Shown here in pieces: positions 1 through 64,000 of a stretch of DNA of 64,000 nt. A program made the position numbers and the translations under genes. The stretch spans positions 29,760,001 through 29,824,000 of the forward strand of contig OX597835.1 in NCBI GenBank assembly GCA_951406725.2. The letters run 5' to 3'. The notes below the pieces were generated by a model. It worked only from the letters and a program-made list of their open reading frames with translations, did no database searches and was not told the origin of the DNA. This DNA is from Octopus vulgaris (lineage: Eukaryota). The first letter of the stretch is position 1; every line of letters starts with the position of its first letter.

Positions 1-2326
1 ACCAGACTTGTTTGGAGGCGTTTTGGCAGCTGTCTACTGCAACTGGCAGCAAAACGGGAGTATTCCTGCTTTTGTAAAGCGAGGAGCAGTGGCACTGATT
101 AAGAAAGACCCAAACAAGGGGGACGTCATAGATAATTTCAGGCCCATCACTCTGCTCAACGCAGATTTGAAAATTTTGGCCAAGGTGTTAGCCGAGAGGT
201 TGGCGCTTGTCATCAAGAAACTAATCGACAAGGCGCAAACATGCGCCGTGCCGGGTAGAAGTATTCATGACAACCTCCATCTGATGCGCTACATCATAGA
301 CAGGGTAGTTAAGAATCCTGGCATGGGTGGGGCGCTGATCAATTTGGATCAATCAAAAGCTTTCGATAGGGTAGACCAACACTACTTGGAGGCTGTCCTT
401 AAAGCGGCTGGTTTCGGTCCAGTTTTCCGCGGTTGGATCGCTGCCTTATACAGCGGCATCCGCTCAGTAGTTCGCGTAAATGGTCATCTATCCAGACCTT
501 TTAACATCATGCATTCGGTTCGTCAGGGATGCCCTCTCTCATCGCTGCTGTATGTATTGACTCTTGAGCCACTACTGCGGAAACTGGCGACGCTGAGGGG
601 CATCCCACGAGAGCTGGGATGCGGGAGGAGCGTGTCTGCATACGCGGATGACGTCACCGTCATAGTGTCGAGCTACCAGCACATCGAGCTGGTCGGCGAG
701 ACACTAAAAGAATACGAAGCGGTAACGGGAGCAAAAATTAACCGGGAAAAGTCAGTGGGCTTGCGGCTCGGCACCTGGATAAGCAGGCCCATGCCGTCCA
801 ACAGCGTCTCCATCGTGGGACGCTGGACGGACGGACCGGTTAAATTGCTCGGGGTCTGGTTCGGTCCGGACCTCCAAATGGAGAAGAACTGGGGCGAGAT
901 AACAACTAGGGTGGCTACTCTCACCCAGAAATGGGCTGAGAGAAAGCTATCCCTAAAAGGTCGAGCGGAGGTGGCGAACGCGTACATCGCATCCGTCATC
1001 GAGTATCGTCTGACCGTCGTGCCTTGTCCCGAGCCTACCATCACCAAACTGGAACGTATACTCTTTCGCTTCTTGTGGGAGGGAAACGTTCCGATGGTTA
1101 GGCGATCCATTTGCTGTCAACACCCGCTAAATGGAGGGCTGGGCATGCCGTGGTTGATGATGCGCAGACATGCGCTGAGACTGCGACATCTCCGGCGCTT
1201 CATAGACAACGGTGAACAGGTGTGGTCGCCTTTTGTGCGGCGCGCTTTCCCGCAGCTCGTCTCCTTGGACGAACTACAGTCATGGATCAAGCAGAGACCG
1301 AGGCTAGGCGAATGGCACCGCGAGTGTCGCGTTGCTCTCAAGCAACTCTGCCGTCCGGGATCGAACTTGTGCGACTCCATCTCAACAAAGGCATTCTATA
1401 GAGGATTAGTGAAGGGGAGGTGCGACGACGAACTCGGGCAGAGTCTGGGCGTCGATGAGGAACACCTGACCCGCCTGTTCAGGACAACTTTCGAGCCGGG
1501 ACCTATGAACAATCACCAAAGATCCCTGGCCTGGCAGTGCTATCGAGAAGCATTACCTGTTCGGGATAAGCTCTACAGACACGGTCCCAGACACACTGGA
1601 CCGACTTGCCCGAGATGCGGTCAGAGCGACGAAACCGTTCTGCACGCACTCGTGCAATGTCCAACCATTTCAGACCTGTGGGCTTATGCCGAACGGCTGC
1701 TGTCACGTGTGGGACGAATCCGCCTATCGGCCGAGTCTATCGTGAGAATTGCTCCGCCCCCTTCCCTCAACCGGGAAGGCAAGGCAGTTTTCATCGTACT
1801 GGTGGCCATGGTGAAAGAATGTGTGTAGTGGACCCGAGCGAAAGGATTAGAGACAAACACTTACCTCTCTGGCCAATCGCTCATCAACTTTTTCAAGTAC
1901 CACTTGAAAAGGAAGGTGAGAATGGAGAGGGAAGTTTTGTCTCGCGAAAGATTCAAAAAAGATGGGTGAATGTTGCAAAGATGGTGCGTGCGAGTGACGA
2001 AACCATTTTGAGCATGATCCAGTAGATCGTAAAAAAGAAAGAGAAAGAGCATTTTGCTCTCATGTGGTTATTTCCTTCCTGAGTGAGGTTCCAGTGGTCT
2101 TTTCTGTAGGCTTTTCTTCCCACGGATGAACCTAATCTTGTTTTATCAATGTTTTTATCATTGTTTCTGTGATACGCGATTTCTTTTCTTTTTTTTCCTC
2201 CTCTCGATCCCTTTTGATCGCAATCTTACATTTCTTTTCTTTTTTTTTTTCCACCCTCGAAAAGAAAAGCTCTGCATTTGTATTTGTCCCCTCTGTATTC
2301 AGCCCTGTGTGGCTAATAAAAGAAAG
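1..2326 (+). mobile_element. L1/Tx1-clade non-LTR retrotransposon, 3' portion (ORF2 RT, C-terminal zinc knuckle, 3'UTR); runs off the window start
   Basis: ORF 8..1828 has RT motifs RPITLLNADLKILAKVLA, NLDQSKAFDRV, VRQGCPLS, YADD (641-652) and a CCHC motif CPRCGQSDETVLHALVQC. A T-rich 3'UTR follows with AATAAA at 2315-2320 and a short A-rich end abutting (ATCT)n. Confidence 0.92.
8..2025 (+). pseudogene. ORF2 reverse transcriptase of the Tx1-like LINE, disrupted near the C-terminus
   Basis: Open for 606 codons. TAG at 1826-1828 looks like a TGG>TAG change because the frame continues WTRAKGLETNTYLSGQSLINFFKYHLKRKVRMERE. An apparent 1-nt loss in the A-run near 1955-1960 shifts to RWVNVAKMVRASDETILSMIQ* ending at 2025. 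Confidence 0.8.
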
Positions 2327-2327
2327 T

Positions 2328-2337
2328 TATCTATCTG

Positions 2338-2416
<79 letters not shown>

Positions 2417-2541
2417 GTCTATCTATCCGTTTGTCTGTCTCTCTTCCTATCTACCTACCCATCTATGTATAGAACCGTTTATCTGTCTTTCTAGATGACT
2501 ACTTCTCTGTCTGTCCATTCAGACATCGATCCATTCTGCTA

Positions 2542-2618
<77 letters not shown>

Positions 2619-2692
2619 TTCTCTTTCTCGCTCACCCTCTCTCTCTTTCTCTTTCTCTCTCTCACTTTCTCTTCATTTCTCTCTTTCTTACT

Positions 2693-2739
<47 letters not shown>

Positions 2740-2773
2740 TACACAATATATATATATATATGTACATATACGC

Positions 2774-2805
<32 letters not shown>

Positions 2806-2850
2806 TCTCTCTCTTTCCCACACTCACACACATACACATACAAACATATA
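2328..2850. repeat. Compound microsatellite (ATCT)n/(CT)n/(AT)n/(CA)n
   Basis: Directly visible tandem units. Confidence 0.95.
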
Positions 2851-3391
2851 CCTACGTATATCTGTCTGCCTGTCTGCCTGTCTCTGTTTGCACATATCGT
2901 CGTCTGCAATCCATCTTCTCTCTAGGATTTTCCTCTTTCGCCAGTGTCTAAGTGTGTTCATGTTTATGTGTCTGTGAGTGCACCTCCGTGTGCGTGTGTG
3001 TCTGTGTCTGTGTGTGTGCGCGCACGCATGCTTGTATGTGTGTGTCTGTGTGTGTGTGTGCGTGCGAGTGTGTGTCCGTGCGTGCGTGTGTCGTCTGCTA
3101 TTTGTCAATTGTCGTCTGCTATTTGTCCATTGGGCGGCCATTGTAGAGGATCACTTCAACACACTTTGTTTATTTTCCAACAGCTGAAAAGATACGGCGT
3201 TTCTTGTTATGGCCGTCGTTGTTATTGTTGCTGTTGTTGCCGTACTTAATCTTGTTGTTGTTGTTGTTGTTGTTGTGCATATGATGTCATTGCAATTAAT
3301 GTTGTTCTTTTTGTACATGTTGTGCATATGCTGAGATTGTTGTTGTTGTTGTTGTTGTTGTTGTGGTGGTGGTGGTGTATCGTTTTGCTTT

Positions 3392-3478
3392 TTAATTTGA
3401 ACTCAGAACGTAACGGCAGACGGAATACCGCCAAGCATTTTTCCCGGCGTGTTAACAATTCAGTCAGTTTACCGCCTA
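3392..3478 (-). mobile_element. SINE family 1, tRNA-like head only
   Basis: aatttgaactcagaacgtaacggcagacggaatac...ccgcct matches the head of full copies such as 11742-11973. Confidence 0.8.
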
Positions 3479-4943
<1,465 letters not shown>

Positions 4944-4945
<2 letters not shown>

Positions 4946-5065
4946 TCCTTTCTACTAGAGGCACAAGGCCAGCAGTTTCAGGAGAGAAGTAAATCGATTC
5001 ATGGACCCCAGTACTCAACTGGTACTTATTTTAACAACTCTCGGTAAAATTTTGAACTCCGAACA
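4944..5065 (-). mobile_element. SINE family 1, 3' part with tail type B (ggccttgtgcctctagtagaaaggatt + (ATT)n)
   Basis: gaccccagtactcaactggtacttatt core shared with other copies. Confidence 0.75.
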
Positions 5066-5559
5066 TAGAGCCGGAAAAAAAAACTCACCAGTCTATCGTC
5101 CGACTTGCTAACCATAATGATAATAACAATGAATATATAAATAATAATTACAAGCAGCAGACATCTTGTAAATAACGAAATAATAATTAAATATTAAATA
5201 AACATTTTTAGAAACCATTATCAAGATGTGTCACATGGTTGGGTATTGATATATCACGTGACAGCGGTCAGTGGCGACGGTTGGTCAAGAAATCTGACCC
5301 TATTTGATCACTGGCTAAATTAGGGAGATGTTCTTTGTAGCAATAATCCCGATTAGAAATTATGCAGGATCAGCTAATCTTCTCCCTATTGGTGCTGCCA
5401 TCTGGTTGAGAGAAGAGGACGCGTGTCTGGCATTAGAGGGAGCAGCTGTCTTTTAGAAGGAACAGAAGGAAATTCCACTGGGTATATTCCATTGATGGAG
5501 GTGGCAGTGGCGGTGGCGTTGTCGGATGTATTACATGCTTATTAGACAGGGGGTGAATG

Positions 5560-5649
5560 TGTGTATGTATGTATGTATGTATGTATATATGTATGTATCT
5601 ATGTATGTATGTATGTATGTATGTACGTATGTATGTGCGTGTGTATGCA

Positions 5650-5708
<59 letters not shown>

Positions 5709-5726
5709 ATATATATATATATATAT

Positions 5727-5773
<47 letters not shown>

Positions 5774-5832
5774 CATACATACATACATACATACATACAT
5801 ACATACATACATACATACATAGACAGACAGAC

Positions 5833-5913
<81 letters not shown>

Positions 5914-5946
5914 TACATACACACGCACATACATACATACATACAT
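5560..5946. repeat. (ATGT)n/(ATCT)n/(AT)n/(AGAT)n/(ACAT)n compound microsatellite, roughly inverted-symmetric
   Basis: ATGT-ATCT-AT blocks are followed by their complements AGAT-ACAT. Confidence 0.9.
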
Positions 5947-6092
5947 AATCTTTTCTACTGGAAGCACAAAGCCTCAAATTTGGGGGAAAGGGATTAAGTC
6001 GATTACATCGACCACAGTGCGTAACTGGTACTTATTTAATCGAGCCCGAATAGATGAAAAGCCAAGACGATCTCGACGGAATTTGAACTCAG
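5947..6092 (-). mobile_element. SINE family 1 (tail B), 5'-truncated
   Basis: ttaagtcgattacatcgaccacagtgcgtaactggtacttatttaatcg...aatttgaactcag. Confidence 0.8.
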
Positions 6093-6389
6093 AATGGCCC
6101 AATGGCCCAGTAGTTAGGGCAGCGGACTTGCGGTTGTTGGATCGCGGTTTCGATTCCTAGACCGGGCGTTGTGAGTGTTTATTGAGCGAAAACACCTAAA
6201 GCCCCACGCGGCTCCGGTAGGGGATGGTGGTGATCCCTGCTGTACTCTTTCGCCACAACTTTCTCTCACTCTTTCTTCTGTTGGCCTGCTCGCTTAGCCA
6301 GCGGGGTGGCGTCATTTGGAGGCTAAAAACAATGCAAAGCGCATTGTGACCAGCGATGTGTAACAGCATGGTCGGTCACGGTGATCACG

Positions 6390-6394
<5 letters not shown>
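6093..6394 (+). mobile_element. SINE family 3 (tRNA-Arg-like head), tail type Y ending ggtcacggtgatcacggtga
   Basis: A box tggcccagtagttagg, B-box-like ggtttcgattcc, body gagcgaaaacacctaaagc...cacaactttctctcactcttt; same tail at 43456-43741. Confidence 0.85.
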
Positions 6395-6455
<61 letters not shown>

Positions 6456-6802
6456 TGTGTGTACGTTTGTATGTATGTATTCTTGCATATTCATGTATTT
6501 GTGTGTTCATGTTTGTATGTAGGTGTATTTGTGCGTGTACCTCTTTCTCCTTGTGTGTGCATGTTTGAGTGTGTCTATGTGTATTGGTTTGTGTGACTAT
6601 GTGCATGCGTCTGTTTTGTATGAATGTGTGTCTTCATATGTGTGCGTGTGTGTTTGTGAAGTTTGCGTGTGTGTGTATATGGTCATGTGTTTCAGTCTTC
6701 ATTTGTGTATGTATGTGTGCATGTTTGTGTGCTTATCTGTCTGTATTTCCTACGTACCTATCTATCTATTTATCTATCTGTTTACATACATATCTATCTA
6801 CC

Positions 6803-6871
<69 letters not shown>

Positions 6872-6876
6872 TATAT

Positions 6877-6928
<52 letters not shown>

Positions 6929-7029
6929 TAGGCTGTTACATAGACTCATATATATGAGTCTATATAACAGCCTACTAAGAACTCTACCTGTATATATATA
7001 AACTGTGGGTATTGGGGTATGACTACCTT

Positions 7030-7268
7030 CTACGTATATTTCCTATTTAGTACTGGGTATGTTACATTTATGAGGACGTACTCATGTGTTTGTCTGAGTG
7101 TTGGGTCCTTCGGATACTTGGATAAAATGCGAATGCCAAGATGATGCAGAGTGCTTCTCTGTTGGTCTTTGGCATGTTGGCAGAGTATGGAGGACTGTTT
7201 TTTGTCGTCATATTGTTTCAAATGTTTATTTAGTCTCTCCACAATGCTTCTAGATGTCTCACCATGTT
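7030..7268 (-). pseudogene. Penelope-like element GIY-YIG endonuclease C-terminal fragment
   Basis: HGETSRSIVERLNKH...SSILCQHAK...LRQTHEYVLI...PVLNRK fits the (YI)GETxRxxxxRxxEH...H...RxxxExxxI...PxLN pattern. Confidence 0.75.
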
Positions 7269-7466
7269 CTTGCACCTTCTATGCACCTTAAATTGTGGAC
7301 TACATTTCTAGTTCTACAATTAATGCCAGGGTTAATCTTACATACCATTATTAGTGTAGTTGGAATTCTCAAACAGGTACATCTTACATAGCTGTGATCT
7401 GATGGTGCTCCTTGACCTATGAACGATGTTAATGTTGAGTTTGACCCCCTTCACACACCACACACA

Positions 7467-7529
<63 letters not shown>

Positions 7530-7924
7530 GTATATATATGTATATATATGTATATGTATATGAATATGTATATGCATGTATATATATATAAATATGTATA
7601 TGAACATACACACATACGTACACATACACACATGCATGCATACATACATACATACATACATACATACATACATACATACATACGTGCGTATGTGTATACA
7701 CATGCACACTGACGTACACACATGCGCACAGACAAACAAGCAAAAAGAACGCAGCTCTGATAACGGACAGAGTCAACGACTATTGAAGAGATTGCAAGAC
7801 GCAACAAAAATTTTAGAAAAAATAAACAAGTAAATGAGTGGAAATCGAACCGGTGAGTGTGTTAAATAATTTAATATGTTTTACCTATGATATCATAATA
7901 TTTGTCAGGACTGTGAACTGACAG

Positions 7925-8640
7925 TATCGATAACATGCTGGGCAAAATGCATAACATTATTTCGTCTGTTTTTACGTTCTAAATTCAAATTCCGCCGAGG
8001 TCGATTTCCTTTTCATCTTTACGGGGTCGGTAAGCACCAGCTGAGTCCTGGGGCCGATGTAATCGACTTAACCCTCTTCCCCAAACTTACTGGCCTTGTG
8101 CCAAAATCGGAAACCAATATTTACCAAGACAGTGTGGTGGCAGAATCGTTAGCGTGTCGGCAAAACGCTTAGAGGCATTTCTTTCGATTCGTCACGTTCG
8201 GCGTTCAAATCCCAGCGAGGTCAAGTTTGGCTTTCATCCTTTCGGAGTCGATAAAATAAAATAAAGAATTAGTCAAGTGCTGGGATCGATCTAATCGATT
8301 TACCTCACTACACCTCAAAATTGATGGCCCTTTTCCAAAGTTAGAAAGGATATTACACTTGCGACCCTCCGCTCCAGCCACAATAATTCTTCGCAGGGTG
8401 CTCTTAATTGATTTTATCGTAACATTGAATATTGTTTCGAAATTTGGCACAAAGCCAGCAACCTTAAGAGGATGAAGAACAGTCGATTACATCGACTCCA
8501 GTACCTAACTGCTACTTAATTTCATCGGATCTGTAAGGACGAAAGGCAAAATTGTCCTCGGCGGTATTTGAACTCTGAACGAAAAGAGCACTGAGCATTT
8601 TGTCCGATGCGCTAACGATTCTGCCAGCTCGCTTCTAATG
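7925..8640. mobile_element. Cluster of three diverged family 1 SINEs (+ ~7925-8120, + ~8135-8356, - ~8430-8635)
   Basis: Repeated ttcaaattccgccgaggtcga...tttcatcctttcggggtcgataa core and gccttgtgccaaaa tail. Confidence 0.8.
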
Positions 8641-9141
8641 TTGGCACAAATAGGGTTTTAGTTGATTACATTTGACCGCAGTACTTGACTGCAACTGTAG
8701 CGAGACCTAGAATTGAAACCCCACAACAAACCCCAGACAGCATTTAAGTCAGATGACGTGTCCTGGTTATTGACCAATCAACTTGCTGGAATATCACTCC
8801 ATATTAGAGAATGTTTTATAGTATTCCAAGAGTTCCACGCTTTTGTAGTTATATAAACAAAATACGCATGAACAAATCAGACAGCGATACACTTTGGAAG
8901 CGGAAGTAACAAGCCCTTACTTCGATAAGTTTTCAGAACCGAGTTAAAAAGAAGGATTCAATTAGGATTAAATAAAAATGTGTAGCTGTGATTCGAAACC
9001 GAACTGCAAAGTAAACGGTCAGACATCACACCTGAACGACAATAGTCTCGCGTGAACGGTCCATTAAGCAACCAATCAATGTCAAGCTATCGCGTGATTC
9101 GATCTTCTTCAATCATCTTCTTGTATATATAAATATATATG

Positions 9142-9173
<32 letters not shown>

Positions 9174-9249
9174 AGTGTGTGTGTGTGTGTATACACACAC
9201 ACACACACACACTACACTAAAACAATCATACTCTCTTCCTTCATGGGAA

Positions 9250-9785
9250 CCACTCCTAGCATCTAATAATACCAGAGACCTATCTGAGCTGGAATGCTCA
9301 CATCAACAATAAAACTGATACAGCTCGTAAAATAAGCTCATGAATCCTATGAACCTTTCGGTCCAGAAAACAAAGTGTCATCATTCCTCTTTTCTCTTCC
9401 TTTATACGGCCTCACCTCGAATACTGCTGTCCGCTGTGGTCTCCCCACACAAAGCAAGAGATTTCGAAAATTAAATCACCCCAGAGGACATTGACTAAAA
9501 GAATTAAAGGAATGACTGATCTCGATTATTGGGATCGCCTTAAAACATTGAAAGTCTATTTTCTTCAGCGCTGCTGTGAGTAATGCATCATTTGCACGAT
9601 GTGGAGAATATACCACCAGCATTGGCCAAACGACCTCAACATTAGTTTTAGAATTTATCGAAAGCTAGGACCACAGGCCATACGTCCCCTACCCCATTCA
9701 GGATCACAACACATAGAAACACAGCAACACAATTCCTTTTCCTCAACAGGCCCTACCTTATTTAACATTGTCCCAAAGCAAATCT
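9250..9785 (+). pseudogene. CR1-like LINE ORF2 C-terminal fragment
   Basis: Translates to LSWNAHINNK...IRPHLEYCCPLWSPHTKQEISKIKSPQRTLTKRIKGMTDLDYWDRLKTLKVYFLQR...[12 protein letters not shown] with stops and frameshifts. Confidence 0.85.
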
Positions 9786-9794
9786 ATCAATCTT

Positions 9795-9878
<84 letters not shown>

Positions 9879-9891
9879 AATACACACACAC

Positions 9892-9951
<60 letters not shown>

Positions 9952-10079
9952 AGGCCAAAAGAATGCGAAGTAAATGCAAGTAAATCACAAGAAAACAAAT
10001 ATATGAATTAATATAGACTTACCTTGTATTCAATATTTCGGGGTTATGACTCCATTTTCAAGAAAAAAAAAAGATGGGG

Positions 10080-10139
<60 letters not shown>

Positions 10140-11302
10140 CTGTATATGTATGTATGGATGTGGACACACACGCACACATATATTATAATAACAACAATAA
10201 TCCGTGGATAGAGTTTATAAACATTTAAAGCATCACTACGCACGTTTCCAAAAGTCACATGATACTTAAGATCAAAGTCCGTATTTCTGGTATGATTACA
10301 CTGTAGTCTTCAGTATCCGTGGGCATTCGGTTGATCATCAACATTGATTTATTGGTTCAGGCGATATGAACATCCATCTCTGGTCCATAATCTAATGTTA
10401 CATCGCCCGAATAAGTGAATCAATTTTTTTTTTTCTAGTTTCAGCTCCGAACTGGGGCCATGCGCCGTTTTGCGCTACACTGTAATTACTAGGAACCTCC
10501 TCTAATATATGTGGCACTTGATGAAGAATGGAGTTTGATATAGCTACCCCCATTTGCACCTCTTGCCGTGAGGAAGGCTCATCTGGGACTCTCGACAGGA
10601 AGAGGTCCAGCTTTGATTTTAAAACCCATACGTCTACTTAGACGTAAACAAACCTACAATTGTGATGAATAACAGGAACCATACGATTTTGAAGCAAACT
10701 TCTAACCACACAACCGCGCTGTGCATATAGTTAATTAAATTTTGCAACGTATTGCACTAAATAGCTATTTTATGTTGTATATGCCCTATTGAAAATGGTG
10801 CGTATCTGACAAACATTCATGACTTACGAAATTTTAGTGTAGCAGGGGAAATAACTCTATAATATTTATAGATAGAGTTATCTCCCCGAAAATTATATTT
10901 ATATCGTGCTTTTTAAATATCCGATTGGAAAAGTAGAAAGGAAGACGCGTTTTAATCGTTGAAGTGTGGCCATGCTGGGGCACCGGGATTATGTGCTATT
11001 GTAGGAAAAGTTGACCCCCCCACCACTCCAGTGCTTATGCTTTCATATTTTCTGTTTTTAAAAAATTGGTACCTATTGAATCGCTGCACTGAGCCGCTCA
11101 GGTATGTTACGAAGACGTAAACAAACCAACACCGGTTCACCTGTGTGTGCATGTGTTAGTGTATGTGTTCGTGAGTGTGTGCGTGCGTATGTGTGTGCGG
11201 GGGTTGCCCATGCGTGCATGCATGCGCTTGTGAATGCGTGATTTTGTGTGTGTATACATGCGTGCGTGTGTGTGCGTGTGTATATATGCATGCGTGCGCG
11301 CA

Positions 11303-11973
11303 TTTATTTCTTTACTACTCACAAGGGGCTAAACACCGAGTGGAAAAACAAAGACAGACAAAGGGATTAAGTTGATTACATCGACCCCAGTGCGTAACTG
11401 GTACTTAATTTATCGACCCCGAAAAGATGATAGGCAAAGTGGACCTCGGCGGAATTTGAACTCCGAACGTAACGGCAGACGAAATACGGCTACGCATTTC
11501 GCCCGGCGAGCTAACGATTCTGCCATCTCACCGCCTTATGTGTGTGTGATATTTACGTATTTCTTTATTACCCACAAGGGGCTAAACACAGAGAGGACAA
11601 ACAAGGACAGACAAACGTATTAAGTCGGTTATATCGACCCCAGTGCATAACTGTTACTTAATTTATCGACCCTGAAAGGATGAAAGGCAAAGTCAACCTC
11701 GGCGGAATTTGAACTCAGAACGTAACGGCAGACGAAATACCTATTTCTTTACTACCCACAAGGCGCTAAACACAGAGAGGACAAACAAGGACAGACAAAC
11801 GTATTAAGTCGGTTATATCGACCTCAGTGCGTAACTGGTACTTAATTTATCGACCCCGAAATGATAAAAAGCAAAGTCGACCTCGGCGGAATTTGAACTC
11901 AGAACGTAATGGCATACGAAATACGGCTACGCCTTTCGTCGGCGTGCTAACGATTCTGCCAGCTCACCGCCTT
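11303..11973 (-). mobile_element. Three tandem family 1 SINEs with tail type A
   Basis: Copies ~11303-11537, ~11558-11740 (head truncated), ~11742-11973; head ggcggtgagctggcagaatcgttagc (A box) and gagttcaaattcc (B box). Confidence 0.9.
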
Positions 11974-12055
11974 ATGTGTGTGTGACATTTACCATTTACT
12001 AGCTCATACCTACAGCTACCATAGAATGAAAAATTTAAAGTGTAAACGAAATTTC

Positions 12056-12474
12056 GGATCTATTCTGTTTGAACGGCAGTTTTTTTCTAGCGGTGCCATA
12101 TGAAATTGGCACCCATAATTATGACCCTAGTATCGATCTATTGTATTTCAATCTGTTTTAGGGTTAGGGTTAGGGTTGGTGGAAGGGTATCTTTTTTTCT
12201 TCACAAATGTAAATAAACCCAATCTGTTTCTTAAACGAGGGACATATTCATACGGCACAGAATGTTTTCACCTCAATAGACGGTCATTGATTGGTTGAAA
12301 TTGCAGAAATTGAAGAAAAAAAACCAACAAATATCTTAAAAACTATAGAATTTTCTCAATAAAGCCAAGAGAAAAAGATGTTTTATAAACACATTCTACC
12401 AGTATACGAAGTTTAAAAGTGTTTAGTTACGTGGAAATTATTTTAAAAAACTGCCGCTCAAATCGAAAAGATCC
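12056..12474. mobile_element. MITE with ~28-bp TIRs starting GGATC and 8-bp TSD (Merlin-like)
   Basis: TIRs ggatctattctgtttgaacggcagtttt / aaaactgccgctcaaatcgaaaagatcc; TSD GAAATTTC at 12048-12055 and 12475-12482; second copy at 22255-22672. Confidence 0.9.
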
Positions 12475-12894
12475 GAAATTTCTCATTTCTTTTATTCCTA
12501 AAAAAAAATCCGTTTTGGTTTTTTTTCTCGTAAATCTTTCTTACAAATATTTTCCTTTGAGCTAAATTTAATATTATTATGCGTTAATTTCAACAGTCAC
12601 ACATGGGGGAAATCGATGTAATTTTCTTGATAGCTACGTATTGTATTGATCTTATCGATTTAAGCAACTAGGATCTGAGGACGTTGATAAGAAGAGTGGT
12701 ATATAAAACTAGTTAAATGCCAGGAACTATTATTTCTTCTTTAATTTTGTTTATTGCATCGATGCTTTTTAAAATATAAACTACACTATACATTTATCTC
12801 CCTTGAAACCAATTATATAGTTATTTCCCTTGAACTTAAGTTCAAAGGGAAATAATTTACTTTTTGTGTGTGTATTTTAGCTGTTTCAATATCT

Positions 12895-13120
12895 GGACAG
12901 TATCGTTAGCACGCCGGGCGAAATGCGTAGCCCTATTTCGTCTGCCGTTACGTTCTGAGTTCAAATTCCGCCGAAGTTGACTTTGCCTTTCATCCTTTCG
13001 GGGTCGATAACTTATGTACCAGTTACGCACTGGGGTCGATATAATCGACTTAATCCGTTTGTCTGTCCTTGTTTGTTCCCTCCCTGTTCAGCCCCTTGTG
13101 GGTAATAAAGAAATAAATAG
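12895..13120 (+). mobile_element. SINE family 1 with tail type A
   Basis: tcgttagcacgccgggcgaaatgcg...gagttcaaattcc...gccccttgtgggtaataaagaaat. Confidence 0.9.
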
Positions 13121-13653
13121 TTTGTAGAAGACGCTTGCCCTAGGCGCCATGCAGTGGGACCGAAACCAGAAACATGGCTGGGAAGTAAATCTCTAACCAC
13201 ACATCCACAGCTCTGCCTGGAAACAACTTTTATCAAGTATTGCCAGATTACTTTAAATATTACATAGTTTAATGCATCAAAGACACCTTTTATCCTGATT
13301 AAATACTGTGAAAATCAGAGGGGGTCATAAAGCAGTGTTTAATTCATGAATTTTTTGTTTTGCAAGGGAGAGAAATCTAATATTATTAGCGAGAGTTACC
13401 TCCCTAAAATTGTATTTTTATTGTTTTAATTTTTAGAAGTAAGGAATTACAACCGTGTTTCATGGTCTGCTACCACAACAGCTCCTTTATAGGATCCAGT
13501 TAGCTCAAGACATCATCAGGAGGAACCACGTCCGATTTCGGCCCCTACTCCTCTACCGTTTTGACGTGGCAGGGCCACCCCTTTTGGAGGTGTCTTCAGC
13601 TCTGGCGTTGGGTGCATGTCTTCTTCTTTCTTCTGTTCTCCGGCCTCTTCGAA

Positions 13654-13707
<54 letters not shown>

Positions 13708-13877
13708 TGTGTGTGTGTGTGTGTCTGTGTTTGTGTGTCCGTGTTTTTCCCCTCAGCATCGCTTTTTCTTGCGTCTGGAGAAAGTCATATTGTCTTGATG
13801 CCTTATGATCTAACACACTCATCGGTTCGATTTCCACTCGCTTTTCATTATCTATCTTTCTTTCTTTCTTTTTCTTT

Positions 13878-14278
13878 TTGTTTTTACGTGTTTCAGTCAT
13901 TTGACTGCGGCCATGCTGGAGCACCGCCTTTAATCGAGCAACTCGACCCCGGAACTTATTCTTTGTAAGCCTAGTACTTATTCTATCGGTCTGTTTTGCC
14001 GAACCGCTAAGTGACGGGGACGTAAACAAACCAGCATCAGTTGTCAAGCAATGCTAGGGGCACAAACACAGACACACAAACTCATACACACACATACATA
14101 TATATACATATATACGAAAGTCTTCTTCCAGTTTCCTTCTACCAAATCCACTCACAAGGCATTGGTCGGCCCGGGGCTATAGCAGAAGACACTTGCCCAA
14201 GATGCCACGCAGTGGGACTGAACCCAGAACCATGTGGTTGGTTAGCAAGCTACTTACCACACAGCCACTCCTGCGCCT
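13878..14278 (-). mobile_element. SINE family 2 (tRNA head, CORE-like segment, internal microsatellite), full length
   Basis: Reverse complement reads aggcgcaggagtggctgtgtggtaag...gggttcagtccc...cttgggcaagtgtcttct...(TA/TG)n...cagtcaaatgactgaaac. Confidence 0.9.
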
Positions 14279-14664
14279 ATATATATACATATTTCTTCCA
14301 AACTTTCTGTTGCTTTAGCAACCTTGTCAATGTATGTTGAGTGTTTTTTTTTTTAAAAAAAAACTTATTTGAAAAGTGAAAAAGAATACTCGTCTCCGCT
14401 CGTCGGTTCATTGAGCTGAACTGCTATGTTACGAGGACGCAAACAAAACAACATCGGTTTTGAACTGGAAGTTGGCAATCGTGGTACAGAGATATTGTTT
14501 TGAGCTCAGTGTGTGTGTGTGGGGGGGGGTGCTAGATTCCTTTGTTCGAAAATATAAGGACACAGATCGTGTCGTATAGCCAGCTGGAGACGATGTCTCC
14601 TGGGACTAAATTACAGCAACATTCGTCCTAAACCAGGACTGCCATGTTATGTTAGCAAACAACC

Positions 14665-14880
14665 TTTACTCCAAAGTACTTTAGTTTCCTTTCTTCTAAT
14701 AGTCTAGAATTATGATCTTGTATTCGCTAGTTGTAGCACTTTTTCATTAATCATATGTTTTGTCCAAGATACGCTAAACATTCTTCTGTATGTCCACATT
14801 TCAAAACCTTTTAGTTTGTCAACAAATAGTTTTCGTCAATGTTGTCCACCATCGGATAATTTAGTCCAGTACTTGATGAT
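14665..14880 (-). pseudogene. Decayed RTE-clade LINE ORF fragment; weaker remnants at ~15200-15310 and ~15720-15830
   Basis: Minus strand reads DKLKGFEMWTYRRMFSVSWTKHMINEKVLQLA...RKLKYFG, typical of the RTE post-RT region. Confidence 0.7.
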
Positions 14881-15845
14881 ATCAAACTAGCTTGTTCTTT
14901 GTCTTTCTCTCGACTGTTTGATAGTTATTTCTGTTTTTAATAGTTTTTTTTTTTTGTAGTAGTAGTAGTAGTAGTTTTTCTTCATTCCTATGCATATCGC
15001 TAGCACAGCAGTTAAGGCTATTTCCAGTACCGAGGTACCTACCACTGACAAAGTCAAATGCGGCCGAAATCATGCGATCTGGTAGTAGCTGTGATTTTCT
15101 GCCGCTGGCGATTGCTATCATGTGCTTTTATACACCAAAAAACCATAAGAGAGTTTTTCTCTCCTGGTAAATATTACGGTATTTGTGAGTTCTTACGGTA
15201 TTTGTGTTCTTCATTTGTCTTATGTCTTGTCCAAAATATTCTTAACATTTTCCCATACAAGTTTATATTTGGTCCAATTGGCGTAAGTAGATTAAAAACA
15301 TTTTTCTGTCTTTAGAAAATGGTATCGACCATTGACAAAACCAAATAATTCAAAATCAGCCAACAAATATTAGAGATACTGGAATCAATATAATTTGGTT
15401 GACGATGGATTGAACTTATAATATGGAGAAATGATTTTCACTGATAAGTCTGTAGAAAGTAGAATCATGAAATGGTTGAGAGACAGAAAAGACAAAGGGA
15501 GAATCACTGAATATCTCGTAATGTTAAAAATTGCTGTCGTGCAATAAATTTAAATTAATTTTCTGTAGTTAAAATTTTCAATAATAAAAGAAGTTCAATA
15601 ACCACATTTCGATAAAAATCAATTACAATTAGAATTCTTAAGAATTTTCTAGACCGTGTAGTCTTTAATAATTACTTTCTTTTTGCAAATGTTACATTCT
15701 CCCGACTTATTAATAAGCAGCTTTCTTTATTACTGCAGAGATCTCCACATTTCTAAACCTAGTTTGTCAAAGTTTTCGTCGATGTCTATCTTTCTGCACA
15801 ATATAATGATAATGGACCATTTACACAGCGTTATTCTTGTTTCTG

Positions 15846-16165
15846 AAAGCGCATGGCTTAGTGTTTAGAGCGTCGGGTTCACAATCATGAGGTATTGAGC
15901 TCGATTCCCGGACTGGGCTGTGTTGTGTTCTTGAGCATGACACCTTATTTCATGTTGTTCCAGCTCATTCAGCTGTAGAAATGAGTTGTGACGTCACTGG
16001 TGCCAAGCTGTATCAGCCTTTACCTTTTTCTTGGATAACATCAGCGGCGTGGAGAGAAGACGCTGGTATTCAGGGGTGAGGGCTGGTCTTCCATAAACAA
16101 CCTTGTCCGGAGGATAACTTTCTAAGTACAATTCCACGGTCCTTCATGACCGAAAGGGGTCTTTG
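15846..16165 (+). mobile_element. SINE family 4 (tRNA head, CORE-like segment)
   Basis: gcatggcttagtgtttagagc...tcgattcccgg...tgtgttcttgagcatgacac...catgaccgaaagg; homologue on minus strand at 41815-42151. Confidence 0.8.
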
Positions 16166-17736
16166 CTGTATTCTTCTTTCTATAGCTCTTGATGTTTATT
16201 AATTAATTAATGATGGTAAATTAATCAATCATAATCTAGTTAATTTGTTTTTTAACCATTATCCCTAAAGATACAGATATCCAATAATTGGCAATTGTTT
16301 CTTCATTGTTCTAAATGAATTCCCTCTCGGAGTCAACAGAAATTTTGGGGGTGCAAAAACGTGTTTGTTACAATAACAAACCCTTTGAGGTCCTTTCTTT
16401 CTTTCTTTCTTTCTTTCTTCCTTTCTTTCTTTCGTTCGTTCTTTCTTCATTCCTTCCCCCCTCCTTCTTCCCTTCCTTTAGCGATCTACAATATTTATTC
16501 ATCTGGTATAGGAACGTAAAGTCCACAGTCTGTCCGAAGTTCGGAGTTTGTGACCTGTGAATCAGAAACACACACACACACATACACACACACACGCAAA
16601 CATACGCACACGCACACACAAACACACACACACACACGCACACACACACACACACACATACACACGCACGCAAACACGCGCGCACACAAACACACACACA
16701 CGCACCCGTACCGAGGCACACATGCACACACATACAAAAGTATGCATAAAGCATACACTTTGTCACACAGATATATAACCGCGCACACAGATATATAATT
16801 ACACACACACACACATGCATACGTACACATAGATATATACGCACCGACAGACACAATTATAAATACACACACACACACACATATATATAGATACATATGC
16901 GCAGCCAGACACACACACATGTATGCATACATGCATACATACTCTCACACATAGCTTTGGATTATCTCTCTCTCTCTCTTTCCCCTCAACACACATATAG
17001 ATACATTTGCATAGACACACACATACATTAACGCATGCATACATACATATCGTACATGCGTTCTTACATACATACATATATGCATACATATATGCATTCA
17101 TTCATATATTCATACATATATAGATGCATACATACATATATACATACATATATACATACATATATACATACATACATATATACATGCATGCATACATAGA
17201 TTCTTACATGTATGTATATACATATATATATATATATATATACACATACATACACGCATACATACATACATATATACATACACGCATACATACACGCATA
17301 CATACATACTTACTTACATACATATATGTACATACACACATACATACGTACAAACACACATACGTGCATACATGCATACCTATCTACCTTCCTCCCTCCC
17401 TCCTTACCTACCTACCTACCTACCTACCTACCTACATATATACATACATGTAACTCTCTTCTACACACATATAGATTTATACAGACAGACACACATAAAC
17501 ACATGCAAATACACACACATATACACATGCATACATATATCTGTCAATCTTTCTATCTTTCTCCCTCCACACATACACACACGCACACACATACATACAT
17601 GTATCTATCTTTTTCTGTATCTCTATCCCCCTCAAAACACACATACACATACACACACACATGTATACGTGTATCTGTTTTTCCACACACATACGAGTAC
17701 GGACACACGCTCGTACTCATTCACATACATACACAC

Positions 17737-17799
<63 letters not shown>

Positions 17800-18285
17800 C
17801 ACATACATACACACACACAAAGAGATACACCTCCTTGGTTATTCGGGTGGATGGGAGTAATTTTGACAAATTAAGTGAATATGTTCTGTTAAAAGAGATT
17901 GGATGTAGGGGAGTGAGTGGGTGTGTTGGAATGGCTTTACAAACGGGTGGGGAAAGGGTACCCAGCCTTTTATCTCACCCTCTAACACGTGACTTCTATT
18001 TCATGTTTCAATTAGACATCTTGTACTCCACCCCGCTCTCGCTCACACCCCACCCCACCCGGTAGGGTCATTGTTTGGAGCGGGTAAAAAGGGGGTAACA
18101 GGGTTATTGGTGTTGTTGTTGGTGACGTTGCTGTAGTTGTTGTTGTTTGTGTAGTTGTTGCTGTTGCTCTTGTTGTAGTTGTTGGAGTTAGTGTTGTTCT
18201 GTTTTACTTGTTGTTCTTGTTTGTGTTGTTGTTGTTATTATTACTGCTGCTGCTGTTGCTGCTTTGTTTGCTTGTTTGTTTGTTG

Positions 18286-18599
18286 AGAGAATCGGTCGTC
18301 GTCTCATTAGGGGGAGAAATCCGAAACGTGGTCCTTTGCTATTCGTAAGACCCGCAGAAGAGATAGCAGGTCAACCCCCGACACCGAGAGCATCGACGGA
18401 TGGATGAATGCACATCCAGGCTCAGCGGTTGCGTAGGAAGTCGGGGACAAGAAACAGGAAGAAAGAGTGAGAGAAAGTTGTAGCGAAAGAGTACAACAGG
18501 GGTCACCCCCCCACCACCGCTGCCGGAGCCTCGTGGAGCCTTAGGTGTTTTCGCTCAATAAACACACACAACGCCCGGTCTGAGAATCGAAACCGCGAT
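18286..18599 (-). mobile_element. SINE family 3, 5'-truncated, tail type Z
   Basis: Body gaaagagtgagagaaagttg...ttaggtgttttcgctcaataaacac matches family 3; 18286-18455 differs from the other tails. Confidence 0.8.
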
Positions 18600-19708
18600 A
18601 AGCTACCTACATCAACTTGCTATAAAAGCAGGTAGTTATTTTACCTTGTCCTTATTCTTAGTGCAACTTTTGGGGAGTCCAGTTAGATTTTAACAGTTAT
18701 TTTTTTCAAAGCTATGATAGAAGTGACAAAGGAGCATATTCGGCACATTATGCTTTATGAGTTCAATAAAGATAACAATGCAATGGAAGGTGCGAGGAAT
18801 GTTAATGCAGTATATGTGGATCGGACAATAAGCGTAAGGCAGGGTCAACGGGTATTTTCGGAAATTCCAAGCCAGAAACTACAGTCTAAAAGACGAGCCT
18901 CATCCTGGAAGATCTGTGGAGATCGACGAGGAGATCCTGCAAAACCTGGTGGAACAAAATCCCATTGTTACTGTTGAAGAACTAGCAGAGAAGCTTGGAT
19001 TTGGTCATTCAACCATTCATTGACACCCGCGTGCCATCGGAAAACTAAGCAAATTGGGTCATTGAGTTCCTCACAAACCTTCCGAGTCTAGTCGTGCACA
19101 GAGAGTGAATGTGTGCTGTTCTTTGCTGTCACGTCTCACAAATGAACCTTTTTTGGGACCGAATAGTGACTGGTGACGAGAAATGGGTTCTCTATAAAAA
19201 TATCAAACGCAGAAGACAATGGGTAGGTAAAGGAGGAACACCGGCACCCCAGGTTAAGAAAGGTGTTATCTGTTTGATGGGATATGAAAAGTTTAGTCCA
19301 CTTTGAACTTTAAAACCCAAACCAAACGATAACAAAGGAGATCTACTGCGAGCAGCTTATGCGGCTTAAGTCAGCGCTGGAAGAAAGTCGACCATCTTTG
19401 GTTTCAAGACGGAATGTGTTTTTCCATCAGAAATGCCACATACAGCGAGGATGACATTCCAAAGGTTGGAGCAGTTTGAATAGGAAACGATGCCCCACTC
19501 ACCATATTTACCGGACATTTCCCCTTCTGATTATCATTTATTCCGCAGTCTTCAAAAGCAGTTGGACGGAAAAAATATGAATTCTGTAGACGAGCTGAGA
19601 ATAGTACTAGAGGAGTATTTTTCGTGACGGAGAAGGAAATTTTGGAAGAGGGGCTTTGCAAGTCTAACAGATGGATGGAAGAGCAGTGTAGAAAATGAAG
19701 GAGAGTGT
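18600..19708 (+). mobile_element. Degenerate mariner (DD34D-type) transposon; transposase pseudogene from 18714
   Basis: HIRHIMLYEF HTH start, VPH motif, RIVTGDEKWVLY, HSPYLPDISPSDYHLF, ending GWKSSVENEGE; multiple stops and frameshifts; TIRs not seen. Confidence 0.92.
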
Positions 19709-19866
19709 TTGTATGCGTGTGAGTGCGCTTGTGTGTATGTGTAGGTATGTGTATGTATGTATATACACATACACACAGACACATCACGCGCACTAGCGTA
19801 CACACAGACACATCACGCGCACTAACGTACACACACGTACACACACACACGCACATATACACACAC

Positions 19867-19906
<40 letters not shown>

Positions 19907-20015
19907 ACATGTATGTATTTTGTAAATACCAATATGTTTTCTCTCTGTATCACTCTGTCTCTGTATCTGCGTGTCTCTCTCTTTCTCTCTATCTTTCTAT
20001 CTGTATGTCTGTCTG

Positions 20016-20413
<398 letters not shown>

Positions 20414-20564
20414 ATTTTTTGTTACTCTGCTCAGCCCAGCTATACTCTCACTCACTCACTCACTCACTCACTCACTCACTCACTTACTCACTCACTCACT
20501 CACTTTCTCTCTATCACTGTCTAGACCTCACGCACATTTGCAAATACTCACTCACACACACACA

Positions 20565-20597
<33 letters not shown>

Positions 20598-21104
20598 GCA
20601 TACACACACGCATACACACACACACACACATGAATACCGAAATTCACCGACAGTAGCAGAAACAGCAACAACAACAACAACCTCACTCACCCCCCACACC
20701 TCCACGAATCCCTACTATTGTAATATGTTCCCAATTAGTCACCTGCTGTAGTCCCAGATTCTTCAATAAGACATCAAATATTATCCATGTTATCTTGTTG
20801 ACAACAAGTTGACCCTATGATGGGAGTTACTCACCTCACACTTATTTGAAAACGGATTCGTTCAATTAAGTGTATTAGAAACATTCTTTTGATTTCACGA
20901 TCACGCACACGCACACGCACACGTGCACACACGTACACACACACACACGCATACACACGTACACACACGCACACATACGTACATACGTAATTCCATATGT
21001 ACGTACATGCACACACACATATGCGAACAAAATATAAATTCACTCTCTTATACAGATATGTGTGTGTGTGTGTGTGCGTGTGTGTGTGTGTGTGTGTGTT
21101 GTGA

Positions 21105-21136
<32 letters not shown>

Positions 21137-21766
21137 ATGTGTGTGAGTTTGCGTGTGTGTGTATGTGTGTGAGTTTGCGTGTGTGTGTATGTGTGTGAGT
21201 GTGCGTGTGTGTGTGTGTGTGTGAGTGTGTATGTGTGTGAGTGTGCGTGTGTGTGTATGTGTGTGAGTGTGCGTGTGTGTGTATGTGTGTGAGCGTGTGT
21301 GTATGTGTGTAAGTGTGCGTGTATGTGTATGTATGGATGGATGGATGGATGAATGCGTGAGTGATACACTTGAACGCATTCATCTATCTATCTATCTATC
21401 TATCTACTATCTATACTATACCTATCTATACTATACTATCTATCTATCGTATCATATGTATATATCTATAGATATATATACACACACATATACATACATA
21501 TATATGCATACATATGTGTGTATGTATATATACATATATATGTATGTATGTACATGTATATATATATATATGTATACGTATAGGTATGTATGTTTCTATG
21601 TATGTATATACGTATGTATATATCTATGTATGTATACGTAGCTATAAGTGTGTTTGTGTATGTGTGTATATATGTATATGGATGTATGTATACATACATG
21701 TATAAATACGGACGTTAAATGAAACCATGTCTTCTCACCCTCTCACACAAACACATTCACACATGC

Positions 21767-21817
<51 letters not shown>

Positions 21818-22036
21818 AAGAGAGGGGGCAGTATTTTCTGGAATGTTCGCCGAGAAATTGGTCAGCAGCCGATCGCTTTTTGAAGTACATCTCCTACATA
21901 TTTCCATTTGATTTTCTGAATCAAACATAAATAAACAAATATATATCGCCAGAGTTAATGGGAAGGGGATGAGAATCGAACCTTCCACCCATCTTTTACA
22001 TTCCGTTGCCTCCAATCATCATAATATATATGTATA

Positions 22037-22902
22037 CAGGTCGTCGTCGACTTACGACCGATCGACTTTACGACTATTGGCGCGCCAGTTCTAAGCAGCA
22101 ATAATAAATAGTCCTGTTGAAATCTAATGTGTTTAATATCATAGAAATTAACCCTTCTGCAGATAATGTCAGCTAACAAACGCTTACCCTAGCTTTGGTT
22201 ATCGATCGCCACTGTTTTGGATAACTATCCTGTGACGAAGACATCGAGGCAACCGGATCTTTTCGGTTTGAACGGCAGTATTTTCTAGCGGTGTCATATG
22301 AAATTGTCACTCATAATTATGACCCTAGTATCGATCTATTGCATTTCAATCTGTTTTAGGGTTAGGGTTAGGGGTGGGGGAAGGGTATCTTTTTTTCTTC
22401 ACAAATGTAAATAAACCCAATATGTTTCTTAAACGAGGGACATATTCATGCGGCACAGAATGTTTTTTTTTACCTCAATGGACGTCAGTGATTGGTTGAA
22501 ATTGCAGAAATTGAAGAAAAAAATAACAAATATCTTACAAACTATAATGTTTTCTCAATAATGCCGAGAGAAAAAGATGTTTTATAAACACATTCTACTA
22601 GTATACGAAGTTTAAACTTTTTTAGTTACCTAGAAATTATGTTAAAAACTGCCGTTCAAACCGAACAGATCCAGGCAACCTCATATTTGTTTATAAGACG
22701 ACTGCTTGAGACTCCAACACTTTTGACTAACGCCAGTATAACAGTATAATACAGAATGATGTGTGACTTTTACCTGAGAATGTGTCGTAAGAATGTAAAA
22801 ATATGAAAGAAAGATATGTAGGCCTATAGGCCGACTTACGACCAAATCAACTTACGACCAGTCAGTCGGAACCAATTTTAGTCGTAAGTCGACGACGACT
22901 TA
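22037..22902. mobile_element. Tigger/pogo-like MITE hosting the nested Merlin-like MITE
   Basis: TIRs caggtcgtcgtcgacttacgac / gtcgtaagtcgacgacgactta, flanking TA, subterminal cgacttacgacc repeats. Confidence 0.8.
22255..22672. mobile_element. Second copy of the GGATC-terminal MITE (Merlin-like)
   Basis: Closely similar to 12056-12474; TSD AGGCAACC at 22247-22254 and 22673-22680. Confidence 0.9.
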
Positions 22903-22917
22903 TAATATCTCCCTCAT

Positions 22918-23305
22918 CTTTTATCTTTCCCTTGTTTCAATCATTCAACTGCGGTCATGCTGGGGCACTGCTTTGAACAGTTTTTACTCGAATGAATCGA
23001 TCAGTACTTTTTTGTTGAAGCCTGGGGACATTAACACACCAACACCGGTTGTCAAGCAATGGCGTGGGACAAATACAGGAACAAAGGCACACAGATACAC
23101 ATACACACGGATGTCTGTGTACCTGAGTTCGATCACTTCCATCCACCGCTTGACGGTTGAACTGCTTTTGCTTACGTTCCCGTGAATTAGCGGTCCGGCA
23201 AAAGCGACCGATAGAATGAGTATCTGGTTCAACAAATAAGTATTGAAACTCATCAAAGTAGTGCTGCATCATGGCCAGAGTCTAATGACTGAAACAAGTA
23301 ACAGA
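22918..23305. mobile_element. Two diverged family 2 SINE 3' halves in opposite orientation
   Basis: ttgtttcaatcattcaactgcggtcatgctgg (-) and catcatggccagagtctaatgactgaaacaagt (+). Confidence 0.7.
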
Positions 23306-23846
23306 TGAACGACGAAACACACTCACAGTATACACCCCACCCCCCACACACATACACTAACTGATACACACACACACACACACACTGACACACACACATA
23401 CACAGAAACACATACACAGTATACACACCCACGCACACACACATACACTAACTGATATACACGCACACACACATACACACATACATACACACTCACACAC
23501 ACATACAGACACAAATACACACATACACAGAAATACATACACTCACATATACACACGCTTATTGATATTCCGTAGAATACCAGATCTTGTAGACTCGGTG
23601 TTTAGATCAACATTCCACTCTATTCCCGTGTTACCTTTATAAGCGTATTATTCAAGCTGCGAAAGTCTAAATTGTTACATAACACGAGTCACATGACATC
23701 AAAGTAACGATTCTATTGTTGACGGCCAACAGTTGCTTATGCATGCAAGTCTTTCCATTTTCTTTCTACGCCTTTGATGCTGTCCAAAGGAAGGGCGACG
23801 ACTTTGGGCGATGTAGTTTGGTACCAGTGTCGGTCAAAGAGTTGCC

Positions 23847-24446
23847 GTGGAGGCACATGGCCTAGTGGTTAGAGCAGCGGACTTGCGGTCAACAGTGCGC
23901 GGGTTCGAATCTCAGACCGGGCGATGTGTGTGTGTTTATGAGCGAAAACACCTAAGCTCCACACGGCTCCGGCAGAAGGTAATGGCGAAACTTCTGCTGA
24001 CTCTTTCGCCACAACTTTCTCTCACTCTTTCCTCTTGCATCTTGCAGCTCACCTGCGACGGACCGACGTCCCAAGAAACCGGGAAACCGGCACTTATGAG
24101 CCAGGCATGGCTCGAGAAGGAACAAAAAACAGACAGAGGCAGCAGTAGTGAGGCACATGGCCTAGTGGTTAGAGAGATCGCGGTTTCGAATCTCAGATCG
24201 GGTGATGTGTGTGTGTGTTTATGAGCGAAAACACCTAAGCTCCATGCGGCTCCGGCAGAAGGTAATGGCGAAACTTCTGCTGACTCTTTCGCCACAGCTT
24301 TCGCTCACTCTTTCCTCCTGCATCTTGTAGCTCACCTGCGACGGACCGGCGTCCCGTCCAGGTGGGGAACCTATACGCCAAGGAAACCAGGAAACCGGTC
24401 CTTATGAGCCAGGCATGGCTTGAGAAGGAACAAACAACAAACAAAC
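23847..24446 (+). mobile_element. Head-to-tail dimer of family 3 SINEs (tail X) inside one TSD
   Basis: Monomers ~23847-24130 and ~24149-24446; caaagagttgc at 23835-23845 and 24446-24456. Confidence 0.9.
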
Positions 24447-24869
24447 AAAGAGTTGCTGTTGGAATTCAGCAAATTATAATCAGATACAGCAAGAGATCCT
24501 TTCCGAACAGCAACGAGCTATACGTCCGCCGAGAGCTGTCAACTGATGATGTCCAAGGGCGGGACAATGACTTTGGCCGAAATGGTTGGGTACCAGTGTC
24601 GTTCCAAGAGTTGCCGTTAAAATTCAGCAAATTAGAATCAGATATAGTTAGAGATGTTGTTCTATGCTTTGGTACATCCCCCCCAAATCCTCTATCCTAA
24701 TGATTCTCCACTGGATTCCATATGATCCTTTGGGATCCACATAAGATATTATTTTGCTAAAATGTATGTGCGATAAGTTGGTTACACTTCGACATTACAC
24801 AAAATATTTCAAAATTTTTAATACAATCCCAAATAAACTTTAATTCTACAAATACAGTGGGATTCCTTT

Positions 24870-24950
<81 letters not shown>

Positions 24951-25473
24951 GAAAAATACAATAATGGTAAAAACAGGACAAAAACAGCGGGTGTCTTACG
25001 ACTAATAAACAGTGCAACTTAGTTTAGCTGGCGTATTTTGGAAAAAATGCCTTTATCGGTAGACTAAGACAACGGCAGTGGTCAGAGGCCAAAAGGCTGG
25101 TTTGGCCAGCGGTCACGTGAGAGAAGAGAAAGAAAAGAAAGAAAAAAGAAAGGGGGCAAAGGAAACAAAGAGAGGGAGAAAAAGAGGGACGAAGGCAACA
25201 TGGGGGGGGGGAGAAGAGAGAGAAAGAAGGAATTAAAGAGGGGAGACGAAAGAGTGCGTGCCAAGGATTGGCTGGGGACAGAATCAGTGAGTGCAAGTGA
25301 GAAAGACAGAGAAAAGTGTATGCTGAATGGCTATGAAGGGCCAGTTGCGTAAAATAAGAATCGAAGGGATCCAGAAGCAAATGTTTGAGACCCACTGAGT
25401 TAGACAGAGGATGGGGCAAGATCCCTGCTACAACCTCATTGCAAGGGTCTAGAGCAGGGACTCTCAACAGGTA

Positions 25474-25689
25474 TCCATATGGCTATGAGGAGTCCATATG
25501 GCCCTGAGGAGTCAATATGACCCCGAGGAGTCCATATGGCCCTGAGGAGTTCATATGGCTATGAAGAGTTCAAATGGCTCGGAGGAGTCCATATAGCCCA
25601 GAGGAGTCCATATGGACCTGAGGAGTCCATATGGACCAGAGGAGTCAATATGGCTATGAAGGGTCCAAATGGCCATGAGGAGTTCATAT
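25474..25689. repeat. 19-bp minisatellite, ~11 copies, consensus TCCATATGGCCCTGAGGAG
   Basis: Directly visible tandem units with point variants. Confidence 0.9.
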
Positions 25690-26634
25690 TAGAGTTTGTT
25701 AAAATTTATCAGCAATAAAGATAGATACGTGACGTATAATAGCATGAAACTATTAGTAGCTCTTTCGGCTATGTATTTTAATTTGAAATATATCTATAAT
25801 ACATTAAAAGTGAGCTTGAATCTTGCTTGCTTGCTTGTAATGTTGCCCAGCCAAAGTGGCACATAATGTGAAAATACTATGCATTAAGTTTTCCCTGAAA
25901 TGTGAATACGAACGGAATAAGGCAAATTTCGCATACATCGGACAACTGGTTGTTGAGATATAGGGAGTTTTCGGAGTATAACTACCCAAAACGGTGCATA
26001 ATGGGAAAATACTCTGAAAATAACTTAACTCTGAAAGGGAAGAAACTCTAACATTTCGATTAGACACAGTGACTTGACAACGAAAAAATACGTGCTGTTT
26101 TTTACGGTAAATGTTTCTGTTTTCGCTTTTGTAAAACACAATATTTTAATCATTTAGAAATATTTTTCAGTGAATGTTATTTCAAAACTGTATGTTGTTT
26201 GTACAGTAAAGTATTAATATTTTAGCTTTCTTTAAGCAGACAATATTTTTATGTTTTTTAAAATTATTTTCGAGTGAATACCATTGCAAAAAAATTTTTG
26301 GCATATTTACAAAATATCTTAAAGTGAAAATGACTTTAAAAATACGGTAAATATTTCGTAAAAGACCCGTTCGTAATCTCGGTGTGAAAATTTTTTTCCA
26401 TGTTTTTTTTCGAGTGCATTCAACGTATGTCACCTCCAAAGAGTTGGTTGCTATTTCTAGCACACCCTGCTACCCCGTAGCAACTATTTGCGATAAAGGA
26501 TGCGAAATAACTGCTACGTGGTAGCAGGGCAGGCAAGAAATAGCAGCCAAGGCTTTCCTTTCCTGGGGAAAGAAACCGCTAACGCGAGCAAAGCAGCAAG
26601 TTCTAAATATATATACATAAATGCACATATATAT

Positions 26635-26719
<85 letters not shown>

Positions 26720-26748
26720 TACACACACACACACATATATATATATAT

Positions 26749-26863
26749 AGAAGAAGAAGAAGAAGAAGAAGAAGAAGAAGAAGAAGAAGAAGAAGAAGAA
26801 GAAGAAGAAGGAGAAGAAGAAGAAGAAGAAGAAGAAGAAGAAGAAGAAGAAGAAGAAGAAGAA
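26749..26863. repeat. (GAA)n; a complementary (CTT)n lies at 27436-27534
   Basis: Directly visible. Confidence 0.95.
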
Positions 26864-28169
26864 CCTTTTACATGCAGGTTAATATTTCCAGAGAAACTCT
26901 ACTTTGTAAAAAAATCCTTCATATTTTTTAGAGCTAATGTTATTTCTACGAACACATCTTCACAAGCCCGTCTGAGTACTTCCTTTCCGGTTGCTGATAC
27001 AGGTTTCAGACAGCCATATCATATTGTTCTACCCGTCAAAATGCATTAGAACTGAAATTATTGCCGTACACCTCGTCGCGACTGCTTTTTGCTTGTTTTT
27101 TTTTTCAGTCGATATTTGAAAGAAAACGCAGCTACAATCGTTCAAATTCGCCGTGCACCGTTTTGTTTCTTATTTCCTCTAGAAAAAAAAAATTTTTAAA
27201 AAAAGAGAATATAAAACGGAAATTCTCTTTCATTCATTCTTGTTGCGAATTGGATCAATTCATGAATGCTATTTAATAATTTCAAGAATCTTGTAAACTC
27301 TTCTTTTACAACCGTTCCGAAATATGCAACAGTCATCCGGGAATCGTTCCTAGTTTTCTTTTAAATTGGATTTAGTTCTTGCAAATTCTTCAGCACGTCG
27401 CCTTACCGCAGTTTGTTTTTCTTCCGCTGTTTATTTTCTTCTTCTTCTTCTTCTTCTTCTTCTTCTTCTTCTTCTTCTTCTTCTTCTTCTTCTTCTTCTT
27501 CTTCTTCTTCTTCTTCTTCTTCTTCTTCTTCTTCCTCCTTTATTCTCTCACGAATGTTCAGGAAGTTAATAGCGCAGGGCTTTATATGTTTGTTATCAAA
27601 ATTGATATATCATATCTGGTATTTTACTCTCATTCTTCTGAGGGATTACCTGATATTTTTGTAGAAATACTTTTGAAAATAAAAAGCGCCGAATAAAGAA
27701 ATAATTCCAGAACAATGTTAACCATATTTTGTTACAGTAAGGACCACACAACGTTTACAGATGGGGGAAATGGTGGGGTGGGGGGAGGTCGAGGTGAGGA
27801 GGAGGAGGAGGGGGAGGATATGGGCATATATTCCCACTGTGGTGCGTATATGTATGTATGTGTATGTGTGTGTGTGTGTATGTGCGTGCGTGTGTGTGTG
27901 TATGCATGTGTGTGTGTGTTAGTAGGTTGCATGTGTTTTTGAATATTGTATGTATGTATGTATGTGCGTGTGTGATAGTATATGTATGTGTACATGTGTA
28001 TGAGTGTGTACGTGTGTATGTGAGTGTGTGTGTGTGTGTGTGTGAGTGTGTGTGTGTATATGTGTGTGCATACATCAGCAGGATTATGTGCAATGATTGG
28101 TGATTAGAGATCATGGAGATAATAGAGTTCTCTTTGATTATTTTCTTTTCAAATAATAAAATCTTTATT

Positions 28170-28244
28170 GTAATAATAATAATAATAATGATGATGATGA
28201 TGATATTAACGACAGTAATAGTAATAATAATAATAATGATAATA

Positions 28245-28321
<77 letters not shown>

Positions 28322-28340
28322 CATAATGATAATAATAATG

Positions 28341-28380
<40 letters not shown>

Positions 28381-28475
28381 TAATAATGATGATGATAATA
28401 ATATATAAAAAATTATCTAAGGACCTATAATGGGGACAAATGAGGAAACGACATTGAGATTAAATAAACAACAAA

Positions 28476-28565
<90 letters not shown>

Positions 28566-28686
28566 GAACGCGACGACAAGCACGACAGCGATGGTGGTGA
28601 TGATAAAGATGATGACGACGACGGCGTCGATGACGATAATGATGATGACGATGATGATGGTGACCATGTTGGTAGTGGTGACGACA

Positions 28687-28734
<48 letters not shown>

Positions 28735-29100
28735 GTAGTGCTGTTCACAACGACGATGATGAAGATGGCGATGAAAATGTTGCTACTGCTGCTGCTGCTG
28801 ATGATGATTGTTATGATAATGACGAAGATGACGATAATGATAATGACGATATGATGCTGACCATATTGGTAGTGAGGCGAGAATGATGAGGGTGATGATG
28901 ACGATGATGATGATGATGATGACGACGACCACGACGATGATGACAATGATCATAATGGTGACGATGGTAGTGCGGTTCACGACAACGATGATGAAAATGA
29001 TGATGATGATAATGATAATGACGACGACGACGACGATGATGACAACGATGATGATGATGATGGCTACGACGACGACGATGAAGATGATGATGATGATGAA

Positions 29101-29159
<59 letters not shown>

Positions 29160-29330
29160 GGATGTTGATGATGATGATGATGAGGATGTTGATGACGACG
29201 ACAACGACGATGATGACGATGATGATGTTAATGATGATGACGATGACCACGACGACTACGGCTACGACGACGATGATGGTGATGGTGACGACGACGACGA
29301 CGGCGCTAATACTGTTCGTGATGATAACAG
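28170..29330. repeat. Cryptic trinucleotide array (AAT/GAT/GAC/ACT)n
   Basis: Directly visible; source of the poly-M, poly-I and poly-V ORFs. Confidence 0.9.
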
Positions 29331-29476
29331 CAGCAAAGACAATAAAAAATTAAACGTCTGAAACTTGAATCATCTGAGAGACTTGCGCAAGTTTCTGCAA
29401 TTTCAATTATATTTATAAACATGCGCGCATACGTGCTTTAATACATACATACATACACACACACACACATACACAC

Positions 29477-29533
<57 letters not shown>

Positions 29534-29554
29534 TACACACATACATACATACAT

Positions 29555-29609
<55 letters not shown>

Positions 29610-29692
29610 TGTATATGTACATATACGTTTATATGTATATACATATATAAAGACCTACATACATGTGTGTCTATACATGCACATACACACAC

Positions 29693-29751
<59 letters not shown>

Positions 29752-29871
29752 CTACATATAGGTTATGTGAAATAAAATAATACGAATATTTGTGTAAACA
29801 ATATTATAAAAGTTAATATATCTGGACATCAATATAGTATGTAAACACTACTGCTGCTGCTGCTACTACTG

Positions 29872-29909
<38 letters not shown>

Positions 29910-30046
29910 GCTGCTGCTTACTATGATTGTGATGTGTATGTATATATACATATATATATATTTATCTATATATGTAGGTACGCATGTGCATTCGTGTGTA
30001 TGTATATATATATAAATATATATATATGTATGTATGTATTTGTAAT

Positions 30047-30094
<48 letters not shown>

Positions 30095-30727
30095 GGTGTG
30101 TATGTAAACGACAACTTATGATATTGTTGATTCTTGTGGAATTTTATTGAACTTTTCTTTCTTATCTTGGAATACGTTATGATCTTTCGGTTTTAGTTAT
30201 CAAATTTCTCACCATTGGAGAGAGAGAGAGAGAAAGAGAATGAAAGAGTGAGAAAAAGAGAGAGAGAGAGATGGTTTCTAACCCAGAAACAACGAACGTA
30301 TGAATGCACGTAAGTATGTATGTATCATGTTAGGTGTTCGTATGAATGTATGTATGTATGTATGTATGTATGTATGTATGTATGCGTGTATGTATGCGTG
30401 TATGTGTGTATGTATGTATGTATGTATGTATGTATGTATGTATGTATGTATATATGTATGTATGAATGTATGAATGTATGTATGTATGTATGTATATATG
30501 TATGTCTGTCTGTCTGTATGTATGTATGTATGTATGTATATATGTATGTATGTATGTATGCATGTGTGTGTATGTGTGTGTTTGTGTGTCTGTGTGTTCA
30601 CTTGTTTATGTATGTTCGTATGTATCTATGTGCGTATGCATATACATGTATGTACGCTTGTGTGTTTTTTGTGCATGCGTTTGTGTATACGCACGCATGT
30701 ATAAGTATATATATATGTATATGTATG

Positions 30728-30793
<66 letters not shown>

Positions 30794-30879
30794 TATTTTT
30801 CGAACCACCTTAGCGTCCAGAGAGCTGCTGATTTTCACAAGAGGCCATATCTTCTCCTTGAGATCCACACACCAATATC

Positions 30880-31365
30880 CGACCCATTATGTTTTATTTA
30901 TGTCATTATTCAGTTTTATTTCAAGATTTCTTACCAATAGAGAAACAGCTGGTTTCTAACCTAGATTCAAAGCTCCTTCATTTGAATTTCAACATCAACA
31001 GTGTTTTTGTATGTATGCATATATATGTTCAGATTTGTACGTTTTGTTTTATGTATGCATTCTCATGCATATAGTTGCATATCTAGATCTGCTCATATAA
31101 ACTTAAGTGATAAACTTCTGGAAAGTTTTACAGATTTTTGCAGTTCCAGTGATGACTTGGATCTGTGGCATTCGAATTAAGTTTCTCTTTTCTGGTTTTG
31201 AGATTGGCATTTAAACAGTGTTACATATCGCTGTGTTCCAATAATTACAGGTATAAACCCGAACTTGTAATCTTGATTTCTCAATAGTTCAGCGTATCTT
31301 TCTTTTTCGTTGATATTTAGCTGTATGTTAACATCCTCTGGGCAGATAACTTCCACAACTGTACT
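30880..31365 (-). mobile_element. 3' end of an R4/Dong-like (restriction-like endonuclease) non-LTR element
   Basis: TVVEVICPEDVNIQLNINEKERYAELLRNQDYKFGFIPVIIG...ITGTAKICKTFQKFIT* resembles an RLE C-terminus; the same ORF end and UTR recur on + at ~32128-32225. Confidence 0.65.
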
Positions 31366-31469
31366 CAATTGTATGTATGCATGTATTTATGTATGTATGT
31401 ATGTATGTATGTATGTATGTATGTATGTATGTATGTATGTATGTATGTATGCATATATGTGTGCATATG

Positions 31470-31808
31470 AGCGCGGGGACATAGAAATAATCGGACTGAA
31501 TACCCGATCGCGCGGTTAAACCATTGGGAGTGAAGGGTTCTTAGCTTTTGTTAGGGCATCCTCCTAGGAGAAGGTAACTCAGGTAACTGGGATAACTCCG
31601 ACATAAAACCTGCAGCTCAGTGGTTACCGATGATGTTAACTTGTTCTTCTTTTCGGATTATGGCTGCTGTTGCTTAGTGAGTAGGATTGACTCCGCGCAA
31701 ATACTTTCCTCACTTTAAAAAAATCTTCTTGCACAGGCATTGCACGATAACAACATTGATTAAGCTTCATGCAATGGCCATACTCGATAGCGATGGGGCA
31801 GCCACCAT
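31470..31808 (+). mobile_element. Interspersed repeat fragment, possibly RTE-derived non-autonomous element
   Basis: gggcatcctcctaggagaaggtaactc recalls RTE 5'UTR motifs; inserted within (ATGT)n. Confidence 0.35.
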
Positions 31809-32353
31809 GCATATATGTATATTTGTATGTATATTTGTATGTATGTATGTATGTATGTATGTATGTATGTATGTATGTATGTATGTATGTATGAATGTAT
31901 GCATGTATGCTTGTTGGCAATGCATGTATGTATGCGTGCATGTATGTATATATGTATGCATATATGTACGTAAGTATGTATTTAATTTGTATTATGCATG
32001 TATGTACTCTGGTCTGCAGCAGTAAAAGCTGTAAGGGTCCCATGAATGGGATTACTAGCATATGTGATGACCATCCAGCTGAACGCGAAGAGACAGAAAA
32101 ACCGTTGGTTGGTGTCAGGACACGCAGCAGTTTATCATTGAAATATGTATAAGCATGTCTAGATATGCAACTATAAGCGTGAGAATACATACATAAAACA
32201 TACAAATCTGCACATATACATTAATACATACACACATACATACATAATACATACATACATACATACATACACACATACATACATACATACATACATACAT
32301 ACATACATACATACATACATACATACATGCATACATATATGCATACATACATC

Positions 32354-33120
32354 TGAGGTCAGTGTAGAGGATTTGGAAAGAGATGAATGAGTCTAAAGGT
32401 GATTACAAAGGTACGACAGCTCGGAAAACTCACTCTGATCGTTCTGATGAGAAAAGAAATCCTAAATTTGTTGTTGAGATCCAGGCGATCATTGACAACG
32501 ATCCCTCCAAATCAATAAGGTCCATTGCTAGGGAAATGGAAGTGTCTGAGTTTCTTATCAGGTAGCTACTGCATGAAGACATTCGGTATTTCTCCTACAA
32601 GATGAGAAAAGGCCAATTTTTATCCCAAGTCATCAAGGACAAGAGGAAAAACCGTACTACGAATCTTTTGAACAAACTCAAGCATCTCATCCAACCGAAC
32701 ATGCTTTGGTTTTTCTCAGACGGGAAAAATTTCTGCCAGGATCAGATGGTGAACACACAGAAAGACTGTTGGCTTGCTGTGTCTCCAAAACATGTACCAA
32801 GAGTGATAACAATCACACACCCAGACAACATCATGGTGTTTGGAGTGATCACTAATGAGGGCGAAGTTGTGCCTCCATTTAACTTCCCAAACGGCCTCAG
32901 ACTCAACACAGAGGCCTACATCAAGTGGTGGAGGAGGTAGTGCTGCCCTGAGTCAAGGGGGTGGGTGCAGGAAGACCCTATGTCTGGCAACAGGACTCTG
33001 CACCATGCTACGCAAGCAGGAGAACCCAGTCATGGCTGTCAGACAATTTTTGAGACCACAACATAACAACTGACCCCCTAATTCACCAGACTGTACCCCC
33101 TTGATTATTATGTGTGGAGT
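32354..33120 (+). mobile_element. Degenerate maT/DD37D-like Tc1-mariner transposase
   Basis: DPSKSIRSIAREMEVSEFLIR HTH, WFFSDGKNF, IMVFGVITNEG, PYVWQQDSAPC, PNSPDCTPLDYYVWS with stops and frameshifts. Confidence 0.85.
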
Positions 33121-33157
33121 ATTTTTGTATAATTAGACGTCAATATATATATATATG

Positions 33158-33280
33158 TACAAGGCTTTCGTTGACCCGGGACTATAGTTGAAGACACATG
33201 CCGAAGATGTCACGCAGTGGGGACTGAACCCGAACTCATGTGGTTGGGAAGCAGACATCTCACCACATAGCCACGCCTGA
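33158..33280 (-). mobile_element. Family 2 SINE 5' half
   Basis: actatagttgaagacacatgccgaagatgtcacgcagtggggactgaaccc. Confidence 0.75.
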
Positions 33281-33567
33281 TAATATAGATATATATATGT
33301 ATTATACACACACACACATACACATACATTGATGTGCGTATGCATTTTCTCTGGGTGTTTATGTAACATCTGTCGGATTTTATGTCAGCACGGGTGGTCC
33401 CATTTAGAGACGGAATTAACTGCTTAGGTTATTTATCTGCTTGCCTGCCTGCCTGCCTGCCTGCCTGTCTCTCTGTCTGTGTGCTTGTCTGTCGGTATGT
33501 GTTTCTGTATATATTTGTATGCATCGAAATATTTGCGAATGCGTGTATATAGTTATGTTAACTTGCA

Positions 33568-33711
33568 TTGTGTGGTATGAAGCTTGCTTCCCAACTACAC
33601 GGTTCCGGGTTCAGTTCCACTGAATGGCATCTTGGGCAAATGTCTTCTACTATAGCCTCGGTCCAACCAAAGCCTTGTGAATGGCTTTGGTAAACCGAAA
33701 TTGAAACAAAC

Positions 33712-33715
<4 letters not shown>
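33568..33715 (+). mobile_element. Family 2 SINE 5' half running into (TA)n
   Basis: ggttccgggttcagttccactg...cttgggcaaatgtcttctactatagcc. Confidence 0.8.
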
Positions 33716-33769
<54 letters not shown>

Positions 33770-34170
33770 AAGGTTAATCCAAACATGAAAACACAAAGAG
33801 AAAACACAACAACGCGAGGACGTGGAACAAATATAGTATTACTGGACGCTCAGGAAGGAAGGGAAGAAGGAGGATTTAACGTTTCGAGCGGAGCTCTTCG
33901 TCAGAAACATAGGAAAAGGAAAGATCCAGAGAAGGGACGACAGAGGAAAAAAAATCGCCAACGATACACACGCGGTCACATTTTGAATGACCGGAAGGAA
34001 ATGAGTATGAAATAGAAATACAATAGAGGACATTAAAACATTCGGACAGATAGACGATAAAAAGGCGGACAAGCGAAACAACAATTAGAAGGACAAGCAA
34101 AAAGGACAGGTCATTCGTGGCTTTCTTTCCTCAATGAAGTTCCAGAAGTCACGACCATTTCGGGCAATTA
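33770..34170 (-). mobile_element. Penelope-type non-coding terminal (pseudo-LTR-like) fragment carrying a hammerhead motif
   Basis: 33772-33980 is closely similar to 38188-38394; Penelope assignment inferred from the minimal hammerhead. Confidence 0.65.
33875..33908 (-). ncRNA. Minimal type I hammerhead ribozyme motif
   Basis: Minus strand gttt-CUGACGA-a-gagc(tcc)gctc-GAAA-C-GUU-aaa; canonical core with palindromic ACGU stem III. Confidence 0.75.
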
Positions 34171-34179
34171 CATATATAT

Positions 34180-34403
34180 ATTTCTTTATTTCCCACAGGG
34201 GGTCAAACATAGAAGGGACACACAAGGACAGACAAATGGATTAAGTCGATTACATCGACTCCAGTGCGTAACTGGTACTTATTTAATCGACCCCGAAATG
34301 ATAAAAGACAAAGTCGACCTCAACGGAATTTGAACTCAGAACGTAACGGCAGACGAAACACTACCAAGCACTTCGCCCGGCGTGCTAACGATTCTGCCAG
34401 TTC
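34180..34403 (-). mobile_element. SINE family 1 with tail A
   Basis: tttctttatttcccacaggg...ttaagtcgattacatcgac...gattctgccag. Confidence 0.9.
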
Positions 34404-34431
34404 GTCTATCCCTCCCTCCCTCGTTCCATCC

Positions 34432-34896
<465 letters not shown>

Positions 34897-35022
34897 GATA
34901 TTTTACGATATTTCATATAATATATTCTTTGAAGAAATATCTCTTCAAAATACAGTATATTAAACCAGTGTATCCTGGAATAAAGATATCCCTGTATGAG
35001 GTTAAAATATACTCATTGTGAC

Positions 35023-35055
<33 letters not shown>

Positions 35056-35424
35056 CTGTCTGTCTGTCTTTGTGTCTGTGTTTGCCACTACATCACCGTT
35101 TGACAACCTGTGTTGGTGTGTTTACGAACCTTGCAACTTAGTCGAACAAATCAACCCTAGGACTTACTTTTTAAACCTAGTATATATTCTATCGGTCTCT
35201 TTGCCCCACTGCTAAGTACTAGGCCTAAAAAAATTAAGCCTCGACTAAAACCTCCATCAAGGTGGTGTTCCAGCACTGCCGCAGTGAATTGATAGTAAGA
35301 AGTAAAAGAATAAAAGAAAGAATATATAATACATGTGCGTGTGTACACACACACACACATACACACACACATACACACACACATACACACACACATACAC
35401 ACACACACACATATATATATACAT

Positions 35425-35455
<31 letters not shown>

Positions 35456-35458
35456 CAT

Positions 35459-35495
<37 letters not shown>

Positions 35496-35629
35496 CATAT
35501 ATACATATAAAAATGGGACAAGAACGCAAAACATCCAGATAGACGAAACAAGGAAAACAAGAATAGATCATTCGGAGTTTTCTATCCTCAGTCGAGTTCC
35601 ACATTATCTTTGCAATTTCGGCTGGTTCT

Positions 35630-36000
35630 GGGTTCTGGGTTCAGTCCCACTACGTGGCACTTTGGGCCGACCAAAGCCTCTACAAAGCCTCTACAAAGCC
35701 TCGGGCCGACCAAAGCCTTGTAAGTGGATTTGGTTGACGGAAACTGAAAGAAGCCCGTCGTATATATGTATATGTATATATGTGTGTGTTTGTGTGTCTG
35801 TGTTTGTCCCCCCATCATCGCTTGACAACCGATGCTGGTGTGTTTATGTTCCCGTCACTAAGTGGTTCGGCAAAAGACACTGATAGAATAAGTACTAGGC
35901 TTACAAAGAATATTTCCTGGGGTCAATTTGCTCGACTAAAGGCAGTGCTCCAGCATGGCCGCAGTCAAATGACTGAAACAAGTAAAAGAGAGTAAAGAGT
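35630..36000 (+). mobile_element. SINE family 2
   Basis: gggttcagtcccactacgtggcac...cagtcaaatgactgaaacaagtaaaagag. Confidence 0.9.
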
Positions 36001-36387
36001 AATATATGTAAATACTATACACAAAGCCCCTCCTCCCAAACCAGGCTGTACGCTTCCCTTAGGCAAACATCTTACCACCCAGTGGTAAACCTCTTACCAC
36101 ACAGCCACCCTTGTCCTGCGCCTCATATAATTAAAATCTCGAAGCAACACAATAATTCTCGATTAATTCAAAACTATGCGAATAAATATTTGTTGAGATT
36201 AATCTGAGTGTTAAATGGTTAAAGAAGGACCCTTGAAGGACCCTTGAAGTCGACATAACATTACATCAGTGATGAGCAAACTGCGGCGACGCGGAACTTT
36301 CTGAATGGTACATTTAACAAAATAATTCCCTTGATTTTCTTTTTGGTCAATAGTGCAGCCTGCTTGACGATGGCCCAAGTATCCAGC

Positions 36388-36699
36388 GTGGAGGCACATG
36401 GCCTATTGGTTAGAGCAGCGGATTCGCGGTCGAGGGATCGCGGGTTCGAATCTCAGACCGCGGGATATGTGTGTTTATGAGCGAAACACCTAAGATCCAC
36501 GCAGCAACGGCAGCAGATAATGGCGAAACTTCTGCTGACTCTTTCGCCACAACTTTCTCTCACTCTTTGCTCCTGCATCTTGCAGCTCATCTGTGACGGA
36601 CCGGCGTACCGTTCAGGTGGGGAACCTATACGCCAAGAAACCGGGAAACCGGCCCTTATGAGCCAGGCATAGCTCGAGAAGGAACAACCAACCAACAAA
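36388..36699 (+). mobile_element. SINE family 3, full length, tail X, with TSD
   Basis: gtggaggcacatggcctattggttagagcagcgg...ggttcgaatc; TSD ccaagtatc(c/t)agc at 36375-36387 and 36700-36712. Confidence 0.92.
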
Positions 36700-37004
36700 C
36701 CAAGTATCTAGCGGCTCACCTTTTAAGAGAAATTTCCCATGTCTGCTTTATATGGCAATTTGACCTGCAAGAAACAGGAACAAATTCTGGAAATTAGAGC
36801 CTACCTTCTTGGTAAATGAACGAAACAATTAATCTAGAGACATTAGAACCAAAAAGACAAACGAAAAGAAGAGAAGGATGTCGTAAGTGGAATGCTTTTC
36901 TGGAGTCAACATTAAGTTTCATCAGAGATAAAGTTGGGCTCTATAGCGTGTCCGTAAAGTCTTGGTGGCATTTCAAAACTATTTCAAAACAGTTATACAT
37001 TATT

Positions 37005-37260
37005 TACATTATTTACATTATTTACATTTGACGGATATTTGTCCTCATCTTGTTTGTTGTTAGCACAACGTTTCGGCTGATATACCCTCTAGCTTTCTTC
37101 AGGTGTCTTGGGAAAATTTCGAACCTGGGTTCCCCAGACACCTGAAGATTTCCACAAGAACCTGAAGAAGGCTGGAGGGTATATCAGCCGAAACGTTGTG
37201 TTAACAACAAACAAGATGAAGACAAATATTCGTCGAATGTAAATAATATAAATAATGTAC
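37005..37260. mobile_element. Fold-back element with ~105-bp arms and a hammerhead motif in each arm
   Basis: 37005-37110 is the reverse complement of ~37155-37260. Confidence 0.85.
37157..37202 (+). ncRNA. Minimal type I hammerhead motif; mirror copy on - at ~37062-37107
   Basis: CUGAAGA (37162-37168), a, ggctg/cagcc stem II, GAAA (37190-37193), C, GUU, gtg. Confidence 0.75.
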
Positions 37261-37321
37261 ATAATCTCTCATCTCTTAAATATAGGACAGTACTACACAG
37301 TTATATTCTTTTATTTTTAAT

Positions 37322-37522
37322 TCTTTTTCTTGTTTCAGTCATTTAACTGCGGCCATGCTGAAGCACTACCTTGAATGGTTTCTATCGAACAAACTAGCCC
37401 CGGGGCTTAGTACTTGCTCTATCGGATTGTTTTGCTGAACCACTAAGTTACGGTGACACAAACACACCAACACCGGTTGTCAGGCGGTGATGGGAAGACA
37501 AACACACACACACAGACAGACA

Positions 37523-37566
<44 letters not shown>

Positions 37567-37770
37567 CACATACACACACATGTATGTATAGATATATATA
37601 AGACGGGCTTCTTTCAGTTTCCATCTACCAAATCCACTCCCATGGCTTTAGTTTCCGTCTACCAAATCCACTCGCAAGGCTTTTAGAGGCTATAGTAGAA
37701 AACAATTGCCCAAGGTGCTACGCACTGGGACTGAACCCGGAATCAGATTTTTGGGAAAGCAAGCTTCTTA
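37322..37770 (-). mobile_element. SINE family 2, diverged
   Basis: tgtttcagtcatttaactgcggccatgctg...cactgggactgaacccgg. Confidence 0.85.
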
Positions 37771-37904
37771 ATCCTTCCACGACTTTACGGACACATTGTA
37801 TTCAAAGGATGCTTTTGGGTTTCCTTTCCTAGCACGTACCTACATCTTGAAATACGACTCATTTGTCTCTTGGATTTTGCTTTACTTTAAGCTTCAACCC
37901 AGGT

Positions 37905-38114
37905 ATTTACTCTTTACTCTTTTACTTGTTTCAGTCATTTGACTGCGGCCGTGCTGGAGCACCGCCTTTAGTCGAGCAACTCGATCCCAGGACTTATTCT
38001 TCGTAAACCTAGTACTTATTCTATCGGGCTCTTTTGCCGACCTGCTAGGTTACGGAGACGTAAACACACCAGCATCGGTTGTCAAGCGATGTTGGGGGAA
38101 CAAACACATACACA

Positions 38115-38185
<71 letters not shown>

Positions 38186-38562
38186 GTAGTTAATCCAAAC
38201 AGGAAAACACAAAGAGAAAACAATAACGCGAGGACGTGGAACAAATATAGTATTATTGGACGCCCAGGAAGGAAGGGAAGAAAGAGAGTTTTACGTTTCG
38301 AGCGGAGCTCTTCGTCAGAAACATAGGAAAAGGAGAGATCCAGAGAAGGGAAGACGGAGGAAAAAAAACCCGCCAACGGTGCACACGCGGTCATACATAT
38401 ATACGACGGGCTTCTTTCAGTTTCCGTCTACCAAATCCACTCACAAGGCTTTGGTCGGCCCGAGACTATACTAGAAGACACATGCCCAAGGTGCCACGCA
38501 GTGGGACTGAACCCAGAACCATGTGGTCGTTAAGCAAGCTACTTACCACACAGCCACTCCTA
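37905..38562 (-). mobile_element. SINE family 2 with a hammerhead cassette (38188-38394) in its internal microsatellite
   Basis: SINE 3' half 37905-38110, (CA)n(TA)n, cassette, SINE 5' half 38400-38562. Confidence 0.9.
38288..38322 (-). ncRNA. Minimal type I hammerhead ribozyme motif
   Basis: Minus strand gttt-CUGACGA-a-gagc(tcc)gctc-GAAA-C-GUA-aaac; 4-bp stem I, canonical core. Confidence 0.8.
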
Positions 38563-39090
38563 CATCTATTTGATAACTTTATTTTTAAATTTACTAATAA
38601 ATGTAGAAATATGATGATTCAAACCACTAAATTTGTTTTTACTAACATGTTTTCTTTTCTTTTAAGATTATGACATATCCGAACTACGCTATCAACAAGC
38701 TTAGAGAACGCGAATATCACTCGACTCTGTTTGCTAAGCTTGCAATGGCTTCACAACTCTTATCACAGCAGCGATATGTTACAAGAGATATCAGAAAGAT
38801 ACACAACTTGTATTTTGACTGTCAACTAACTGACGGAGATAAAACACAGTCACCTCCCGAAATTTGTATTACAGCATGTTTAAGTGGTTTGTATGATTGG
38901 ATGAAGACAAAGGAGCCGTGAATGTCTTTTGCAGGGCCAGGGATTTTGACGGGAGAGGAAAGAAACGTAACTGTTATTTTTAATGTCGTTAGTATTTAAG
39001 CGGCTCCTTCACATCCCCGCCACGACGACGACGATGACGACGACCACGACGACGACCACGACGACGACCACGACCACCACCACCACCACT

Positions 39091-39327
39091 ACCTATTTCT
39101 TTATTGCCCACAAAGGGGCTAAACATAGAAGGGACAAACAAGGACAGACAATGGGATTAAGTCGATTATATCGACCCCAGTGCGTAACTGGTACTTATTT
39201 AATCGACCCCGAAAGGATGAAAGGCAAAGTCGACCTCGGCGGAATTTGAACTCAGAACGTAGCGGCAGACGAAATACCACTAAGCATTTCGCCCGGCTTG
39301 TTAATGTTTCTGCCAACTCGCCGCCTT
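39091..39327 (-). mobile_element. SINE family 1 with tail A
   Basis: ctatttctttattgcccacaaaggggctaaac...tgccaactcgccgcct. Confidence 0.9.
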
Positions 39328-39734
39328 TTCCACCACCACTACCAGCACCAGCACCAGCACCAGCACCACCACCCCGACCACGACCACCACGACCACGACC
39401 ACGACCACGACAACCACGACGACCACCACCACCACTACCACCACCACCAACAACAACAATTTGTATACTGCATTGGGAGACACTGATCTTAATTCTCTCC
39501 AAGGTGGACTCAAGTCTATTGAAAGGGGAGAAGATATTAATGAAGATGCAACGATGGATGGTGTTTCTGAACTTTCATTATGTCCACCCATCCTTCCTTC
39601 CCACCTTCCTTCCTTCCTTCCTTCCTTCCTTCCCACCTTCCTTCCTTCCTTCCTTCCTTCCTTCCTTCCTTCCTTCCCACCTTCCTTCCTTCCTTTCTTT
39701 CTTTATTCCTTCCTTCCTTCCATTTCCTTTGTCC

Positions 39735-40070
39735 ATTATTCGTATGAGTAGAGTCCTCTGACACCTAACAAAAGCAAACGTCGTTACATTTTCTGGACTG
39801 GATTCCCAAGCATGACCAGTTGAGACTATGGATATTATCCAACCATCTCGCTCTTGGTCTACTCCTAGGTTTCTAACCAGTTTTCTCAGCTTCAAGAATC
39901 TGTCTTGCAATTCTATACCGTCGCATCTAATTACACTTCCGTGGTACCGAAGCTGTGACGGTAAAAATTCAGAGAAGAAGCGGTTTGATCTGGAGACGCT
40001 CCTTGTTCTCCGAATTACGCTTATTATATCGAGTAACGTTATTCCAGAGATCCATTCTTTATGTTCCAAA
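39735..40070 (-). pseudogene. RTE-clade LINE 3' fragment
   Basis: ISGITLLD...SQLRYHGSVIRCDG and, after a frameshift, SRPRARWLDNI, matching the RTE terminal GRPRxRW motif. Confidence 0.7.
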
Positions 40071-40089
40071 TAAAATTCAGGAGAGAATA

Positions 40090-41105
40090 TAGGTTCGAAC
40101 GATCTTTAGAAGGATTTAGAACTGTCAGAAAATCAGGCAGAGCTTCTAACCTCTCGTTTGAAATAAAGGCATTTGCGAGAAGAAAATCCAACAAAGCATT
40201 CTCTAGAAAGCGAAATTTTGATTTAGCAGTATATTTCAAAGTGGATAGTCCTCTCTGTTATTATTATGGCACTAATGGGCTTTTTCCAAGTGTATCTGAA
40301 AGGCGCAATAGCGATTTTTTTTTATATAGATTCATCACTAGGAAGTTTAAAAGCTGTTTTATTGCATAATGGAAATTTAGGACCACCAAGCCCCATCGCT
40401 TATATTCAGTACATTTAAAAGAATCCTATGTTAACACAGAGATCCTTCTTAATACAATTCAAGAGAACGATTACCGATGGAATCTTTGTAGATATCTTAA
40501 AGTAATTACTATGTTAATAGGCATGCAAGAAGGATTCAGTAAGCATTGCTGGTTTCTATGTCTGTGGGACAGTCACGCTATTACAGTTCATTATTATAGA
40601 AGAAAATGGTTGAGCAGGTCTTCGTATATTTCCCGAAGAAATAATATTCAATCATTTCTTTTCCTTTAGTTGATCCGAAGAAGATATTTTTATCACCTTT
40701 TCACATTAAGTTGGTTTAATGAAGATATCTGTTAAGACCAAGGGGAAAGAAAATTCAAAAGGACTTCAATTTTCAACCGGAAATATAAAATAAAAAAATA
40801 AGCAAAGAGTGAGTTTTTATTGGAGTTCAGATCGTAGAAATATAAAAAGAAAATAGCTGTGATGAAACAATCAGAATAGCTGAACTAAAAGCTTGGCATG
40901 GCATGTCTTTAAATTGTCGTGTGCTAACTCCTTAGGAAATTAAAGGTCTTCTTTTCAAAAGGGAGTCGAGAAAATGATTGAAGCTTTCAAAAATATGGTT
41001 TGTTGCATGTCTCCTAAATTGCATGTCTCAGATTTCACACCTAGATTTCTTTAACTGAAAACCTTGGCTTAGTTAGTGACAAACAAATAAAGAAAGAGAG
41101 AGAGA

Positions 41106-41144
<39 letters not shown>

Positions 41145-41270
41145 TGTGTGTGTGTGTGTGGTGAGAGAGAATGGACGGGAGAGAGATTTCACCAAAGATG
41201 TCTAATCTACGGAAGCACGCTACCAAAGATTCTGGAATACAAAATGGAAGACAAGCGCTGGATGTTCATA
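40090..41270 (+). mobile_element. Heavily degenerate Chapaev3-like (CMC) transposase
   Basis: Fragments NDL*KDLELSENQAELLTSRLK, IDSSLGSLKAVLLHNGN, HLKESY, LKVITMLIGMQEGFSKHCWFLCLWDS, LVDPKKIFLSPFHIKL in the expected order. Confidence 0.75.
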
Positions 41271-41410
41271 TCGTGAGAGTGCAAAGCCACATTTACGTTT
41301 AAGATTGCGGATATGTGTGTACTATATACATATTGCATACGAATAGTAATGTGCACAGGTAATAAGATTTATAGTAGAAAATAAAATATTAATATGGTAT
41401 TTTAAATATA

Positions 41411-41782
41411 AGGCGGTGAACCAGCAGAATCGTTAGCACGACGGACCAAATGCTTAGCGGCATATCGTCCGACTTTTCACTTCGAGTTTAAATTCAATTG
41501 AGGCCGACGTTGCCTTTCATGCTTTCGGGGTCGATAAAATAAGTACCAGTTGAATATTAGGGTCCACGTAATCGACTCCTCCGCTCTTGAACTAGCGAAC
41601 TAAATGCTTAGCGGCATTTCGTCCGACTTTTCACTCCGAGTTCAAATTCAACTGAGGCCGACGTTGCCTTCCATGCTTTCGGGGTCGATAAAATAAGTAC
41701 CAGTTGAATATTAGAGTCCACGTAATCGACTCCCCCGCTCCCGAACTAGCTGGTCTTGTGCCAAAAATTGAAACCAGTATAA
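41411..41782 (+). mobile_element. Family 1 SINE with internal tandem duplication (tail B)
   Basis: aaatgcttagcggcat...gtaatcgactcc occurs at ~41448 and ~41603 with shared private variants (gaggccgacgttgcc, catgctttcgggg). Confidence 0.85.
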
Positions 41783-41814
41783 TGCTTTAGATATTATGTT
41801 ATAATATAAAAGGG

Positions 41815-42151
41815 TAAAGAACACCCTTCGGTCATGAATGATCATGGGATTGCACCCGTAAAGTTATCCTCTGAGGCAAAATTCCGGGTAAGGTTGTTTC
41901 TAGAAGACCAGCAGTTGCCCATGCATACCAGTCTCCCCTCTCTACACCACCGATGTTATCCAAGGGAAAAGCAAAGACCGATAGAACTTGGCAACAGTGA
42001 CGTCACGACATATTTCTACAACTGAGTGAACTGGAGCAGCGCAAATAAAGTGTCTCGCTCAAGAACACAATATATAGCCCGGTTCGAGAATCGAACTCAC
42101 TACCCCACAACTGCGAGCCCGATACTTTAACCACTGAGCCATGCGCCTTCA
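41815..42151 (-). mobile_element. SINE family 4
   Basis: Reverse complement is homologous to 15846-16165. Confidence 0.8.
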
Positions 42152-42202
42152 TGTAATGCCTTAATGACCAAAGGGAATCTTTACCCTTTTGCCCTTATAG
42201 CA

Positions 42203-42250
<48 letters not shown>

Positions 42251-42294
42251 GTTTAAATATATATATACGTTTAAATATGACCATTCCGAAATAT

Positions 42295-42365
<71 letters not shown>

Positions 42366-42414
42366 TGTACTCGCATAGCAAGTGATTTGATCTGAGATCG
42401 TGTGCTGAAACGAA

Positions 42415-42709
42415 AACAATTCCAGCGTGGAAGGTGTTTGTAACCATTTAAGAAACACACAAAAGCCGTTCGATTCACTTCAACATTTAAATTTAATTTG
42501 TCAAAATATTTTCGTCGCTTTAAGACCGCGACCTGTTCACTGACAAAAATCCGTGCTGCATCTGATGCAGCACGGATTTTTGTCAGTGAACAGGTCGCGG
42601 ATTTTAACGACGAAAATATTTTGACAAATTAAACTTAAATGTTGAAGTGAATCGAACGGCTTTTGTGTGTTTCTTAAATGGCTTACAAACACCTTCCACG
42701 CTGCAATTG

Positions 42710-42711
<2 letters not shown>
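42415..42711. mobile_element. Near-perfect ~300-bp palindrome (1-nt loop at 42563) with a variant hammerhead in each arm
   Basis: ccgtgctgcatc-t-gatgcagcacgg centre; arms pair out to aacaat...attgtt; (TA)n nearby on both sides. Confidence 0.92.
42497..42547 (-). ncRNA. Variant minimal hammerhead motif with G3-C8 core; mirror copy on + at 42579-42628
   Basis: uuuguca-GUGAACA-g-gucgc(ggucuuaaa)gcgac-GAAA-AUAUU-U-ugacaaa: 7-bp stem I, 5-bp stem II, palindromic AAUAUU stem III. Confidence 0.7.
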
Positions 42712-42745
<34 letters not shown>

Positions 42746-43455
42746 AATTATTATTTGAGGGAATAAAATCCAAACTTATTTTCTACCTATTATATACGTT
42801 TTTATTATTATTTTTTGCAATTTACTTAATCTTTGACATTTTATTGTTATTTTAATTTCAATTTTTCTATTATATGTAATTTTCTAGATGATGTAATTTA
42901 ATCGTTCATTTTGAATTGATAAAAGGTGGGTTTTTTGCGGCCTTCGGGCTAAAACATTTTTAAGGATTTAAGGATATATATTGTTGACGTCGTAAGAACT
43001 TAAAATTCTTCCAGAAAACGAGAAATAATTCTTTTATTTTTTTAGAATAGAGGATTTCGAAGCACACAGAGCTATAAATAATAACGTATAAATATTGGGC
43101 AGAACAAAAACTTTTTGGATAAATAAGAGTCGAAGGCTATCATATCTACAGGAGATGTGGGTTCGTGTCCCACGGAGAGGTTCGAATTTTCTATTTAACA
43201 GAGCAAGACGACTGAAGGAATTCATGTTATCTACAATAGCGACAACATGAATTTCTTCCATCTTCTGTTGGCCATGCTGCAGCACCGCTTTTGATCGAGA
43301 AATTCGACCCCAGGATTTATTCTTTGTTATATCTATCGGTTTCTATTTTTTGCCGAACCGCTAAGTTGCGGGGATGTAAACATACTAGCATCGGTTGTCA
43401 AGCGATGTTAGGGAACAAACACAGATACACAAACATATGCATACATATATATATA

Positions 43456-43741
43456 TCACGTGATCACGTGACCGACCAGACCATCAGATGTTGTTACATA
43501 TCGCTAGTCACAATGCGTTCGCATTGTTTTAGCCTTCGAATGACGCCACCCCGCTGGCTAAGCGAGCAGGCCAACAGAAGAAAGAGTGGGAGAAAGAGTG
43601 GTGAAAGAGTACAGTAGGGATCACCACCCCCTGCCGGAGCCTCGTGGAGCTTTTAGGTGTTTTCGCTCAATAAACACTCACAACGCCCGGTCTGAGAATC
43701 GAAACCGCGATCCTGCGACCGCTAGGCCATTGCGCCTCCAC
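43456..43741 (-). mobile_element. SINE family 3, tail Y
   Basis: Homologous to 6093-6394, including the tcacgtgatcacgtgaccgacc end. Confidence 0.9.
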
Positions 43742-43754
43742 ACACACACACACA

Positions 43755-43849
<95 letters not shown>

Positions 43850-43962
43850 GTATATATATATATGACGGGAAGCTTTATGAAAATAGACAAAAGATGAAGG
43901 CAGGTGGAATACAAACAAACAATTGTATTAGTATGGCGCTCAGGAAATATAAATAAAACAAG

Positions 43963-44000
43963 TCTTTAACGTTTCGAGCCTACGCTCTTCAACAGAAAGA
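43963..44000 (-). ncRNA. Hammerhead-like motif with A6>U core change
   Basis: ucuuu-CUGUUGA-a-gagc(gua/g)gcuc-GAAA-C-GUU-aaaga; 5-bp stem I. Confidence 0.55.
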
Positions 44001-44089
44001 TACACAGAGAAAAAACACAGAAAGAAGGAGAGAAAAAAATATATGCGTGCAGAGGCTAGCGAATCAACATGGCGATACATACATATATG

Positions 44090-44208
<119 letters not shown>

Positions 44209-44374
44209 GACGGCCTTCTTTCAGTTTCCGTCTACAAAATCCACTCACAAGGCTTTAGTCGGCCCGAGGCTATAGTAGAAGACATTTTGCCGAAGGTGCC
44301 ACACAGTGGGACTGAATCTGGAACTATGTGGTTGGTAAGCAAGCTAGTTACCACACAGCCACTCATATACATAT

Positions 44375-44421
<47 letters not shown>

Positions 44422-44527
44422 TATACATCATGTGGAAAAAGAAAAAATTATAAGTTGAAAATATGTGGAAAACATATAAAAAGTGGAAGAGAAGTGCTTC
44501 CGTTTCACATAGTCTAATATCTTTCTA

Positions 44528-44753
44528 TTAGGTTGTCCGGAACGTTCGTGCCGATTCATAGTAGCTTACCTTTCGACTTACCCTCCCAGGCACCTCAATT
44601 CTGGGAAGAGGGTATTTTCAAGTTAAAGGAAAGATGGAGACGTATTGTGCAACAAATTGGTTCATATTTGGTTGATTAAAAACGTAATGGTAAGTATTTA
44701 TTGACCTTTTTCTTTCCTTTAAAAATCGGCACGAACTTTCCGGGCATCCCAGT
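44528..44753 (+). mobile_element. Internally deleted mariner (MITE-sized)
   Basis: TIRs ggttgtccggaacgttcgtgccgatt / aatcggcacgaactttccgggcatcc; interior retains the transposase end FWEEGIFKLKERWRRIVQQIGSYLVD*. Confidence 0.85.
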
Positions 44754-44895
44754 TTAATTTTTTTTATATATTTACATATTTTATGGATGTCGTGATATCC
44801 AACCGGTTTTTTCTAGTTAAATTAACCTTTCAAGGAACATTGTTAAGTTATCATTTCTTGATGGCCGCAGTCCAATGACTGAAACAAGTAAAAGA

Positions 44896-44948
<53 letters not shown>

Positions 44949-45379
44949 TTTACGATAACATGGTGGACCAGGTCAGTTTAAGTTTCCCTAATACTATAAT
45001 GTAAACATTTTTGAACTTATAATATTCTGTGCGTGTATGTATATACAGACACAATACCAATATTCCTTCTGGAAACTAACTTTAACATTTTCTTGAGAAT
45101 GTATATATATGTTGTAATCTTTTGTGCCCAATATTTTAATGAACTTGTTAAACTTTTTTATGTTCTTAACATGTTCTTGTTACCAAAGAATGTATATATG
45201 TATTGTAGTATTTTGTGACAACCAATAATTAACACAACCAAAATTTTACATGTTACTTTTGACGATCTTTCTCTAAAAAGTGAAACCGGTAAAGTAAATA
45301 AACATCTTTTAAAATTGCATTTTCAAACCTTCTTTCGTATATAGTTCCACTCGTGCGGTACCTTACAACTCCACTTTGT

Positions 45380-45433
<54 letters not shown>

Positions 45434-45511
45434 CACACACACAAACACACACATATATATATATATATATGTATATATATATGCATGTATGTATATATCT
45501 CTGTGCGTGTC

Positions 45512-45710
45512 TTGTGTCTGTGTTTGTCCCCCTATCATCGCCTAGCAACCGGTGTTGGTGTGTGTACGTCCCCGTAACTTAGTGTTTTGGCAAAGGAACC
45601 GATAGAATAAGTTCTAGGCTTAGAAATATGCCGTAGGGTCGAATTGTTCGACAAAAGGCGGTGCTCCAGCATGGCCGCAGTCAAATGACTGAAACAATAA
45701 AAGATAAAAA
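45512..45710 (+). mobile_element. Family 2 SINE 3' half
   Basis: gtgtctgtgtttgtcccc...ggcggtgctccagcatggccgcagtcaaatgactgaaac. Confidence 0.85.
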
Positions 45711-45772
45711 TGAATCAAACGTGAGTGTATGTGTGTTTGTGTGTCTGCGGAGGAGTCGGTGAGTTTATGTGT

Positions 45773-45814
<42 letters not shown>

Positions 45815-45857
45815 GTACAAACTTTCATGCAAACTGATGTGTGTTTATAGACACACG

Positions 45858-45888
<31 letters not shown>

Positions 45889-45895
45889 GTATGTA

Positions 45896-45993
<98 letters not shown>

Positions 45994-46709
45994 TGTGTGT
46001 ATGTATTTGACAAAGCCATGATCCCTCGATCGTATTGTATTAAGGAGGTTGGACTGGTTTGGATAAGTCCTGGTTGTTCGCCATTGCTATTGCTGCTGGT
46101 GTTGTTGTTGTTGTTGTTGTAACCGTTGTTGTTGTTATTGTTGGTGTTGTTGTTGCTGTTGTTGTTGTAGGTGGCGATGGTGTGGTGGCGTGGTGGCGTT
46201 AGCAGTTTTTCCCTTTGCGAGTGCTGACCATTATCTACACAAAGTTGGTCTTAATAACCGTTCACTAAAATCGCAATGCAGTCTGACTCCCTTCAGCTAA
46301 GTCGGGGGTTTGGCAGAAGAAGAATGGTGGCAATGGCAGCGGCGGTGGCGGAGGCGGTAGTGGTGGTGGGGGTGGTAATGGAAAGAAAGAAAGAAAGAAT
46401 GAATGAAAGGAAGCTGTTCTCGAAAGGTAGAGAGAAAGATTTGGGGCTGGGGACGAATCACAAACGGTGAGATAAATTGATATATAAATGCTGTGAATAG
46501 AGGGAAATATTTACAGAGAGACAGTGGCACATACAGGGAGGGAGTGGAGCACTGAGAGACGGATGAGAAAGGAAAGTGACGGACAATATGGTACATAGAT
46601 GAATTAATAAACGGAAAAGACGTTTATGTGTCTGTTTATGTGTGTATGCGTGCGTGTGTGTGTGTGCGACTGTGTAGATAGAGTAAGTAAAGAAAGATTC
46701 GTCTATCTA

Positions 46710-46752
<43 letters not shown>

Positions 46753-46787
46753 GTTGGGCAGTGTGTCTGTCAGTCTGTCTGTCTCAC

Positions 46788-46848
<61 letters not shown>

Positions 46849-47654
46849 GTCTGTCTATCTATCTATCTATCTATCTATCTGTTGGGCAGTGTGTCTGTCA
46901 GTCTGTATTCATATACATAATGTATGTATATATATATACAGAGAGAGAAAGAGAGAGATAGATAGATACATACATACATATATTTCTGCACACACACAAG
47001 CACACACACATATACATACATACGTACGAGCAGAGAAAGTGAGAACAAGAAAAAGAGCGAGCGTGTGCGTGAGAGAGAGTTATTTGCCTGGCTAGATCGA
47101 TAGATTGGTAGATAGACAGGTATATAGACAGACAGTCAGACAGAGATAGTTATATAGGAAGACAGATAGGCAAACAGCCTGCTAGCCAGTCAGATTGCTA
47201 GCTAAATATATAGATAGCAAGAATGTTTAAAGGAAAGACATAAAGTCATTAAAGAAAGAAGGAAAACACGAAGAAAGAAGATAGAAGAAAAGAAAGACAA
47301 AAAAAATTGTACGTGTCTAAAGAGGTTGAAGGGAATTGAATAAAAGTAAGGAAAGAGAAGGAAAATAAATGAAACAGAAAAATGGAAGAGAAGAATAAGA
47401 AAAGGATAAGAGATAAGGCGAAAAGCTATTTCGGTAAAGGGCAGAAGCCGGCAGAAGATTTCTACGGAATCTCGTTAATGGTGCAGAGTTTGATCTGTTG
47501 AAGCTACTTTGGTAAATTGAAGTACGGTTTGACCGTCAACTAAGATGTCTTAACGTACATTTTGCTTAACGCAGACGACCAAAGCAAAAAGACGCAGACG
47601 ACCGACAGAGGAGGCAAAAGGAAAGAAAGCTGAAAAATGCCGTGACACATCGAC

Positions 47655-48396
47655 AGAGGGAGGGATGGAAAGAGGGAGAAAGAGAGTATATGGGTGAAAG
47701 GCAGAGAGAAAGCAAAAGAACGAAAGAGAGAGAGAAACCAATAAGAGAAAGAAAGAGAGAGAAAGAGGGAGAGAATAGGAGAGAGAGAGAAAGAGAGTAT
47801 GTGGGTGAATGGTAGAGAGAAAACAGAAGAACGAAAGAGAGAGAGAAACCAATAAGAGAAAGAAAGAGAGAGAGAGAAAGAGGGAGAGAATAGGAGAGAA
47901 AGAATGAGAGTATGTGGGTGAAAGGCAGAGAGTAAGCAAAAGAGCGAAGGAGAGAGAGAAACCGATAAGAGAGAGAGAGAAAGAGAGAAAAGAGGGAGAG
48001 AATGGGGAGAGAGAAAGAGAGTATGTGGGTGAATGGTAGAGAGAAAACAAAAGAACGAAAGAGAGAGGAACCGATAAGAGAAAGAGGGAGAAAGACAAAG
48101 AAAGGGTGACAGAAAGAGGAGAGAGAGAGACAGACTGACAGAGAAAGGGAAGAGAAAAAGATTGTATGGGTCTCTGAGTGGGTAGGAGGGAATAAAAGGG
48201 AGGGATGAGAGAGAGAGAGAAAAAGAGAGAGAGGAGTAAGAGAGAGGAAGAGAGAGAACAGAAGAATGAAAGGGGAACACATGAGAGAAAGAGAGAGAGG
48301 CAAAGAAAGGGTGAGAGAAAAGAGAAATAGATAAATAAAGAGAGAGAGGCAGACAGAGAAAGAGAGGGGAAGAGATTGTATGGGTTTCTGGGTGGC

Positions 48397-48441
<45 letters not shown>

Positions 48442-49067
48442 GAGAAAGGGAGAGAGAGAGAGAAAAAAGAGAGAGAGAAATCAACAAAGAGGAAGGGAAA
48501 GCGCATGTGTGTGTGTGTGTTTGTCGGGGGGTGAGTGACCAAGAGAAAATATAAAGGTGAGAGAGACAGAGAAGCAGAGAGACAGAGAAGCAGAGAGACA
48601 GAGAGAGGTAAATACAGATATTGAGAAAGGTTAAGGGACAAGCATAAAAAGAAAAAGATGGAGAAGATTATTTGTGAAAGAATCAGTGATGGCGAGACAG
48701 AGAGCGAACGAGAGAAAAGGAGATTGCGAAAGAGCTTGAGAGGCAAAGAGGAGAGAGAGGAAGGAGGCAGAGAGAAGAGAGGCAGAGAGAGAAGAGGCAG
48801 AGAGAGGAGAGGGAAAGAGAGGAGAGGCAGAGAGAGGAGAGGCAGAGAGATGAGAGGCAGAGAGATAAGAGGCAGAGAGATGAGAGACAGAGAGAGGAGT
48901 GGTAAAGAGAGGAGAGGCAGAGAGAAGAGAGGGGAAGAGAGAGGGGAAGAGAGGGGAAGAGAGAAAGAAGGAAAACAGTGCGGCAGAAAGAGAGAGAGAG
49001 AGGGGGGACAGAGAGAAAGGCAGAGAGAGGGGGTAGAGAGAGAGAGGCAGCAAGGGAGGAGAAATGT

Positions 49068-49099
<32 letters not shown>

Positions 49100-49402
49100 C
49101 GTAAGGGGAAACTGGGTGGGGGCAGAGAGAGACAGGTAGAGAGAGGAAAAGGAAGAAGGAGAGAGAGAGAGAGGAAGAGAGGGAAAGGCTGAGAGAAGGG
49201 GGAAGAGAGAGGCAGCAAGAGAGGGAGAAATGTAGAGAAAGAGAAAGAGAGCGGAAGGGGGAAGTGGGTGGGGGCAGAGAGAGACAGGTAGAGAGAGGAA
49301 AAGGAAGGAGAGAGAGAGGCAGAGAAGGAGGGGAAAGAGAGGAAGGGAAGAGAGAAAGAGGGAAAACAGCACGACAGAAAGAGAGAGAGGAAAAGGAAGA
49401 AG

Positions 49403-49437
<35 letters not shown>

Positions 49438-49500
49438 GGAAAGACTGAGAGAGGGGGGTAGAGAGGAGGAGGAGATGAAAATGGGGAGAATGTGGAAGGA
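47655..49500. repeat. Long polypurine tract with higher-order repeats
   Basis: gagtatgtgggtgaa recurs about every 110 bp at 47685-48035; agaggcagagag(a/g) units at 48760-48930; ~135-bp duplication at 49040-49320. Confidence 0.85.
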
Positions 49501-50058
49501 AGCAGGACGGGAGGTGGAAAGAGACGAGGAAGCGTAAGGAAGGGTTGGGGGTGGTTCGGTGAAGTGGGAGTGTGTGATGTAGTGTTGTTGTTGTTGTGTG
49601 TTTGTGGGTAGCATGGAGGTGGGTGGTGGTATGAGAACAGACAGAAGAAACATTTCTGGGAAATGTTTGTATGTATTTACAAATATTAATGCACTCCTAG
49701 GGAAAGAGAAAGAACGGAATAGCCGTAGAAATAATAGGCGGGTGCGGGTTGGGAGAGTAAGAGCTAGAGAATAGGAAGAATTAGGGAATAGGAGAATTAG
49801 AGAATAGGAGAATTAGGGAATTTGAAGGAGTAGGAACGATATAGGTGCAATAAGATGAACAGACGCAAAAAGACACTATAGGGGCGATCAAAAGAATAGG
49901 AGCAACAAGAGTTATTACAGATACAGTAAAAAGGGTTTAGAAATTTGGCATAAGTCCAGAAATATTAGGGGCAGAGGTTTAACTATTTTACATCAACCCA
50001 AATAATTGACAGGAACGTTAGTAAACAGTATTTCGTCCGTCTTTATGATCCTTTAGCC

Positions 50059-50344
50059 CAGCGGTTCCCAAAGTGGGCGATATGCCCCTCCCCCATCCCG
50101 AGGGCGGTAGAAAGTTCCAACGAGGGGCGTTGAAGAAAAGTGGGGCGATAAAAGTGGTAGCGATTCATGTAAAAACAACAAAATAATGGGTTTTTTAGGT
50201 TAAGTTTTATTTGTGAAATACAGTTGCTTTGAATTTGCTTCAGAAAAGGGGTCTATGTTTGTGATGGTTAGTTGGGGTGGAGGCACTAGGAATGTGGCCT
50301 GGGTGTCAAAGGGGTGGCAGCCTGTAAAAGTGTGAGAACCACTA
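50059..50344. mobile_element. hAT (Charlie-like) MITE
   Basis: Ends cagcggttcccaaa / tgagaaccacta; degenerate 8-bp TSD ctttagcc / ctttagat; sits within family 1 SINE remnants. Confidence 0.7.
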
Positions 50345-50444
50345 CTTTAGATCCCTAAAGGATGACAGGTAAATTCGATCACGGCGGAATTCGAACTCGA
50401 GACGAAATGCTTGGAGTAAAACTGCAAAGCGTTTTGCACGGAAA

Positions 50445-50679
50445 TAGTTTCCAATTTTCACTAAAGTCCAGCAAAGTCAGTCTGGTGGGAAGTAAGTCGA
50501 TTACATCGACTCCATAGATCAAATGATACTTATTTTATCGACCCCAAAAGGGATGAAAGGCAAAGGCGACCTTGGCGGAATTTGATCTCAGATCCTAAAG
50601 ACGGATGAAATGTCGCTAACTATTTTGTCCGGCTTACTAACGTTTCTGTCATCTCACCGCCTTAATAATGATGATGATG

Positions 50680-50738
<59 letters not shown>

Positions 50739-50951
50739 CTTTTCTACTCTAGGCACAAGGCCCGAAATTTTGTGAGGGGAGCCAGTCGATTAGATAAACC
50801 CTAGTACGCAACTGGTGCTTAATTTATGACCCCGAAAGGATGAAAAGCAAAGTCGACCTCAGCAGAATTTGAACTCAGAACGTAAAGACAAACTAAATAC
50901 CGCTAAGCATTTCGCCCGGCGTGCTAATGTTTCTACCAGCGCGCTGCCTTA
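50445..50951 (-). mobile_element. Two family 1 SINEs (tail B) separated by (AAT)n
   Basis: ~50445-50663 and ~50737-50951, each with gatgaaa(g/a)gcaaag..gacct..gc.gaatttga.ctcaga. Confidence 0.85.
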
Positions 50952-51936
50952 ATATGACACTCGGAAAAGGAAAAGAGTACTTGTTTTATGTTGTTTCGAG
51001 CATGGCTCTTCTTCGGAAACAGGAAAAACAGAAAAGTCCAGTGAGAAGAAGGAAAGAAGAAAAAATAACGCCAATAATACACTTGCTGTGCTGTTATGCA
51101 CACACACACACACCAATGTATATAACGTATGTGTGTTTTGATGTATATGTAAGTGTGCGTGTGTATGTGCGTGGTGTGAGGGGGGATAGATTCTGTGCAT
51201 TTGTATGCGCGCGCGCGTGCATCACTTAAATTCACTCTAGAAGATTGAGATAACGTTTCGTTTCGCATCATTTCTATCTCAGAGAGTGTTTCATACGTAT
51301 GTGTGTGAATGTGTGTTTGCACACACACACACACACACACATGTACACACATATATACACACATATATATACACATATATCAGGTATGTGTGTAGCACAT
51401 GTATGAGCTTGTGCATATGTGTGTATGTGTTTGTACGCATTAGTATATGTATGTGTGTGTACACATGTGTTTATGTGTGTGTGTGTACGCATGAGTGTAT
51501 ATGTGTGTGTGTGTGTATGTGTTGAGTGTGATGTTATGGGTGGTAAACGAATCAAGCTGACGTGTCCATCTTAAAAACGTATTTCATGCGTGAATATTGT
51601 AATTGCCGTTCCCGTCATGCCTTGACGATGGTACAAAACACACACGTACACACATACACGCACACACACGCACACACACCCACAAACAAATACACATACA
51701 CAAATGCACGCATATACCCGTGCGGAAGTACACGCAGAGACAAAGACATATCGAGGCGAACACTACCCGTATATTCATATTTGAATATTCCGACACCAAT
51801 ACAGTAACGCACATAGTGAAGACACAACTATGTATGCATACATACATACATAGATACATACATACATACATACATACATACATACATACATACATACATA
51901 CATACATACATACATACATACATACATACACATATA

Positions 51937-51969
<33 letters not shown>

Positions 51970-52007
51970 GCTTGTCTATCTGTCTAGTTATCTATCTATT
52001 TATCTAA

Positions 52008-52110
<103 letters not shown>

Positions 52111-52337
52111 TATCTGTTTTTCTGTCTATCTATGTATCTATGTATCTATCTATTTGCCTGTTTGTTGCCCGTCTATCTTATCTGTCTGTCTGTCTGTTTG
52201 TCTGTTTCTCTGCCTCTCTCTACTCTCTATCTATCTCTAACTCTTTATCTTTGTTTATCGGTATGTATGTACGTATGTATGTATGTATGTATGTATGTAT
52301 GTATGTATGTATGTATGTATGTATGTATGTATGTATG

Positions 52338-52368
<31 letters not shown>

Positions 52369-52972
52369 GAAGGTGTGTATGTATGTATGCATGTATGTAT
52401 GTATGTATGTATGGATGGATGGATGGATGTATGTATGTATGTATGGATGGATGGATGTATGTATGTATGGATGGATAGATGTATGTATGTATTTGAAATG
52501 TCCCTTGTGTCTTCACCCGATTTGAGCGAAATCAGTACATGGTAATGATAAACAGTTTTGACTAATGTTTTCTTAAACGCTTACCTTTCTTTCTTCATTA
52601 TCTGCCACTTCCTTCCTCTCACTGGAACCCAGAAAAACCAAATGTGACGTTGATTATTGTATCAATACCCGAAATGCCCAAATTCATGAATTACATCAAC
52701 AAACACATGCACTAACACGCGCACATTTTAAATATATAGGAAATACTGACACAACAAGGTACCAATTTTTGTTGGAAATAGCAGTCGATAACTGTTCAAC
52801 GCTTGGCAAAGCTTCACTGAATGTATAGAGACACAGATGTGTGCGGGCGGCGAACATAAAAAATTTTCACTTCACCACTAAGAAGAACGCCAAAGAAATG
52901 GACAACCTCGTACTCGAGTTTCGGTCTTTTCAGAATACATTTGTTATCGTAGAACTGATTAGTCTTCGCCGG

Positions 52973-53271
52973 CAGTGGCGGACTGGCCATGTTGCCAGCT
53001 TGCCTTATAGCATGTAGGCTCCTGAGCTATTAGAATCCATATATGGGGGGGGGGGGCATGTTGGTATCTAAGGGGCCTATCCCCTCAAGTTTGAGAATTT
53101 TTAATTCACTCCTGGAAGAATACATTAATTATTTCAGCCTAGCTGTGTTTGTACACAGTTGAAAAGAATACTTTTAGCAAAGAAAAAAATAACTAAATGA
53201 TAGCATTGTCATTGCGAATGGGCCCCCTCAGTCTCCTGGCAACCAACATTTTTAGACCCAGCCCGCCACTG
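52973..53271. mobile_element. hAT-like MITE
   Basis: TIRs cagtggcggactgg / ccagcccgccactg; decayed 8-bp TSD ttcgccgg / ttcatcgt. Confidence 0.75.
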
Positions 53272-53768
53272 TTCATCGTTTAGGTCTACCTTAAAGACTA
53301 AATTTAAAATATCCGCTACACCAATACCGGCATACTCGACCAATAGTCCTAGTCATATCACTGAACCGAGTTCAGTGAAAACGCTTTATACTTATACAAA
53401 AATTATAAATATCATTACAATACAAAAGAATTATTTTCCAGCGAAATAAAGCAGAGTAAAGGTAGAATAAATAAATAGGAAATAGTGGCACAGCAAGGTA
53501 GCAATTTTTGCTGGAAATAGCAGTCGAACTTATAGAGGCAAAGACATGTGCTTTATTTCGCTGGAAAATAATACTATTGTATTGTAATAATATTTGTAAT
53601 TCACACACACATACACACACACACACACTCACACACACATGTGTTTGTGTATTATATTTATATATATATATTTATATATATATAAATATATGTAGATATG
53701 TACATATATGTATGTATATATGCATATATTTAAATATTATTTATATTATATATATATATATATATACA

Positions 53769-53814
<46 letters not shown>

Positions 53815-53830
53815 AATATCTATCTATCTA

Positions 53831-53898
<68 letters not shown>

Positions 53899-54069
53899 GA
53901 GAGCGAAACTGGGAGAGAGAGAGAGAGAGAGAGAGAGTAAAGTTTATTTGGCAACGTAAAGTGGCAGTCCTGATTAGGACGAATGTTACTACTATTTAGC
54001 TCCAGGAAAACATCTCCAGCTGGCTATCGACGCACTAACTGCGTTCTTACACTTCAAACAAGGGAGTTA

Positions 54070-55400
<1,331 letters not shown>

Positions 55401-55564
55401 ACGTATTTACTTTCTTACTTACTTTGTGGGCACAAGACCTGTGACTCTAGTGCTCAACTGGTACTTAATTCATCGACCTTGGAGGAATGAAAGGCAAAGT
55501 CGACCACTGTAGAATATGAGCTCAGTAAGAGGAAACCTGGAGAAATAGCATAACGTTAATATAT

Positions 55565-55870
55565 TGTTGTTTGTTCCTCTCGAGCCATGCCTAGCTCATA
55601 AGGGCCGGTTTCCCGGTTTCTGTGGCGTATAGGTTCCTCACCTGGACGGGACGCCGGTCCGTCGAAGGTGAGCTGCAAGAAGTAGGAGGAAAGAGTAAGA
55701 GAAAGTTGTGGCGATAGAGTCAGCAGAAGTTCGGCCATTACCTTCTGCCGGATCCGTGTGGAGCTTAGGTGTTTCGCTCATAAACACATACACCACCCGG
55801 TCTGAGATTCGAACCCGCAATCCCTCGACCTCGAATCCTCTGCTCTAACCACTAGGCCATGCGCCTCCAC
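55565..55870 (-). mobile_element. SINE family 3, full length, tail X
   Basis: Reverse complement of the 36388-36699 type; TSD aacgttaa(t/g)atat on both sides. Confidence 0.92.
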
Positions 55871-56105
55871 CAACGTTAAGATATGCACGGAAGGGAGCGT
55901 GCGCGCGCACTCGTGTGTGTGTTCTCGTTATGTCCACTGCCTTATACACTCGAGTTGAATGGCTTTCGTTAGAGATGATGGTAATATTCATAGAGTCAAT
56001 GTAATCGACTTAACCCTCCCACCAAAATTTTAGGTCTTGTGCCCACAAAGTAAGTAAGCAACCATCCATCCATCAATTAATCCATCCATCCATCTATCCA
56101 TCCAA

Positions 56106-56163
<58 letters not shown>

Positions 56164-56208
56164 TAATATATATACATATACATATATAATATATATACAT
56201 ATATATAT

Positions 56209-56637
56209 AGGCGCAGGAGTGGCTTTGTGGTAAGTAGCTTGCTTACCAACCACACAGTTCCGGGTTCAGTCCCACTGCGTGGCACCTTGGGCAACTGTCT
56301 TCTACTATAGCCTCGGGCCGACCAAAGCCTTGTGAGTAGATTTGGTAGACGGAAACTGAAAGAAGCCCGACGTATATATATATATATGTATATATATATG
56401 TTTGTGTGTGTGTGTGTGTTTGTGTGTCTGTGTTTGTCTCCCCAACATCGCTTGACAACCGATGCTGGTGTGTTTTCGTCCCCGTAACTTAGCGGTTCGC
56501 CAAAAGAGACCGATAGGATAAGTACTAGGCTTACAAAGAATAAGTCCTGGTGTCGATTTGCTCGACTAAAAAGGCGGTGCTCCAGCATGGCCGCAGTCAA
56601 ATGACTGAAACAAGAAAAAGATAAAAGAGTAAAAGAG
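56209..56637 (+). mobile_element. SINE family 2, full length
   Basis: aggcgcaggagtggctttgtggtaagtagc...gactgaaacaagaaaagataaaagag. Confidence 0.92.
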
Positions 56638-57208
56638 ATATGTATAATTAATAAATTTTCGGTGTGGAAATGAATGATATGATGATAATATTCCTTGGGA
56701 AATGTGTCTGCTAATCCCTTCGTACAGCTTCCGTAGGATATCCAAGTGCACAGTGTGAGTCTTCAATGGCGTTTTTCGTATCCCCATCCTCGTTACAACC
56801 AGATCAAAGTCAAGTGCGATGGAGAATCCCATAACTTTGTGGAAATGTAATTGTTGCGTCTCGCGTATTTGCTGTTAATCGTTTTAATTCACTTCTATTA
56901 ATATTCGATACACCTGAGTAGTTAATAGCCATGCTTTGCTCACGTTAATTAGGAATTTAATTGAAATATTTGGTGGAACCGACTTCAATAACGACAAAGT
57001 CACAATGATTGCTTTGCAGTATCTAACCGGCTCTTAACGGTCCACGATTTCACGTTTGTTTCCCAAACGCTTTAAAGATTAATATTTCTTTCTTTTTGTT
57101 TTTTAAAAATTTCTTCGTCAGCCAACGCTTTCTCCGTTTTGGTGTACACGACCAGTCGTGATTCTCCACTTTTGATATTTTTGCCAATTTATTTCGGATT
57201 TTGTATAT

Positions 57209-57245
<37 letters not shown>

Positions 57246-57748
57246 ATAGTGAGGGAGAGAGTAAAAGATGCTGTTATTGAGAAATAAAGTGTGTAAACAT
57301 ACATACGTACGCACACACGCACACATATATAGTCACAGAGTTATACAGTTCTTTATGTATGCATATTTATTTATATACATACATATAAATATATGTATAC
57401 ACACACACGCATATATATAGTTGAGGTTATAAGAGATAATGGTGTCAGTGAGACCCAACGGTGTCAATTAATGCTGAATAAGTGCTATAGACAGACCATA
57501 GTTAAGTTCCAGATTCGGTAATATTGCGAATAAAGGGTTCAACGTTGGTTCTATATCATCTCTCTCTATATAAACGCATGTGTATATAAGAATCTTGCGT
57601 AATAAGATTAAAAAAAAAAATCAAAGGCTGTATAGATATTAGAGCATTTATAGATATATATTTATGTATGTATGTATGTATGTATGTATGTATGTATATA
57701 TATATATATATATATATATAAATATATATATATATATTTATGTAAATG

Positions 57749-57785
<37 letters not shown>

Positions 57786-57789
57786 TTAA

Positions 57790-58065
57790 GTGCTCTAAGA
57801 CTGCTGCCATGCCTCTATGTTACGGGGATGTAAACACACTAACACCGGTTGTCAAACGGTGGGGGGGGGGGAGAAATACAAACACAAATATAAATATATA
57901 CGACAGGCTTCATTCGATTTCCGTCTACCAAATCCACTCACAAGGCATTGATTGGCCGATGACTATAGTAGAAGACACTTACCCAAGGTGCCACGCAGTG
58001 GGATTGAACGCAGAACAATGTGATTGAGAAACGAGCTTTTTACCACACAACCACGGCTGAGCCTA
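57790..58065 (-). mobile_element. SINE family 2, diverged and internally deleted
   Basis: ccgtctaccaaatccactcacaaggc...ccacgcagtggg. Confidence 0.8.
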
Positions 58066-58304
58066 AGTGTGTAGACATTTATGCGAACAAATAAAACTGC
58101 TTAGGTTTGATAAGCAAATCTCTATTTTTTCTAAAATATAACGTGTCTTGAATGGCACAACAATGCCGAATGGACTATAATAACTGTTATAATTTAATTA
58201 TCCATAGTCTGATATAATAATAATATTTTGGAATACAAAAGTTCCTTCTTCAGATATCGCTAGTAATTGATCGAGTCACTGCTATAATCGATTTTCCAAC
58301 GGTT

Positions 58305-58712
58305 CTTCTTTTACTTGTTTCAGTCATTTGACTGCGGCCATGCTGGAGCACCACCTTTAGTCGAGCAAATCGACCTCGGGACTTATTTTTTGTAAGCCCA
58401 GTACTTATTCTATCGGTCTCTTTTTGCCGAACTGCTAAGTGACGGGGACGTAAACACACCAGCATCGGTTGTCAAGCAATGGTAGGGGGACAAACAAAAA
58501 CACACAAACACACAAACACACACGCATACATATTTATATACATATATACGACAGGCTTCTTTCAGTTTCCGTCTACCAAATCCACTCACAAGGCATTGGT
58601 CGGCCCGGGGCTATAACAGAAGACACTTGGCGAAGATGCCACGCAGTGGGACTGAACCCGGAACCATGTGGTTGGTTAGCAAGCTACTTACCACACAGCC
58701 ACTCCTGCGCCT
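58305..58712 (-). mobile_element. SINE family 2, full length
   Basis: ttttacttgtttcagtcatttgactgcgg...cacagccactcctgcgcct. Confidence 0.92.
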
Positions 58713-59561
58713 CGGAAGCGCCTCTGCAGTGGTCTCACGAAGCTCCTTCCAGAATTCCTCATGAGAAGTGCATGAGGGCGACCATGTCTCAAGCTTGTGT
58801 GTGCTGGCACATCCGTAGCGCTGCTTCTAAGTTATGTATTGTACGTGCAGTTTCTTTTCTCTCTCTCTCTTTTATATAATACATGAGCATGTTATAAAAA
58901 ATGAACCTACACGCATCTAGATGTAGCTAAGTAATATACTGATTGCTAACCTGATTGTTAATTTGGGGGCCCTAGTCTGAATTAAGGATAGCTTCTTTCA
59001 TTCTTAGATTATGCAAATTTCTTTCATCTTTTTGTGAGTATTTGTAAATAAAGAGAAAGAAACAATAGAGAATTTTCAGATTATGGTTATTCAAGTATAA
59101 ATATATAGATATTTATATAATAATATAGCAAACTTACACAGAATACAAACGACAGAGAAAATTAAAGGGGAGAAGTTATGGTGTCCGACAGCTGTTTCTG
59201 GGGGGCTCAGACATCCTTAATAATGTTGACAGATGTAGTTCATCACAATATGCAACCTGTAATGGAAGTAAATAAACACTGGATGAATTCAGCTTCCGTC
59301 TTCAAGGTGGAGAGATAAAAATCTGACATTTCAGATCACGATGGAAAGAAGTTTAAATGCGTAATAGATAAAGTGGAGGTAAGTAGTAAAGGGGAAAGGA
59401 GAAATGAAGTTGGTAGCTCGGTGTGGGTGTAGGAAGTGTTAAAACAGAGAGAGAGAAAGAGAAAGAGATACATACATATAAACGTCCCTTACAGACGTAT
59501 CTATGTGTGTATCTCTCTCTCTTTATGTATTTATGTATGCATATATATATTCTCTTTCTCT

Positions 59562-59772
59562 TTCTCTTTTACTTGTTTCAGTCATTTGACTGCGGCCATG
59601 CTGGAGCACCGCCTTTAATCGAGCAACTCGACCCCAGGACTTATTCTTTTGTAAGCCCAGTACTTATTCTATCGGTCTCGTTTGCCGAACCGCTAAGTAA
59701 CAGGGACATAAACACACCAGCATTGGTTGTCAAGCAATGCTAGGGGGACAAACACAAGCACACAAACACACA

Positions 59773-59852
<80 letters not shown>

Positions 59853-60011
59853 TACGACGGGCTTCTTTCAGTTTCCGTCTACCAAATCCACTCACAAGGC
59901 TTTGGTCGGCCCGAGGCTATAGTAGAAGGCACTTGCCCAAGGTGCCACGCAGTGGGACTGAACCCGGAACCATGTTGTTGGTAAACAAGCTACTTACCAC
60001 ACAGCCACTCC

Positions 60012-60012
<1 letters not shown>
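59562..60012 (-). mobile_element. SINE family 2, near full length
   Basis: Same structure with an expanded internal (TA)n. Confidence 0.92.
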
Positions 60013-60065
<53 letters not shown>

Positions 60066-60824
60066 TTAATACACAACCGAAAGAGCTTCTAATAGTTTCA
60101 TGCTTTTATGATACTTTAGCTAAGCACATTTATAAAATACGTCATGTATTTCCAAAAAATGTAAACTGGTATATGCAAAAGTAGTTGGCGTATTTTTTCT
60201 TAAATGAATTTCGCATTTACTGATGTACTTTTGCTTTTGAATTTCATTATTTTAGAACTCTGAGGTGACTTCAGCTTCAGAAGCCATCGAGCTAATCATG
60301 TATGATTAAACCACTGAGCTATTCGAATGGGCAAGTTTCTGCATCTCGACAGTTACAGCATAGAGTGAGCACTTGGTGTGACTAGCGATTCATAATATTT
60401 TCCATGTCGGGGCAGCAGCTGTATGAAACTTTCATTGGATGTCTATTAAAATTTTTCTTGTATCTATGGTTATCTGGGAAATGCTTATCTATTAAGCTTC
60501 AAATGAAAAGATGGGACAAGCAATATAATCTTCCTAGTTCTGTTTTTAGGCTTCATATTTTTAAGTATAGGGTTGTTATCTTTTCTTTGAAACCACATGA
60601 TATTCTCTATCAATAAATGAAAAGTAATTTTTTTCTTTTCTACTTGCTTCAATCATGCGGTCAAGCTGGGGTACAGCTTGCAAGAGCAATCCTAGTCGTT
60701 ATTTTAAGTCTGGAACTTATTCAACAGGCTTCTTCTATTTCCCCGAACTGTTTGGTTACAGGAGACATAGACAAACCAACACCAGTTGGCAAGTGGTGAC
60801 AGTCTTTCACAAAGATGCACCCGC

Positions 60825-61215
<391 letters not shown>

Positions 61216-61564
61216 GAGTTCAGCTCACGTTATTCTATCCATCGCCATTCCCACGACACCACTCACTGATTCCCACCCCCCCAGCCTCACTCACCCCACT
61301 ACTATCCACCCCACCCCACCGCCCTCACTGAAGTCTCAACCATTTCAAAACAACAGCTTTATTTAGACAATTCTAACCATCTGACAACAGTCGTTAAGCA
61401 TCAAGCGTTATATTTTGTGTTCTTCCCTTCTTAACTAATCAAGCAAAAGAATGGACAGGAAGTGGCAAGGAAGGAGGGGTGGGTCGAAATGAAACGACTG
61501 GCTGGCAGGTTGGCTGGCTGGCGAGATGGCTGGCTTGCTGTTCGGCTGGTCGGTTGGTCTAATC

Positions 61565-62695
61565 AAAGGGGTTCTCGATCACATTCTTTATCTATAGACC
61601 GCTTAGATTACATTTTTTTCATCTTGATGACCCCCCCCCCCCCCCCCGTAGATGGTTAAAAACTAGTGGAGGCACATGGCTCCACCTGTTTACTATTTTG
61701 CTTGCATGGACCCCATTGACTACCATTTTATTCTAGTGGACCCCCATAGCCATTTGAGGTATAAAAACGAGTTTTATAGAAACTTCTTTCAAAATCCCTA
61801 TTTTGTTATTCACACATTAACTTGTTTAGGTTGAACCATATAAAATGTTAAAGAAAGAATCCCAGCTGTTTCTTGCAATACGTAACAATACATTCACCTA
61901 AAGATGGAATTCTCAACCATTTTTTAATCCTTGAAGCCTTTTGATTACTATTTCATTCTGGTGGATCCCCATAGCCATTTCAGGTTTTAAAACTAGTTTT
62001 GTAGAAATTTCTTTCAAAATCCCTATTTTTTTTCATCCATTTAACTTGTGCAGGTTGAACCATGTCAAATGTTAGAGAAAGAAGCTCAGCTGTTTCATGC
62101 AATGCATAACAATACATTTATGGCTGTGTGGTAAGTAGCTTGCTAACCAACCACATGGTTCCAGGTTCAGTCCCACTGCGTGGCATCTTGGGCAAATGAC
62201 TTCTGCTATAGCCCTGGGCCGACCAAAGCCTTGTGAGTGGATTTGGTAGACGGAAACTGAAAGAAGCCCGTCGTATATATGTATATATATATGTGTGTGT
62301 GTGTATGTATTTGTGTGTCTGTGTTTGTCCCACTAGCATTGCTTGACAACCGATGCTGGTGTGTTTACGTCCCCGTCAATTAGCGGTTCGGCAAAAGAGA
62401 CCGATAGAATAAGTACTGGGCTTACAAAGAATAAGTCCCGGAGTCGATTTGCTCGACTAAAGGCGGTGCTGCAGCATGGCCGCAGTCAAATGACTGAAAC
62501 AAGTAAAAGAGTAAAGAGTAAGAGTAAAGAGACCCAGCTCTTTCTTACATACCAATCTATGCATCTAAAGCAAATTTTTTTCAGGGGCTCTTAAAATACT
62601 ATTGTGGATCCCCAATTTACTATTTTCTAGCGTGACCCTCCTCACAATTCTTATATGGACCCTTAGAGATCATATGGATCCCAGTTGGAAAGTGA
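61565..62695. mobile_element. Old non-autonomous DNA element (possibly hAT-like) with an internal duplication, interrupted by a SINE
   Basis: Multiple tggacccc/tggatccc motifs; 61735-61895 duplicated at 61960-62118. Confidence 0.45.
62121..62530 (+). mobile_element. SINE family 2
   Basis: tggctgtgtggtaagtagcttgc...aagtaaaagagtaaagag. Confidence 0.92.
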
Positions 62696-62725
62696 TTAGG
62701 ATATGAAAGAGATCTCTCTCACTCA

Positions 62726-63369
62726 TTTCTTCTTCTTCATCTTCTTTCCTTCTTCCAGTTCTTCTTCTTCTTCTTCTTCTTCTTCTTCTTCTTCTTCTTC
62801 TTCTTCTTCTTCTTTCTTCTTTTTCTTCTTCTTCTTCTTCTTCTTCTTCTTCTTCTTCATCATCATCTTTCTTCTTCCTCTTCTTCTTCTTTCTTCTTCT
62901 TCTTTCTTCTTTCTCATCTTCTTCTTTCTTCTTCCTCCTCTTCTTCTTTCTTCTTCCTCTTCTTCTTCTTTCTTCTTCCTCTTCTTCTTTCTTCTTCTTC
63001 CTTCTTCTTCTTTCTTCTTCTTCTTCTTCCTCTTCTTCTTTCTTCTTCTTCCTCCTCTTCTTCTTCCTCCTCTTCTTCTTTCTTCTTCCTCTTCTTCTTT
63101 CTTCTTCTTCCTTCTTCTTCTTTCTTCTTATTCTTCTTCTTCCTCTTCTTATTCTTCTTCTTCCTTCTTCTTCTTTCTTGTTCCTTTTCTTCTTCCTCTT
63201 CTTCTTCTTTCTTCTTCCTTCTTCTTCTTCTTCTTCTTCTTCCTTCTTCTTCTTCCTTCTTCTTCTTTCTTCTTCTTTCTTCTTCCTCTTCTTCTTTCTT
63301 CTTCTTCCTTCTTCTTTCTTCTTCCTTTTCTTCTTCCTCTTCTTTCTTCTTTCTTCTTCCTTCTCCTCC

Positions 63370-63400
<31 letters not shown>

Positions 63401-63418
63401 CTTCTCCTTCTTCTTCTC

Positions 63419-63464
<46 letters not shown>

Positions 63465-63546
63465 TTTTCTTCTTCTTCTTCTTCTTCTTCTTCTTCTTCT
63501 TCTTCTTCTTCTTCTTCTTCTTCTTCTTCTTCTTCTTCTTCGTCTT
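62726..63546. repeat. ~820-bp degenerate (TTC)n polypyrimidine tract
   Basis: Directly visible; source of the E/K/R and F/S/L ORFs. Confidence 0.95.
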
Positions 63547-63934
63547 CCAGTCGGTTGTTAGGTTGGTTGGTTGGCTACACGGCTTGAAAGTTGAGCGTGG
63601 ACTGGCCTTCAGCCTAGCTGTTCGACGGCTGAGCTGATTGGAGGCTCTTCACGAGGAATGGCAACATATTACAAGCTTCACAATAATGGTAAAAGCGACG
63701 ATAACGACTAAAAAAGAAAAAAAACGAAAAGCAACAACAACAATAACAATGAAGATAACTACATCTATAAGAACAACAACAATAGTAATAATGAAAAAAA
63801 TGAAAACGCCGAGACAAAGAATAAAAAAAAGCACATTTCTCAAGAGAATATCCCAAAGATTATCTTGATCTGCAAAACCTCAATAGATCTAGTTACAACA
63901 ACAACAACTACTACAACTGCTGCTGCTGCTGCTG

Positions 63935-63968
<34 letters not shown>

Positions 63969-64000
63969 AGCCGCTGATGGTACTACTATTACATCTCTAT

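What the first reader, a model, noticed from the sequence alone, without database searches (positions are those of the whole stretch)
2277..2326. SINE family 1 tail A matches the 3' terminus of the Tx1-like LINE
Seen: the LINE ends tttgtcccctctgtattcagccctgtgtggctaataaaagaaa. SINE copies end tttgtcctctctgtgtttagccccttgtgggtaataaagaa (reverse complement of 11561-11601) and tttgttccctccctgttcagccccttgtgggtaataaagaaa (13072-13113), with similar ends at 11305, 11745, 34181 and 39096. Known: SINEs borrow the 3' ends of partner LINEs, mostly described for CR1, L2 and RTE, whereas mammalian L1 needs only poly(A). Inference: this L1/Tx1-clade RT recognises a specific 3' RNA element and mobilises an abundant tRNA-SINE, with both partners present in this window.
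Basis: partly seen in the sequence, partly recalled or inferred. Interest (0 to 1): 0.7.

Follow-up and report, generated by a model that had tools for sequence, protein, structure and literature searches.

The report
SINE shares a Tx1 LINE's tail
An abundant short jumping element in this likely octopus genome ends in the same 43-base tail, without poly(A), as a family of L1-related (likely Tx1) retrotransposons, and it likely uses that tail, predicted to fold into a hairpin, to borrow the copying enzyme of a sister family rather than that of the broken copy seen here.

Summary
Observation confirmed. The LINE's last 43 nt (2283-2325) match all six tail-A SINE ends (four beat all 2000 shuffles). 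The tail is not a one-off fusion: diverged contigs from three organisms join it to the LINE-specific bases upstream. The RT is L1-group and scores higher against Xenopus Tx1 (214 bits) than human L1 (124); its nearest named relative is from Argonauta. There is no poly(A); the family is followed by (TATC)n.

The pairing claim needs narrowing. This copy is broken, and 0 of 6 tail-A SINEs are followed by (TATC)n, so the likely mobiliser is a sister Tx1 subfamily with another target. The hairpin is only predicted: no covariation among LINE and tail A. Older SINE copies keep the loop with an inverted stem, probably one event.

L1-clade tail pairs in the papers read are from plants and algae. Repbase and Dfam were not searchable. 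This scan already noted the same tail sharing elsewhere in this genome. New variant of a known kind; interest 0.5.

The parts
2..1828 (+). LINE ORF2, 5' end cut off by the window edge: RT domain (nt 110-856) and zf-RVT (nt 1520-1681); ends at a premature stop
   Evidence: most contigs laid read another base at 1827, so the stop is copy-specific
1829..2025 (+). Rest of ORF2, with a frameshift near 1954
   Evidence: tblastn of relatives runs through to about 2007 across two frames; 1-base insertion in other copies; frame stop at 2025
2026..2282 (+). LINE 3' UTR with T-rich runs; not shared with the SINE in this copy
2283..2325 (+). Terminal 43 nt shared with SINE tail A; predicted hairpin 2292-2323; no poly(A)
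2328..2427 (+). (TATC)n microsatellite after the LINE end; likely the target site of this subfamily
   Evidence: depth and loose ends in three DNA-type runs continue into the repeat
11305..11536 (-). SINE with tail A, full length; A box at about nt 13 and B box at about nt 77 of the head
11558..11741 (-). SINE with tail A, lacking the first ~50 nt; begins at the GGTATTT site of the head, directly behind the tail of the next copy
11742..11973 (-). SINE with tail A, full length; with 11558-11741 forms a dimer flanked by a ~19-nt direct repeat
12893..13115 (+). SINE with tail A, 5' end decayed
34179..34407 (-). SINE with tail A
39094..39326 (-). SINE with tail A; 14-15-nt target-site duplication beginning GGTA
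50741..50950 (-). Example of the older tail-B SINE: same head and body, other tail, same loop with inverted stem. Other tail-B ends near 4949, 5952, 8113, 8350, 8435, 41773, 50449

Best explanation
The SINE's younger subfamily ends in the same 43-base, poly(A)-free tail as a family of L1-group (likely Tx1) LINEs; it likely gained that tail by a tail swap and is likely copied by the reverse transcriptase of a sister Tx1 subfamily that would recognise the tail's predicted hairpin. Shown: the shared sequence, its presence on many LINE copies, the L1-group RT, two tails on one SINE body, and tail-A copies being more alike than tail-B copies. Inferred: the RT binds the hairpin and starts target-primed reverse transcription just behind it; the SINE RNA is made by Pol III from its A and B boxes; the tail moved from LINE to SINE by template switching; the mobiliser is a sister subfamily whose target begins GGTA, not this (TATC)n-associated, broken copy.
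For: Match and shuffles. One search lists 32 of 3367 laid pieces, mostly the longest: 28 of 32 run from 2260 or earlier to 2320 or later. Loose ends before 2282-2285 in the three DNA-type runs are LINE-like variants, not SINE bodies, and read CCTTGT where the SINE does too. Common variants at 2290, 2297 and 2300, and a shorter A-run before GAAA, are the SINE's letters. RT placement. Body identity: 90% among 6 tail-A copies, 78% among 8 tail-B copies. The same fold is predicted for the LINE and 3 of 4 SINE tails folded. Loop kept with both-side changes in 3 of 4 stem pairs between tails A and B. Direct repeats of 14-19 nt at 2 of 5 tail-A units.
Against: No covariation among the LINE and six tail-A ends: 0 of 11 pairs change on both sides and the score does not beat shuffles. 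Folding z-scores are only -0.5 to -2.1. The A/B covariation compares two subfamilies, so probably one event, and I chose the structure after seeing the sequences. No other copy is shown bridging the T-run (2231-2250) between the upstream UTR and the tail: one search skipped 2222-2460. No mammalian-type L1 is in the trees. The sister subfamily was not seen as a whole element; its GGTA target rests on three junctions at two loci in the window, a weak 9-contig consensus and unchecked earlier notes. Other LINE clades could not be screened for this tail (no genome).
Confidence: 0.6

Rival explanations
1. One reading: this same (TATC)n-associated subfamily is the SINE's mobiliser.
For: 79-84% tail identity. 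The subfamily is abundant in three organisms. Passengers could be placed less specifically than the LINE itself (inference).
Against: 0 of 6 tail-A SINEs are followed by (TATC)n, whereas depth after the LINE tail continues into the repeat at about the level of the LINE-specific part (X1: ~125,000 vs ~130,000; biased upward because the query held the repeat's start). In crocodilians SINEU shares its Tx1 partner's target (PMC4494074).
Confidence: 0.13
2. The tail is shared by descent (one template switch) but is not a recognition signal; the RT is relaxed, and the tail persists for another reason such as its AATAAA 3'-end signal.
For: AATAAA lies in the LINE tail and in 4 of 6 tail-A copies. Weak folding statistics and no covariation within tail A.
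Against: No poly(A) follows any of the 7 ends. Tail B lacks AATAAA yet keeps the loop, the stem pairing and the spacing to GAAA. A Pol III SINE has no evident use for a Pol II poly(A) signal (general knowledge).
Confidence: 0.14
3. Transfer ran the other way or from a third party: the Tx1 lineage picked up a SINE end, or both got it from another LINE clade that is the real mobiliser.
For: The loop motif is older than tail A, since tail B has it. Earlier scan notes say some Tx1 families insert inside this SINE, which would allow capture (unchecked). The source of tail B is not identified.
Against: Upstream of the hairpin, tail A resembles LINE variants, not tail B. Tail A sits on the younger SINE copies, fitting a recent gain by the SINE.
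Confidence: 0.1
4. A truncated SINE fragment happens to sit at the end of this one LINE copy.
For: The SINE is abundant, and no other copy is shown bridging the T-run.
Against: Many diverged contigs in three organisms join the LINE-specific bases to the tail. The LINE-type loop letters show no SINE-type variant among the listed differences.
Confidence: 0.03

Closest known systems
Maize/sorghum ZmSINE2 and ZmSINE3 with LINE1-1_ZM; Chlamydomonas SINEX-3_CR with L1-1_CR (Ohshima 2012, PMC3472496, part 1 of 3 read; Ohshima 2013, PMC3747384, passages and Table 1)
   Same: An L1-clade LINE and a tRNA-SINE share the last ~45-80 nt; the maize tail is a predicted hairpin with a conserved loop and variable stem.
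   Different: Those are plants and algae, and almost all plant L1s end in poly(A). Here an animal, Tx1-like LINE has no poly(A) and a likely microsatellite target. Table 1 of the 2013 review lists no animal SINE with an L1 or Tx1 tail.
Crocodilian SINEU with Tx1-Mar (Kojima 2015, PMC4494074; passages and section 16)
   Same: A Tx1-clade LINE is the inferred mobiliser of a SINE.
   Different: SINEU has snRNA heads and poly(A); the link was argued from shared targets, ages and 5' heads. In the parts read, no shared 3' tail is given.
Microsatellite-targeting Tx1 families Kibi (TC)n, Koshi (TTC)n and crocodilian (TTCC)n/(TTTC)n families (as described in PMC4494074; Kojima and Fujiwara 2004 seen only as cited)
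   Same: Tx1-like LINE followed by a fixed simple repeat.
   Different: The repeat is (TATC)n. The 5' junction is outside the window, so target site versus terminal repeat is not settled here.
Tail swapping in SINE superfamilies with L2/CR1 partners (Nishihara 2016, PMC4824008, passages)
   Same: One head and body carrying different LINE-derived tails, with a stem-loop.
   Different: The partners named there for bivalve SINEs are L2 and CR1; 'Tx1' does not occur in its text.

Membership tests
L1 group non-LTR retrotransposon | RT closer to L1/Tx1 than to R2 or CR1-like RTs | tested here: met
   phmmer bits: Xenopus Tx1 ORF2 214, human L1 ORF2p 124, R2 50-62; split from four unnamed RTs that I read as CR1-like by SH-aLRT 99
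L1 group non-LTR retrotransposon | C-terminal zinc-binding motif (zf-RVT) | tested here: met
   PF13966, E 6e-8
L1 group non-LTR retrotransposon | N-terminal APE endonuclease and ORF1 | tested here: inconclusive
   Outside the window; 24 of the 28 best full-length relatives (38-47% identity) carry PF03372
Tx1 clade | Groups with Tx1 to the exclusion of vertebrate L1 in an RT tree | tested here: inconclusive
   Sits among Tx1-named proteins, in its own 99-100% clade with cephalopod proteins, but no named L1 was available for the trees
Tx1 clade | Target-sequence preference | tested here: inconclusive
   3' ends consistently run into (TATC)n; 5' junctions not seen
tRNA-derived SINE | Internal Pol III A and B boxes | tested here: met
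   Box consensus from recall; A-box match at nt 13-14 in 4 of 6 heads and B-box match at nt 77-78 in 5 of 6
tRNA-derived SINE | Detectable homology to a tRNA | tested here: inconclusive
   ARAGORN 0 genes; no tRNA among 9 weak Rfam hits; such scans often miss SINE heads (general knowledge); GGCGG/CCGCC ends pair like an acceptor stem in 4 of 6 folds
tRNA-derived SINE | Short, dispersed, non-coding, with target-site duplications | tested here: met
   ~230 nt, 17 copies or fragments aligned; direct repeats of 14 nt or more at 3 of the 11 units tested
Deu/Nin or CORE SINE superfamily | Central conserved domain | not tested
Stringent SINE/LINE pair | Shared 3'-terminal sequence, general to the LINE family | tested here: met
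Stringent SINE/LINE pair | 3' stem-loop supported by compensatory changes | tested here: inconclusive
   None among LINE and tail A; 3 of 4 pairs between tails A and B, probably one event
Stringent SINE/LINE pair | Same insertion signature in SINE and partner | tested here: not met
   For this subfamily: 0 of 6 tail-A SINEs followed by (TATC)n. A sister family was not testable
Stringent SINE/LINE pair | Tail required for retrotransposition by the LINE's RT | not testable with these tools
   needs a cell or in vitro assay

The most novel reading that the evidence does not exclude
A whole radiation of octopod Tx1 LINEs selects its RNA by a poly(A)-independent hairpin (fixed loop, exchangeable stem, GAAA nine bases on), and one tRNA-SINE has swapped tails to track successive Tx1 lineages with different targets. 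That would be an animal case of stringent recognition within the L1 group, with natural stem variants ready for testing.
Probability: 0.35. Interest if true: 0.7.

Novelty: new variant of a known kind. Interest (0 to 1): 0.5.

Why it matters
[quoted passage not shown] An animal Tx1/SINE pair with a structured, poly(A)-free tail would extend that to animals. It gives a direct test, with an RT homologous to the solved human L1 ORF2p, of how an L1-type enzyme picks its RNA without poly(A). It would also name a likely driver for part of the SINE expansion in octopuses (SINEs are 11.6% of the O. vulgaris genome, PMC13282606).

Tried and rejected
No own genome is held, so there are no genome-wide consensus ends, age profiles or target counts. 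One search skipped 2222-2460 as repeats, so its zero depth there is no finding. The metagenome scan gave 31 loci, all distant (22-54% identity); 11 had their 3' regions printed and all 31 were blasted, with no real tail or SINE match (best E for the tail and SINE queries 0.24). Tail pattern and protein scans of viral and prokaryote collections were empty. ARAGORN and Rfam found no tRNA. The supplement search for the SINE's central domain was empty; the supplement of PMC13282606 was listed but not read and may bear on family names. My first label 'CORE' for this SINE came from recall and is withdrawn. The 12 versus 0.92 expected count is not a fair test, because the motif was drawn from these SINE ends; it shows only that spacing is the same in tails A and B. 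Two alignment rows were left out of A3 (the LINE and copy 39088, both with a 6-nt loop). Pfam on six other ORFs gave nothing above cut-off.

Full report
Setting. The window begins inside a LINE ORF2: 608 codons at 2-1828 with RVT_1 (E 2e-30) and zf-RVT (E 6e-8). The nearest named proteins come from Argonauta hians (66%) and Acanthosepion pharaonis (51% over half the query), so the host is likely an octopod. No assembly is held. Relatives align past the stop at 1826-1828 to about 2007 across a frameshift near 1954. This copy is therefore broken, ORF2 likely ended at 2025, and the 3' UTR is about 300 nt. It ends without poly(A), directly at a (TATC)n run.

The observation. The last 43 nt (2283-2325) hit four SINE ends at 79-84% identity, and nothing else in the window with E below 0.4. 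Six SINE copies carry this tail A. Against 2000 shuffles each, four are never reached, one is reached twice and one 12 times. For the two SINE copies aligned to the whole LINE, the best match is its very end.

Is the tail the family's end? could not tell, because 2222-2460 was skipped. laid 2251-2338 on four runs (1075, 1518, 746 and 28 contigs). Of 32 listed pieces (of 3367, mostly the longest), 28 run from the LINE-specific bases into the tail. Five meet the tool's 31-letter bridging rule; one is identical to the window and four differ by 3-11 letters, in organisms A, B and C. Summed depth over the LINE-specific bases (about 130,000 in X1) is of the same order as over the upstream UTR (21,000-254,000 over 2028-2225) and far above the listed single contigs (16-59); this means many copies but is not a copy number. 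Twenty X1 contigs have T-rich loose ends before 2257, as the window does. What remains unshown is another copy that spans the T-run at 2231-2250. The fusion explanation is unlikely.

Clade. By phmmer the window protein scores 214 bits against Xenopus Tx1 ORF2, 124 against human L1 ORF2p and 50-62 against R2. In trees it forms a 99-100% clade with cephalopod and unnamed proteins, lies among Tx1-named proteins and apart from four unnamed RTs that I read as CR1-like. No named L1 was in the trees. L1 group is shown; Tx1 is likely.

The SINE. It is about 230 nt, with A-box and B-box matches at nt 13 and 77 (consensus from recall); ARAGORN and Rfam find no tRNA. One head and body carry two tails that part right after the central domain. 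Bodies are 90% alike among 6 tail-A copies and 78% among 8 tail-B copies, so tail A is likely the younger, gained by a swap. Tail B does not match the LINE by alignment score (0 of 8).

Structure. The LINE end and 3 of 4 tail-A ends folded give the same bulged hairpin, with modest z-scores (-0.5 to -2.1). Across the LINE and six tail-A ends, 91% of cells pair but no pair changes on both sides. The four common variants fall in unpaired places (2290, 2291, 2300) or turn A-U into G-U (2297); this fits but proves little. Tails A and B share a CUUGU-type loop and the same nine-base spacing to GAAA, while the stem is inverted: 3 of 4 pairs change on both sides, 86.5% of cells pair versus at most 52% when slid. 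This is the best sign that the shape matters, but it compares two subfamilies and I chose the structure after seeing them.

Which LINE is the partner? After the LINE tail, depth runs on into (TATC)n and the loose-end consensus of 122, 181 and 104 contigs reads into the same repeat (agreement 0.52-0.58; the query held the repeat's start, which favours this). None of 6 tail-A SINEs is followed by that repeat. Three junctions at two loci begin with GGTA or its duplicate: 11742 into the SINE's own head site, the dimer's 19-nt duplication, and the 14-15-nt duplication at 39088. Nine contigs of run X12 give a weak consensus with the same head site behind the tail. LINE variants carry SINE-like letters at 2290, 2297 and 2300, a shorter A-run, and CCTTGT upstream. 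So a sister subfamily with another target is the likelier mobiliser. I took the explicit 'sister family' reading from earlier scan notes and tested it only partly.

Mechanism. Likely: Pol III makes the SINE RNA; a Tx1 ORF2 protein binds the terminal hairpin; its endonuclease nicks its preferred site; reverse transcription starts just behind the hairpin without poly(A), leaving 14-19-nt duplications. The sequence sharing is shown; binding, priming and the identity of the partner are inferred.

What is known. Ohshima 2012 (PMC3472496, part 1 of 3) and 2013 (PMC3747384, passages and the first part of its tables) list three SINEs with L1 tails, in maize/sorghum and Chlamydomonas. Kojima 2015 (PMC4494074, passages and section 16) links poly(A)-tailed SINEU to Tx1-Mar by targets and 5' heads, and describes microsatellite-targeting Tx1 families. 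Octopus and mollusc repeat papers (PMC13282606 part 1 of 3 and passages; passages of PMC8967140, PMC10294476, PMC4758252, PMC5804259, PMC4824008, PMC5786205) give no SINE-Tx1 tail link in what I read. Nine searches found none. The library lacks most subscription papers; Ohshima and Okada 1994 was seen only as cited; Repbase, Dfam and SINEBase could not be searched.

Earlier scan notes. The same tail sharing, the fixed loop with co-varying stems, a GATA-repeat-targeting family and SINE-head targeting were noted on other pieces of this genome. They are unchecked leads and not counted as support.

Verdict. New variant of a known kind. Interest 0.5.

Noticed in passing
window 11305-11973 (-): Three tail-A SINEs stacked head to tail: a full copy joined at its tail to the GGTATTT site of a second copy, the pair flanked by a ~19-nt direct repeat and lying directly before a third copy. 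Bodies are 89-91% alike, so not a recent tandem duplication; possibly a dimer copied as one RNA.
   Followed up: partly
window 4949-4968, 50741-50760 (-): Two tail-B SINEs are followed by (ATT)n; the first has a 17-nt direct repeat. Could reflect an older partner LINE with an ATT target.
   Followed up: partly
window 11446-11537 (-) and other SINE heads: The SINE head holds a long, near-perfect hairpin between the A and B boxes; the GGTATTT site lies in its 3' arm.
   Followed up: no
window 13886-62524: Two further abundant repeat clusters of 14 and 13 intervals, often adjacent; their ends do not match the LINE tail beyond chance.
   Followed up: no
window 18447-18599, 23775-24450, 36387-36704, 43488-43738, 55564-55870: Repeats linked by self-BLAST to the SINE cluster but not among the SINE body hits; likely another short family.
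   Followed up: no
window 9584-9760 (+) and 32566-32940 (+): Short frames that by eye resemble a LINE C-terminus followed by (TATC)n and a Tc1/mariner transposase piece; Pfam found nothing.
   Followed up: partly
protein P0125: A protein 64% identical to this LINE's ORF2 is deposited under a Herbaspirillum metagenome-assembled genome; likely host DNA contamination.
   Followed up: no
L006 5040-5194: A distant Tx1-like relative in a metagenome contig ends in a T-rich UTR, AATAAA and a poly(A) run, unlike the window's element.
   Followed up: no
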